Shown in pieces: positions 1 through 41,835 of a DNA stretch of 41,835 nt. The position numbers were made by a program, and so were the translations under genes. How positions within the stretch are numbered: position 1 is the stretch's first letter; each line of letters starts with the position of its first letter. The notes beneath the pieces are model-generated. The model did not search any database, was not told the DNA's origin, and saw only the letters and a list, made by a program, of their open reading frames with translations. The stretch lies in assembly GCA_007118135.1 (NCBI GenBank), contig SKSE01000023.1, forward strand, positions 1-41,835, given 5' to 3'. The stretch comes from Bacteroidales bacterium. Its GTDB lineage: Bacteria; Bacteroidota; Bacteroidia; Bacteroidales; UBA7960.

Positions 1-795
1 AAGCGATGTTTGCCAGTCGATGCTGAGAAAATCACAGATGTCGTGGTTTATCTCTTTGATGCCTGTTCCGATTCCTTTGGGGAAAAAGATAAATGGTGTT
101 CCTGTGGCGCGAACAGCATTAGCAATTTTTTTCACCGATGGCATGAATACTTCCTGGTAAAATGTGAAGGGTACACTGCCGGCATGGGTGTCGAACAACT
201 GGAAAGCCGAGATACCATGTTTTACCTGTTGCAAAGCATATTCGATGGTTAGCTCGGTAACGGCTTCGGCCATTTTTTGGGTAAGATGCTTTTCTTTGAA
301 GAAAAATCTCTCGGCATCCGCAAACTGAGAGCGGGTTCCCAGTCCCTGTATCATGAACAGCATGACCGTAAGCGGGGCACCTGAGAAACCAACCAGCGGA
401 GTATTATTCCCCGGAGTTTCAAGAATTTTATCAATGGCATTGTAAATGTATTGAAGCTTACCTGGATCGGGATTTAACATTTGCAACGGATCATTCACAT
501 CCTTGAGCGGTTGTTCGAAAACCGGCCCCTGGTCGGTAAAATCAAGACCCATACCCATGGCATAGGGGATCACCAGTATATCGGAAAACAATATGGCGGC
601 ATCCACACCCAGGTCATCAATGGGCAGCAACGTAACTTTGGCTGCCAGTTCGGGATCTTTCATCAGTTGCCAGAAGGTATATTTTTCCTTCAGTGCATTG
701 TATGAGGGCAGCACCCTGCCTGCCTGCCGCATAAACCATATAGGAGGGCGGTCAGTGGGTTTGCCTTGTAGTGTATCGAGAAATATGTTTGACAT
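1..795 (-). CDS. hemE: Uroporphyrinogen decarboxylase (3' end truncated by window edge)
   Basis: Not in ORF track; manual minus-strand translation from ATG at 795 gives MSNIFLDTLQGKPTDRPPIWFMRQAGRVLPSY...DAAILFSDILVIP...LVGFSGAPLT...FQLFDTHAG, the UROD signature motifs; open to position 1; follows hemL. Confidence 0.95.
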   Translation of the reverse strand, partial: MSNIFLDTLQGKPTDRPPIWFMRQAGRVLPSYNALKEKYTFWQLMKDPELAAKVTLLPIDDLGVDAAILFSDILVIPYAMGMGLDFTDQGPVFEQPLKDVNDPLQMLNPDPGKLQYIYNAIDKILETPGNNTPLVGFSGAPLTVMLFMIQGLGTRSQFADAERFFFKEKHLTQKMAEAVTELTIEYALQQVKHGISAFQLFDTHAGSVPFTFYQEVFMPSVKKIANAVRATGTPFIFFPKGIGTGIKEINHDICDFLSIDWQTSL

Positions 796-852
796 TCTTT
801 AAAATTTAAAGTTTAAAATTCGAACCGAGGCGCAGCCGAGCTCAGCGAAGCT

Positions 853-901
853 AATATCGAATATCGAATATCGAATATCGAATATCGAATATCGAAATCC
901 G
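853..901. repeat. Heptamer tandem repeat (AATATCG)x6 plus degenerate AAATCCG
   Basis: Six perfect copies at 853-894 read directly, one variant at 895-901; hemL-hemE intergenic. Confidence 0.95.
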
Positions 902-914
902 AAACCATTAATTT

Positions 915-998
915 TTCAACTCTTCAACTCTTCCACTTTTCAACCTTTCCACTCGCTTATCAACTTATCCACCCTTCAACTCTTCAACTCTTCCATCG
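915..998. repeat. Degenerate octamer tandem repeat (TTCAACTC-like, ~10 copies) overlapping the hemL stop
   Basis: ttcaactc ttcaactc ttccactt ttcaacct ttccactc ... atcaactt atccaccc ttcaactc ttcaactc ttccatcg; 21-nt exact direct repeat at 915-935 and 975-995. Confidence 0.85.
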
Positions 999-2271
999 CC
1001 TTCAAGCTCGCTTCCACCGTTTTATCAATCTCTTCATCGGTGATGCATGCAGGAATAAAGGCTGCCTCAAATTGAGAGGGTGGCAGGTAAATGCCTTGCT
1101 CCAGCATGGCTTTGAAATATCTGCCGAATTTTCCGGTATCGGATTGATTGGCGTCATCAAAGGATTTAACTGTATTCAGTTTTGTGAAAAACAGTGTGAT
1201 CATAGAACCTACCCTGTTTACAACACCTTTGTGCCCGGTTTGTTGCAGGTTATCTCTGAAACCTTTTTCCAGGCGCGCGGATTTCTCTTCCAGGTTTTTG
1301 TGGAATCCAGGTGTTTCGTCAATGATTTTAAGGGTTGCCAGTCCGGCAGCCATGGCCAGCGGGTTACCGGAAAGAGTACCGGCCTGGTAGATGGGTCCTG
1401 CCGGAGCCAGCTTTTCCATGATCTCTTTAGGTCCGCCGTAGGCACCTACAGGAAGCCCGCCGCCGATGATTTTCCCCAGACAGGTAATATCAGGAGTGAT
1501 TCCAAAATGCTCCTGTGCTCCTCCTTTGGCCAGTCGGAAACCGGTCATTACCTCATCAAAGATGAGCAGGGTGCCGTATTTTTGTGTCAGTCCTCTTAAC
1601 CCATCCAGAAATTCCTTATCGGGAATGACCACACCCATGTTTCCGACGACGGGTTCCAGAATTATGGCTGCAATATCATCACCATGTTTTTCAAAAAGTT
1701 TTGCTACACCTTCAAGATCGTTGTATCGGGCTGTGAGAGTATCCTGGGCGGTTCCCTGTGTAACTCCCGGACTATCAGGCAAACCCAGTGTCAGTGCACC
1801 GGAACCGGCTTTAATGAGAAAACTATCGGCATGTCCGTGATAGCAACCTTCAAATTTGATGAATTTGTTGCGGCCGGTATATCCTCTTGCGAGGCGAAGG
1901 GCACTCATGCAGGCTTCGGTACCTGAATTTACCATGCGCACAATGTCCATAGAGGGTTTCATCTTTTTGATTTGTTCAGCCATATCGGTCTCACCCACGG
2001 TGGGGGCACCGTAGCTGGTTCCGCGCTGCGCGGCTTCGGTAATGGCCTTAATAACACGCTCATCGGCATGACCTACTATCATGGGTCCCCATGATGAAAC
2101 GTAATCGATATATTCATTTCCGTCGATATCCCACATTTTGGCCCCTTTGGCCCTGGTAATAAAAACCGGATTTCCGCCCACACTTTTGAATGCTCTGGCT
2201 GGACTGTTCACCCCGCCGGGGAGGCTCTTCCGGGCCCTGTCGAATTGGTTGATGCTTTTGGTGAAGTTCAT
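976..2271 (-). CDS. hemL: Glutamate-1-semialdehyde 2,1-aminomutase
   Basis: [50 protein letters not shown] and [12 protein letters not shown] motifs; hem operon context. Confidence 0.98.
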
Positions 2272-2357
2272 ATATGTATTAAGTTGTTAATTTTTAGTTT
2301 AAAAGCAAATAGATGTAATGAATTTTTCAATCTGCAAACATATAAATTTTTGCCGAC

Positions 2358-2759
2358 CTACTCCCCCTTCGAAGGGGGCCGGGGGGATGTCTTGCGTTTT
2401 ATTTCATCAATAGTAATTTCCAAGGCTCTCAAAACGTTGAACATATCTTTTTTAACCTGCAAATCCGGAAAACGCAAAAAAGTAATCTCATACTCTTCAA
2501 GTTCCTTTTGTCTGTTACTATCATAATCAATTTTATGGTCATGACTTAAGCCATCGATTTCTATGGCAAGTTTTAATTCATGGCAGTAAAAATCAACAAT
2601 ATAATTCAATAGTGGTACTTGACGGTGAAACTCAACACCATAGGCCTTGCCTTTAATTTCTTTCCATAAAAGTATTTCCGAAAGAGTGCTTTGTTTTCTT
2701 AAGATTCGCGCAAGTTCTTTTAGTTTGGGGTTGTATGGGATTATTTTGTTGTGGTTCAT
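2358..2759 (-). CDS. DUF559 / Vsr-like endonuclease domain protein
   Basis: LKELARILRKQSTLSEILLW...FHRQVPLLNYIVDFYCHELKLAIEIDGLSHD...YDSNRQKELE...FLRF is the typical DUF559 (PD-(D/E)XK-like) pattern. Confidence 0.9.
   Translation of the reverse strand: MNHNKIIPYNPKLKELARILRKQSTLSEILLWKEIKGKAYGVEFHRQVPLLNYIVDFYCHELKLAIEIDGLSHDHKIDYDSNRQKELEEYEITFLRFPDLQVKKDMFNVLRALEITIDEIKRKTSPRPPSKGE
2360..2390. repeat. Left REP-like inverted repeat with internal hairpin CCCCCTT-CG-AAGGGGG
   Basis: Read directly; encodes the DUF559 C-terminal tail TSPRPPSKGE. Confidence 0.92.
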
Positions 2760-2771
2760 TTTAATGTTTTA

Positions 2772-2802
2772 ACATCCCCCCGGCCCCCTTGAAAGGGGGA
2801 GT
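2772..2802. repeat. Right REP-like inverted repeat with internal hairpin CCCCCTT-GA-AAGGGGG
   Basis: Read directly; lies 12 nt upstream of the DUF559 start codon. Confidence 0.92.
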
Positions 2803-2833
2803 TGGCCGGTGGTTGGTTCAATTTTCGAATTTA

Positions 2834-3820
2834 TCAAAAGCTTTTCTTTCCCTCCAACCACTGCGCAACCTCCTTCGCATGATACGTAATAATTATATCC
2901 GCTCCGGCGCGGCGAATGGATTTCAGGATTTCTTTGGTGATGCGTTGACCGTCAATCCAGCCTTTTTCTGTGGCGGCTTTTACCATGGAGAATTCACCGC
3001 TGACATTGTAGGCGGCAATGGGAATATTGAACTGGTCTTTTGCCCGTTGAATGATATCCAGGTAGGATAAGGCCGGTTTTACCATGATGATATCTGCACC
3101 TTCTTCAATATCCAGTTCGATTTCGCGCATGGCTTCGTTGCTGTTGGCGGGGTTCATCTGGTAAGTCTGGCGGTCGCCAAACTGCGGTGCGCTTTCAGCT
3201 GCTTCGCGGAAGGGCCCGTAAAAGGCTGATGCATATTTGGCCGAGTATGCCATGATGGGAATATTGCTGAACCCTTCATCGTCCAATGCTTCGCGAATAT
3301 AGGCCACTCTGCCGTCCATCATATCGCTGGGGGCTACCATATCCACTCCGGCTTTGGCGAAGGCAAGGGATTGTTTGGCCAGGGTTTCCAGCGTCAGATC
3401 ATTATCTACATCGTTGTTGACAATGGTGCCGCAATGTCCGTGGGTAGTATATTCACAATTGCACACATCGGCAATAACATACATTTCGGGTAGTTCTTTT
3501 TTGATGGCCCAGATGGCAGTGGGTATGATGGCGTTTTCTTCTGCACCCACCAGGCCATGCTCGTCTTTGGTTTCAGGAATACCAAACAGTAAAACGGACT
3601 TGATTCCCAATTGATAAAGCTCTTTGCACTCCTGCACAAGCATATCAACCGAAAGCTGATAGTTGCCGGGCATGGAGTTTATGGGGTTTTTAACATTCTG
3701 ACCCGGGCAGGCAAACAGAGGCATCACCAGATTTTCAAGCGAAACTGTGGTTTCGTTTACCATCGCCCGGATCACCGGGTTGGAACGAAGTCTTCTTAAA
3801 CGTGTGGTTGGGAAATACAT
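2834..3820 (-). CDS. hemB: Porphobilinogen synthase (delta-aminolevulinate dehydratase), Zn-type
   Basis: RLRRLR start, DVCNCEYTTHGHCG Zn motif, SDMMDGRV, YSAKYASAFYGPFREA, MVKPAL; start moved to MYFPTTR (3820) to avoid overlap with hemD. Confidence 0.97.
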   Translation of the reverse strand: MYFPTTRLRRLRSNPVIRAMVNETTVSLENLVMPLFACPGQNVKNPINSMPGNYQLSVDMLVQECKELYQLGIKSVLLFGIPETKDEHGLVGAEENAIIPTAIWAIKKELPEMYVIADVCNCEYTTHGHCGTIVNNDVDNDLTLETLAKQSLAFAKAGVDMVAPSDMMDGRVAYIREALDDEGFSNIPIMAYSAKYASAFYGPFREAAESAPQFGDRQTYQMNPANSNEAMREIELDIEEGADIIMVKPALSYLDIIQRAKDQFNIPIAAYNVSGEFSMVKAATEKGWIDGQRITKEILKSIRRAGADIIITYHAKEVAQWLEGKKSF

Positions 3821-3863
3821 ATCTTGACTTTTTGAGTTGCTGTAAAAACTAAGTTCAAAGTTA

Positions 3864-4616
3864 CTATTCAGAAAAATAATCATCAATAGCCTGAACCAGC
3901 GATTGAGCGGAAGGGTAGGGGGCTGTAACTGCTACATCATAACCACATTCCTTTATAGCAAGGGCCGTCGTATTGCCTATGGCTGCCAAAAGCAACGATT
4001 CTGCATTTTGAAAAGCATCCAGAAAAGCATAAAATCCCGAGGGCGATGTAAAAATACAAATATCTGCTTCTCTGTTTTTTACCAGTCCGGCTATCTGTTC
4101 ATCCACCCTTGAAAGTGGTATTGTTTCATAGACGTTTATCCGTTTAACGGTAGCCATTTCAGAAAGCGTTGTTTCCAGAAAATCAGGAGCTTTGTTACCG
4201 ACAGCAAGTAGTATTTTATTGCCGGCAATGGAGGCATTCTCCAGAAGAAATTTTGCCAGGTCTCTGGCGTCGGTTCCCGGGTTCGGGAATGCCGCTTTAT
4301 GACCGTATTTTTCCAGTTCGGCACCCGTAGCCTGCCCAACCACTGCAATTTTGATGTGGGATGGGAGATTAAAATCACTCTGGAAATCAGAAAGATTTTC
4401 GAAAAATCCTCGCACACCTTTTTTGCTGGTGAATACCAGTAAATCAAATTCTCCCGGCTGGATAAGGCGACTGAGTTCTTCTTCATGAATCCGGATGGTA
4501 CGGGTTTCTATCATGGGAAGATTTAAGGCCTTTGCTCCTTTGGCTTCCAGGAGCATCAGCATTTCCTCCGCCTGATCGGCCGGTTGGGTGGTTATTATGA
4601 CTTTGCCTTTCAGCAT
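3864..4616 (-). CDS. hemD: Uroporphyrinogen-III synthase
   Basis: LVFTSKKGV, AVVGQAT, NVYET, FTSPSG and AAIGNTTA HemD motifs; between hemC and hemB. Confidence 0.9.
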   Translation of the reverse strand: MLKGKVIITTQPADQAEEMLMLLEAKGAKALNLPMIETRTIRIHEEELSRLIQPGEFDLLVFTSKKGVRGFFENLSDFQSDFNLPSHIKIAVVGQATGAELEKYGHKAAFPNPGTDARDLAKFLLENASIAGNKILLAVGNKAPDFLETTLSEMATVKRINVYETIPLSRVDEQIAGLVKNREADICIFTSPSGFYAFLDAFQNAESLLLAAIGNTTALAIKECGYDVAVTAPYPSAQSLVQAIDDYFSE

Positions 4617-5554
4617 CAGATTTGATTGTTTTTCCGGATTTCTTCGAGAATTTCCCTGGAGCCCTTCAGAATAAATGAATCTGCAAGTTTTGATGCAAGT
4701 TCGGTTCCACTATCAGCGGGTCCATGGAGTTCGTCCCTTAAAATTACAGAAGAATCCAGATTGGAAACGAATCCTTTTATTCTGAAATCATTGTTTTTCA
4801 GTTCTGTGAAACAGCCGATAGGTACCTGGCAGCCTCCTTCCAGCTTTCGCAGAAAAGTTCTTTCGGCATTTACCGCCTGCAAGGTGGGCTGGTGGATAAC
4901 AGGTTTGAGTAGTTCAACCAATTCCGGATCATTTTCACGTATTTCCATGGCAATGGCACCCTGGCTGACTGCCGGTATAAAAACTTCAGGGTCCAGAATT
5001 TCTGTAATCATGTGATCAAGCCCCAGTCGCTGCAAGCCTGCTGCTGCCATGATCATGGCGGTACAATGCCCGTTCTGCATTTTCTGTAGTCGGGTATTTA
5101 CGTTACCGCGTATATCAACAATCTTAAAGGACGGATTGTAGCTGAGCAATAATGCCCTGCGCCGCAGACTGCTGGTGGCAATAACATCATTCTCGTCAAG
5201 CTCATGTAATTTTTTACCTGCTATGTGCACCAGGGCATCACGAAATTCCCCCCTTTCCAATACTCCTCCCAGTGTTAGACCTTCAGGAAACCGTGTAGGT
5301 AAGTCTTTTAAACTGTGAACGGCAATATCGATGGTTCTGTTTATCAGTTCTACCTCCAGCTCTTTGGTAAATAGCCCTTTGTCGCCTATTTTTGACAAAG
5401 CAACATCAAGAATTTTATCGCCTTTAGTTTTAATTATCTTAACTTCAACCTGCTGTGCGGGCCAGGATTGTAAAATGGATTCTTTTACCCGGTGGGCCTG
5501 GTATAATGCAAGCTGACTTCCCCTCGTTCCGATGCGTATGATATTATCCTTCAT
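4616..5554 (-). CDS. hemC: Hydroxymethylbilane synthase (porphobilinogen deaminase)
   Basis: IGTRGSQLALYQA, KGLFTKELE, AVHSLKDLP, TSSLRR, IRGNVNTRL, LEGGCQVPIG. Confidence 0.98.
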   Translation of the reverse strand: MKDNIIRIGTRGSQLALYQAHRVKESILQSWPAQQVEVKIIKTKGDKILDVALSKIGDKGLFTKELEVELINRTIDIAVHSLKDLPTRFPEGLTLGGVLERGEFRDALVHIAGKKLHELDENDVIATSSLRRRALLLSYNPSFKIVDIRGNVNTRLQKMQNGHCTAMIMAAAGLQRLGLDHMITEILDPEVFIPAVSQGAIAMEIRENDPELVELLKPVIHQPTLQAVNAERTFLRKLEGGCQVPIGCFTELKNNDFRIKGFVSNLDSSVILRDELHGPADSGTELASKLADSFILKGSREILEEIRKNNQI

Positions 5555-6809
5555 TTTTGTCCTGAAGTTCGAATAGCTGATTTACCACATTGATAAATTC
5601 ACGTTGTTTGCCGTTGTTGGTTACCTGCTTTAGATTGCGAATGAACAGGCGGGTGTACTTGCGTGAAATATGCTCGGCATATCTCGAAATCATTTCATTT
5701 TCGTTAATACCATTAATGCGCAGAAATCCTTCCAGTTCAGAGTTGTTGACCGCTTCCATATTTTTTTGAATTTTCATGATAGAAGGGGTAAGCTCAAGTG
5801 CATTTAGCCAGTCATTGAATTCCTGCTTAACAAACTGAATAATTTCCATGGCTTCAGAAATGGCTTCCTTTCTTTTATTCTGGGTTTCCTTAACAATTTC
5901 TTGCAGGTCATCAACAGCAAAAAGTTCTACATCGGACAGTTGAAGGATATCGGTGCTGATATTTCGTGGCACGGAAAGATCCATGTAAAGCTGGGATGTT
6001 GAGCGTTGAGCTGCAAATTTTTCAACCATTTCTTTGGTAATAATATGGCTTTGAGCGCCTGTTGCAACTAGAATAATATCACTTTGCGGCAGGTATTCAT
6101 GTAACTTTTCCAGTTCAAAGGCTGTGATATTGTGCTTTTCAGCCAGTTCCAGTGCCTTGCTGTAGGTACGGTTGGTAATGTATAAATGACAGCACTCGCG
6201 TTTTACAAGGTTAACCAGGGCAAGTTCACCCATCACACCTGTACCAATGAGCGTGATCTTTTTGTTTTGAATGTCCGGGGTACGCTGGCAAATTAATTCA
6301 ACAGCTGCTGAACTGATAGATGCCGAACCTTTATTGATGGCGGTTTCTGTTCTAACCCTTTTCCCTGCTTCAAAAGCCTTATTGAACATTCGGGTCAGTA
6401 AGGAACTACTATGATCGTTTTCAAGGCTGAGTAAGAAACCGCCTTTCACCTGTGTTACTATCTGGTCTTCACCAAGAACAAGCGATTCGAGACCCGAGAC
6501 AACTCTGAACAGATGTTCTGCTGCAGGATCACCTTCAATGGAGTAAAAGTATTTTCTGAGGTCAGGAGGGGTTTTTTTAAAGAATTCCAGATTGCGATAA
6601 ATGGAATCAAAAGCTTTTTCCGGGCAACAGCTTTCAATATGAAAATAAACTTCAATACGGTTACAGGTTGAAATTACCACTGCACCTTTTAAATCAGGGT
6701 CTATCTGCAATTGCTTTAAAAATGTAAGTGATTCATCAGGGGTGAAGGCAAATTTTTCTCTGATTTCGAGAGGTGCATTTTTATAACTGGTTCCAACGAG
6801 TCCTAACAT
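5544..6809 (-). CDS. hemA: Glutamyl-tRNA reductase
   Basis: ISTCNRIEVY catalytic Cys motif, HLFRVVSGLESLVLGEDQI, GTGVMG, NRT, DLSVPRNI; ATG at 6809 preferred over TTG at 6818. Confidence 0.96.
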   Translation of the reverse strand: MLGLVGTSYKNAPLEIREKFAFTPDESLTFLKQLQIDPDLKGAVVISTCNRIEVYFHIESCCPEKAFDSIYRNLEFFKKTPPDLRKYFYSIEGDPAAEHLFRVVSGLESLVLGEDQIVTQVKGGFLLSLENDHSSSLLTRMFNKAFEAGKRVRTETAINKGSASISSAAVELICQRTPDIQNKKITLIGTGVMGELALVNLVKRECCHLYITNRTYSKALELAEKHNITAFELEKLHEYLPQSDIILVATGAQSHIITKEMVEKFAAQRSTSQLYMDLSVPRNISTDILQLSDVELFAVDDLQEIVKETQNKRKEAISEAMEIIQFVKQEFNDWLNALELTPSIMKIQKNMEAVNNSELEGFLRINGINENEMISRYAEHISRKYTRLFIRNLKQVTNNGKQREFINVVNQLFELQDKNEG

Positions 6810-7073
6810 GTGAGTCAAAATAAAAGCTAATCGGTATTGTTTTACCTGTTAATCAGGCTTTTGTTATGATAAAAAATGTGGTTAAAAGCCTGAAAATCCT
6901 TTTAATCATGGTGTTTACGATGATTAGTCAGCGAAGATAAGCATAATTATTTTTAGTGAAAAACCCTGGTAATAATTTTCATCTAAGTTAGAATGTGTTT
7001 AAATTATTGGTAAAAACAAATATGATAAGCCAAAATTTACAATTACTACTTCTTTCTATTACTTTTTACTGAA

Positions 7074-7203
7074 TGGGGCTAAAGCCCAATGGTTAAGATA
7101 ATATCTTATCCGCAGGCTAAAGTCAACGGTAATCGATATATCTGTATTTCTATTTTTTATTCCGGTCAGGTTTACCCGCCTGTGGAGGGTTTAACTGACG
7201 GAT
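7074..7203. repeat. Cluster of degenerate REP-like palindromes
   Basis: GGGCT-AA-AGCCC hairpin 7076-7087; TAAGATA-A-TATCTTA 7094-7108; imperfect inverted pair 7108-7133 / 7159-7203. Confidence 0.55.
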
Positions 7204-7277
7204 TTGATATCCACACAATTTCGTAATTTTAACCTGTATTAGTATAAGTTTTTTCTAAGAATTAAAAACATGAAAAC

Positions 7278-8351
7278 ATGAAGATGAAACTATTACATAT
7301 TGGGATGGCCTTCGTATTAGCAGGATTGATTTCCTGTGGTCAGAGAGCTGAAAAAACCGAAGAAACAACTGAGCTTCAAGGTGTGATCATAGTTGCCAGT
7401 AAAAGCGGGAATGATGTGTATTTTATTGATCGTGAAACCGGTGAAACCCTTATCATTCTTCCAACAGGACTTGAGCCCCATGAAGTGGAAGTATCGGATG
7501 ATGGCCGCATTGCAGTGGTTTGTAATTATGGCGACAGAGAAAATCCCGGAAACACTCTTACCGTTTACGATGTGCTAAGGGGAGAATACCATAAAACCAT
7601 TGATCTGGGCGAGCATACCCGTCCGCACGGAATGCAGTGGGTTGCCGGTACCAATAATCTGCTGGTAACTACTGAGGGAAGTCAGAGTTTGCTGGTGGTT
7701 GACATAAAGGAAGGTGCCATAGTGCAGGTAATGAATACCGGAGAAGATGTATCTCATATGGTTGCTGCAACACCAGATTTTTCAAGAGCCTTTGTTCCAA
7801 GTATCCGGACCGGGAATATGGCAGTTTTTAATTTGGAAACCGGTGAGTTGATAGATCATGTTTACAGCGGAGCTGGTGCCGAAGGTATCGATGTCAGCCC
7901 CGACGGTGCAGAGGTCTGGGTTACCAACCGGGCTGATAACACCATCACCATTTTTGATACACAAACGCTTGAAGTATTGGCGCAATTGCCCTGCGAAGAC
8001 TTTCCCATCCGTGCCAAATTTACCCCGGATGGAAGCCGTTTCCTGGTGAGTAATGCCCGCTCCGGTACCATTGCCGTTTTTGATGCGGTGAATAAATTAC
8101 ACATGGCGGATATAAAACTGACTCCCCCTGTTCCGGCCGATACCGATGCCGAACGCTACTTTGCAGATTTTGAAGGTACATCCATTCCTATAGGGCTGGT
8201 AATTCCCGATAACCGCTTTGCCTATGTAGCCAATACACGCTCCGATGTGGTTTCAGTTATTGATATTGAGAAACTGGAAATTATAGATCATTTTGAGGCA
8301 GGAAGAGAGCCCGACGGTATCAACTTTTCGCATCTGAAACCGGAACAGTAA
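7278..8351 (+). CDS. YVTN/YncE-family beta-propeller lipoprotein
   Basis: Lipobox LISC; repeated blades (PHEVEVSDDG, AEGIDVSPDGAEVWVTNRADNTITIFD, AYVANTRSDVVSVID). Confidence 0.85.
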   Translation: MKMKLLHIGMAFVLAGLISCGQRAEKTEETTELQGVIIVASKSGNDVYFIDRETGETLIILPTGLEPHEVEVSDDGRIAVVCNYGDRENPGNTLTVYDVLRGEYHKTIDLGEHTRPHGMQWVAGTNNLLVTTEGSQSLLVVDIKEGAIVQVMNTGEDVSHMVAATPDFSRAFVPSIRTGNMAVFNLETGELIDHVYSGAGAEGIDVSPDGAEVWVTNRADNTITIFDTQTLEVLAQLPCEDFPIRAKFTPDGSRFLVSNARSGTIAVFDAVNKLHMADIKLTPPVPADTDAERYFADFEGTSIPIGLVIPDNRFAYVANTRSDVVSVIDIEKLEIIDHFEAGREPDGINFSHLKPEQ

Positions 8352-8410
8352 AACCAGTTATATAAACCCCGGCATACCCTGCCCGGTAAAAACTTATGAA
8401 ACTGCTTTGA

Positions 8411-8911
8411 TCAAGGATTGCGGGAAAATTCAATCACTTCAAGGTCTTTGATGTTTCTGCCATTGATGGTAAAACGCAACATAGTAATCACTTTATGAAA
8501 ACCACTTCTGCCTGCAGCTCCCGGGTTCATATGCAGGCAGTTATGTTTTTTATCATGCATTACTTTTAAAATATGAGAGTGGCCACTAATGAAAAGCTGT
8601 GGCGGTTGGGTTTGCATAATTTGTTTTACGGCTGGCGAATAATTGCCAGGATAACCGCCAATATGGGTAATCAAAACATCCACATCTTCACACCAAAACC
8701 TTAAAAACTCAGGAAATTCTATACGTATTGCTGTTCCGTCGATATTGCCATAAACACCTCTGAGTGGTTTTAGTTTTTTTAAAGAATCCACAGTTTGAAG
8801 ATTTCCAAAATCTCCTGCATGCCATATTTCATCACTATCTTTAAAAATTCTGCCCAGTTCAGGGTGCAGGTAACCGTGTGTATCTGAAAGAAGTCCTATT
8901 TTTCGCATCAA
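8411..8911 (-). CDS. Metallophosphoesterase (YfcE/MJ0936-like)
   Basis: LSDTH, HAGD, VYGNID, GHSH and MNPG motifs. Confidence 0.92.
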   Translation of the reverse strand: MMRKIGLLSDTHGYLHPELGRIFKDSDEIWHAGDFGNLQTVDSLKKLKPLRGVYGNIDGTAIRIEFPEFLRFWCEDVDVLITHIGGYPGNYSPAVKQIMQTQPPQLFISGHSHILKVMHDKKHNCLHMNPGAAGRSGFHKVITMLRFTINGRNIKDLEVIEFSRNP

Positions 8912-9016
8912 AAAAAACCTTGAAAATATACCTTTTTTAATTTTTTGGTAAAAATAAGGCTTTAACCGCGTTCAATACATTAATTTTGTATTTTAGCAGC
9001 TTATAAATTATTCATC

Positions 9017-9574
9017 ATGGGGTATACCGCAGCTGGAAAACATAAAATCAAGGTAAAAGATAAATTTTTTACTAAATATATTGATGCTGTTGATATACAT
9101 AAAGCTGTTCGGAAAATATCTGAGCAGATTTATGCTGAATTCAAAGACGAAATTCCATTGTTTTTATGTGTATTAAACGGTTCTTTCATGTTCTCAGCTG
9201 ATTTTATGAAAGAATATGATGGTGTGTGTGAAATCAGTTTCATAAAACTTTCTTCTTACAAAGGAACTCAAAGCACTGAAGAAGTGAAAACACTTATAGG
9301 TCTCACTGAAGAAATTAAGGGTCGGACAGTTATTATTTTAGAGGATATTATTGATAGTGGAATAACCGTAAACCATCTCCTTGAGGACCTTAATAAATAT
9401 GAGCCCGCTCATTTAAAAGTTGCTACCCTTTTGCTAAAACCCGAAGCACTAAGAACTGATGTAAAGCCTGATTATATCGGTATCGAAATCCCTAAAGATT
9501 TTATTGTCGGATATGGTTTGGATTATGATGGTTTTGGCAGAAATCTCTCTGATATTTATAAAATTATTGAATAA
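9017..9574 (+). CDS. hpt: Hypoxanthine phosphoribosyltransferase
   Basis: VLNGSFMF, ILEDIIDSGIT PRPP motif, FIVGYGLDY. Confidence 0.95.
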   Translation: MGYTAAGKHKIKVKDKFFTKYIDAVDIHKAVRKISEQIYAEFKDEIPLFLCVLNGSFMFSADFMKEYDGVCEISFIKLSSYKGTQSTEEVKTLIGLTEEIKGRTVIILEDIIDSGITVNHLLEDLNKYEPAHLKVATLLLKPEALRTDVKPDYIGIEIPKDFIVGYGLDYDGFGRNLSDIYKIIE

Positions 9575-9608
9575 ATTTTACAGAAACAGCTCTGCAAAAT
9601 AACTCTTT

Positions 9609-10211
9609 ATGCTTAACCTGGTAATATTTGGACCTCCCGGTTGCGGAAAAGGAACGCAATCAGCGCGTATAGCAAAAAAATACGGGTTGATGCACCTTTC
9701 ATCAGGTGATCTATTGCGCACAGAAATTGAAAAGGGTTCTAAGCTTGGTATGCAGGTTAATCATTATATTGAGAGAGGGTTACTGGTTCCTGATGGTATT
9801 ATTTTGAGAAAAGTTTACAAAAATGCCATTGGATTAATAAATTCGGCAGGAATAATTTTTGATGGGTTTCCGCGAACTCTTATTCAGGCAGTAATGTTGG
9901 ATAGATTTCTGAAAAAAAAGAGCATCAAACTGAATATGGTAATACACATGCTCGTTGACCGGGGCGAATTATTCAGAAGATTAACAGGCCGTGCCGAGGA
10001 CTCAGGCAGAGTGGATGATACTGAGCAAATATTCAGGGTAAGAATGAGAGTGTATGAAAAACAGACTCACTGTCTTAAAGAATATTATTCGGATCAGAAA
10101 AAGATATTACAGGTTAGCGGGATGGCTCCGGTTGAAGATGTTTCTGCCAAAATTGCACATGCAATTGATCATTACCGTGAAAAAAACGAAGTGTTCTCAA
10201 ATGTTATTTAG
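9609..10211 (+). CDS. adk: Adenylate kinase (short LID type)
   Basis: GPPGCGKGTQ, HLSSGDLLR, LVPD, FDGFPRT, GRVDD; hpt-adk-obgE order. Confidence 0.93.
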   Translation: MLNLVIFGPPGCGKGTQSARIAKKYGLMHLSSGDLLRTEIEKGSKLGMQVNHYIERGLLVPDGIILRKVYKNAIGLINSAGIIFDGFPRTLIQAVMLDRFLKKKSIKLNMVIHMLVDRGELFRRLTGRAEDSGRVDDTEQIFRVRMRVYEKQTHCLKEYYSDQKKILQVSGMAPVEDVSAKIAHAIDHYREKNEVFSNVI

Positions 10212-10220
10212 TTTTGGTTA

Positions 10221-11222
10221 ATGGCTTCAAATTTTGTTGATTACATAAAGATTAATTGTCGTTCAGGAAAAGGAGGTGCAGGATCAGTTCATTTTCTGCG
10301 TGCCAAGTATGTTCCCAAAGGAGGTCCTGACGGCGGAGATGGTGGTCGTGGTGGTCATGTTATTTTAAAGGGAAATAGTCATTTGTGGACATTGCTTCAC
10401 TTGCGCTACACACGTCATGTTATTGCTGAAGCCGGGCAACCCGGCAGAGGCCAGGGCAAAACCGGTGCGCAGGGAAAGGATATTACCATTGAAGTTCCGC
10501 TCGGTACAGTTGCCCGTAATGCCGAAACAGGTGAGTTAATGGCCGAGATTACAGAGCATGAACAGGAAGTGATTTTATTGGAAGGTGGTCGGGGTGGACT
10601 GGGAAACATCCACTTTAAAACGGCCACAAACCAAACACCAAGGTATGCTCAGCCCGGTGAAGATGAACAGGAAGCTTCTGTTATTATGGAGCTGAAAATA
10701 CTTGCTGATGTAGGACTTGTTGGATTTCCCAATGCAGGCAAGTCAACATTACTTTCGGTTGTTTCGGCAGCCAAACCCGAAATCGCAGACTATCCCTTTA
10801 CCACTCTTGTCCCTAACCTGGGTATGGTGCCCTATTATGATCAGAAATCATTTGTGATGGCGGATATTCCTGGTATCATAGAAGGTGCGCATGAAGGACG
10901 CGGTCTAGGTCATCGTTTTCTGCGGCATATTGAAAGAAACTCAGTACTGTTATTTCTTATTCCGGTTGATACTGATGATATAAAGAAAGAATATCAAATA
11001 TTACTGAGAGAATTGCAAATGTACAATCCTGAGCTTCTTGATAAACAAAGATTACTTGCAGTTTCAAAATGCGATTTGGCTGATGAAGAGTTACTGACTG
11101 AAATCGCTAAGGAACTTCCTGATCTGCCTTATGTTATGATTTCATCGCACACTCAGCAAGGTATTAAGGAATTGAAAGACGTGCTTTGGAAAACTCTTAA
11201 TGAAAATATTTATATAGATTAA
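10221..11222 (+). CDS. obgE: GTPase ObgE/CgtA
   Basis: [12 protein letters not shown] Obg fold, [33 protein letters not shown]. Confidence 0.98.
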
Positions 11223-11243
11223 TTATATTTACTTTATCATCGA

Positions 11244-11852
11244 ATGCTTGAATTCTTAATTGAACTTGATAAACAGGTTTTCCTGCTGCTGAATGGTTTG
11301 CACAGCTCTTGGCTCGATCCTTTAATGTTCTACGCAAGTAAAAAGTTCTTCTGGATACCTTTTTATTTAGTTCTTCTATGGTTGTTTTTCAAACATTACG
11401 GTTGGCAAACAACTTTAATAATTCTACTTTTTATCGTTGTCTTAATTACAATGAGTGATCAGATATCGGGCATTTTAAAAGAAACTACCCGCAGGCTAAG
11501 ACCGGTTCGGGATGAAGAACTGGAGGGTTTGGTACATTTTGTTAAGCGAAGAAGCGGGGGGCGTTACGGTTTTGTTTCATCTCATGCATCTAATTCCTTT
11601 GCACTTGCACTATTTGTTATTCATTTACTTAAATACAAAGTAAAATTTATTATCCCTGTTATGATAGGCTGGGCAAGCTTGAAATCATACAGCAGGATTT
11701 ATCTGGGAGCTCATTTTCCAGGTGATATAATTGGAGGAATACTTTTGGGTATTGTTTGTGCAGTTATAGTTGTAAAAGCCTGGGATTATTTTTATAAAAC
11801 TGACTCTGCTGATAATCTCCCCAAAGTACCTTTAAATCCCGATTTAAATTAA
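11244..11852 (+). CDS. PAP2-family membrane phosphatase
   Basis: KxxxxxxRP (LKETTRRLRP), FVSSHA, SRIYLGAHFPGD; several TM segments. Confidence 0.9.
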   Translation: MLEFLIELDKQVFLLLNGLHSSWLDPLMFYASKKFFWIPFYLVLLWLFFKHYGWQTTLIILLFIVVLITMSDQISGILKETTRRLRPVRDEELEGLVHFVKRRSGGRYGFVSSHASNSFALALFVIHLLKYKVKFIIPVMIGWASLKSYSRIYLGAHFPGDIIGGILLGIVCAVIVVKAWDYFYKTDSADNLPKVPLNPDLN

Positions 11853-12314
11853 TCAGTAACCTGAAAACTTTGTTTCAGTCTTTTCAGGCATTACCTTGTA
11901 AATTGCCACATTGTTTACCGCCGGTGCATTGTAACTGAAGTCTTTTCCTGTATATTTACGCATAATAATATTTAATACTCTTACCTTTTCATCATAATCT
12001 TCAATAAATTCTACTTTCCCGGTTATAAGAACACTTTTATATTTCATGCCATAACTGCATGCAACCTGCTCATGCCTGTGAAACAACTTATGATCAGTAC
12101 TGAAAGTGACGCAAATATCAGGGTTATCATTTAAAACATCAATTTTCTTCCCAATAGGGGCCGAATGAAGAAAAACTATTCCATCTTCATATCCGAAATT
12201 GAAAGGTAAAACATAGGGTTTATTTTGCTGATCAATCATACCAATATAGCATACATCGCATTTGTCAATTACTTCAGCTGCTTTATCGGGGTCTGTATAA
12301 AGGGTATTGGCCAT
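11853..12314 (-). CDS. Pyridoxamine 5'-phosphate oxidase-like FMN-binding protein (Nim-like family)
   Basis: PYVLPFNFGY, FLHSAPIGKK, YKSVLITGKVEFI. Confidence 0.88.
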   Translation of the reverse strand: MANTLYTDPDKAAEVIDKCDVCYIGMIDQQNKPYVLPFNFGYEDGIVFLHSAPIGKKIDVLNDNPDICVTFSTDHKLFHRHEQVACSYGMKYKSVLITGKVEFIEDYDEKVRVLNIIMRKYTGKDFSYNAPAVNNVAIYKVMPEKTETKFSGY

Positions 12315-12396
12315 AATTTCTGGTCTTTGGAGTAAAAAGATAATTAAAAATTTAAATATTTAATCTGCTGCAATCTGAATATAGAAATACCTTAAT

Positions 12397-14496
12397 CTAA
12401 GATTCATTTCTAACAATGATGTTCAGATTAAGAAGTTCAGAAACCAGTTTTCTTGTTGTAACAGGTTTTGTAATATATGCATCAAAACCTTCTTTCAGAT
12501 ATTTTTCCTTATCACCTGCCATAGCATGCGCAGTAATTGCAATAACCGGCGGAAGTCTGTCATATCTTTTTCGAAGTTCTTTCATGGCGGTAACACCATC
12601 CATTACCGGCATCATTATATCCATAAGAACGACATCGTGAGTATCATAATTAAACACATCCAATGCTTCAATTCCGTTTTTTGCCATATCAACATTGCAA
12701 TCTGCTGCCTGTAACATTAAAGATATGACCTGAAGGTTCACATTTTTATCATCTACCAGCAGGATGTTAAGGCCCAGAGAAACTTCCCAGTCTTCATCCT
12801 CATCAAAATCATCTTCCGGGATATTAACTACAGATTTGGCAGTTGACTGTGACTCAAAAGTAAACCAGAAAGTACTTCCTTCTCCGGGTTTACTCTTAAC
12901 ACCTATATCACCTCCCATATAATTTATCAGATGCCTGCATATATAAAGCCCAAGTCCTGAGCCACCGGTTGAATTGTGCAAATTGTGGTCAAGTTGCTGG
13001 AATTTATTAAAAAGCCTTGCCTGATTTTCTTCGCTTATTCCAATACCGGTATCAGAAACTGAAACTATAATATTCTTTGGATTTGATGGGTCGGGCAGCT
13101 TCACTTCAATTTTGATCTTACCATTGTCGGTAAACTTAATGGAATTGTTTAGAAGATTCATGATAACCTGTTCGAGCCTGAGTTTATCTGCAACCAAAAT
13201 TTCAGGAACACTTGTATCAATTTCTACTTCAAGTACACTGTTTTTATTAATGAGTTCCGGTTGGTTTAATATTTTTATATTGTTTATCATCGTATGCAGG
13301 CTGAAAGGCTCATATCTGAGTTCAATTTCACCTGCTTCAATTTTTGCAATATCAAGAATATCGTTGATAAGGCGAAGTAAAACTTTTGAAGATTCATTGA
13401 TGATGTGCAGATAGTCTGCCTGCTGCGGGTCAAGGTCGGTGGTTGAAAGTATTTCGCTCATGCCAATTATACCTGTTACCGGAGTGCGGATTTCATGACT
13501 CATATTGGCAAGAAACAGGTTTTTTGATTCAGAAGCCTTTTGAGCTATTTCAGCTTCCTTAATTATGGCTAAAGTTTTCTTATGCTCACTTATGTCTTTG
13601 CAAATAAATAAAACCTGATCTTTGTTTCGGAATCTTAATTTACGGGCTAAAGCATTAAAACATCCTGGAACTTTGTTTTTGCCCGAAATCAGCAAATCAT
13701 CAAAAAAAATAATTTCATTGCTAAAGTCACTCAGGGTTTTATTTAGAAAATCTTCGTTTTCAGGCGGTATTATATTTGAAAACCATAGGTTTAATAACTC
13801 CGGCTTTTCATAACCAAATAAATTTGAAATTGCCTGATTTGTATAAGAAAAAACCTGTTTATCATAATCTGCAATAATAACTCCATCGTTAATATTTTCA
13901 CAGATTAATTGAAATAACTTGTACGAACTTTCATTTTCTTTTTCCAGCTCCGATATCTCAATTTTATTTTTCCAAAGTTCACGGGTGAGTTTTTTTTGAA
14001 CTTTTTCGGAGTCAGATTCAAGGTCCTGAGTATCTGTTTGTGAATAATTTTGACTTTCAGTATATGAATGATGATTATTTCGAACACCTGACGAATGGAA
14101 ATGCTCAATATACCAATGATCATTTTCTTTTTTCCATAAAATGGTCAGCTTCAAATTATTAAAACAATCTTCATGAGCTTCCTTATCATCCGGTTTATCA
14201 AATTCAAAGCTACTAATTGTCAAGGCTGAATCAGCAGAAAATGCCCTGGTATTACGGAAATTTTCATCAAATCGGGTTTGTTGATGAATCTGACTGATAT
14301 CGTTATTTATTTGTTGAATAACCTGCTCAACTCCAAGGATAGTTTTACATTTTAAAGAACCAAAACCAATAGTGTTATCAGTAAAAAATGACACCAGATC
14401 ATTGGAATTTTTACTTCTCAGAAAGGTATCCAGAAACAAATCATACTTTTCGTTGATTTCACGGGCTATTGCATCAGGGTCAAAGTATTCCCACAT
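12397..14496 (-). CDS. Soluble hybrid sensor histidine kinase (NTF2/SnoaL-like, PAS, HisKA, HATPase, REC)
   Basis: FLANMSHEIRTP H-box, NLLNNSIKFT N-box, DTGIG, GSGLGL, REC VLMDIMMPVMDG...KP; N-terminus ends WKKENDHWYIEHFHSS as in SnoaL-like folds; no TM helix evident. Confidence 0.92.
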   Translation of the reverse strand: MWEYFDPDAIAREINEKYDLFLDTFLRSKNSNDLVSFFTDNTIGFGSLKCKTILGVEQVIQQINNDISQIHQQTRFDENFRNTRAFSADSALTISSFEFDKPDDKEAHEDCFNNLKLTILWKKENDHWYIEHFHSSGVRNNHHSYTESQNYSQTDTQDLESDSEKVQKKLTRELWKNKIEISELEKENESSYKLFQLICENINDGVIIADYDKQVFSYTNQAISNLFGYEKPELLNLWFSNIIPPENEDFLNKTLSDFSNEIIFFDDLLISGKNKVPGCFNALARKLRFRNKDQVLFICKDISEHKKTLAIIKEAEIAQKASESKNLFLANMSHEIRTPVTGIIGMSEILSTTDLDPQQADYLHIINESSKVLLRLINDILDIAKIEAGEIELRYEPFSLHTMINNIKILNQPELINKNSVLEVEIDTSVPEILVADKLRLEQVIMNLLNNSIKFTDNGKIKIEVKLPDPSNPKNIIVSVSDTGIGISEENQARLFNKFQQLDHNLHNSTGGSGLGLYICRHLINYMGGDIGVKSKPGEGSTFWFTFESQSTAKSVVNIPEDDFDEDEDWEVSLGLNILLVDDKNVNLQVISLMLQAADCNVDMAKNGIEALDVFNYDTHDVVLMDIMMPVMDGVTAMKELRKRYDRLPPVIAITAHAMAGDKEKYLKEGFDAYITKPVTTRKLVSELLNLNIIVRNES

Positions 14497-14739
14497 ACCA
14501 GAAAGATTTTTGGTGCTTTCCAGGCTTATTCAATTTTTAAAAATAATGACCTGTTCAGCTACTGTTTTTTCCCTTTAAACAATAAATATTCTTATTGCCT
14601 TTATCAGTTTGCAATAATAATGAATTTTATTTAATGTTTTAATTTTTCGTTTATGGGCAGTGTATTATCATAGTTTCAGGATGAACCAACAACTTATTGT
14701 AAAATAAAAGAATTCTTACAAAAGATTAGAAGGCCTTAA

Positions 14740-16665
14740 TTACTCTCGTTCTCTCCATTTCATTTTTCTATTCTCGGATTCCAATACTACTTTTTTATTG
14801 TCAAGCAGCCACTGAATTACTTTAATGATTTTATTTTCGGTAATATTTGATGGAATTTTGCTGATAATTTCCTGCATATTCATTTGTTTCTGTTGCAGTA
14901 ATGGTTTTACAATGGCAATTACATTGTCAAATTCAAGTTTGCTGAGATTGAGTTTGTTTCTTTCTATACAGATATCGCATACTCCGCAACGAGGAGCGTC
15001 TGATTCACCAAAATAGTCAAGTAATATAATACTCCTGCACCGGTTTTCAGACTCCACATAATCCTTCATTGCTTTAATGCGTTTTCCGGCATACTTCTTT
15101 CTATCGGCATAGTTTTCAGCAGAAATATTGATATCACGTAGCTCTGTACGGCCAATAATAAAAGTTAACTGTGGCTCTTTATTTTGCGGTATATAATGAA
15201 TAACATTCATCTTATGGAGATTCCATAATGCGCTGCGAACTTTATCATTGCTCAGTTTTGAACGGGTTTCAATATCATTCTCATCAATTTTAGTGAATTC
15301 AGAAAAAAGCCCAGTGTATGATCTTAAAATTATCTTCAATAATTGATCATAGGCAGGGTTGGCTACCATAAATCTGTAAAGTTCTTCTTTATTGAGAAGT
15401 ATTAGGATTCGTGAAGGATTTATTAAAGCTTCTGATAAAAAAATGTATCCTTCTTTTTCCAGTATTTTAAGCGCATTAAAAACCTTGAACCTGTCGAGTT
15501 TGTAATGATTACAGAAATCACTCAAAACAAAATCAAAACTTTTATCTTTCCCGCTTCCTATGGCAAGCTGAAAATAGTTTCCCAGGGCATTATAAACATT
15601 TTTAATGAAATCAAGTGGGGGATATGAAAGCTCGAAAAAATGGTCAAGATCAATGGTGTCTGATTTGTTGTATAGCAATACTGCATAGGCTTTTTTTTCA
15701 TCCCTTCCGGCCCTTCCCGCTTCCTGAAAATAAGCTTCCGGACTATCGGGTAAATCCATATGAACCACAAATCTGACATTGGGTTTGTCGATACCCATTC
15801 CAAAAGCATTGGTCGATACTATAACACGGCGCTTCTCCTGAATCCACGCTTCCTGTTTTATATCTCTTATACCGGAATCAAGACCTGCATGGTAAAAATC
15901 GGCGGAGATATTGTTTTTAACCAAAAATTCAGATATTTCTTTAGTCCTTCGCCTGTTTCGAACATATATTATTCCTGTACCCGGCACCTTCCGGCAAATG
16001 TTAACAAGACGGTTAAGTTTATTTTCTTCATTGATAACAGCATATACCAGGTTCTTTCGTTCGAAACTTTTCCTGAAAACCTTGCCATTATTAAATTCCA
16101 ACTTATTGCAAATATCTTTTATTACGTCAGTGGTTGCTGTTGCAGTAAGAGCCAGAAATGGAATATTCTTTAAAAATTCCCGTATTTCCGAAATTTTCAG
16201 ATAAGGTGGTCTGAAATCATATCCCCATTGCGAAATACAGTGCACCTCATCAATGGCTACAAGGTTTACTTTCATTTTGGGAAGTCTGGAACGAATGATA
16301 TCCGTTGTCAGTCTTTCAGGTGAAAGGTATAGGAATTTTATGTTGCCATAAACGCAATTATCAATTGCCATATCTATCTCCGATTTGCTTAAACCTGAAT
16401 AAATTGCTACTGCTTTTATTCCGCGCTTATTCAAATTGCTTACCTGATCTTTCATAAGCGCAATGAGGGGAGAAACAACGATACATACGCCTTCCCGTGC
16501 CATTGCCGGTACCTGAAAACAAATAGACTTACCACCTCCGGTGGGTAGTAATGCAAGTGTGTCATTTCCATCCAGAACAGATTGGATGATCTCTTCCTGC
16601 ATGGGTCTGAAAGAAGAATATCCCCAGTATTTCAAAAGTATTTGCCTGGGTTCTGATAATGACAT
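14740..16665 (-). CDS. recQ: RecQ-family ATP-dependent DNA helicase
   Basis: PTGGGKS, DEVHCISQWGYDFRP, LTATAT, FGMGIDKPNVR, QEAGRAGRD, Zn-binding CR...CGVCDIC. Confidence 0.93.
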   Translation of the reverse strand: MSLSEPRQILLKYWGYSSFRPMQEEIIQSVLDGNDTLALLPTGGGKSICFQVPAMAREGVCIVVSPLIALMKDQVSNLNKRGIKAVAIYSGLSKSEIDMAIDNCVYGNIKFLYLSPERLTTDIIRSRLPKMKVNLVAIDEVHCISQWGYDFRPPYLKISEIREFLKNIPFLALTATATTDVIKDICNKLEFNNGKVFRKSFERKNLVYAVINEENKLNRLVNICRKVPGTGIIYVRNRRRTKEISEFLVKNNISADFYHAGLDSGIRDIKQEAWIQEKRRVIVSTNAFGMGIDKPNVRFVVHMDLPDSPEAYFQEAGRAGRDEKKAYAVLLYNKSDTIDLDHFFELSYPPLDFIKNVYNALGNYFQLAIGSGKDKSFDFVLSDFCNHYKLDRFKVFNALKILEKEGYIFLSEALINPSRILILLNKEELYRFMVANPAYDQLLKIILRSYTGLFSEFTKIDENDIETRSKLSNDKVRSALWNLHKMNVIHYIPQNKEPQLTFIIGRTELRDINISAENYADRKKYAGKRIKAMKDYVESENRCRSIILLDYFGESDAPRCGVCDICIERNKLNLSKLEFDNVIAIVKPLLQQKQMNMQEIISKIPSNITENKIIKVIQWLLDNKKVVLESENRKMKWRERE

Positions 16666-16773
16666 AATTTAGTTTTTTTAACCTGATTATCTTAGTCCGG
16701 ATCCTTTATAAAACCGAAAAATAAGGATTTTTTCCTTTATTTTTACAGAAAATCACAGGTTTAGATATTAATC

Positions 16774-18285
16774 ATGAAAGATAAAAGCCGGATAACCTTT
16801 CTCCTTTCTTCTTTTTTGCTTATTAAGGCTGTATTATTAATCACTGGTTCAAATTCGGCGGTTTCCATGCCTCCTTTCCAGGATAATCCGGAATTTAATT
16901 TTTTACAAGCTGTTAGCGAAGGTAACCTTAGTGAAACTGAAAGATATTTAGATGATGAAGTTGATCCTGATGCTGCTGATTTTTTTGGTGTTACCGGTCT
17001 TATGCTTGCCGCAATTAACGGGCATACCGAAATAATGGATCTCTTAATTCAATATAATGCTGATGTAAATCGGACTGATAATGATGGAATGACAGCTTTA
17101 TTGTATGCCTTGCTTTATTCAAATGATGAAATTGTTTACCGCCTGTTTCCATTGATTGATGAAATTGACCATCAGAATGAAGAAGGTTTTACTGCCCTCA
17201 TGTTTATTTCACAAACTGATAATATTTCATTTGCACAATACGCAGTTTATAGGGGTGCAAATGTAAATCATACAAATCGTTTGGGAATATCACCGATTAT
17301 GTATGCATCTGCTTTTGGTAATTTTTTCGTGGTTGATTTTTTGCATTTTCATGGTGCCAATATGGATCATCAGTCCGATGATGGCTCAGCAGCTATTCAT
17401 ATGGCAGCTTATTACGGGCATGAAGAAGTTATGGGTCTCTTACTCGAAATGGGTACTGATATAAATATGCTGGATAGTCGTGGCAATACTCCTTTAATAT
17501 ATGCTGTAATGGCTCGTAATCCGGTTGCAGTATGGTATCTGATGGAAAGTGGTGCAAATCCTGAAATTGTTAATAATTTTGACTTTACAGCACTTTCTAT
17601 TGCCATTTCAAGAGAGAATACAGGGATTGTTGAACTATTAACATCATATGATTTTATTGAACCAGATCCTTCTGAAAAGAGAAATACGGTTTTGGCAAGG
17701 GCATATTATTCGGGAAACTCTGAAATAGTAAATCTACTCAAAGGGTTTTCCGGCACTAATCCTAAGGGGTTATATTTTTCAGAACTTTCAGGTGCAGCAA
17801 AAACTGAATTTAACAGTAATGAAATGATGTATGGCATTGCTGCCAGAATCTTCGAAGCAAGATATAAAATATTGACAACTGCTTCTTTTTCAATGCGGAT
17901 AAATGAGCGCCCTGTTCAGGTTTATCAAAATCCTGAATTGATTTTCCAGTTTCAGGAATCCCGAATGATTTGGTCACTTGGCTTACAACGCGAACTTTTT
18001 TCTCTCCCGGTAAGACGGGCTGAATTTAATTTATATCTGGGTTTTAAAACACTTTATTCGCGAGGCTCATATAGTGGTACATCCATAGGTCCACCTTCAG
18101 GATTCAATATAGCACCTTTAATTGATCTTAATTACAGATATAAGGATTTTTCTGTTTCAGGAAGTTATTATTTTTATAGGACAGGGCAAACCGATATTCC
18201 GCCAAATCGTTTTCAAGTAGGAATACAATATCATTTTCAATTGTTTAAAACCAGAGGAATGCAGTTCAGACCCATTATCAGATAA
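16774..18285 (+). CDS. Exported ankyrin-repeat protein with C-terminal beta-strand (barrel-like) domain
   Basis: Hydrophobic N-terminal signal; ~8 ankyrin repeats (GVTGLMLAA, GMTALLYA, GFTALMF, GISPIMYA, GNTPLIYAV); aromatic alternating strands after ~aa 330. Confidence 0.85.
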   Translation: MKDKSRITFLLSSFLLIKAVLLITGSNSAVSMPPFQDNPEFNFLQAVSEGNLSETERYLDDEVDPDAADFFGVTGLMLAAINGHTEIMDLLIQYNADVNRTDNDGMTALLYALLYSNDEIVYRLFPLIDEIDHQNEEGFTALMFISQTDNISFAQYAVYRGANVNHTNRLGISPIMYASAFGNFFVVDFLHFHGANMDHQSDDGSAAIHMAAYYGHEEVMGLLLEMGTDINMLDSRGNTPLIYAVMARNPVAVWYLMESGANPEIVNNFDFTALSIAISRENTGIVELLTSYDFIEPDPSEKRNTVLARAYYSGNSEIVNLLKGFSGTNPKGLYFSELSGAAKTEFNSNEMMYGIAARIFEARYKILTTASFSMRINERPVQVYQNPELIFQFQESRMIWSLGLQRELFSLPVRRAEFNLYLGFKTLYSRGSYSGTSIGPPSGFNIAPLIDLNYRYKDFSVSGSYYFYRTGQTDIPPNRFQVGIQYHFQLFKTRGMQFRPIIR

Positions 18286-18328
18286 AACTGACGATTTCGT
18301 AATTTATTTAGCTTGATTTAAACTGGGT

Positions 18329-18775
18329 ATGGTAAAAAAAATCAAAAATAATTGTACTAAGGTGTTAAAACGTTCAGCATTATTCCTTTGCATGATATTG
18401 TTACTGGTGAATTGCAAAAGTAAATATGATGATTGTACCGAACAGGATTATGCTGATTGTATAACAGAAAAACCTGAAACCGGAAGAATCAAAGTATTAC
18501 TTACTATAAACAGCGAAAATCGTTTCATACCCGTTAATGTATATGAAGGCGACTTTGAAAACGGAAAATTGTTAAGGTCTGATACTATTACAATGCGAAC
18601 CTTTCATTATAATCTTACACCGGAAAAGGATTACTCTTTTACAGCGACTTATAAAGATGGTAACTCAACAATAATGGCAATTGATGGCGGACGGATTACA
18701 ATATCGCGATACAGAATGTGCGAATTACGGTGTTACGATCTTAATGCTCCCGAAATAGATTTGCGGCTGCGTTAA
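18329..18775 (+). CDS. Hypothetical lipoprotein
   Basis: Basic N-region, hydrophobic core, LVNC lipobox; extra Cys pairs. Confidence 0.7.
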   Translation: MVKKIKNNCTKVLKRSALFLCMILLLVNCKSKYDDCTEQDYADCITEKPETGRIKVLLTINSENRFIPVNVYEGDFENGKLLRSDTITMRTFHYNLTPEKDYSFTATYKDGNSTIMAIDGGRITISRYRMCELRCYDLNAPEIDLRLR

Positions 18776-18954
18776 TTCTTTTTTGCTGTAAAGTTTTTCA
18801 GATCGGTAACCAGCGGACACTTTTCACATTCGCTGCTGCAACCTTCGCAATCCGTGGCTTTGGCTTTGGGTCTTTTAAAAAATATAAGTATCCTGTAAAT
18901 GAAATAACTAAAAGCCGCAGCTACTATTAATATGGTAATTATCCATTGAAGCAT
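18772..18954 (-). CDS. FeoB-associated Cys-rich small membrane protein
   Basis: N-terminal TM helix plus CEGCSSECEKCP; immediately downstream of feoB. Confidence 0.85.
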   Translation of the reverse strand: MLQWIITILIVAAAFSYFIYRILIFFKRPKAKATDCEGCSSECEKCPLVTDLKNFTAKKN

Positions 18955-18972
18955 TTAAAACCTTCTGATTGG

Positions 18973-21498
18973 TTAATAACCAAGCAAACTTCCCACCTGG
19001 AAAACGATAAATGATGCCAGCCAGGCGACACCTGTGGTGTAGAACACAGTAAATACTCCCCACTTCCAATGACCCGATTCTTTAATAATGGCTGCCAATA
19101 CACCAATGCATGGAAAATAGAGTAACACGAAAATCATAAATGAAAGTGCTACAATAGGTGTAAATACTTTTTTACCTTGTCTGGGACCATCAGAATATGT
19201 TTGTGTTTGCAGTTTTTCAGTAAGCGATGCACTATGCGTTTGCACATGCTCATCAGCCTGGTAAAGAACTCCCATGGTACTTACTACTATCTCTTTGGCT
19301 GCCAGTCCGGAAAGAAGACTGATACTCATTTTCCAGTCAAATCCCAGGGGAGCCATAACAGGCTCAATAAACCGGCCAAGATTGCCAATAAGACTGTTTT
19401 CCTGACGCTCCTGCAATATAGATGATTCCAGATTGTCAAGAACTGCATTACGTTCATTAAGAATATTTTCGCGCTCACTTTGAGAAACATCCGGAATGCT
19501 TGCCAGCATTTCTTCGTACTGGGTTTTTACTTCCTGTTTCTGAACTTCAAGCTTTCGGTTGTATTCAAAACCATATGGGAAATAGCCCAACACCCATATA
19601 ATTATTGACGCCACAAGTATGATTCCGCTGATTTTCTTAAGATAATGAACAGCTTTACTCCACATGTGTATAATGGCTGCTTTTAATGTAGGAACTCTGT
19701 AAGGAGGAAGCTCCATTACAAAAGGTACTTCTTCGCCACGGAAAATCGTTTTTTTGAATAATATGGCTGAAACCACCGCCGTAGCTATTCCCAGAGCATA
19801 AATCAGAAATAATATAGTTCCCTGGTAGCTGGAGAAAAATGCTGTTATAAAGAGAACGTATACAGGCAGACGTGCGCTGCACGACATAAAAGGATTAATA
19901 ATCATGGTAAGCAGCCGGTCGTTGCGGTTGGCAAGTGTTCTTGTGGCCATTATTGCAGGAACATTACATCCGAAACCCATAAGCATAGGTATAAATGATT
20001 TGCCATGAAGTCCTATTTTATGCATAAGCTTATCCATAATAAATACTGCCCGCGACATGTAACCTGTATCTTCCATTAAACTTATGAAAAAGAACAGGAG
20101 TATTATATTAGGCAGGAATACTATTACACCGCCAACACCACTTATTACTCCATTTATCAGAAGATCTTTCAACGGACCGGCCTGCATTGTATGATCAAGA
20201 TAAACGCTCAGATTTTCAACCCCGGTTTCAATCCATTCCATAGGGTAGGAGCCCAAAAAGAAAGTAACCGAAAACATTACCCACATAAAGAACAGAAAAA
20301 TGGGGAAACCGAATAGTTTGTGTGTAATAAGTGTATCAATTATTTCGCTGCTTTTACGTCTTTCACTTTCGGCAGGCTCGAGAGTTTCTTTCAGTGCACC
20401 GGTAATAAAACCGTATTTAAGGTCTGTGATAATTGTATCAGTGTTATCATTGAATTCATCCTCCAGCTTTTTAACCTCCTTTTCGGTACTTTCAAGTATA
20501 TCTTTGTGATTATGACAGTTTTCGACAATTTTTGTGGATATTTCAGGGTCTTTCTCCAAAAGCTTAAGTGCAAGAAATCGGGTAGAAACCCTGTCGGTTA
20601 AATGTTGGTTGCCCGGTGCATTGATTTTGTCCTGAATGAGTTTCAGCGATTTTTCAAAAGACTCACCATAATTGATATGAATGTGTCTTTGTGTATGATC
20701 TCTATCTTCAAAAACTTCAATTACTTTGTCGAATACATCTCTTATGCCCTTGCCTTTTGAACTTACAGCAGGAATAATGGGAATACCAATCATTTTTCCC
20801 AACGAGTCATAATCAAATTTATCACCCTTCTTTTCCAACTCGTCATACATGTTAAGAACCATCACAACCTTAATATCCATATCAATAAGCTGAGTTGTGA
20901 GATACAGATTTCTTTCAAGATTGGATCCGTCAACGATGTTAATTACAACATCGGGAAGATTCTCGGTAATGAAATCCCTTACAAATAATTCTTCAGGTGT
21001 ATATGCCGAAATGGAATAAGTGCCTGGTAAATCAGTAATATTAAAGCGATAACCCTTTTGTTTAAACCAAGCAAGCTTGGCATCTACCGTAACGCCACTG
21101 TAGTTTCCTACCCGCTCACGTGAGCCCGATGCATGGTTGAAGAAACTGGTTTTTCCACTATTGGGGTTACCCACCAGGGCAACATTGATGTTACGGCCGT
21201 TTTGCCGTGTAACTTTAAAACCTTCACTTACAATAACCCCCTCAAAATCTGAGCTTTTATAATCTCTTTCTTTATCGAGGGGCATTACCTCTATGAGTTG
21301 TGCTTCACTGCTGCGCAACGAAACATTATAGCCCATTATACTATATTCTATAGGATCTTTTAGAGGAGCTTTCTTAATTACTTCTACAGTTTTACCTGCT
21401 ACAAAACCCATTTCAATGATCCTCCTTCGAAAAGCCCCTCTTCCTTTCACCTTTAATATGATACCCTTTTCGCCGTTTTTTAGCTCCAATAAAGTCAT
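18973..21498 (-). CDS. feoB: Ferrous iron transporter, FeoA-FeoB fusion
   Basis: N-terminal FeoA (RRRIIEMGF...APLKDP...SLRSSEA), GNPNSGKTS, VGNYSGVTV, DLPGTYS, GFGCNVPA, MSCSARLP, FVMELPPY. Confidence 0.97.
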   Translation of the reverse strand: MTLLELKNGEKGIILKVKGRGAFRRRIIEMGFVAGKTVEVIKKAPLKDPIEYSIMGYNVSLRSSEAQLIEVMPLDKERDYKSSDFEGVIVSEGFKVTRQNGRNINVALVGNPNSGKTSFFNHASGSRERVGNYSGVTVDAKLAWFKQKGYRFNITDLPGTYSISAYTPEELFVRDFITENLPDVVINIVDGSNLERNLYLTTQLIDMDIKVVMVLNMYDELEKKGDKFDYDSLGKMIGIPIIPAVSSKGKGIRDVFDKVIEVFEDRDHTQRHIHINYGESFEKSLKLIQDKINAPGNQHLTDRVSTRFLALKLLEKDPEISTKIVENCHNHKDILESTEKEVKKLEDEFNDNTDTIITDLKYGFITGALKETLEPAESERRKSSEIIDTLITHKLFGFPIFLFFMWVMFSVTFFLGSYPMEWIETGVENLSVYLDHTMQAGPLKDLLINGVISGVGGVIVFLPNIILLFFFISLMEDTGYMSRAVFIMDKLMHKIGLHGKSFIPMLMGFGCNVPAIMATRTLANRNDRLLTMIINPFMSCSARLPVYVLFITAFFSSYQGTILFLIYALGIATAVVSAILFKKTIFRGEEVPFVMELPPYRVPTLKAAIIHMWSKAVHYLKKISGIILVASIIIWVLGYFPYGFEYNRKLEVQKQEVKTQYEEMLASIPDVSQSERENILNERNAVLDNLESSILQERQENSLIGNLGRFIEPVMAPLGFDWKMSISLLSGLAAKEIVVSTMGVLYQADEHVQTHSASLTEKLQTQTYSDGPRQGKKVFTPIVALSFMIFVLLYFPCIGVLAAIIKESGHWKWGVFTVFYTTGVAWLASFIVFQVGSLLGY

Positions 21499-21584
21499 AA
21501 CCGGATTTTGTAAAAGTAAACTTAGGAGCTCATTGTCAGTTCCTAGTCTGCAATTAATCTTTATTTAGATTGAATTAATTCAGG

Positions 21585-21592
21585 CAAATTTA
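21585..21592 (-). promoter_or_regulatory. Bacteroidota -7 promoter element TAAATTTG upstream of feoAB
   Basis: Matches TAnnTTTG consensus ~90 nt upstream of the start codon. Confidence 0.55.
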
Positions 21593-21796
21593 TAGAAAAA
21601 AAGGATCATGTAGGAATACTGTAATGAAAATCCCCATAAATGGGGATGATATATTACAGATAAAAATTCATAGGGTAATTGAAACTGAAAAATGTTCGGT
21701 AACATTACATACATTTGATATGTATGTTTTTTAATGATCCTTTATTTTTATACTTTTGTAGAATATTTTTTGAAAAATAATTTCCTGAAGAATCAG

Positions 21797-23725
21797 ATGA
21801 TTCCAGAGGCCGGCAAAATACTATCCACCATTGAATCTCCTTCCGATCTGAAAGGGCTTAACCTGGATCAGTTGATTCAGGTATGTGATGAGTTGCGTCG
21901 TTTTATTATTGATGCTGCCTGCATAAATCCAGGACATTTTGGTGCAAGCCTTGGCGTTGTTGAGCTAACGGTAGCCCTTCACCATGTTTTTAATACACCT
22001 TATGATAAACTGATTTGGGATGTTGGTCATCAGGCGTATGCTCACAAGATCCTTACAGGGCGCAGGGATATTTTTCATACTAATCGCAAATATGAAGGAG
22101 TAAGCGGGTTTCCAAAAATGAGTGAAAGCTCCTATGATGCTTTTGGAACAGGTCATTCATCAACCAGTATTTCTGCAGCTCTTGGAATGGCCATTGCCAG
22201 CGACCTTCAAAATGATAAAGATCGGCATCATATTGCAGTTATCGGCGATGGAAGTATGACTGCAGGTATGGCATTCGAAGCATTGAATCATGCCGGTGTT
22301 GCAAACGCCAATTTACTTGTTGTATTGAATGATAACGGTATTGCCATTGATAAGAATGTGGGCGCACTTAAAGAATATCTTACCGACATTACTACTTCGC
22401 GCACTTACAATAAACTCAAGGATGATATCTGGAATGCATTGGGTTCAATAAGCCGCTACGGCCCCAATACCAGGGGTTTGATTCAGAAACTTGAAAACGC
22501 CATAAAAACAACTTTGCTCAAGCAAAGTAACCTGTTTGAGTCATTGAATTTCAGGTACTTCGGTCCGGTTGACGGGCATGATGTTCAGCATTTGACCAAG
22601 GTATTAAAGGATTTGCAACACATTAAAGGGCCGAAACTACTGCATGTGATTACTTTAAAAGGAAAAGGTTTTCCGCATGCCGAAAAGGAGCAAACCAAAT
22701 TTCATGCTCCGGGTTTTTTTAATAAGCAAACAGGAGAATTAAAGGTAGCTCCATGTGAAAAAAATCAACCACCTCGCTACCAGGTAGTTTTTGGAAAAAC
22801 TCTGCTTGAGCTGGCAGAGAAAAACCCTAAAATTGTGGGCATTACACCTGCAATGCCCACAGGTAGCTCATTAAATATCATGATGAATGCTATTCCCGAA
22901 AGAGCTTTTGATGTGGGTATAGCCGAGCAGCATGCAGTTACTTTTTCAGCAGGTTTGGCAGCACAGGGATTAATCCCCTATTGCAATATTTATTCTTCGT
23001 TCTTTCAAAGAGCATTCGATCAGGCTGTTCATGATGTTGCACTGCAGAATTTACCGGTTGTTTTTTGCCTTGACAGGGCGGGACTCGTAGGTGAAGACGG
23101 ACCCACCCACCACGGTTCTTTTGATCTTTCATTTCTGCGATGTATCCCTAATCTTACGATAGCTTCGCCCATGAATGAGCAGGAATTACGCAATCTCATG
23201 TTTACTGCCCAGGATAATCCCAAAGGACCTATGGTTATCCGATATCCCCGTGGAAACGGTGTGATGAAGAACTGGAGAACTCCATTTGAAAAAATTCAGA
23301 TTGGTAAAGGCCGGAAGTTAAGAGACGGGAAGGAACTGGCTATAATATCAATAGGTCCGATGGGTAATGAAGTGCTCAAAGCTTGCAATTACATTGAAAC
23401 CCAAAGCAAAATCAGTGCAGCTATGTATGATTTACGTTTTATCAAACCCATTGATGAAAGGTTACTTCACGAAGTCTTCAAAAACTTTGATAAAATTATA
23501 ACCATTGAAGATAACGCAATAGCAGGTGGCATGGGATCTGCAGTTATTGAGTTTATGGCTGATAATGGATATAATGCCAGGGTTAAAAGGATGGGAATTC
23601 CTGATTACTTTGTCCAGCAGGGTACTCTGACGGAATTACACAAAGAATGTGGTTATGACTTTGATTCGCTTGTAAAAGAAATAACAACCATTTGCCGAAG
23701 TAGTTTTGCACTTTCGGCAAGCTGA
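21797..23725 (+). CDS. dxs: 1-deoxy-D-xylulose-5-phosphate synthase
   Basis: GHFGASLGVVELT, WDVGHQAY, GHSSTSISA, IGDGSMTAG, DVGIAEQHAV, DGPTHHG, IRYPRG; start set to MIPEAGK. Confidence 0.97.
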   Translation: MIPEAGKILSTIESPSDLKGLNLDQLIQVCDELRRFIIDAACINPGHFGASLGVVELTVALHHVFNTPYDKLIWDVGHQAYAHKILTGRRDIFHTNRKYEGVSGFPKMSESSYDAFGTGHSSTSISAALGMAIASDLQNDKDRHHIAVIGDGSMTAGMAFEALNHAGVANANLLVVLNDNGIAIDKNVGALKEYLTDITTSRTYNKLKDDIWNALGSISRYGPNTRGLIQKLENAIKTTLLKQSNLFESLNFRYFGPVDGHDVQHLTKVLKDLQHIKGPKLLHVITLKGKGFPHAEKEQTKFHAPGFFNKQTGELKVAPCEKNQPPRYQVVFGKTLLELAEKNPKIVGITPAMPTGSSLNIMMNAIPERAFDVGIAEQHAVTFSAGLAAQGLIPYCNIYSSFFQRAFDQAVHDVALQNLPVVFCLDRAGLVGEDGPTHHGSFDLSFLRCIPNLTIASPMNEQELRNLMFTAQDNPKGPMVIRYPRGNGVMKNWRTPFEKIQIGKGRKLRDGKELAIISIGPMGNEVLKACNYIETQSKISAAMYDLRFIKPIDERLLHEVFKNFDKIITIEDNAIAGGMGSAVIEFMADNGYNARVKRMGIPDYFVQQGTLTELHKECGYDFDSLVKEITTICRSSFALSAS

Positions 23726-23782
23726 TTTTGGCCATCAAGTTTAAATTTTATATTGTTTTAATTAAGTAAAAAAATACAGGTT

Positions 23783-24619
23783 TTGTCAGATATACTCTCT
23801 CAGCTTAGTGAAAGTCATAATGTATTGCTTGCCTTTGGCTTGACGTTATTTGCAGGCTTATCAACCGGTATCGGAAGTGCTATCGCCTTTTTCACAAAAA
23901 ACACAAATACCCGTTTTCTTTCATTGTCGCTGGGTTTTTCAGCCGGAGTAATGATTTACATCTCATTTATGGAGATCATGCCCAAAAGTATTGAAGTTAT
24001 GGCTGATGACCTGCCTGAACGAAATGCATACCTGATGGCAATTCTGGGTTTTTTTGCCGGAATGCTTCTGATAGCAGTTATTGACAGGCTTGTTCCAAGC
24101 TTTGAAAACCCACATGAAATCAGAAAGGTGGAAGACCTGGAACCCAGCCCGGAGGACATCAGAAAGAAAAAACTTTATCGTATGGGTGTTATGTCGGCTT
24201 TTGCTATTGCCATACATAACTTTCCGGAGGGTTTGGCTACATTTATTGTGGCACTTCAGGATATTAAGCTGGGATTACCTATTGCCATCGCTATTGCCAT
24301 ACATAACATACCTGAGGGCATTGCTATTTCAGTACCTATATTTTATGCAACAGGAAGTCGTAAAAAAGCATTCAAATACAGTTTTCTGTCAGGGTTGGCA
24401 GAACCATTGGGAGCCGTATTTGGATTTTTGATCCTTATGCCATTTCTGAATGATATTTTATTCGGGTTTATTTTTGCTTCAGTAGCCGGAATTATGATAT
24501 TTATTTCCATAGATGAATTACTTCCTGCTGCACGGGAGTATGACGAACCTCATCTTTCCTTATATGGATTAATGGCAGGTATGGCAGTGATGGCGGTAAG
24601 CCTTGTAATGTTTATGTAA
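23783..24619 (+). CDS. zupT: ZIP-family zinc/divalent metal transporter
   Basis: FSAGVMIYISF, HNFPEG, HNIPEG, SGLAEPLG, DELLP; TTG start uncertain. Confidence 0.93.
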   Translation: MSDILSQLSESHNVLLAFGLTLFAGLSTGIGSAIAFFTKNTNTRFLSLSLGFSAGVMIYISFMEIMPKSIEVMADDLPERNAYLMAILGFFAGMLLIAVIDRLVPSFENPHEIRKVEDLEPSPEDIRKKKLYRMGVMSAFAIAIHNFPEGLATFIVALQDIKLGLPIAIAIAIHNIPEGIAISVPIFYATGSRKKAFKYSFLSGLAEPLGAVFGFLILMPFLNDILFGFIFASVAGIMIFISIDELLPAAREYDEPHLSLYGLMAGMAVMAVSLVMFM

Positions 24620-24655
24620 AACAACAGAATTATTTAACCTGAACCAAAGATTAAT

Positions 24656-25075
24656 ATGTTTATAAGTGAAACCCAGATAAGAGTTAGATACGGAGAAACA
24701 GATCAGATGGGTTATGTGTATTATGGCAATTATCCTGCCTACTACGAAGTGGGTAGGGCAGAAGCCATGCGTAAACTGAGTATGACCTACCGGCAGATGG
24801 AAGAGAGAGGAGTAATGATGCCCATAGCTTCTATGCAGCTTAAATATATCCGGCCTGCACATTACGATGATTTGTTAACTGTACGAACCATAGTTAAAGA
24901 GTTTCCCAAAGCAAGAATGCATTTTTATTATGAAGTTTACAATGAGAGTAAAAAGCTAATCAATCAGGGTGAAACCATACTTGCATTTGTAGATATTAAG
25001 AGTGGCAGACCATGCCAGGCTCCTGAATGGTTTCAGGATGCCTTAAAAGAAAAATGGCCGGTTAAGGAGAACTAA
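24656..25075 (+). CDS. Acyl-CoA thioesterase (YbgC/FadM 4HBT family)
   Basis: RVRYGETDQMGYVYYGNY hotdog-fold motif. Confidence 0.92.
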   Translation: MFISETQIRVRYGETDQMGYVYYGNYPAYYEVGRAEAMRKLSMTYRQMEERGVMMPIASMQLKYIRPAHYDDLLTVRTIVKEFPKARMHFYYEVYNESKKLINQGETILAFVDIKSGRPCQAPEWFQDALKEKWPVKEN

Positions 25076-25142
25076 ACTATTTCCTAAAATGGTTTGTTGA
25101 CTTTAAATGTATTGATTATTAAATATTTCAATCTGTAAAACT

Positions 25143-25535
25143 ATGGAAATGGAAATCATACTGGGAGAAAACCAGAAAGTTAAAGCCAGATACAAAGGTT
25201 TTGAAATAGAAACTGATCAGCCTGAAAAAGCAGGTGGCGAAAATTCTGCACCTTCACCTTTTGATTTTTTCCTTATCAGTATAGGTGCGTGTGCAGGTTG
25301 GTATGTAAAATCATTTTGTCAGCAACGAAAACTCCCGGAGGAGGGTATCAAGGTATTTATGACAACCCACCGCAATTCTGAAACCAGAATGATAGAGAAA
25401 ATGAAAATTGATATTCGTTTACCACAGGATTTTCCTGATAAATACCGCGATGCCGTTATAAAAGCTGCCGGTGCATGTACGGTAAAAAAACACATTACAA
25501 ATGCACCCGAATTTTCTATTGTTACCAGCAAATAA
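25143..25535 (+). CDS. OsmC-family protein
   Basis: TDQPEKAGGENSAPSPFD, GAC and CTVKK conserved cysteines. Confidence 0.9.
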   Translation: MEMEIILGENQKVKARYKGFEIETDQPEKAGGENSAPSPFDFFLISIGACAGWYVKSFCQQRKLPEEGIKVFMTTHRNSETRMIEKMKIDIRLPQDFPDKYRDAVIKAAGACTVKKHITNAPEFSIVTSK

Positions 25536-25555
25536 TAATCTAAATTTGCAGCATT

Positions 25556-25918
25556 ATGAGCAAAAAGACATTAGTGCTAGGGGCAAGCCCCACACCCACA
25601 AGATATGCTTACAAAGCAGTTAAAAGATTGCTTTCTCACGGACATGAAGTTGTGGCCATAGGAAAAGTGGAGGCAGAAATAGATTCGGTTAAGATTACTA
25701 AGGATATGGACGACATTACTGACCTGCACACTGTGACCTTGTATTTAAATCCGGAGAAACAGGAACCCTATCTGGATTATATTATTGAGCAAAGTCCCAA
25801 AAGAATTATATTTAATCCCGGAAGTTATAATCCAAAACTTGATAAATTGGCCAAAGCTGCAGGTATTCAGGTTATGGAAGATTGCACGCTGGTAATGCTC
25901 GATATGGATGATTTCTGA
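25556..25918 (+). CDS. CoA-binding protein (YccU-like)
   Basis: VLGASPTPTRY, TVTLY, IIFNPG, CTLVML. Confidence 0.92.
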   Translation: MSKKTLVLGASPTPTRYAYKAVKRLLSHGHEVVAIGKVEAEIDSVKITKDMDDITDLHTVTLYLNPEKQEPYLDYIIEQSPKRIIFNPGSYNPKLDKLAKAAGIQVMEDCTLVMLDMDDF

Positions 25919-26021
25919 AAGTATTTTTCTCAGGATATCAGAATTTGTAAGATCTTTTATTGCCCCCGGTGCATCTGAGTGCGGGGGCACTATTATATTA
26001 TAATAATTGTAAAACAATATT

Positions 26022-27203
26022 ATGGAAACAAAAAACCTTGGCTTCGATTCCAGGCTTATTCATGCAGGAGCCTTTGATGACCAGTTTGGCAGTGCTACAG
26101 TGCCAATTTATCAAACATCAACCTTTAAATTTAAAAGTGCTGATCATGGTGCCGCATGCTTTGCAGGTGAGGACGATGGTTTTATTTATACCCGCATTAA
26201 CAATCCCACAATCGGAGCGTTGGAAGATTTGGTGGCCGAATTAGAGAACGGTTACCGCGGTGTGGCCTGCAGTTCCGGAATGGGAGCTGTAAATACCATT
26301 TATATGGCACTGCTCGAAAAAGGAGCTCATATGATTAGTACTGCTGCAGTTTATGGCCCGTCAAGGGTGGTGATGGAGAAACATTATTCACGTTTCGGAG
26401 TAGAATCGACCTATGTTGATACTTTCGACCCCGATAACATAAGAAAAGCCATTCGCCCCAATACTAAAATGCTTTATATAGAAACACCTGCCAACCCTAC
26501 AATGGATATTACTGACCTTGCAGAAGTTGTAAAAATTGCAAAGGAGCATAATCTTATTACCGTAGCCGACAATACTTTTTGCAGCCCTTATCTGCAGAAA
26601 CCGTTGGACTTTGGATTTGACCTGGTATTCCATTCCATAACCAAATTTCTTAACGGCCATGCCGACATTGTTGGTGGAATTATAGTAGCAAAGGATAAAA
26701 AATTATATGATCCTGTAAGAGCCATGATGGTAACACTGGGCTGCAACATGGACCCCCATCAGGCATACATGGCAATAAGAGGAATCAAAACACTCTCCCT
26801 GCGAATGGATCGCTCGCAGGAAAATGCCACCAAAGTAGCAGAGTTTCTCGAAAATCATCCTAAAGTAAAATGGGTAAGATTTCCGGGACTTAAATCGCAT
26901 CCGCAATACGAACTGGCTCAAAAGCAGATGAAAGGACCCGGTGGTATGATTAGTTTTGAACTTAAAGGTGGCATTGGAGCCGGAAAAACACTCATGAACT
27001 CTGTTAAGCTTTGCTTGCTGGCCGTTTCATTGGGTGGGGTAGAATCACTGATTCAGCATCCTGCCTCCATGACCCATTCCAAAATGGACAAAGCAGCACG
27101 CGAGAGTTCCGGAATAACTGACGGGTTGGTTCGTTTCTCGGTGGGTATAGAAAATATTGAAGATATTATCAAAGACCTTGAACAAGGACTTGATAAAATT
27201 TGA
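26022..27203 (+). CDS. PLP-dependent trans-sulfuration enzyme (methionine gamma-lyase / cystathionine gamma-lyase family)
   Basis: PIYQTSTF, YTRINNPT, SSGMGA, ETPANPT, DNTF, HSITKFLNGH, SLGGVESLIQHPASMTH. Confidence 0.92.
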   Translation: METKNLGFDSRLIHAGAFDDQFGSATVPIYQTSTFKFKSADHGAACFAGEDDGFIYTRINNPTIGALEDLVAELENGYRGVACSSGMGAVNTIYMALLEKGAHMISTAAVYGPSRVVMEKHYSRFGVESTYVDTFDPDNIRKAIRPNTKMLYIETPANPTMDITDLAEVVKIAKEHNLITVADNTFCSPYLQKPLDFGFDLVFHSITKFLNGHADIVGGIIVAKDKKLYDPVRAMMVTLGCNMDPHQAYMAIRGIKTLSLRMDRSQENATKVAEFLENHPKVKWVRFPGLKSHPQYELAQKQMKGPGGMISFELKGGIGAGKTLMNSVKLCLLAVSLGGVESLIQHPASMTHSKMDKAARESSGITDGLVRFSVGIENIEDIIKDLEQGLDKI

Positions 27204-27272
27204 ATTACCCGAAAACCCTGATTTTTATTCATATTTGAGCACCTGTTGTACTTGCCTTTGAAATTATATTTG

Positions 27273-27280
27273 TATTTTTG
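27273..27280 (+). promoter_or_regulatory. Bacteroidota -7 promoter element TATTTTTG upstream of the DUF349 gene
   Basis: TAnnTTTG consensus match. Confidence 0.5.
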
Positions 27281-27400
27281 TGGGCATTTTTAAAACCAGT
27301 TGATTATCAATATAAAACTGCATCTTGTAAGGATTTTATTATCATGCAGTTTTTCTATGTATTCTTCCTTAACTTTAGTTAGTAATTATTAATTGTTATT

Positions 27401-29671
27401 TTGATGGAAAACAAAGAGCTGCTTAACCCCGATTCTGAGAATGATAAAAATGAAAACGGGGCAGAGAACCTGAAATCGGAACCCAATGATATGAGTCCGG
27501 AAGCTTCTGAAAAAACAAAAGTTGAAAAAACCAAAGAAAAGCCCCAAAAAGTAAAAAGTGCCGTTGAATCAGAAAAGGCTGTGGAATCAAAACCTGATGA
27601 AAAGCCACCAATAGAAGAGAGCACAGATAAGACACCTTCAGAATCTGAATCTCTGAAAAAAGAGAAGATTGCAGATGTTGAAGGAGAAGATGAAGCTCCG
27701 GTACCGGAAGAGACTGTTGAATCTTCACCTGTTGGCGAAGTTGAAAAATCAGATGCTGATGAAACGGTTGAACAAGAGCCCGATATAAAAGAAGTAGCTG
27801 ATGATAAGAAGAAATCCACAAAAAAATCATCCAAATCTGAAGTAAAAGAAAAAGAAAAGCCAAAGGTTGAGAAAGAAACTCAGACGGTAGAAGAAGATGC
27901 TGAAGATGAAGATGATGAAGGCGATGAGGATCTTTCCGAAAAATATAAAACACTTTCCAAGGAAGAACTGGTTGAAGCACTGGAAGCACTGGTGCAACAT
28001 GATGATATAAACTATATCCGAAATCATATTGGTCTGATAAAAGTTGCATTTCGCAATCATCTCAAAGAACAGAGCCTGACTGACTATGAAAAGAACATCT
28101 CAAAAGCTGAAGCTGATTCTGACTCTGGTTCTGAAGATTTACCCGAAGTAATTGATGAACTCGTTGTACGTTTTGATAAGGCATTTGGCATTTACAAACA
28201 GAAAAAATCTGTTTATGATCAGGCCCTTGAAAAACAAAAGCATGATAACCTTAAGGAAAAAGAAGCCATCCTTGAAGAATTGAGGCAGCTAATTGAATCA
28301 GAAGAAGAGCTTAAAAAAACTTACGATGTTTTTAAAGAACTTCAGGAAAAATGGCGTGAGATAGGCCCTGTGCCGCAATCAGCAAATAATACACTCTGGA
28401 ATAATTATCATTTTCTTGTAGAAAAATTCTTCGACAAGGTAAAGATTAACAAGGAACTCAGAGATTTGGATCTGAAAAAGAACCTTGAAGCAAAGACTGA
28501 ACTTTGCGAAAAGGCTGAAGAGTTATTGCTGGAAACATCTGTTAACAAATCCTTCCAGAAGCTGCAAAAATTGCATGAAGCCTGGAAAGAAACCGGTCCT
28601 GTACCCAAAGATAAGAAGGATGAGATATGGGATCGCTTTAAAGCTGCCAGTGATGCACTCAATGAGCATAGACAAAAATTCTATGATGAGCTTAGAGAAG
28701 AGCAGAATAAAAATTATGCCGCCAAGGTGGTTCTATGTGACAAAGCTGAACAACTAATTGAAGAAACCCCTAAATCCCCCAAAGAGTGGCAGGTTAATAC
28801 TGATAAAATCAATGAACTGTTTAAAGTATGGAAAACCATCGGGTTTGCTCCCAAAAAAGTAAATGATGAAGTTTGGGTAAGATTCAGGACAGCACTCGAT
28901 TCATTCTTTAAACGCAAAAAAGAATTCTTTGTCAAATATAAAGATGAACAATCTGAAAATTATAACCAGAAGGTGAATCTTTGTTTGCAGGCAGAGGCTC
29001 TTAAAGATAGTGAAGACTGGAAAAGAACTACAGATGAGCTTATTGCATTGCAGCAGGAATGGAAAAAGATAGGCCCTGTGCCACGTAAATTTTCTGATAA
29101 GATTTGGAAAAGATTCAGGTCTGCTTGCGATGAATTTTTCAATCGCAAGTCAGAATACTTTTCTAATATTGGTGAAAAACAGGATGAGAATTATCGGAAG
29201 AAGAAAGAGCTTATTGAGAAAATCAGAACCCATACATATTCTAAGGACAATACCGAGAATCTTAATGTACTTAAGGAGTTTCAGCGGGAATGGATGGATA
29301 TCGGACATGTTCCTATCAAGCAAAAAGATGCTATTCAAAATGAATTCAGAAAAACTATAAATGAACAGTTTGATAAGCTTAATATCAGCAGAAAGGTAAA
29401 ATCTACCATAGGTTTTAAGAATAAGATTGAAAACCTGAAAAATTCTCCCAATGCCAATAGTATTATTAACAAAGAAAGGGCATTTTTGCTAAATAAAATC
29501 AATGCGCTGCAGAATGATATCAAGCTATGGGAAAACAATATTGGCTTCTTCGCTTCATCCAAGAAAGCGGATGTACTAAAATCAGAATTTGAGAGTAAGA
29601 TTGAAAAAGCTAAAACTGATATTGCAATACTGGAAGAAAAACTAAAGATTTTGTATGAATCGCAATCTTGA
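27401..29671 (+). CDS. DUF349 repeat coiled-coil protein with acidic disordered N-terminus
   Basis: Repeated W[RK]xIG[PHF]xP ... W.RF..A.D.FF units; C-terminal LWENNIGFF. Confidence 0.9.
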   Translation: MMENKELLNPDSENDKNENGAENLKSEPNDMSPEASEKTKVEKTKEKPQKVKSAVESEKAVESKPDEKPPIEESTDKTPSESESLKKEKIADVEGEDEAPVPEETVESSPVGEVEKSDADETVEQEPDIKEVADDKKKSTKKSSKSEVKEKEKPKVEKETQTVEEDAEDEDDEGDEDLSEKYKTLSKEELVEALEALVQHDDINYIRNHIGLIKVAFRNHLKEQSLTDYEKNISKAEADSDSGSEDLPEVIDELVVRFDKAFGIYKQKKSVYDQALEKQKHDNLKEKEAILEELRQLIESEEELKKTYDVFKELQEKWREIGPVPQSANNTLWNNYHFLVEKFFDKVKINKELRDLDLKKNLEAKTELCEKAEELLLETSVNKSFQKLQKLHEAWKETGPVPKDKKDEIWDRFKAASDALNEHRQKFYDELREEQNKNYAAKVVLCDKAEQLIEETPKSPKEWQVNTDKINELFKVWKTIGFAPKKVNDEVWVRFRTALDSFFKRKKEFFVKYKDEQSENYNQKVNLCLQAEALKDSEDWKRTTDELIALQQEWKKIGPVPRKFSDKIWKRFRSACDEFFNRKSEYFSNIGEKQDENYRKKKELIEKIRTHTYSKDNTENLNVLKEFQREWMDIGHVPIKQKDAIQNEFRKTINEQFDKLNISRKVKSTIGFKNKIENLKNSPNANSIINKERAFLLNKINALQNDIKLWENNIGFFASSKKADVLKSEFESKIEKAKTDIAILEEKLKILYESQS

Positions 29672-29730
29672 TTGCAATAATTCCTGTGAGTTGAAGTTTT
29701 ATCAGAAATAACTTTTAAGAAAATACTTAT

Positions 29731-30366
29731 ATGAAAAGATACATTCTAATTGTCGTTCTGATACTTTCTGTGCAGTCTTTAAGTGCCCAGTTTTCATTGG
29801 GAATAAGAGGCGGATTGAATTTTACTTCCCTTCCTGTAAAGACTTATGAGCTTGAAAACTCAAGCATTGAGGCCCTGCCGGATTCCTACACCGGCTTTCA
29901 TTTAGGTTTGATTACACAGGCCAAATTTTCGGGTTTTTTTATTCAACCCGAATTTCTTTTTGTGTCATCAGGAAGCCAATTCCGTTACGAACATCCCGAT
30001 CAGGAACGTGATGTTTTTTTTACACAAAGGTTTTCCAAAATTGATGTTCCCGTATTGTTTGGCTTGAGAGGAGGACCTCTACGCCTTGGGCTGGGGCCTG
30101 TTGCTTCTTATTTTCTGGATAACTCGTCTAATCTTACCGAATCGGAGTTTTATGCCGGTGACAGCAGCTTTTCTGATAAATTTAATGAATTAACCTATGG
30201 TTATCAGGTTGGTGTGGGTTTAGACATTGGTAATATTGTTCTCGACCTTAAATATGAAGGTAGCCTGAGCAATTACAGCGAAGAAGTTTCCATAGGTGGT
30301 TCAACATTTAAATTTGACACCCGGCCACGACAGATAGTTTTCAGTATCGGATTATTATTTTTCTGA
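29731..30366 (+). CDS. Outer-membrane beta-barrel (porin/PorT-like family) protein
   Basis: Signal peptide, GIRGGLNF, FIQPEF, IDVPVLFG, C-terminal Phe. Confidence 0.85.
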   Translation: MKRYILIVVLILSVQSLSAQFSLGIRGGLNFTSLPVKTYELENSSIEALPDSYTGFHLGLITQAKFSGFFIQPEFLFVSSGSQFRYEHPDQERDVFFTQRFSKIDVPVLFGLRGGPLRLGLGPVASYFLDNSSNLTESEFYAGDSSFSDKFNELTYGYQVGVGLDIGNIVLDLKYEGSLSNYSEEVSIGGSTFKFDTRPRQIVFSIGLLFF

Positions 30367-30393
30367 AAACATTTTATGTAAAGAATAAAAATT

Positions 30394-30420
30394 AAGCTTG
30401 CCTGAAGGCAGGCTTTTTTT
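30394..30420 (+). terminator. Intrinsic terminator between convergent genes
   Basis: AAGCTTGCC-TGAA-GGCAGGCTT stem followed by T-run. Confidence 0.75.
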
Positions 30421-31633
30421 ATCGGAAGGTGATTGCTTTTACCGGTGAAACCTTTGCTATTAAATAGCTGGGTATAATAAGCATGGCCATGCAAATAGCG
30501 AAAGTTCCAAGGTTGATGACAAGAATATACAAAAAATCAAAATTGATAGGAACCACATCAACAAAATAGGACTCCTGCGATAATTTTATTATACCAAATT
30601 TCTGCTGAATGAGAGCAAGACCTATCCCTAGTAAATTGCCAAGCAATAACCCGCGAATGATAAGAAATCCTGCATGATAAAGAAATATTTTTCGCACCAG
30701 TTTATTATCAGAACCAATGGCTTTTAAAATACCAATAAGATTGGTTTTCTCCAGCACAGAAATCAGCAATGTGGTAATCATGTTGATACCTGCCACAAGT
30801 ATCATGATAATTATGATTACGTAAACATTCATATCCAGCAATGCCAGCCAGTCGAATATTTGGGGATAAACCTGACGGATGGTCCTGGATGTAAGTGTAT
30901 AGGGTATGTTGTCCATTACCACTTCATTCATTCTATCCATCTGGCGGTAATTGTCAATGAGCACCTCAAAACCTCCTACCTGGTCCGGTGTCCAGTCATT
31001 GAGTCTTTGCAAATGACCGATGTCGCCAAGAATGAAGATTCTATCAAGCTCTTCAAGCCCTGTTTCATAAATACCTGCCACAGTGAATCGTCGTACCCGG
31101 GGTGGGTCCTGAATAAAATATACAAAAACATTATCATCAAGGTTGAGTTGCAAAAGTCTGGAGATGTATTCAGAAATGATAATCTGGTCGCTTCTGGCTG
31201 TATCGGTGATATTGAGTATGCTGCCTTGTTTTAGCCTTTCCCGGAAGAAATCCCAGTGAAAGTCATTCCCTATACCTTTGAATATAACTCCATGTATTTC
31301 ATCATCAGTTTTAATGATACCGGGCTTGGTACCAAAAACCTGAATATGTTTAATTCCTTCTTCATTTATTAAATCAGGGTAAAAGTCCTGTAACTTACTT
31401 ATGGGTCTTGCTTCATAGGATATATTATAATCAAAATTTGTAATCTGGATATGAGAGCCAAAACCGATTACCTTGCTGCGTATCTCATCCTGAAATCCTG
31501 TAACCACAGATACAGCAATGATCATAACAGCCAGTCCCAATGAAATGGAAAGTATGGCAATAGTCTTTACCAGGCCAGTAAGTTTGGGCTTTTCTGCCCC
31601 CATTTTTCGGGCTATGAAGAAGGGTAAATTCAA
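30419..31633 (-). CDS. LolC/E (FtsX-like) ABC transporter permease
   Basis: IAILSISLGLAVMII..SVVTGFQ, IGILKAIG, C-terminal SPVKAITFR; TTG start at (L)NLPFFIARK preferred over the ORF-track start. Confidence 0.9.
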   Translation of the reverse strand: MNLPFFIARKMGAEKPKLTGLVKTIAILSISLGLAVMIIAVSVVTGFQDEIRSKVIGFGSHIQITNFDYNISYEARPISKLQDFYPDLINEEGIKHIQVFGTKPGIIKTDDEIHGVIFKGIGNDFHWDFFRERLKQGSILNITDTARSDQIIISEYISRLLQLNLDDNVFVYFIQDPPRVRRFTVAGIYETGLEELDRIFILGDIGHLQRLNDWTPDQVGGFEVLIDNYRQMDRMNEVVMDNIPYTLTSRTIRQVYPQIFDWLALLDMNVYVIIIIMILVAGINMITTLLISVLEKTNLIGILKAIGSDNKLVRKIFLYHAGFLIIRGLLLGNLLGIGLALIQQKFGIIKLSQESYFVDVVPINFDFLYILVINLGTFAICMAMLIIPSYLIAKVSPVKAITFR

Positions 31634-31854
31634 AATAAGGTTATTTTTTCCATTTTTCTGAAATGCAAAAATATAACTTTTATTTCCATCTGTAGCCGTG
31701 ATGTGTGAATTCCTAAGAATTGTTAACACTCAAAATTGGGATTTATGCAAAAAGCATGGATTCCCTAATAAGTATTAAATGATTTGACTTTGGCCGTGGT
31801 TTTGGCTATATTCGATAACTGATTGTACACTTCTTATATAAAAATCATACATAT

Positions 31855-32925
31855 ATGGACAAGAACTTATTAAACAAACTGATGGAAGTTAAGGAATACC
31901 CATGTGTTTCCATATTGCTTCCAACGCATCGCACCGCACCGGAAAATCAGAAAAATGCAATCCGATTGAAGAAACTGGTCCGACAGGCAACAGAAATGCT
32001 TGAGAGCGAATTAGGTAAACGAGAGTCTAAAGGATTGTCAGAAAAAATCGGAAAACTTGCAGCTAAGGTTGATATCAGTCGCACACTCGATGGTCTTGCA
32101 CTTTTTGTTAATAAGGATATGGAGCAAATGGTTGATATCCCTTTCAGAGTTAAGGAAAGGGTTATTATTGACAAAACTTTTGCCACACGAGATCTCATTA
32201 AAAGTGTAAACAGGGGTACCAGTTATTTTGTGCTTGATTTGAGCCTTCACCGGGCACGTTTGATTTCATGTTTCAGGGATGAGGCTAATGAGATTACCCA
32301 AAATGGGTTTCCCATGCAAAGTGAATTTGAAATGCTTGAATTGAATCCCACCGATTTTTCAAGAGAAAAGAGAAAACAGATCAAAGAGTTCTTTAATCGT
32401 GTTGATAAAGCTTTTCTGTCAAATTATCATTTTGGCGATACCAAGCTTGTAATTGCCGGTGTGCAGAAAAACTTATCGCTTTACCGTGAGGCTGCTGATT
32501 CGAAAGATATTATCTATGAACAACTGGAAGGAAATTACGAAGCTACTTCGGTACATGATCTGGGTAAAAAAGCATGGGAGTTGGTCAGGGAAAAAAACAA
32601 AAAAGAAAGACATACCGCATTAAATGAAATTCAGAATGCCATAAGTGTCCAAAAACTTGCCTCGGGCATTGCTGAGGTATGGCGATTTGCCAGTGAAGGC
32701 AGGGTAAAAATGCTGCTTGTTGAAGAAGACTACCAGATCAGTGCAGTACCCGGCCCTGATAATAATATTATTATGGATATAGGTGGATTTCCTGAAAAGG
32801 ATATCATGCCCGATGCCGTTGATGAAGTTGCCGAAATAGTTGTTGACAAAGGCGGAAAGGTTATTTTTGTTGACAACGGCACCCTGGGCAATTATCATAA
32901 AATAGCTGCTATACTCAGATACTGA
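31855..32925 (+). CDS. baeRF3-type aeRF1/pelota-like protein, Balon-like ribosome hibernation factor candidate
   Basis: PCVSILLPTHRT, GLALFV, FATRDL, IW/VWRFASEGRVKMLLVEED, DAVDEVAEIVVDKGGKV, terminal IAAILRY. Confidence 0.8.
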   Translation: MDKNLLNKLMEVKEYPCVSILLPTHRTAPENQKNAIRLKKLVRQATEMLESELGKRESKGLSEKIGKLAAKVDISRTLDGLALFVNKDMEQMVDIPFRVKERVIIDKTFATRDLIKSVNRGTSYFVLDLSLHRARLISCFRDEANEITQNGFPMQSEFEMLELNPTDFSREKRKQIKEFFNRVDKAFLSNYHFGDTKLVIAGVQKNLSLYREAADSKDIIYEQLEGNYEATSVHDLGKKAWELVREKNKKERHTALNEIQNAISVQKLASGIAEVWRFASEGRVKMLLVEEDYQISAVPGPDNNIIMDIGGFPEKDIMPDAVDEVAEIVVDKGGKVIFVDNGTLGNYHKIAAILRY

Positions 32926-32950
32926 AAATAACTTTCAAACCTGAATTTTC

Positions 32951-35545
32951 TTAAATGTTTTCGAAGGTAAGCTCATCATCTCTGACTTCGATGCGGATGT
33001 TTGAATCTCGTGTGATCTTTCCTGCAAGAATTTCTTTAGAAAGTCGGTTAAGGATATATTTCTGGATGGCTCTTTTTAAAGGTCGCGCTCCGTATTGTGG
33101 GTCGAAGCCGGCCTGTGCCACCCAGTTTATGGCTGAGTCGCTAAGTTCCAGATGTATACCACTTTCAGAAAGCATATCTTTAACCTGGTTGATTTGTATT
33201 TTTACGACATCGCGAATTTCATCGAAATCGAGCGGTTTGAACATAATGATCTCATCAACCCGGTTCAGAAATTCGGGTCTTATGGTTCTTTTGAGCAAAG
33301 TGGTAACGTCCAGTCGTGTTTTTTCCAGTATCTCATCATGATTACTTTCAGTCATTTTTTCAAAATTCTCCTGAATGAGTGATGACCCCATATTGGATGT
33401 CATGATGATAATAGTATTTTTGAAATCGGCGGTGCGGCCTTTATTGTCAGTAAGACGCCCTTCATCAAGCACCTGCAGAAGGATATTAAAAACATCGGGA
33501 TGCGCTTTTTCAATTTCATCGAGCAGAATTACTGAATAAGGTTTTCTTCTAACTGCTTCGGTCAACTGTCCGCTTTCTTCGTATCCAACATATCCCGGGG
33601 GAGCGCCAATGAGCCGGCTTACGGTATGACGTTCCTGGTATTCTGACATATCGATGCGTACCATAGCGTTTTCATCATTAAAAAGAAACTCTGCAAGGGC
33701 TCTTGCCAATTCAGTTTTTCCCACGCCTGTGGTTCCAAGGAAAATAAAAGACCCGATGGGTTTTTTATGGTCCTGCAATCCGGCACGACTTCTTCTGATG
33801 GCGTCTGAAACAGCTTCAATGGCTTCCTGCTGACCTACCACCCGTTTGTGCAGTTCATCCTCCAGTTTCAGGAGTTTTTCTCTTTCACTTTGCAGCATGC
33901 GGCTTACAGGTATGCCTGTCCAGCGCGATACTATATCAGCAATGTCCTCAGCGGCTACTTCTTCTTTAATAAGTGCTTTTGATGACTGCATTTGATTAAG
34001 CTTCTGATTGAGGCTTTCAAGTTCACTTTCAGCAGTTTTAATATGACCGTATCTTATTTCTGCCACTTTACCGAAATCTCCGTTTCTTTCTGCCTGATCT
34101 GCTTCAAATTTCAACTGCTCAATTGCTTTCTTTTGTTTCTGTATTCCATCCACAACTTCCTTTTCACTTTCCCAGCGTGCTTTGAGAAGATTTTTTTCTT
34201 CGTATAGATTTGCAAGGATTTCAGTGAGTTCTTTGAGTTTTTGCTCATCTTTTTCACGCTTGATGGCTTCTTTCTCAATTTCCAGTTGTCTGATTCTTCT
34301 TTCAGTTTCATCCAGTTCTTCGGGTACTGAGTTCATTTCGAGCCTGAGTTTTGATGCTGCTTCATCAATGAGGTCAATGGCCTTATCGGGCAGGAAACGA
34401 TCAGAAATATAGCGCTGCGACAAATCAACAGCGGCTACAATAGCTTCATCCTTTATACGCACCTGGTGGTGGGTTTCATATCGTTCTTTAAGACCGCGAA
34501 GAATAGAAATGGCATCTGTGCGGTCAGGTTCGTCAACCATTACGGTTTGGAAACGGCGTTCAAGTGCTTTGTCTTTTTCAAAATATCGCTGATACTCTTT
34601 AAGGGTGGTGGCACCAATGGCTCTCAGTTCACCGCGCGCAAGGGCGGGTTTCAGAATATTGGCTGCATCCATGGCACCTTCACCGCTCCCACCGGCTCCA
34701 ACGAGCGTATGAATTTCGTCAATAAACAATACAACTTCTCCATCTGAAGAAACAACTTCTTTTATCACAGCCTTAAGACGTTCTTCAAATTCACCTTTGT
34801 ATTTAGCACCGGCAATGAGTGAACCCATATCAAGGCTGAATATTTTCTTTGATTTCAGGTTTTCAGGAACATCGCCATTTATAATACGATGGGCAAGGCC
34901 TTCAGCAATGGCTGTTTTTCCTACTCCTGGTTCACCTATTAGGATGGGGTTGTTTTTGGTTCTGCGTGATAGAATCTGGAGAATCCGGCGGATTTCTTCA
35001 TCGCGGCCAATCACCGGGTCAAGTTTCCCGCTAAGGGCAAACTTATTGAGATCTTTGGCGTATTTTCCTAAGGCATTATATGTCTCCTCAGCTGATTGGC
35101 TATTCACCTTAGAGCCTTTTCGTAGTTCTGTTATAGCTGCTTTGAGATTTTTCTCTGTCAGGCCACTATCCTTCATTAATTGGCCTGTATTATCATTATT
35201 CTTTACAAATGCGAGTACTAAATGTTCAATGGATATAAATTCATCGTCGAATTCCTTTAGCTGTGTATTGGCACTTTGTAAAACCCTGCTTGTTTCCTGC
35301 GAAAGATAAATATTGCCTCCTGTTACCTTTGGATAATTATTTACAATACGATCGAGCACCTGCTGGAAATTCTGCAGATTAACGTTATTCTTTTTGAAGA
35401 GGTATGGAGTTACATTTTCATCCACAGCAAGTATTCCCTTGAGCAGATGACCTGTTTCAACAGCCTGGTTCTGATAGCCCATGGCAATCTCCTGCGCCTT
35501 TTGAAGAGCTTCCTGTGACTTAAGTGTGAAATTATCGAGATTCAT
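32951..35545 (-). CDS. clpB: ATP-dependent disaggregase ClpB
   Basis: [21 protein letters not shown], middle coiled coil, [28 protein letters not shown]. Confidence 0.98.
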
Positions 35546-35845
35546 GACTTCCTGTTATCTTGATTATATTCTTCTCCTATGTAGAAATGATAGATTTATT
35601 TTCTGATTTAGAAGCATCATAATTTTCTTCAAAGAATAAACCAAGCAGGTATTCAATAAGCTTTAAAGTCATAATGGCACATAATTTTATTAAATGCTGT
35701 CAAATTTTCCTGACCTGTAATAAAAGTTTTGAAAAATGCATTATGTAAAGTGATCTTTTTGTATTATTGCCGATTGTTATTCAGGCTAGGATAAATCTAT
35801 TTTTTATTTTCATTCAGATTTAAACCGTTTTTAAGTAAATCGTAT

Positions 35846-37063
35846 ATGTTGAAACGCATACAATTACATTGGCAAATTCTTATTGCTTTATTATTCAGTA
35901 TTGTTTTTGGAATTACATTACCAGGTTATGTTAAATACGTCAGTTGGACAGGAGATCTCTTTCTTCGTGCGCTGAGTATGATTATTGTGCCATTAATTTT
36001 TTCATCAATTGTTTCAGGAGTAACAGGAATTGGTTCCGGGAAAAACCTTGGGAGAATGACTGCAAAAACTATTGGTTATTATATGATAACCAGTCTTTTT
36101 GCAATAACAACAGGTTTATTGCTGGTAAATCTTATTAAACCCGGTGTTGGTGCCGATTTGGGCTTTAGCAGAGCCGTAGAGGGTTTAGCTGTAACAGGTG
36201 ATACATTTGGGCAAACACTTCTCAGGATTATTCCTACAAATATTATTGAATCTATGGTGCGTGGCGATCTTCCATCTATAATTTTCTTTGCTATTTTCTT
36301 TGGATTTTTTGCCACCCGTGTAGAACCCAAATATGGTGAACCTGTGATTACCTTCTTTAATGCTGTTTTCGGTATTATGATGAAGATTACAATGTTTGTT
36401 ATAAAGTTTACCCCCATCGGCATATTTGGAATTGTTTCTGTTATTATTGCTGAAAATTCAGAAAATCTGGCAACTATATTTGGGCGTATGGGCATCTACA
36501 TGCTTACTGTAATTGCTGCGCTAGCTATTCATGGGATTATTATTCTACCCTTGTTAATGAAAATTCTGGGCAAGGCCAACCCCCTGCAACATGTTAAAAA
36601 TATGTCGGTTCCTTTATTAACGGCTTTCTCTACATCAAGTAGCAGTGCAACCTTGCCATTAACCATTGAGGCTGTTGAGTTCAAGAGTGGTGTTTCCAAT
36701 AAAACAACCAGTTTTGTTTTGCCCCTGGGTGCAACTATAAATATGGATGGAACCGCGCTTTATCAATGTATAGCTGTCCTTTTCATTGCACAGGCTTACG
36801 GAGTTGATTTGTCAATACTGCAACAGCTAATCGTTATGATTACTGCCTTATTGGCTTCCATTGGTGCAGCCGGTATACCTATGGCCGGACTTGTAATCAT
36901 GTCTATAATACTTTCTGCAGTAGGGTTGCCACTCGAAGGTATAGGACTGATACTCGCAGTGGATAGACCACTTGATATGTTACGCACCAGCATTAATGTT
37001 TGGAGTGATAGCTGTGGAGCGGTTATTATAGCAAAAAGTGAAGGGGAGGTGACTAATGTGTAA
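35846..37063 (+). CDS. Dicarboxylate/amino acid:cation (DAACS) symporter
   Basis: AFSTSSSSATLP, LPLGATINMDGTALY, DRPLDMLRTSINVWSD. Confidence 0.95.
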   Translation: MLKRIQLHWQILIALLFSIVFGITLPGYVKYVSWTGDLFLRALSMIIVPLIFSSIVSGVTGIGSGKNLGRMTAKTIGYYMITSLFAITTGLLLVNLIKPGVGADLGFSRAVEGLAVTGDTFGQTLLRIIPTNIIESMVRGDLPSIIFFAIFFGFFATRVEPKYGEPVITFFNAVFGIMMKITMFVIKFTPIGIFGIVSVIIAENSENLATIFGRMGIYMLTVIAALAIHGIIILPLLMKILGKANPLQHVKNMSVPLLTAFSTSSSSATLPLTIEAVEFKSGVSNKTTSFVLPLGATINMDGTALYQCIAVLFIAQAYGVDLSILQQLIVMITALLASIGAAGIPMAGLVIMSIILSAVGLPLEGIGLILAVDRPLDMLRTSINVWSDSCGAVIIAKSEGEVTNV

Positions 37064-37119
37064 GAATTGTTGATATTTTTTTTGTAAAAGTTATTAACAA
37101 TCCGAAAAAAGTAAATAAA

Positions 37120-37151
37120 AAAAGCAGGTTTCTCTAAAAAAACCTGCTTTT
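37120..37151. terminator. Bidirectional intrinsic terminator
   Basis: AAAAGCAGGTTT...AAACCTGCTTTT inverted repeat between convergent genes. Confidence 0.85.
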
Positions 37152-37170
37152 CTTATTTATAGGTTATTTC

Positions 37171-37761
37171 TTATCTTGTGAAAGTTGCAGTACCAACAAT
37201 TTCATCACCAAAATAATTCATAGTGTAGTTAAGTTGAAGAATCTTATGAGCAGCACCATCGTAAGAGCCGGTTGCCTGAATGGTTACATTGTTGTTAAAA
37301 TAGTTTTGTGCGGGAATAGTAATTACAGAACCATTGATAACAGCATTAATTATAATATCGTCAAAGAACAACTCATTAAAACGAATTTCATTAAATTCTG
37401 GTCCTCTTACAACATTAATAGGATATGGTCCGAAAGTACCTGTATTGTCTACTTCTGTAGCTGCGTAATTTCCTGTGAGCTTGTCGGCTCTGACATATAC
37501 ATTTCTTTGGTCGGATTCGCCTTCAACGGTATATGAAGCAATATAATGGTCAACAAGTTCATTGTTCCATGCGGGGTTCCAGAGTACGTTAACATCTTCA
37601 AGTTTAGCTCCGTCAACAGTAACGCCAGCTTTAGGGTCAAAATCATCTCCCAGATCAATAGTTGCATCTCCGGGAACAGTAAGTGTAACTTCAGTTTCGC
37701 AAGCTGTAAAAATAAAAGCACCTAACACCAGTGCTGCTGTAAATTTTAACAAGTTTTTCAT
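37171..37761 (-). CDS. Lipoprotein with Ig-like (DUF5011-like) domain
   Basis: FTAC lipobox; GDATIDLGDDFDPKAGVT...YTV...RNVYV pattern. Confidence 0.7.
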   Translation of the reverse strand: MKNLLKFTAALVLGAFIFTACETEVTLTVPGDATIDLGDDFDPKAGVTVDGAKLEDVNVLWNPAWNNELVDHYIASYTVEGESDQRNVYVRADKLTGNYAATEVDNTGTFGPYPINVVRGPEFNEIRFNELFFDDIIINAVINGSVITIPAQNYFNNNVTIQATGSYDGAAHKILQLNYTMNYFGDEIVGTATFTR

Positions 37762-37873
37762 AATTTCAGGGGTTTGTTAATAATAAAATTGATTTAATTG
37801 TTGTTTTTATTGTGAATGCAAAATTAAAGGTTTTTTCATTACATCGATTTATTTTACCTGTTTGGAAAAAGAG

Positions 37874-37881
37874 TATCTTTG
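37874..37881 (+). promoter_or_regulatory. Bacteroidota -7 promoter element TATCTTTG
   Basis: Consensus match 40 nt before ATG 37921, which supports that start over 37879. Confidence 0.65.
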
Positions 37882-37920
37882 CACCGAGTAAATTTGATTC
37901 TAACAAAAAACAAACCAACT

Positions 37921-38268
37921 ATGAAAAAAGTTTTCGGAGTTTTATTATTAATAGGTGCTGTTGCTATTACTGCCTGTGGACCCAGCCGGCAAGACAGAGC
38001 CGCTGAACAAGCCAGGTTAGACTCTATTGCAGCTGCCCAGGAACAAGCCCTTCAGGATTCAATAGAGGCTGCAGAAGCTGCTGCGGCCGCCGCTGCTGCC
38101 GCTGCAAGACAGGAGCAAGCTCAGGAACAGGTACAACCCGCTCAGCCCACTGAAACAAGACCTTCAAGAAGAGGCGATACTGAACTTAAAGATGATGAAA
38201 GACCTACACGTAGAGGCGATCAAACTCAGGATGATGAAGAAAGCCGACCTGCGAGACGAGGCAGCTGA
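37921..38268 (+). CDS. Small low-complexity lipoprotein
   Basis: MKKVFGVLLLIGAVAITAC lipobox; poly-Ala; three RPxRRG[DS] motifs. Confidence 0.85.
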   Translation: MKKVFGVLLLIGAVAITACGPSRQDRAAEQARLDSIAAAQEQALQDSIEAAEAAAAAAAAAARQEQAQEQVQPAQPTETRPSRRGDTELKDDERPTRRGDQTQDDEESRPARRGS

Positions 38269-38283
38269 TAAACTAAATCAAAA

Positions 38284-38334
38284 AAAATAAAAAAAGGATG
38301 TTTCTTACAATGAGAAATATCCTTTTTTATTTTT
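38284..38334. terminator. Bidirectional intrinsic terminator
   Basis: AAAAAAGGATGTTTCTTA-CAA-TGAGAAATATCCTTTTTT long stem between convergent genes. Confidence 0.85.
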
Positions 38335-38348
38335 AAGATAAAATAATT

Positions 38349-38717
38349 TCAAAACCCCAACTCCTGAAGAGTTTTCTTAAGTTTCTCAATGGTAACGGGT
38401 TTGCTGATAAATCCGCTAAAACCATATGTGTCAAGATTTACAGCATAATCAGCCGGGTCATGCGCTGTAATAGCTATAATCGGTATATTACTTTTCTTGG
38501 TGTCAGTCATTTTTTTACGTATAAACAAGGTAGTTTCCAAACCATTTCTTACCGGCATCTCAATATCCATAAGTATAAAAGCGTAATCATTCTGTTTAAG
38601 CTTATCAATGGCATCATCTCCGTTTACAGCTTCATCGTATTTATACCCTAAAGCTTTTAAAACCAAGCCAATCTGAACCCGGCTTGTGAATAAATCATCT
38701 GCTACTAAAACTATCAT
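38349..38717 (-). CDS. Single-domain response regulator (REC)
   Basis: VADD, ILMDIEMPVRNG, ITAH, ISKP. Confidence 0.93.
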   Translation of the reverse strand: MIVLVADDLFTSRVQIGLVLKALGYKYDEAVNGDDAIDKLKQNDYAFILMDIEMPVRNGLETTLFIRKKMTDTKKSNIPIIAITAHDPADYAVNLDTYGFSGFISKPVTIEKLKKTLQELGF

Positions 38718-39064
38718 TCTTTTAAGACAATCCTAAATATTAAACACAAAACTATCAGACTTACAAAATATAAATCATTACACATGGTCATTATCTGAAT
38801 CATTATTTTGAAATAACCAGGAATTTATATCAATTCATGATGTAATGAGATGTAAAGGTATTTAAAAAAAATTAAACCTGATATTTCTTAGTTTGATTTT
38901 TAGATCAGAGTAACCCTGAAGTTTTCCGAAATAAATTCGCGTAATTCTACGGTTTTTAATGGATACATGCCTGATTATTTTTATCCATCATTAATAAAAT
39001 AGTGTTGAAAAGCAGGGTTAAAAGATAATCCAATGTTTTTTTCAGGAATAAAAAACTGTTAAAT

Positions 39065-40786
39065 ATGAGTTTCCTCGACAATCAGTATAGTAAAAAGAAA
39101 GGTAATCTTAGTGACCAGATTCAGGTTTTAAATTCTTGTATCGACCTTAAAATTAGTAATTTGAATCAGGCTTCATTTGATTGTTTTTTTCTCATTAACA
39201 ATGTTATGAAGCAAAACCGTAATAATGCCATTGAGGCTATGAATATGGTTACAGAATTGTTTGAACTGGCTGGTGAAAAGGGAAATCCCATTGTATTGAA
39301 AAAGATAAAAGATCAGGTTCCTCTTATCCAGGAAAATTTAAAAGGATTGGCAGATGAGATTAATAATTCATTATCTGCTTTGGGTATTATAAAGTCAAAC
39401 CTCCAGCTTTTGCCTGATCCATTTAAAAATTTGGCTCAAAACCTTGGTGCATTAAATACGCTTCTTACTCAAATTAAACTTACCAATGTCTACAAAGATC
39501 GAAGCTTTAAAAGCTTTTCAGGTGAGGAAGCCTTGAAGATTACTGAAGCCATCAATAAGTTGAAAAACAGTTGCCCGGTTTTTGAAGAAAATGTCTATAA
39601 TATTGAGAATCATATTGATTCTCTTTATGCGGAACTAAATAAATTAAAGGATTTCTTCACAAATGATTTGCTGAATGATTTATCAGCTTTATCAAATGAA
39701 TTGGAAGAAATTGATGCAACTACTCAATATTTGCTAAAGAAAAGTAAACCTGTTAATCAGCTATTGGATGATTTTAATAAACAGGCAGCTGTTGTTGTTG
39801 AAAAAATTGATTACAGAAATATTATCAGAACCAGGTTAAATCATATTCAAAACACTCAAAAGCTTATGCTTCAGGAGCTGTTTACTAATTCGGATAATAA
39901 TTCGCATGATACTTTTGAAAATAATGATTGCGATGATGTGGCAAAAATTACCAGCACACAGATTGACCGACTTTTATATACCCATAAAGAGTACCGGGAG
40001 TCTGTTGACCGAATTATTTCAGTTATGGATCAAATGGGTTCGAAAATGCATGATATGGCTGAAACTTTGGCTGAAAATAATGATGCAAACTGGTATCTTT
40101 CCCGTCACGATAGATTGACTAGGTTATTTGATAGTCTTCATGAAAGCAAACAATCACAATTAAAAAGATATACTCAGGCAAGTAATGATATGGTTTTGAT
40201 TTATAAAATTATAAAGGAACTGTTTGAGAAGTTTAAAGATCTTGAAATGATAGAAAATGCCATCGAACAAAAAGTAGTTGATCGAATCAATTTTGGTAAT
40301 TTACTTATAAGTGAAGAGAAAGAAACAGCATCGTTGGCGCAGCAAATTCTTAAAGCTTACGCAGATAATCATTTTGAGAAAAATAAAATAAGGACATTGT
40401 TTTCTAATTCTATTGAAAACCTGAAAGAATTTATTGAAAATAAGTCTGTTTACTTGTATGGAAAAAAAGGAATAGAATGTATAAATCATATTTTTGAAAA
40501 CCTTGGAAGCCATATTAATGATGTATGCCAAAATTTGAACACTTTTGGAAATCATATTCTGGAAGTTACAGAAAAAAGTAAGCTAATTCAGGAGACCGGA
40601 TTGGAAAGCTTTGAAAAATTCAGGATTTATGATTTTTCGCAAAAAGATATCAATGAACTTATTGGTCAGTTAGAAGAAATAAACATGCTTGTAAAAACTC
40701 AAAAACCAGCAATGTTGCCGGAAAAAAGCAATTCAAACAGAAAAAAAGAGCTGCAAAGAGTTTACATACCGGCAAAATTTACCTGA
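39065..40786 (+). CDS. Helical coiled-coil protein, possibly a divergent MCP-like signalling protein
   Basis: 573-aa ORF, heptad-rich, no TM; KIDYRNIIRTRLNHIQ resembles the LQFxDIxRQxLEHI motif of cytoplasmic MCP-like proteins; function uncertain. Confidence 0.55.
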   Translation: MSFLDNQYSKKKGNLSDQIQVLNSCIDLKISNLNQASFDCFFLINNVMKQNRNNAIEAMNMVTELFELAGEKGNPIVLKKIKDQVPLIQENLKGLADEINNSLSALGIIKSNLQLLPDPFKNLAQNLGALNTLLTQIKLTNVYKDRSFKSFSGEEALKITEAINKLKNSCPVFEENVYNIENHIDSLYAELNKLKDFFTNDLLNDLSALSNELEEIDATTQYLLKKSKPVNQLLDDFNKQAAVVVEKIDYRNIIRTRLNHIQNTQKLMLQELFTNSDNNSHDTFENNDCDDVAKITSTQIDRLLYTHKEYRESVDRIISVMDQMGSKMHDMAETLAENNDANWYLSRHDRLTRLFDSLHESKQSQLKRYTQASNDMVLIYKIIKELFEKFKDLEMIENAIEQKVVDRINFGNLLISEEKETASLAQQILKAYADNHFEKNKIRTLFSNSIENLKEFIENKSVYLYGKKGIECINHIFENLGSHINDVCQNLNTFGNHILEVTEKSKLIQETGLESFEKFRIYDFSQKDINELIGQLEEINMLVKTQKPAMLPEKSNSNRKKELQRVYIPAKFT

Positions 40787-40818
40787 TGAGTTCGGCAGGG
40801 TGCTAAAAATTATATGCC

Positions 40819-41136
40819 ATGGAAGATTTTAAATTCGTTTCGCAAATAAGTAATGATTCTCATGGATGTAGTATTCACATGATTTTTGAGGGAATGTTAA
40901 CATTGCAAAATGCACCCCTTATTAAAGATTCGCTCAAAGAACCTTCGCAGGAATATGATATTGTTGATTTAATTACCAAGGATGTAACCGGTATCGATGT
41001 TTCCTTTATTAAAATATTGAAATCTTTTAAAGAGCTACTTGAACAGAAAGGGAAAAAAGTAAACGTAAGAATGGATTTGCCCTATGATGTAAACAGAATA
41101 ATGTTAGAAACAGGAATTTCATTTCCAATACCATAA
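40819..41136 (+). CDS. STAS domain protein
   Basis: FEGMLTLQNAPLIKDSL...DVTGIDVSFIKILKSFK..L...GKKV STAS pattern. Confidence 0.8.
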   Translation: MEDFKFVSQISNDSHGCSIHMIFEGMLTLQNAPLIKDSLKEPSQEYDIVDLITKDVTGIDVSFIKILKSFKELLEQKGKKVNVRMDLPYDVNRIMLETGISFPIP

Positions 41137-41185
41137 TATTGGAAAATGATGTTATTTTTGTAAACCAAATGATCTGGAATAGAAT

Positions 41186-41563
41186 ATGAGATTATACTCA
41201 AATATAAACATGCTTGATCAGGAAATGCTCAAGATGCTTAGCGATTGCGCTGATGGTAATTGTGAATTAATCAATGATATATTTGATTCTTTTTCACCGG
41301 AGGCAGAAGAATTATTAGAAACAATCCAAACATCTTTAGAAAAAAAGAATTTTGAAAATCTCAGAAAATCAACACATGCTCTCGCAGGTATCTGCGGCTC
41401 TGTTGGTGCTGCCCGTATGCAGCAAATTGCATCTGATGTTGAAAATTTAATTAAAGCAGGAGAATTAGACAATGCAGCCAGGATTGCCGCTGAACTATCT
41501 GGTAATTATGAATTGTTAAAAAAAGAAATTCATGAATACCAGGAGTCTTTGGGGCAGTATTAA
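41186..41563 (+). CDS. Stand-alone Hpt phosphotransfer protein
   Basis: LRKSTHALAGICGSVGAARMQQIASDVE, HxLxG Hpt motif. Confidence 0.88.
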   Translation: MRLYSNINMLDQEMLKMLSDCADGNCELINDIFDSFSPEAEELLETIQTSLEKKNFENLRKSTHALAGICGSVGAARMQQIASDVENLIKAGELDNAARIAAELSGNYELLKKEIHEYQESLGQY

Positions 41564-41589
41564 GCAGCTATATAATACCTGAAAAATAA

Positions 41590-41835
41590 TTAAAGAAACG
41601 GGTGAAAATCCCTGGTGAGTTCTTTATACTCCGGAGAAAATTCATGCCGTTTTTTGTTTTCAATACTAAGTACTTCCGAATTAACTTCACTTACAGGCTT
41701 TTGGGAATAAACTGAAATCAGTCTTACCGGATTATGATCAGGTGTAGGCTTTATAATCAGGTATCTTATGGGGAAAAGCTTAACTGATTGAGCAAAATAA
41801 TCATTTTGTTCTTTTGCAGAAAAAGGAAAAATTGT
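41590..41835 (-). CDS. tRNA1(Val) adenine(37)-N6-methyltransferase-like protein, 3' fragment (truncated by window edge)
   Basis: Manual translation ...LFPIRYLIIKPTPDHNPVRLISVYS...EVLSIENKKRHEFSPEYKELTRDFHPFL*, resembling the YfiC/TrmN C-terminus. Confidence 0.75.
   Translation of the reverse strand, partial: TIFPFSAKEQNDYFAQSVKLFPIRYLIIKPTPDHNPVRLISVYSQKPVSEVNSEVLSIENKKRHEFSPEYKELTRDFHPFL

What the first reader, a model, noticed from the sequence alone, without database searches (positions are those of the whole stretch)
2360..2802. Candidate minimal mobile element: lone DUF559 endonuclease gene inside hairpin-forming 31-bp terminal inverted repeats, inserted in the hem operon
Seen: 2360-2390 and 2772-2802 are inverted copies (29/31). 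The only two mismatches fall in the loop of an internal CCCCCTT-nn-AAGGGGG hairpin, so the stems are conserved and the loop varies. Weaker similarity extends ~8 bp outward. Between them is only a 133-aa DUF559 gene, visibly more AT-rich than the flanking hem genes, co-oriented between hemB and hemL and with no known role in tetrapyrrole synthesis. Known: DUF559 is a Vsr-like/PD-(D/E)XK nuclease fold, not a recognised transposase; REP/RAYT systems have an analogous layout with an HUH enzyme. Inference: a ~443-bp nuclease-plus-REP unit in which the nuclease recognises or propagates its own flanking hairpins, a non-HUH analogue of RAYT/REPIN. No target-site duplication is evident.
Basis: partly seen in the sequence, partly recalled or inferred. 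Interest (0 to 1): 0.78.

Follow-up and report, generated by a model that had tools for sequence, protein, structure and literature searches.

The report
Nuclease gene bracketed by triplex-motif repeats
A small Vsr-like (DUF559) nuclease gene lodged between two haem-synthesis genes sits between two inverted copies of a short repeat of the old, unexplained bacterial "triplex motif" type, and this gene-plus-repeat pairing recurs across many bacteria, so the nuclease may be the repeat's missing partner enzyme.

Summary
Arms 2353-2390 and 2772-2809 (38 nt, 89% complementary) enclose only a 133-aa DUF559 gene between hemB and hemL.

The arms are more than hairpins. Each is a pyrimidine block, a purine block and a mirror G/T block: a class II intrastrand triplex motif (TM), the kind known as BoxC/PIT/TMECO in E. 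coli. Seventeen copies lie in this draft genome.

- **Recurrence:** 46 of 64 DUF559 homologues elsewhere have such a motif within 110 nt, against 3 of 123 control windows. TM type follows the protein tree.
- **History:** the cassette is syntenic in three congeners. It is under purifying selection (dN/dS 0.075), truncated in one genome, replaced by another small gene in one, and absent from short sites in others.
- **Relatives:** one relative without an intact DUF559 carries the same TMs as gene-less inverted doublets.
- **Other enzyme:** the genome's one RAYT has different REPs.

Best reading (0.5): a RAYT/REPIN-like partnership between a PD-(D/E)XK nuclease and TM repeats. Action of the nuclease on the repeats is inferred, not shown. 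Transposition of the 443-bp unit is not supported: single copy, no target duplication.

This scan noted the same pairing on other DNA (79 earlier notes). My literature searches found no paper on it.

The parts
2353..2390 (+). Left arm (3' side of the gene): triplex motif read on the + strand. Outer flank 2353-2362, pyrimidine block 2363-2369, loop 2370-2371, purine block 2372-2378, loop 2379-2381 (CCG), mirror G/T block 2382-2388, then GT.
   Evidence: The block rule was tested.
2358..2759 (-). DUF559 (Vsr-like PD-(D/E)XK) gene, 133 aa. The last 11 codons and the stop are encoded by the left arm.
   Evidence: Pfam PF04480 E 8.8e-26. PDB 3hrl E 1.5e-11. Invariant D56, E67, D69, G70, H73 in 7 homologues. 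dN/dS 0.075 against G020.
2760..2771 (-). 12-nt AT-rich leader between the upstream arm and the ATG.
   Evidence: Comparable distances in most of the clear inverted matches (7 of the 10 with score >=27 end 2-17 nt before the ATG; 29-70 nt in the other 3).
2772..2809 (-). Right arm (5' side of the gene): the same motif read on the - strand. Pyrimidine block 2799-2793, loop 2792-2791, purine block 2790-2784, loop 2783-2781 (CCG), mirror block 2780-2774, outer flank 2809-2800.
976..2271 (-). hemL-position gene (class-III aminotransferase), the downstream neighbour. Context, not part of the cassette.
   Evidence: Synteny.
2834..3886 (-). hemB (ALAD), the upstream neighbour. Context, not part of the cassette.
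   Evidence: Synteny.

Best explanation
The locus is one instance of a recurrent three-part cassette: triplex motif, DUF559 nuclease gene, inverted triplex motif. The arms are members of a dispersed repeat family that occurs as solo copies here and as gene-less inverted doublets in a relative. The most likely working model is a RAYT/REPIN-like partnership. In it, a single-copy, vertically inherited, selected Vsr-like PD-(D/E)XK nuclease recognises the folded (hairpin or triplex) form of its cognate motif and nicks at or near it. That would drive copying, gene conversion or turnover of the motifs, and it would keep the gene embedded between two of them. Shown: the anatomy, the recurrence, the co-variation of motif type with protein lineage, the insertion and loss history at hemB-hemL, and purifying selection. 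Inferred: that the protein binds or cuts the motif, and that this is what spreads or maintains the repeats.
For: (1) Enrichment: a strict hairpin+GGGG motif lies within 110 nt of the gene ends in 46 of 64 usable homologous loci (16 of 80 dropped for ORF length, contig edge or N), against 3 of 123 control windows. Of 21 two-sided cases, 17 have the G-run side facing the gene, as here. An ungapped inverted match scoring >=18 occurs in 21 of 64 loci against 0 of 121 shifted controls. (2) The third block obeys the purine-motif mirror rule (G to G, A to T or A) in 95 of 257 nearby pyrimidine hairpins, against 4 of 168 distant and 4 of 257 shuffled controls, across 13 different stems. (3) Motif type changes 11 times on a 57-protein tree, against at least 27 in 500 label shuffles. 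One genus can hold 2-3 protein clades, each with its own motif. The five DUF559 paralogues of G020 each carry their own motif subtype, and the subtype with the longer stem is genome-wide only in G020 among five congeners listed in full. (4) Among strict-pattern pairs at gene-size spacing that I read off the lists, all enclose DUF559: 1 of 1 in G000 and 3 of 3 in G020. (5) 9 of 14 G012 sites fetched are (+,-) doublets with 24-28 nt spacers, the cassette geometry without the gene. (6) The gene is functional: dN/dS 0.075 at dS 0.64. (7) The RAYT of this genome has other REPs. (8) In E. coli, ycjD-positive K-12 and 55989 have 23 and 29 TMECO motifs. ycjD-negative CFT073, IHE3034, UTI89 and Sakai have 2, 1, 1 and 11.
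Against: (1) No assay: binding or cutting is pure inference. (2) Congeners with many copies of this motif but no intact DUF559 found: G012 (38 pattern matches, 100% complete, only a truncated remnant), G002 (22), G017 (10) and G019 (4). E. coli Sakai has 11 motifs without ycjD. The genome search is lossy: its PF04480 control did not ring in E. coli, which has ycjD. Absences are therefore soft, but the pattern stands. (3) 18 of 64 homologous loci show no strict motif on either side. Some show direct or reversed orientation. (4) No doublets were seen in G000 itself: none of the 15 other copies has a second copy within 90 nt. (5) The kin in the genus and the E. coli phylogroups are not independent, so the co-occurrence counts amount to about one contrast each. 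(6) Co-variation of arms with the gene would also arise if the arms were merely cis-elements inherited with it.
Confidence: 0.5

Rival explanations
1. Ordinary Vsr-like repair or housekeeping nuclease. The two arms are cis-acting parts of the gene's own transcript or locus (an RNA stem that insulates, stabilises, or is processed out of the hem operon transcript) and are inherited with the gene. The dispersed copies are unrelated in function.
For: As RNA, the cassette transcript folds with a terminal stem of about 40 bp enclosing the ORF: -145.5 kcal/mol against -101.2 +/- 6.2 for shuffles, z -7.2. The gene is single-copy, vertically inherited and strongly selected. DUF559 proteins are read as Vsr-like repair enzymes, for example Caulobacter VsrA (PMC12907096, passages). 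An RNA-library run holds an exact contig of 2361-2742, a weak hint only.
Against: A plain stem needs only complementarity. It does not explain the mirror third block kept across 13 stem types. It also does not explain why the same motif is dispersed as solo copies and gene-less doublets. No C5-cytosine methyltransferase was found in the 88.7%-complete genome: the only hit is sub-threshold and looks like an RsmD-type enzyme. GCCGGC is not depleted, observed/expected 0.92.
Confidence: 0.2
2. The triplex-motif doublets are MITE-like or recombination-prone elements that are moved or reshuffled by something else (host recombination, replication slippage at non-B DNA, or an unknown enzyme). DUF559 is a hitch-hiking or addictive cargo lodged in the doublet spacer.
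For: Doublets in G012 form at least 3 subfamilies sharing spacer and flanks without an intact DUF559. Holder et al. link TMECO loci to local instability with no enzyme known (PMC4666352, sections 18-19). Intergenic regions here are mosaics of several repeat kinds. In G017 a different small gene (PF05635) replaced the cassette, with the break inside the left arm.
Against: It does not explain why the gene found between such pairs is always DUF559. It also does not explain why each DUF559 clade keeps its own motif type over long divergence, or why the gene is under strong purifying selection.
Confidence: 0.2
3. Free-standing homing endonuclease. The nuclease cuts empty doublets and the gene is copied into them by repair, using the arms as homology.
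For: The Vsr/DUF559 clade includes a group I intron homing endonuclease (3r3p; PMC3424549, passages). Empty doublets have the same geometry and arm types as the cassette.
Against: There are no recent paralogous copies: one copy in G000, and the five copies in G020 are 34-43% identical with different motifs. No contig joint skipping the cassette was available to show an empty allele. The arms give only about 40 nt of homology.
Confidence: 0.1

Closest known systems
[quoted passage not shown] 2015, PMC4666352; Hoyne et al. 2000 as cited there)
   Same: Same block plan: pyrimidine block, loop, purine block, 3-nt loop, mirror block. Intergenic and multi-copy, in both orientations, with inverted pairs. 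The second-loop variants TTA and CCG are both present, and loci vary between relatives.
   Different: The sequence is not the TMECO consensus. Stems are 7 triads here against 9 there, and the host is a Bacteroidales MAG rather than Proteobacteria. The paper reports no link to mobile elements and does not mention ycjD or any endonuclease. Here the motif brackets a DUF559 gene.
REP/REPIN-RAYT systems (recalled: Nunvar 2010; Bertels and Rainey 2011; Ton-Hoang 2012; not read here)
   Same: A single-copy, vertically inherited, selected enzyme gene flanked by inverted copies of a dispersed short structured repeat. Gene-less inverted doublets occur elsewhere. Different enzyme lineages have different cognate repeats.
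   Different: The enzyme is a PD-(D/E)XK Vsr-like nuclease, not an HUH Y1 transposase. The repeat carries a third mirror block. The real RAYT of this genome has its own, different REPs. No activity is known.
Vsr and Vsr-like DUF559 proteins (E. coli Vsr; Caulobacter VsrA, PMC12907096; N. gonorrhoeae 3hrl)
   Same: Pfam DUF559, a sequence match to 3hrl, and the conserved D...ExDG..H core.
   Different: No partner cytosine methyltransferase was found. The bracket of triplex motifs is not part of the Vsr paradigm.
23S rRNA intervening sequences carrying a small ORF (PF05635 family; recalled: Ralph and McClelland 1993)
   Same: A small ORF enclosed by inverted repeats that would form a long stem in the transcript. 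A PF05635 gene occupies this very hemB-hemL site in G017, and PF05635 genes of G000 are bracketed by inverted periodic repeats.
   Different: It is not in rRNA, the ORF family differs, the arms are triplex motifs, and RNase III processing is untested.

Membership tests
DUF559 / Vsr-like PD-(D/E)XK nucleases | Match to Pfam PF04480 above the curated cut-off | tested here: met
   90.4 bits against a cut-off of 20.6, E 8.8e-26, residues 12-113.
DUF559 / Vsr-like PD-(D/E)XK nucleases | Conserved acidic/His core and similarity to a solved member | tested here: met
   D56, E67, D69, G70 and H73 are invariant in 7 homologues. 3hrl_A matches at E 1.5e-11 over residues 27-120.
DUF559 / Vsr-like PD-(D/E)XK nucleases | Endonuclease activity; T:G mismatch specificity for Vsr proper | not testable with these tools
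   No assay. No C5-methyltransferase partner was found.
Class II purine-motif intrastrand triplex motif (BoxC/PIT/TM) | Order 5'-pyrimidine block, loop, purine block, loop, mirror (reverse-Hoogsteen) block-3', with G*G, A*A or T*A triads | tested here: met
   Both arms have 7 allowed triads. 95 of 257 hairpins near homologues are fully mirrored, against 4 of 168 and 4 of 257 controls. Criteria come from PMC4666352.
Class II purine-motif intrastrand triplex motif (BoxC/PIT/TM) | Stem 6-15 nt, loops 1-6 nt (ITxF criteria) | tested here: met
   Stem 7, loops 2 and 3.
Class II purine-motif intrastrand triplex motif (BoxC/PIT/TM) | Match to the TMECO consensus given by Holder et al. | tested here: not met
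   The stem sequence and length differ. It is a TM of the same class, not TMECO itself.
Class II purine-motif intrastrand triplex motif (BoxC/PIT/TM) | The triplex actually forms | not testable with these tools
   Needs CD/NMR or footprinting. Hairpin energy alone is not distinctive.
REP/REPIN-RAYT | The partner enzyme is an HUH Y1 (IS200-like) transposase | tested here: not met
   The enclosed gene is DUF559. The only PF01797 gene (G000:C6) is flanked by other palindromes.
REP/REPIN-RAYT | Single-copy gene flanked by inverted repeats of a dispersed family, with gene-less inverted doublets | tested here: met
   One gene and 17 copies. Doublets occur in G012, at 9 of 14 sites, but none in G000.
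IS/transposon with terminal inverted repeats | Transposase, target-site duplication, several near-identical copies | tested here: not met
   No transposase domain, no duplication at the ends, a single copy.
Homing endonuclease gene | Sits in an intron or intein, or shows recent copying into empty alleles | tested here: inconclusive
   It is intergenic. Paralogues are old. Short sites without the gene exist in other species only.
rRNA intervening-sequence elements | Located in 23S rRNA and excised by RNase III at the stem | tested here: not met
   It lies between hemB and hemL. Only the stem is predicted.

The most novel reading that the evidence does not exclude
The long-orphan BoxC/PIT/triplex-motif repeats of bacteria are the replicating or maintained partners of DUF559 (YcjD-type) nucleases. 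This would be a second enzyme-repeat symbiosis, mechanistically distinct from RAYT-REPIN, in which a Vsr-like nuclease reads a non-B (triplex or hairpin) DNA fold. Each DUF559 lineage would have its own cognate motif. This hem-operon cassette would be the resident 'master' copy of the family in this Bacteroidales genome.
Probability: 0.35. Interest if true: 0.85.

Novelty: new variant of a known kind. Interest (0 to 1): 0.72.

Why it matters
Triplex-motif (BoxC/PIT) repeats have been known since the 1990s. They occur in hundreds of genomes and mark unstable loci, yet the paper I read (PMC4666352) names no origin, function or enzyme for them. DUF559 is a large family with almost no assigned biology. 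A specific, co-varying pairing of the two would give both a testable function. It would add a second kind of domesticated enzyme-repeat system beside RAYT-REPIN, and it would point to a nuclease that may read non-B DNA. E. coli K-12 carries both parts (ycjD and 23 TMECO motifs), so the idea can be tested directly at the bench.

Tried and rejected
- The seven-sequence alignment A1 was too diverse for the search for related loci. I used a four-sequence alignment instead.
- Single-strand DNA folding of the arms is not better than shuffles, so I dropped it as evidence.
- Rfam: no match at E <= 1 in 700-4000.
- Reads and contigs of four coded runs: contigs break at the arms, no contig spans the whole stretch, and no joint skips the cassette. 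This says nothing about empty alleles. The exact 2361-2742 contig in an RNA library is only a weak hint of expression.
- Vsr-partner search: no C5-methyltransferase. The one sub-threshold hit is RsmD-like, and GCCGGC is not depleted. I noted but could not test the idea that the outer GCCGGC-like flank (8 of 17 copies) is a methylation site.
- Target-site duplications or exact insertion borders at polymorphic sites: the intergenic regions are repeat mosaics and no borders could be defined.
- Homology between the doublet spacer and the cassette ends: only about 5 nt are shared, so this is not decisive.
- The per-strain TMECO table of Holder et al. could not be read because the supplement was too large. 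I counted six strains myself instead.
- One paper search failed on term length and was not repeated.

Full report
**1. The observation**

The window holds an inverted repeat with arms at 2353-2390 and 2772-2809. The arms are 38 nt, 89% complementary, and 381 nt apart.
- The 28-nt core occurs only at these two places in the window at up to 3 mismatches. None is expected in 100 shuffles.
- Between the arms lies one ORF, 2358-2759 on the minus strand, 133 aa. It matches Pfam DUF559 at E 8.8e-26 and the solved DUF559 protein 3hrl at E 1.5e-11.
- Its last 11 codons and its stop are encoded by the left arm.
- The neighbours are hemB (ALAD) and a class-III aminotransferase in the hemL position. The gene order on the minus strand is hemA, hemC, hemD, hemB, DUF559, hemL, hemE.
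- G+C of the DUF559 core is 33.6%, against 49.4% and 47.3% for the neighbours and 40.2% for the genome.
- I see no target-site duplication.

**2. What the arms are**

In the window's own draft genome (334 contigs, 3.0 Mb, 88.7% complete) the motif occurs 17 times: the two arms and 15 others.
- All 15 others lie between ordinary genes.
- Four of the 17 lie within about 200 nt of a contig end, so the count is a lower bound.
- None of the 15 has a second copy within 90 nt.

Earlier notes of this scan pointed me to the BoxC/PIT/TMECO "intrastrand triplex" repeats. I read Holder et al. 2015 (PMC4666352: abstract, sections 15, 16, 18, 19 and passages) and tested the definition myself.

Each arm reads: pyrimidine block (7 nt), 2-nt loop, complementary purine block, 3-nt loop, then a block that mirrors the purine block with G opposite G and T or A opposite A. 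That is the class II purine-motif plan.

I tested the mirror rule around 80 DUF559 homologues.
- 95 of 257 pyrimidine-armed hairpins near the gene ends carry a fully allowed mirror block at a loop of 1-6 nt.
- The controls gave 4 of 168 for a segment 40 nt further on and 4 of 257 for shuffled tails.
- The rule holds across 13 different stems, and A in the purine block is almost always answered by T.

A plain hairpin does not predict this. The second-loop variants TTA and CCG, which define TMECO types A and B, both occur in this family. The sequence itself is not the TMECO consensus. Hairpin energy is not distinctive, and actual triplex formation is untested.

**3. Recurrence around DUF559 genes**

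A scan of one genome per species found 598 relatives, and the best 80 were kept. They are mostly Bacteroidota, with a few from other phyla. Sixteen were set aside for ORF length under 95 or over 175 aa, a contig edge, or N, which left 64.
- A strict hairpin+GGGG motif lies within 110 nt of a gene end in 46 of 64 loci: upstream in 34, downstream in 33, on both sides in 21. It lies in 3 of 123 control windows 400 nt away.
- In 17 of the 21 two-sided cases the G-run side faces the gene on both sides, as here.
- An ungapped inverted match between the two flanks scores at least 18 in 21 of 64 loci and in 0 of 121 shifted controls.
- Eighteen loci show no strict motif. Some have direct or reversed arrangements.
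- The frequent C-terminal tails of the type seen here are simply the arm read in frame. In other loci the stop falls before the arm. The conservation is therefore at the nucleotide level.

**4. The arms follow the gene, not the host**

I built a tree of 57 proteins, using the first 115 residues so that arm-encoded tails were excluded.
- Motif type changes 11 times on this tree, against at least 27 in 500 label shuffles. The host genus label changes 25 times.
- Mucilaginibacter holds two protein clades with two motif types. Flavobacterium holds three.
- In the congener G020, five DUF559 paralogues (34-92% identical to ours) each have their own motif subtype.
- The subtype with the longer stem is dispersed only in G020 among the five congeners listed in full.
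- Reading the strict-pattern lists, the pairs at gene-size spacing enclose DUF559 every time: 1 of 1 in G000 and 3 of 3 in G020.

Relatedness alone can produce few changes on a tree. This shows co-inheritance as a unit, not yet function.

**5. History at hemB-hemL**

DUF559 hits occur in 7 of 21 congeners, but only G020 (92% aa) and G003 (87%, broken) are close. Both lie at the same hemB-hemL site.

| Genome | State of the hemB-hemL site |
|---|---|
| G000 (window) | Intact cassette, 562-nt intergenic region |
| G020 | Intact cassette, 572 nt. dN/dS 0.075 at dS 0.64; 87.8% nt identity against 81.4% (hemL) and 83.6% (hemB), so the gene is old and selected |
| G003 | N-terminal half of the gene and the right arm replaced by another repeat module |
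| G017 | A PF05635 (23S-rRNA-IVS-protein) gene, E 5.8e-12, sits at the site. The junction lies inside the left arm's pyrimidine block |
| G012 | 95-nt site that keeps a decayed outer half of the right arm |
| G005, G021, G014, G015, G013 | Short sites of 29-107 nt without the gene |
| G007, G018, G009, G011 | Unrelated filler |

The simplest reading is one insertion in a sub-lineage, followed by retention, decay or replacement.

**6. Dispersed copies in relatives**

The pattern for this motif type gives the following match counts (overlapping variants count twice): G000 18, G020 36, G012 38, G002 22, G003 16, G017 10, and 2-4 in five further congeners. It gives 0 in eleven others. The mirrored control gives 0 in all 22.

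In G012, 9 of 14 sites fetched are inverted doublets with the G-run sides facing a 24-28 nt AT-rich spacer. That is the geometry of the cassette without the gene. Five of the nine pair a TTA loop with a C(A/T)G loop, and at least three subfamilies share spacer and flanks.

No intact DUF559 was found in G012. It has only a truncated N-terminal remnant beside motifs. None was found in G002, G017 or G019. The search is lossy, because its control missed E. coli ycjD.

Motif sites turn over. Of the sites that map to a single G000 contig on both flanks, G000 shares 0 of 2 (G012), 2 of 3 (G003) and 2 of 9 (G020, one more ambiguous). The intergenic regions are mosaics of periodic low-complexity repeats and other hairpins, so exact borders cannot be drawn.

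**7. Other candidate enzymes**

The genome has one Y1/RAYT gene (G000:C6). It does not account for this family.

**8. An outside check in E. coli**

K-12 ycjD is a DUF559 gene. A hairpin remnant lies at its stop and a type-A TMECO lies about 190 nt downstream. ycjD is present in 3378 of 5426 complete genomes. It is replaced by the eef operon in other phylogroups (PMC12817139, passages).

My counts with the published consensus:

| Strain | ycjD | TMECO motifs |
|---|---|---|
| K-12 | present | 23 |
| 55989 | present | 29 |
| Sakai | absent | 11 |
| CFT073 | absent | 2 |
| IHE3034 | absent | 1 |
| UTI89 | absent | 1 |

The counts for K-12, 55989 and IHE3034 equal those printed by Holder et al.. 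The trend fits the partnership, but it amounts to about one phylogenetic contrast, and Sakai shows that motifs persist without the gene.

**9. How it most likely works**

The best reading (confidence 0.5) is a RAYT/REPIN-like partnership. The Vsr-like nuclease is kept as a single selected copy between two cognate motifs. It recognises their folded form and nicks there, which would drive copying, conversion or turnover of solo motifs and doublets.
- Shown: anatomy, recurrence, co-variation, history, selection.
- Inferred: every biochemical step.

Rivals:
- **Cis-element reading (0.2).** As RNA the cassette has a terminal stem of about 40 bp, z -7.2. No methyltransferase partner was found.
- **Passive cargo in MITE-like doublets (0.2).**
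- **Homing (0.1).** This is disfavoured by the lack of recent copies.

**10. Novelty and literature**

Full-text searches found no paper that links DUF559 or YcjD to these repeats:
- "DUF559" with "inverted repeat" (3 papers);
- "DUF559" (25 papers, 22 listed);
- "ycjD" (21 papers);
- "intrastrand triplex" with "bacteria" and "repeat" (20 papers).

I judged these by their listings. I read passages in PMC3424549, PMC12907096, PMC1189080 and PMC12817139.

Holder et al. state that they found no association with mobile elements, and they never mention ycjD or an endonuclease. Their supplement could not be read.

The scan itself has 79 earlier notes with this pairing on other DNA. I took the BoxC/TM lead from them and tested it here. 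REP/RAYT, rRNA-IVS and I-Bth0305I facts are recalled, not read.

Noticed in passing
G000:C6:11707-12048 (L118): The genome's single Y1/RAYT-type gene is flanked on both sides by several copies of two or three other palindromic repeats. This is a classical REP-RAYT arrangement, separate from the triplex-motif family.
   Followed up: partly
G000:C196:22452-22763 (L119) and G000:C163:66-383 (L120): Two PF05635 (23S-rRNA-IVS-protein, four-helix-bundle) genes. The first is bracketed by 50-nt inverted arms made of periodic G-rich and C-rich heptamers, the second by a 19-nt inverted periodic repeat. The same gene family occupies the hemB-hemL site in congener G017.
   Followed up: partly
window 796-975 (hemE-hemL intergenic): A GC-rich palindromic module followed by seven or so tandem 7-nt units. 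The same module type replaces part of the cassette in G003 and flanks the PF05635 gene in G017.
   Followed up: partly
flanks of the 15 other motif copies in G000 and the intergenic regions compared: Intergenic DNA in this genus is a mosaic of periodic 6-8-nt low-complexity runs, several hairpin families and triplex motifs. It differs greatly between species at orthologous sites.
   Followed up: partly
G020 genome-wide: The mirrored control pattern (G-run, G-run, C-run: the class I order) has 29+20 matches in G020 but 0 in four other congeners. Tandem arrays of the long-stem motif occur at G020:C2 (104-nt period) and G020:C205 (64-nt period).
   Followed up: no
outer flank of the motif copies, e.g. 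window 2353-2359 and 2803-2809: 8 of 17 copies carry GCCGGC next to the motif, and several others differ from it by one transition. A Caulobacter DUF559 protein is functionally tied to methylation of YGCCGGCR (PMC12907096). No C5-methyltransferase was found here.
   Followed up: partly
window 2330-2345 and the same place in relatives: A short motif upstream of hemL is conserved in congeners with and without the cassette. It resembles the Bacteroidetes -7 promoter element as I recall it, so hemL probably has its own promoter below the cassette.
   Followed up: no
window 2354-2604, coded runs X1-X3: A second DUF559 variant with 22-23 differences over about 230-250 nt is present at higher depth than the window's own sequence in the same soda-lake and alkaline-sediment metagenomes. 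The arm positions reach summed depths of 900-1600, so the motif is highly repeated in those communities.
   Followed up: no
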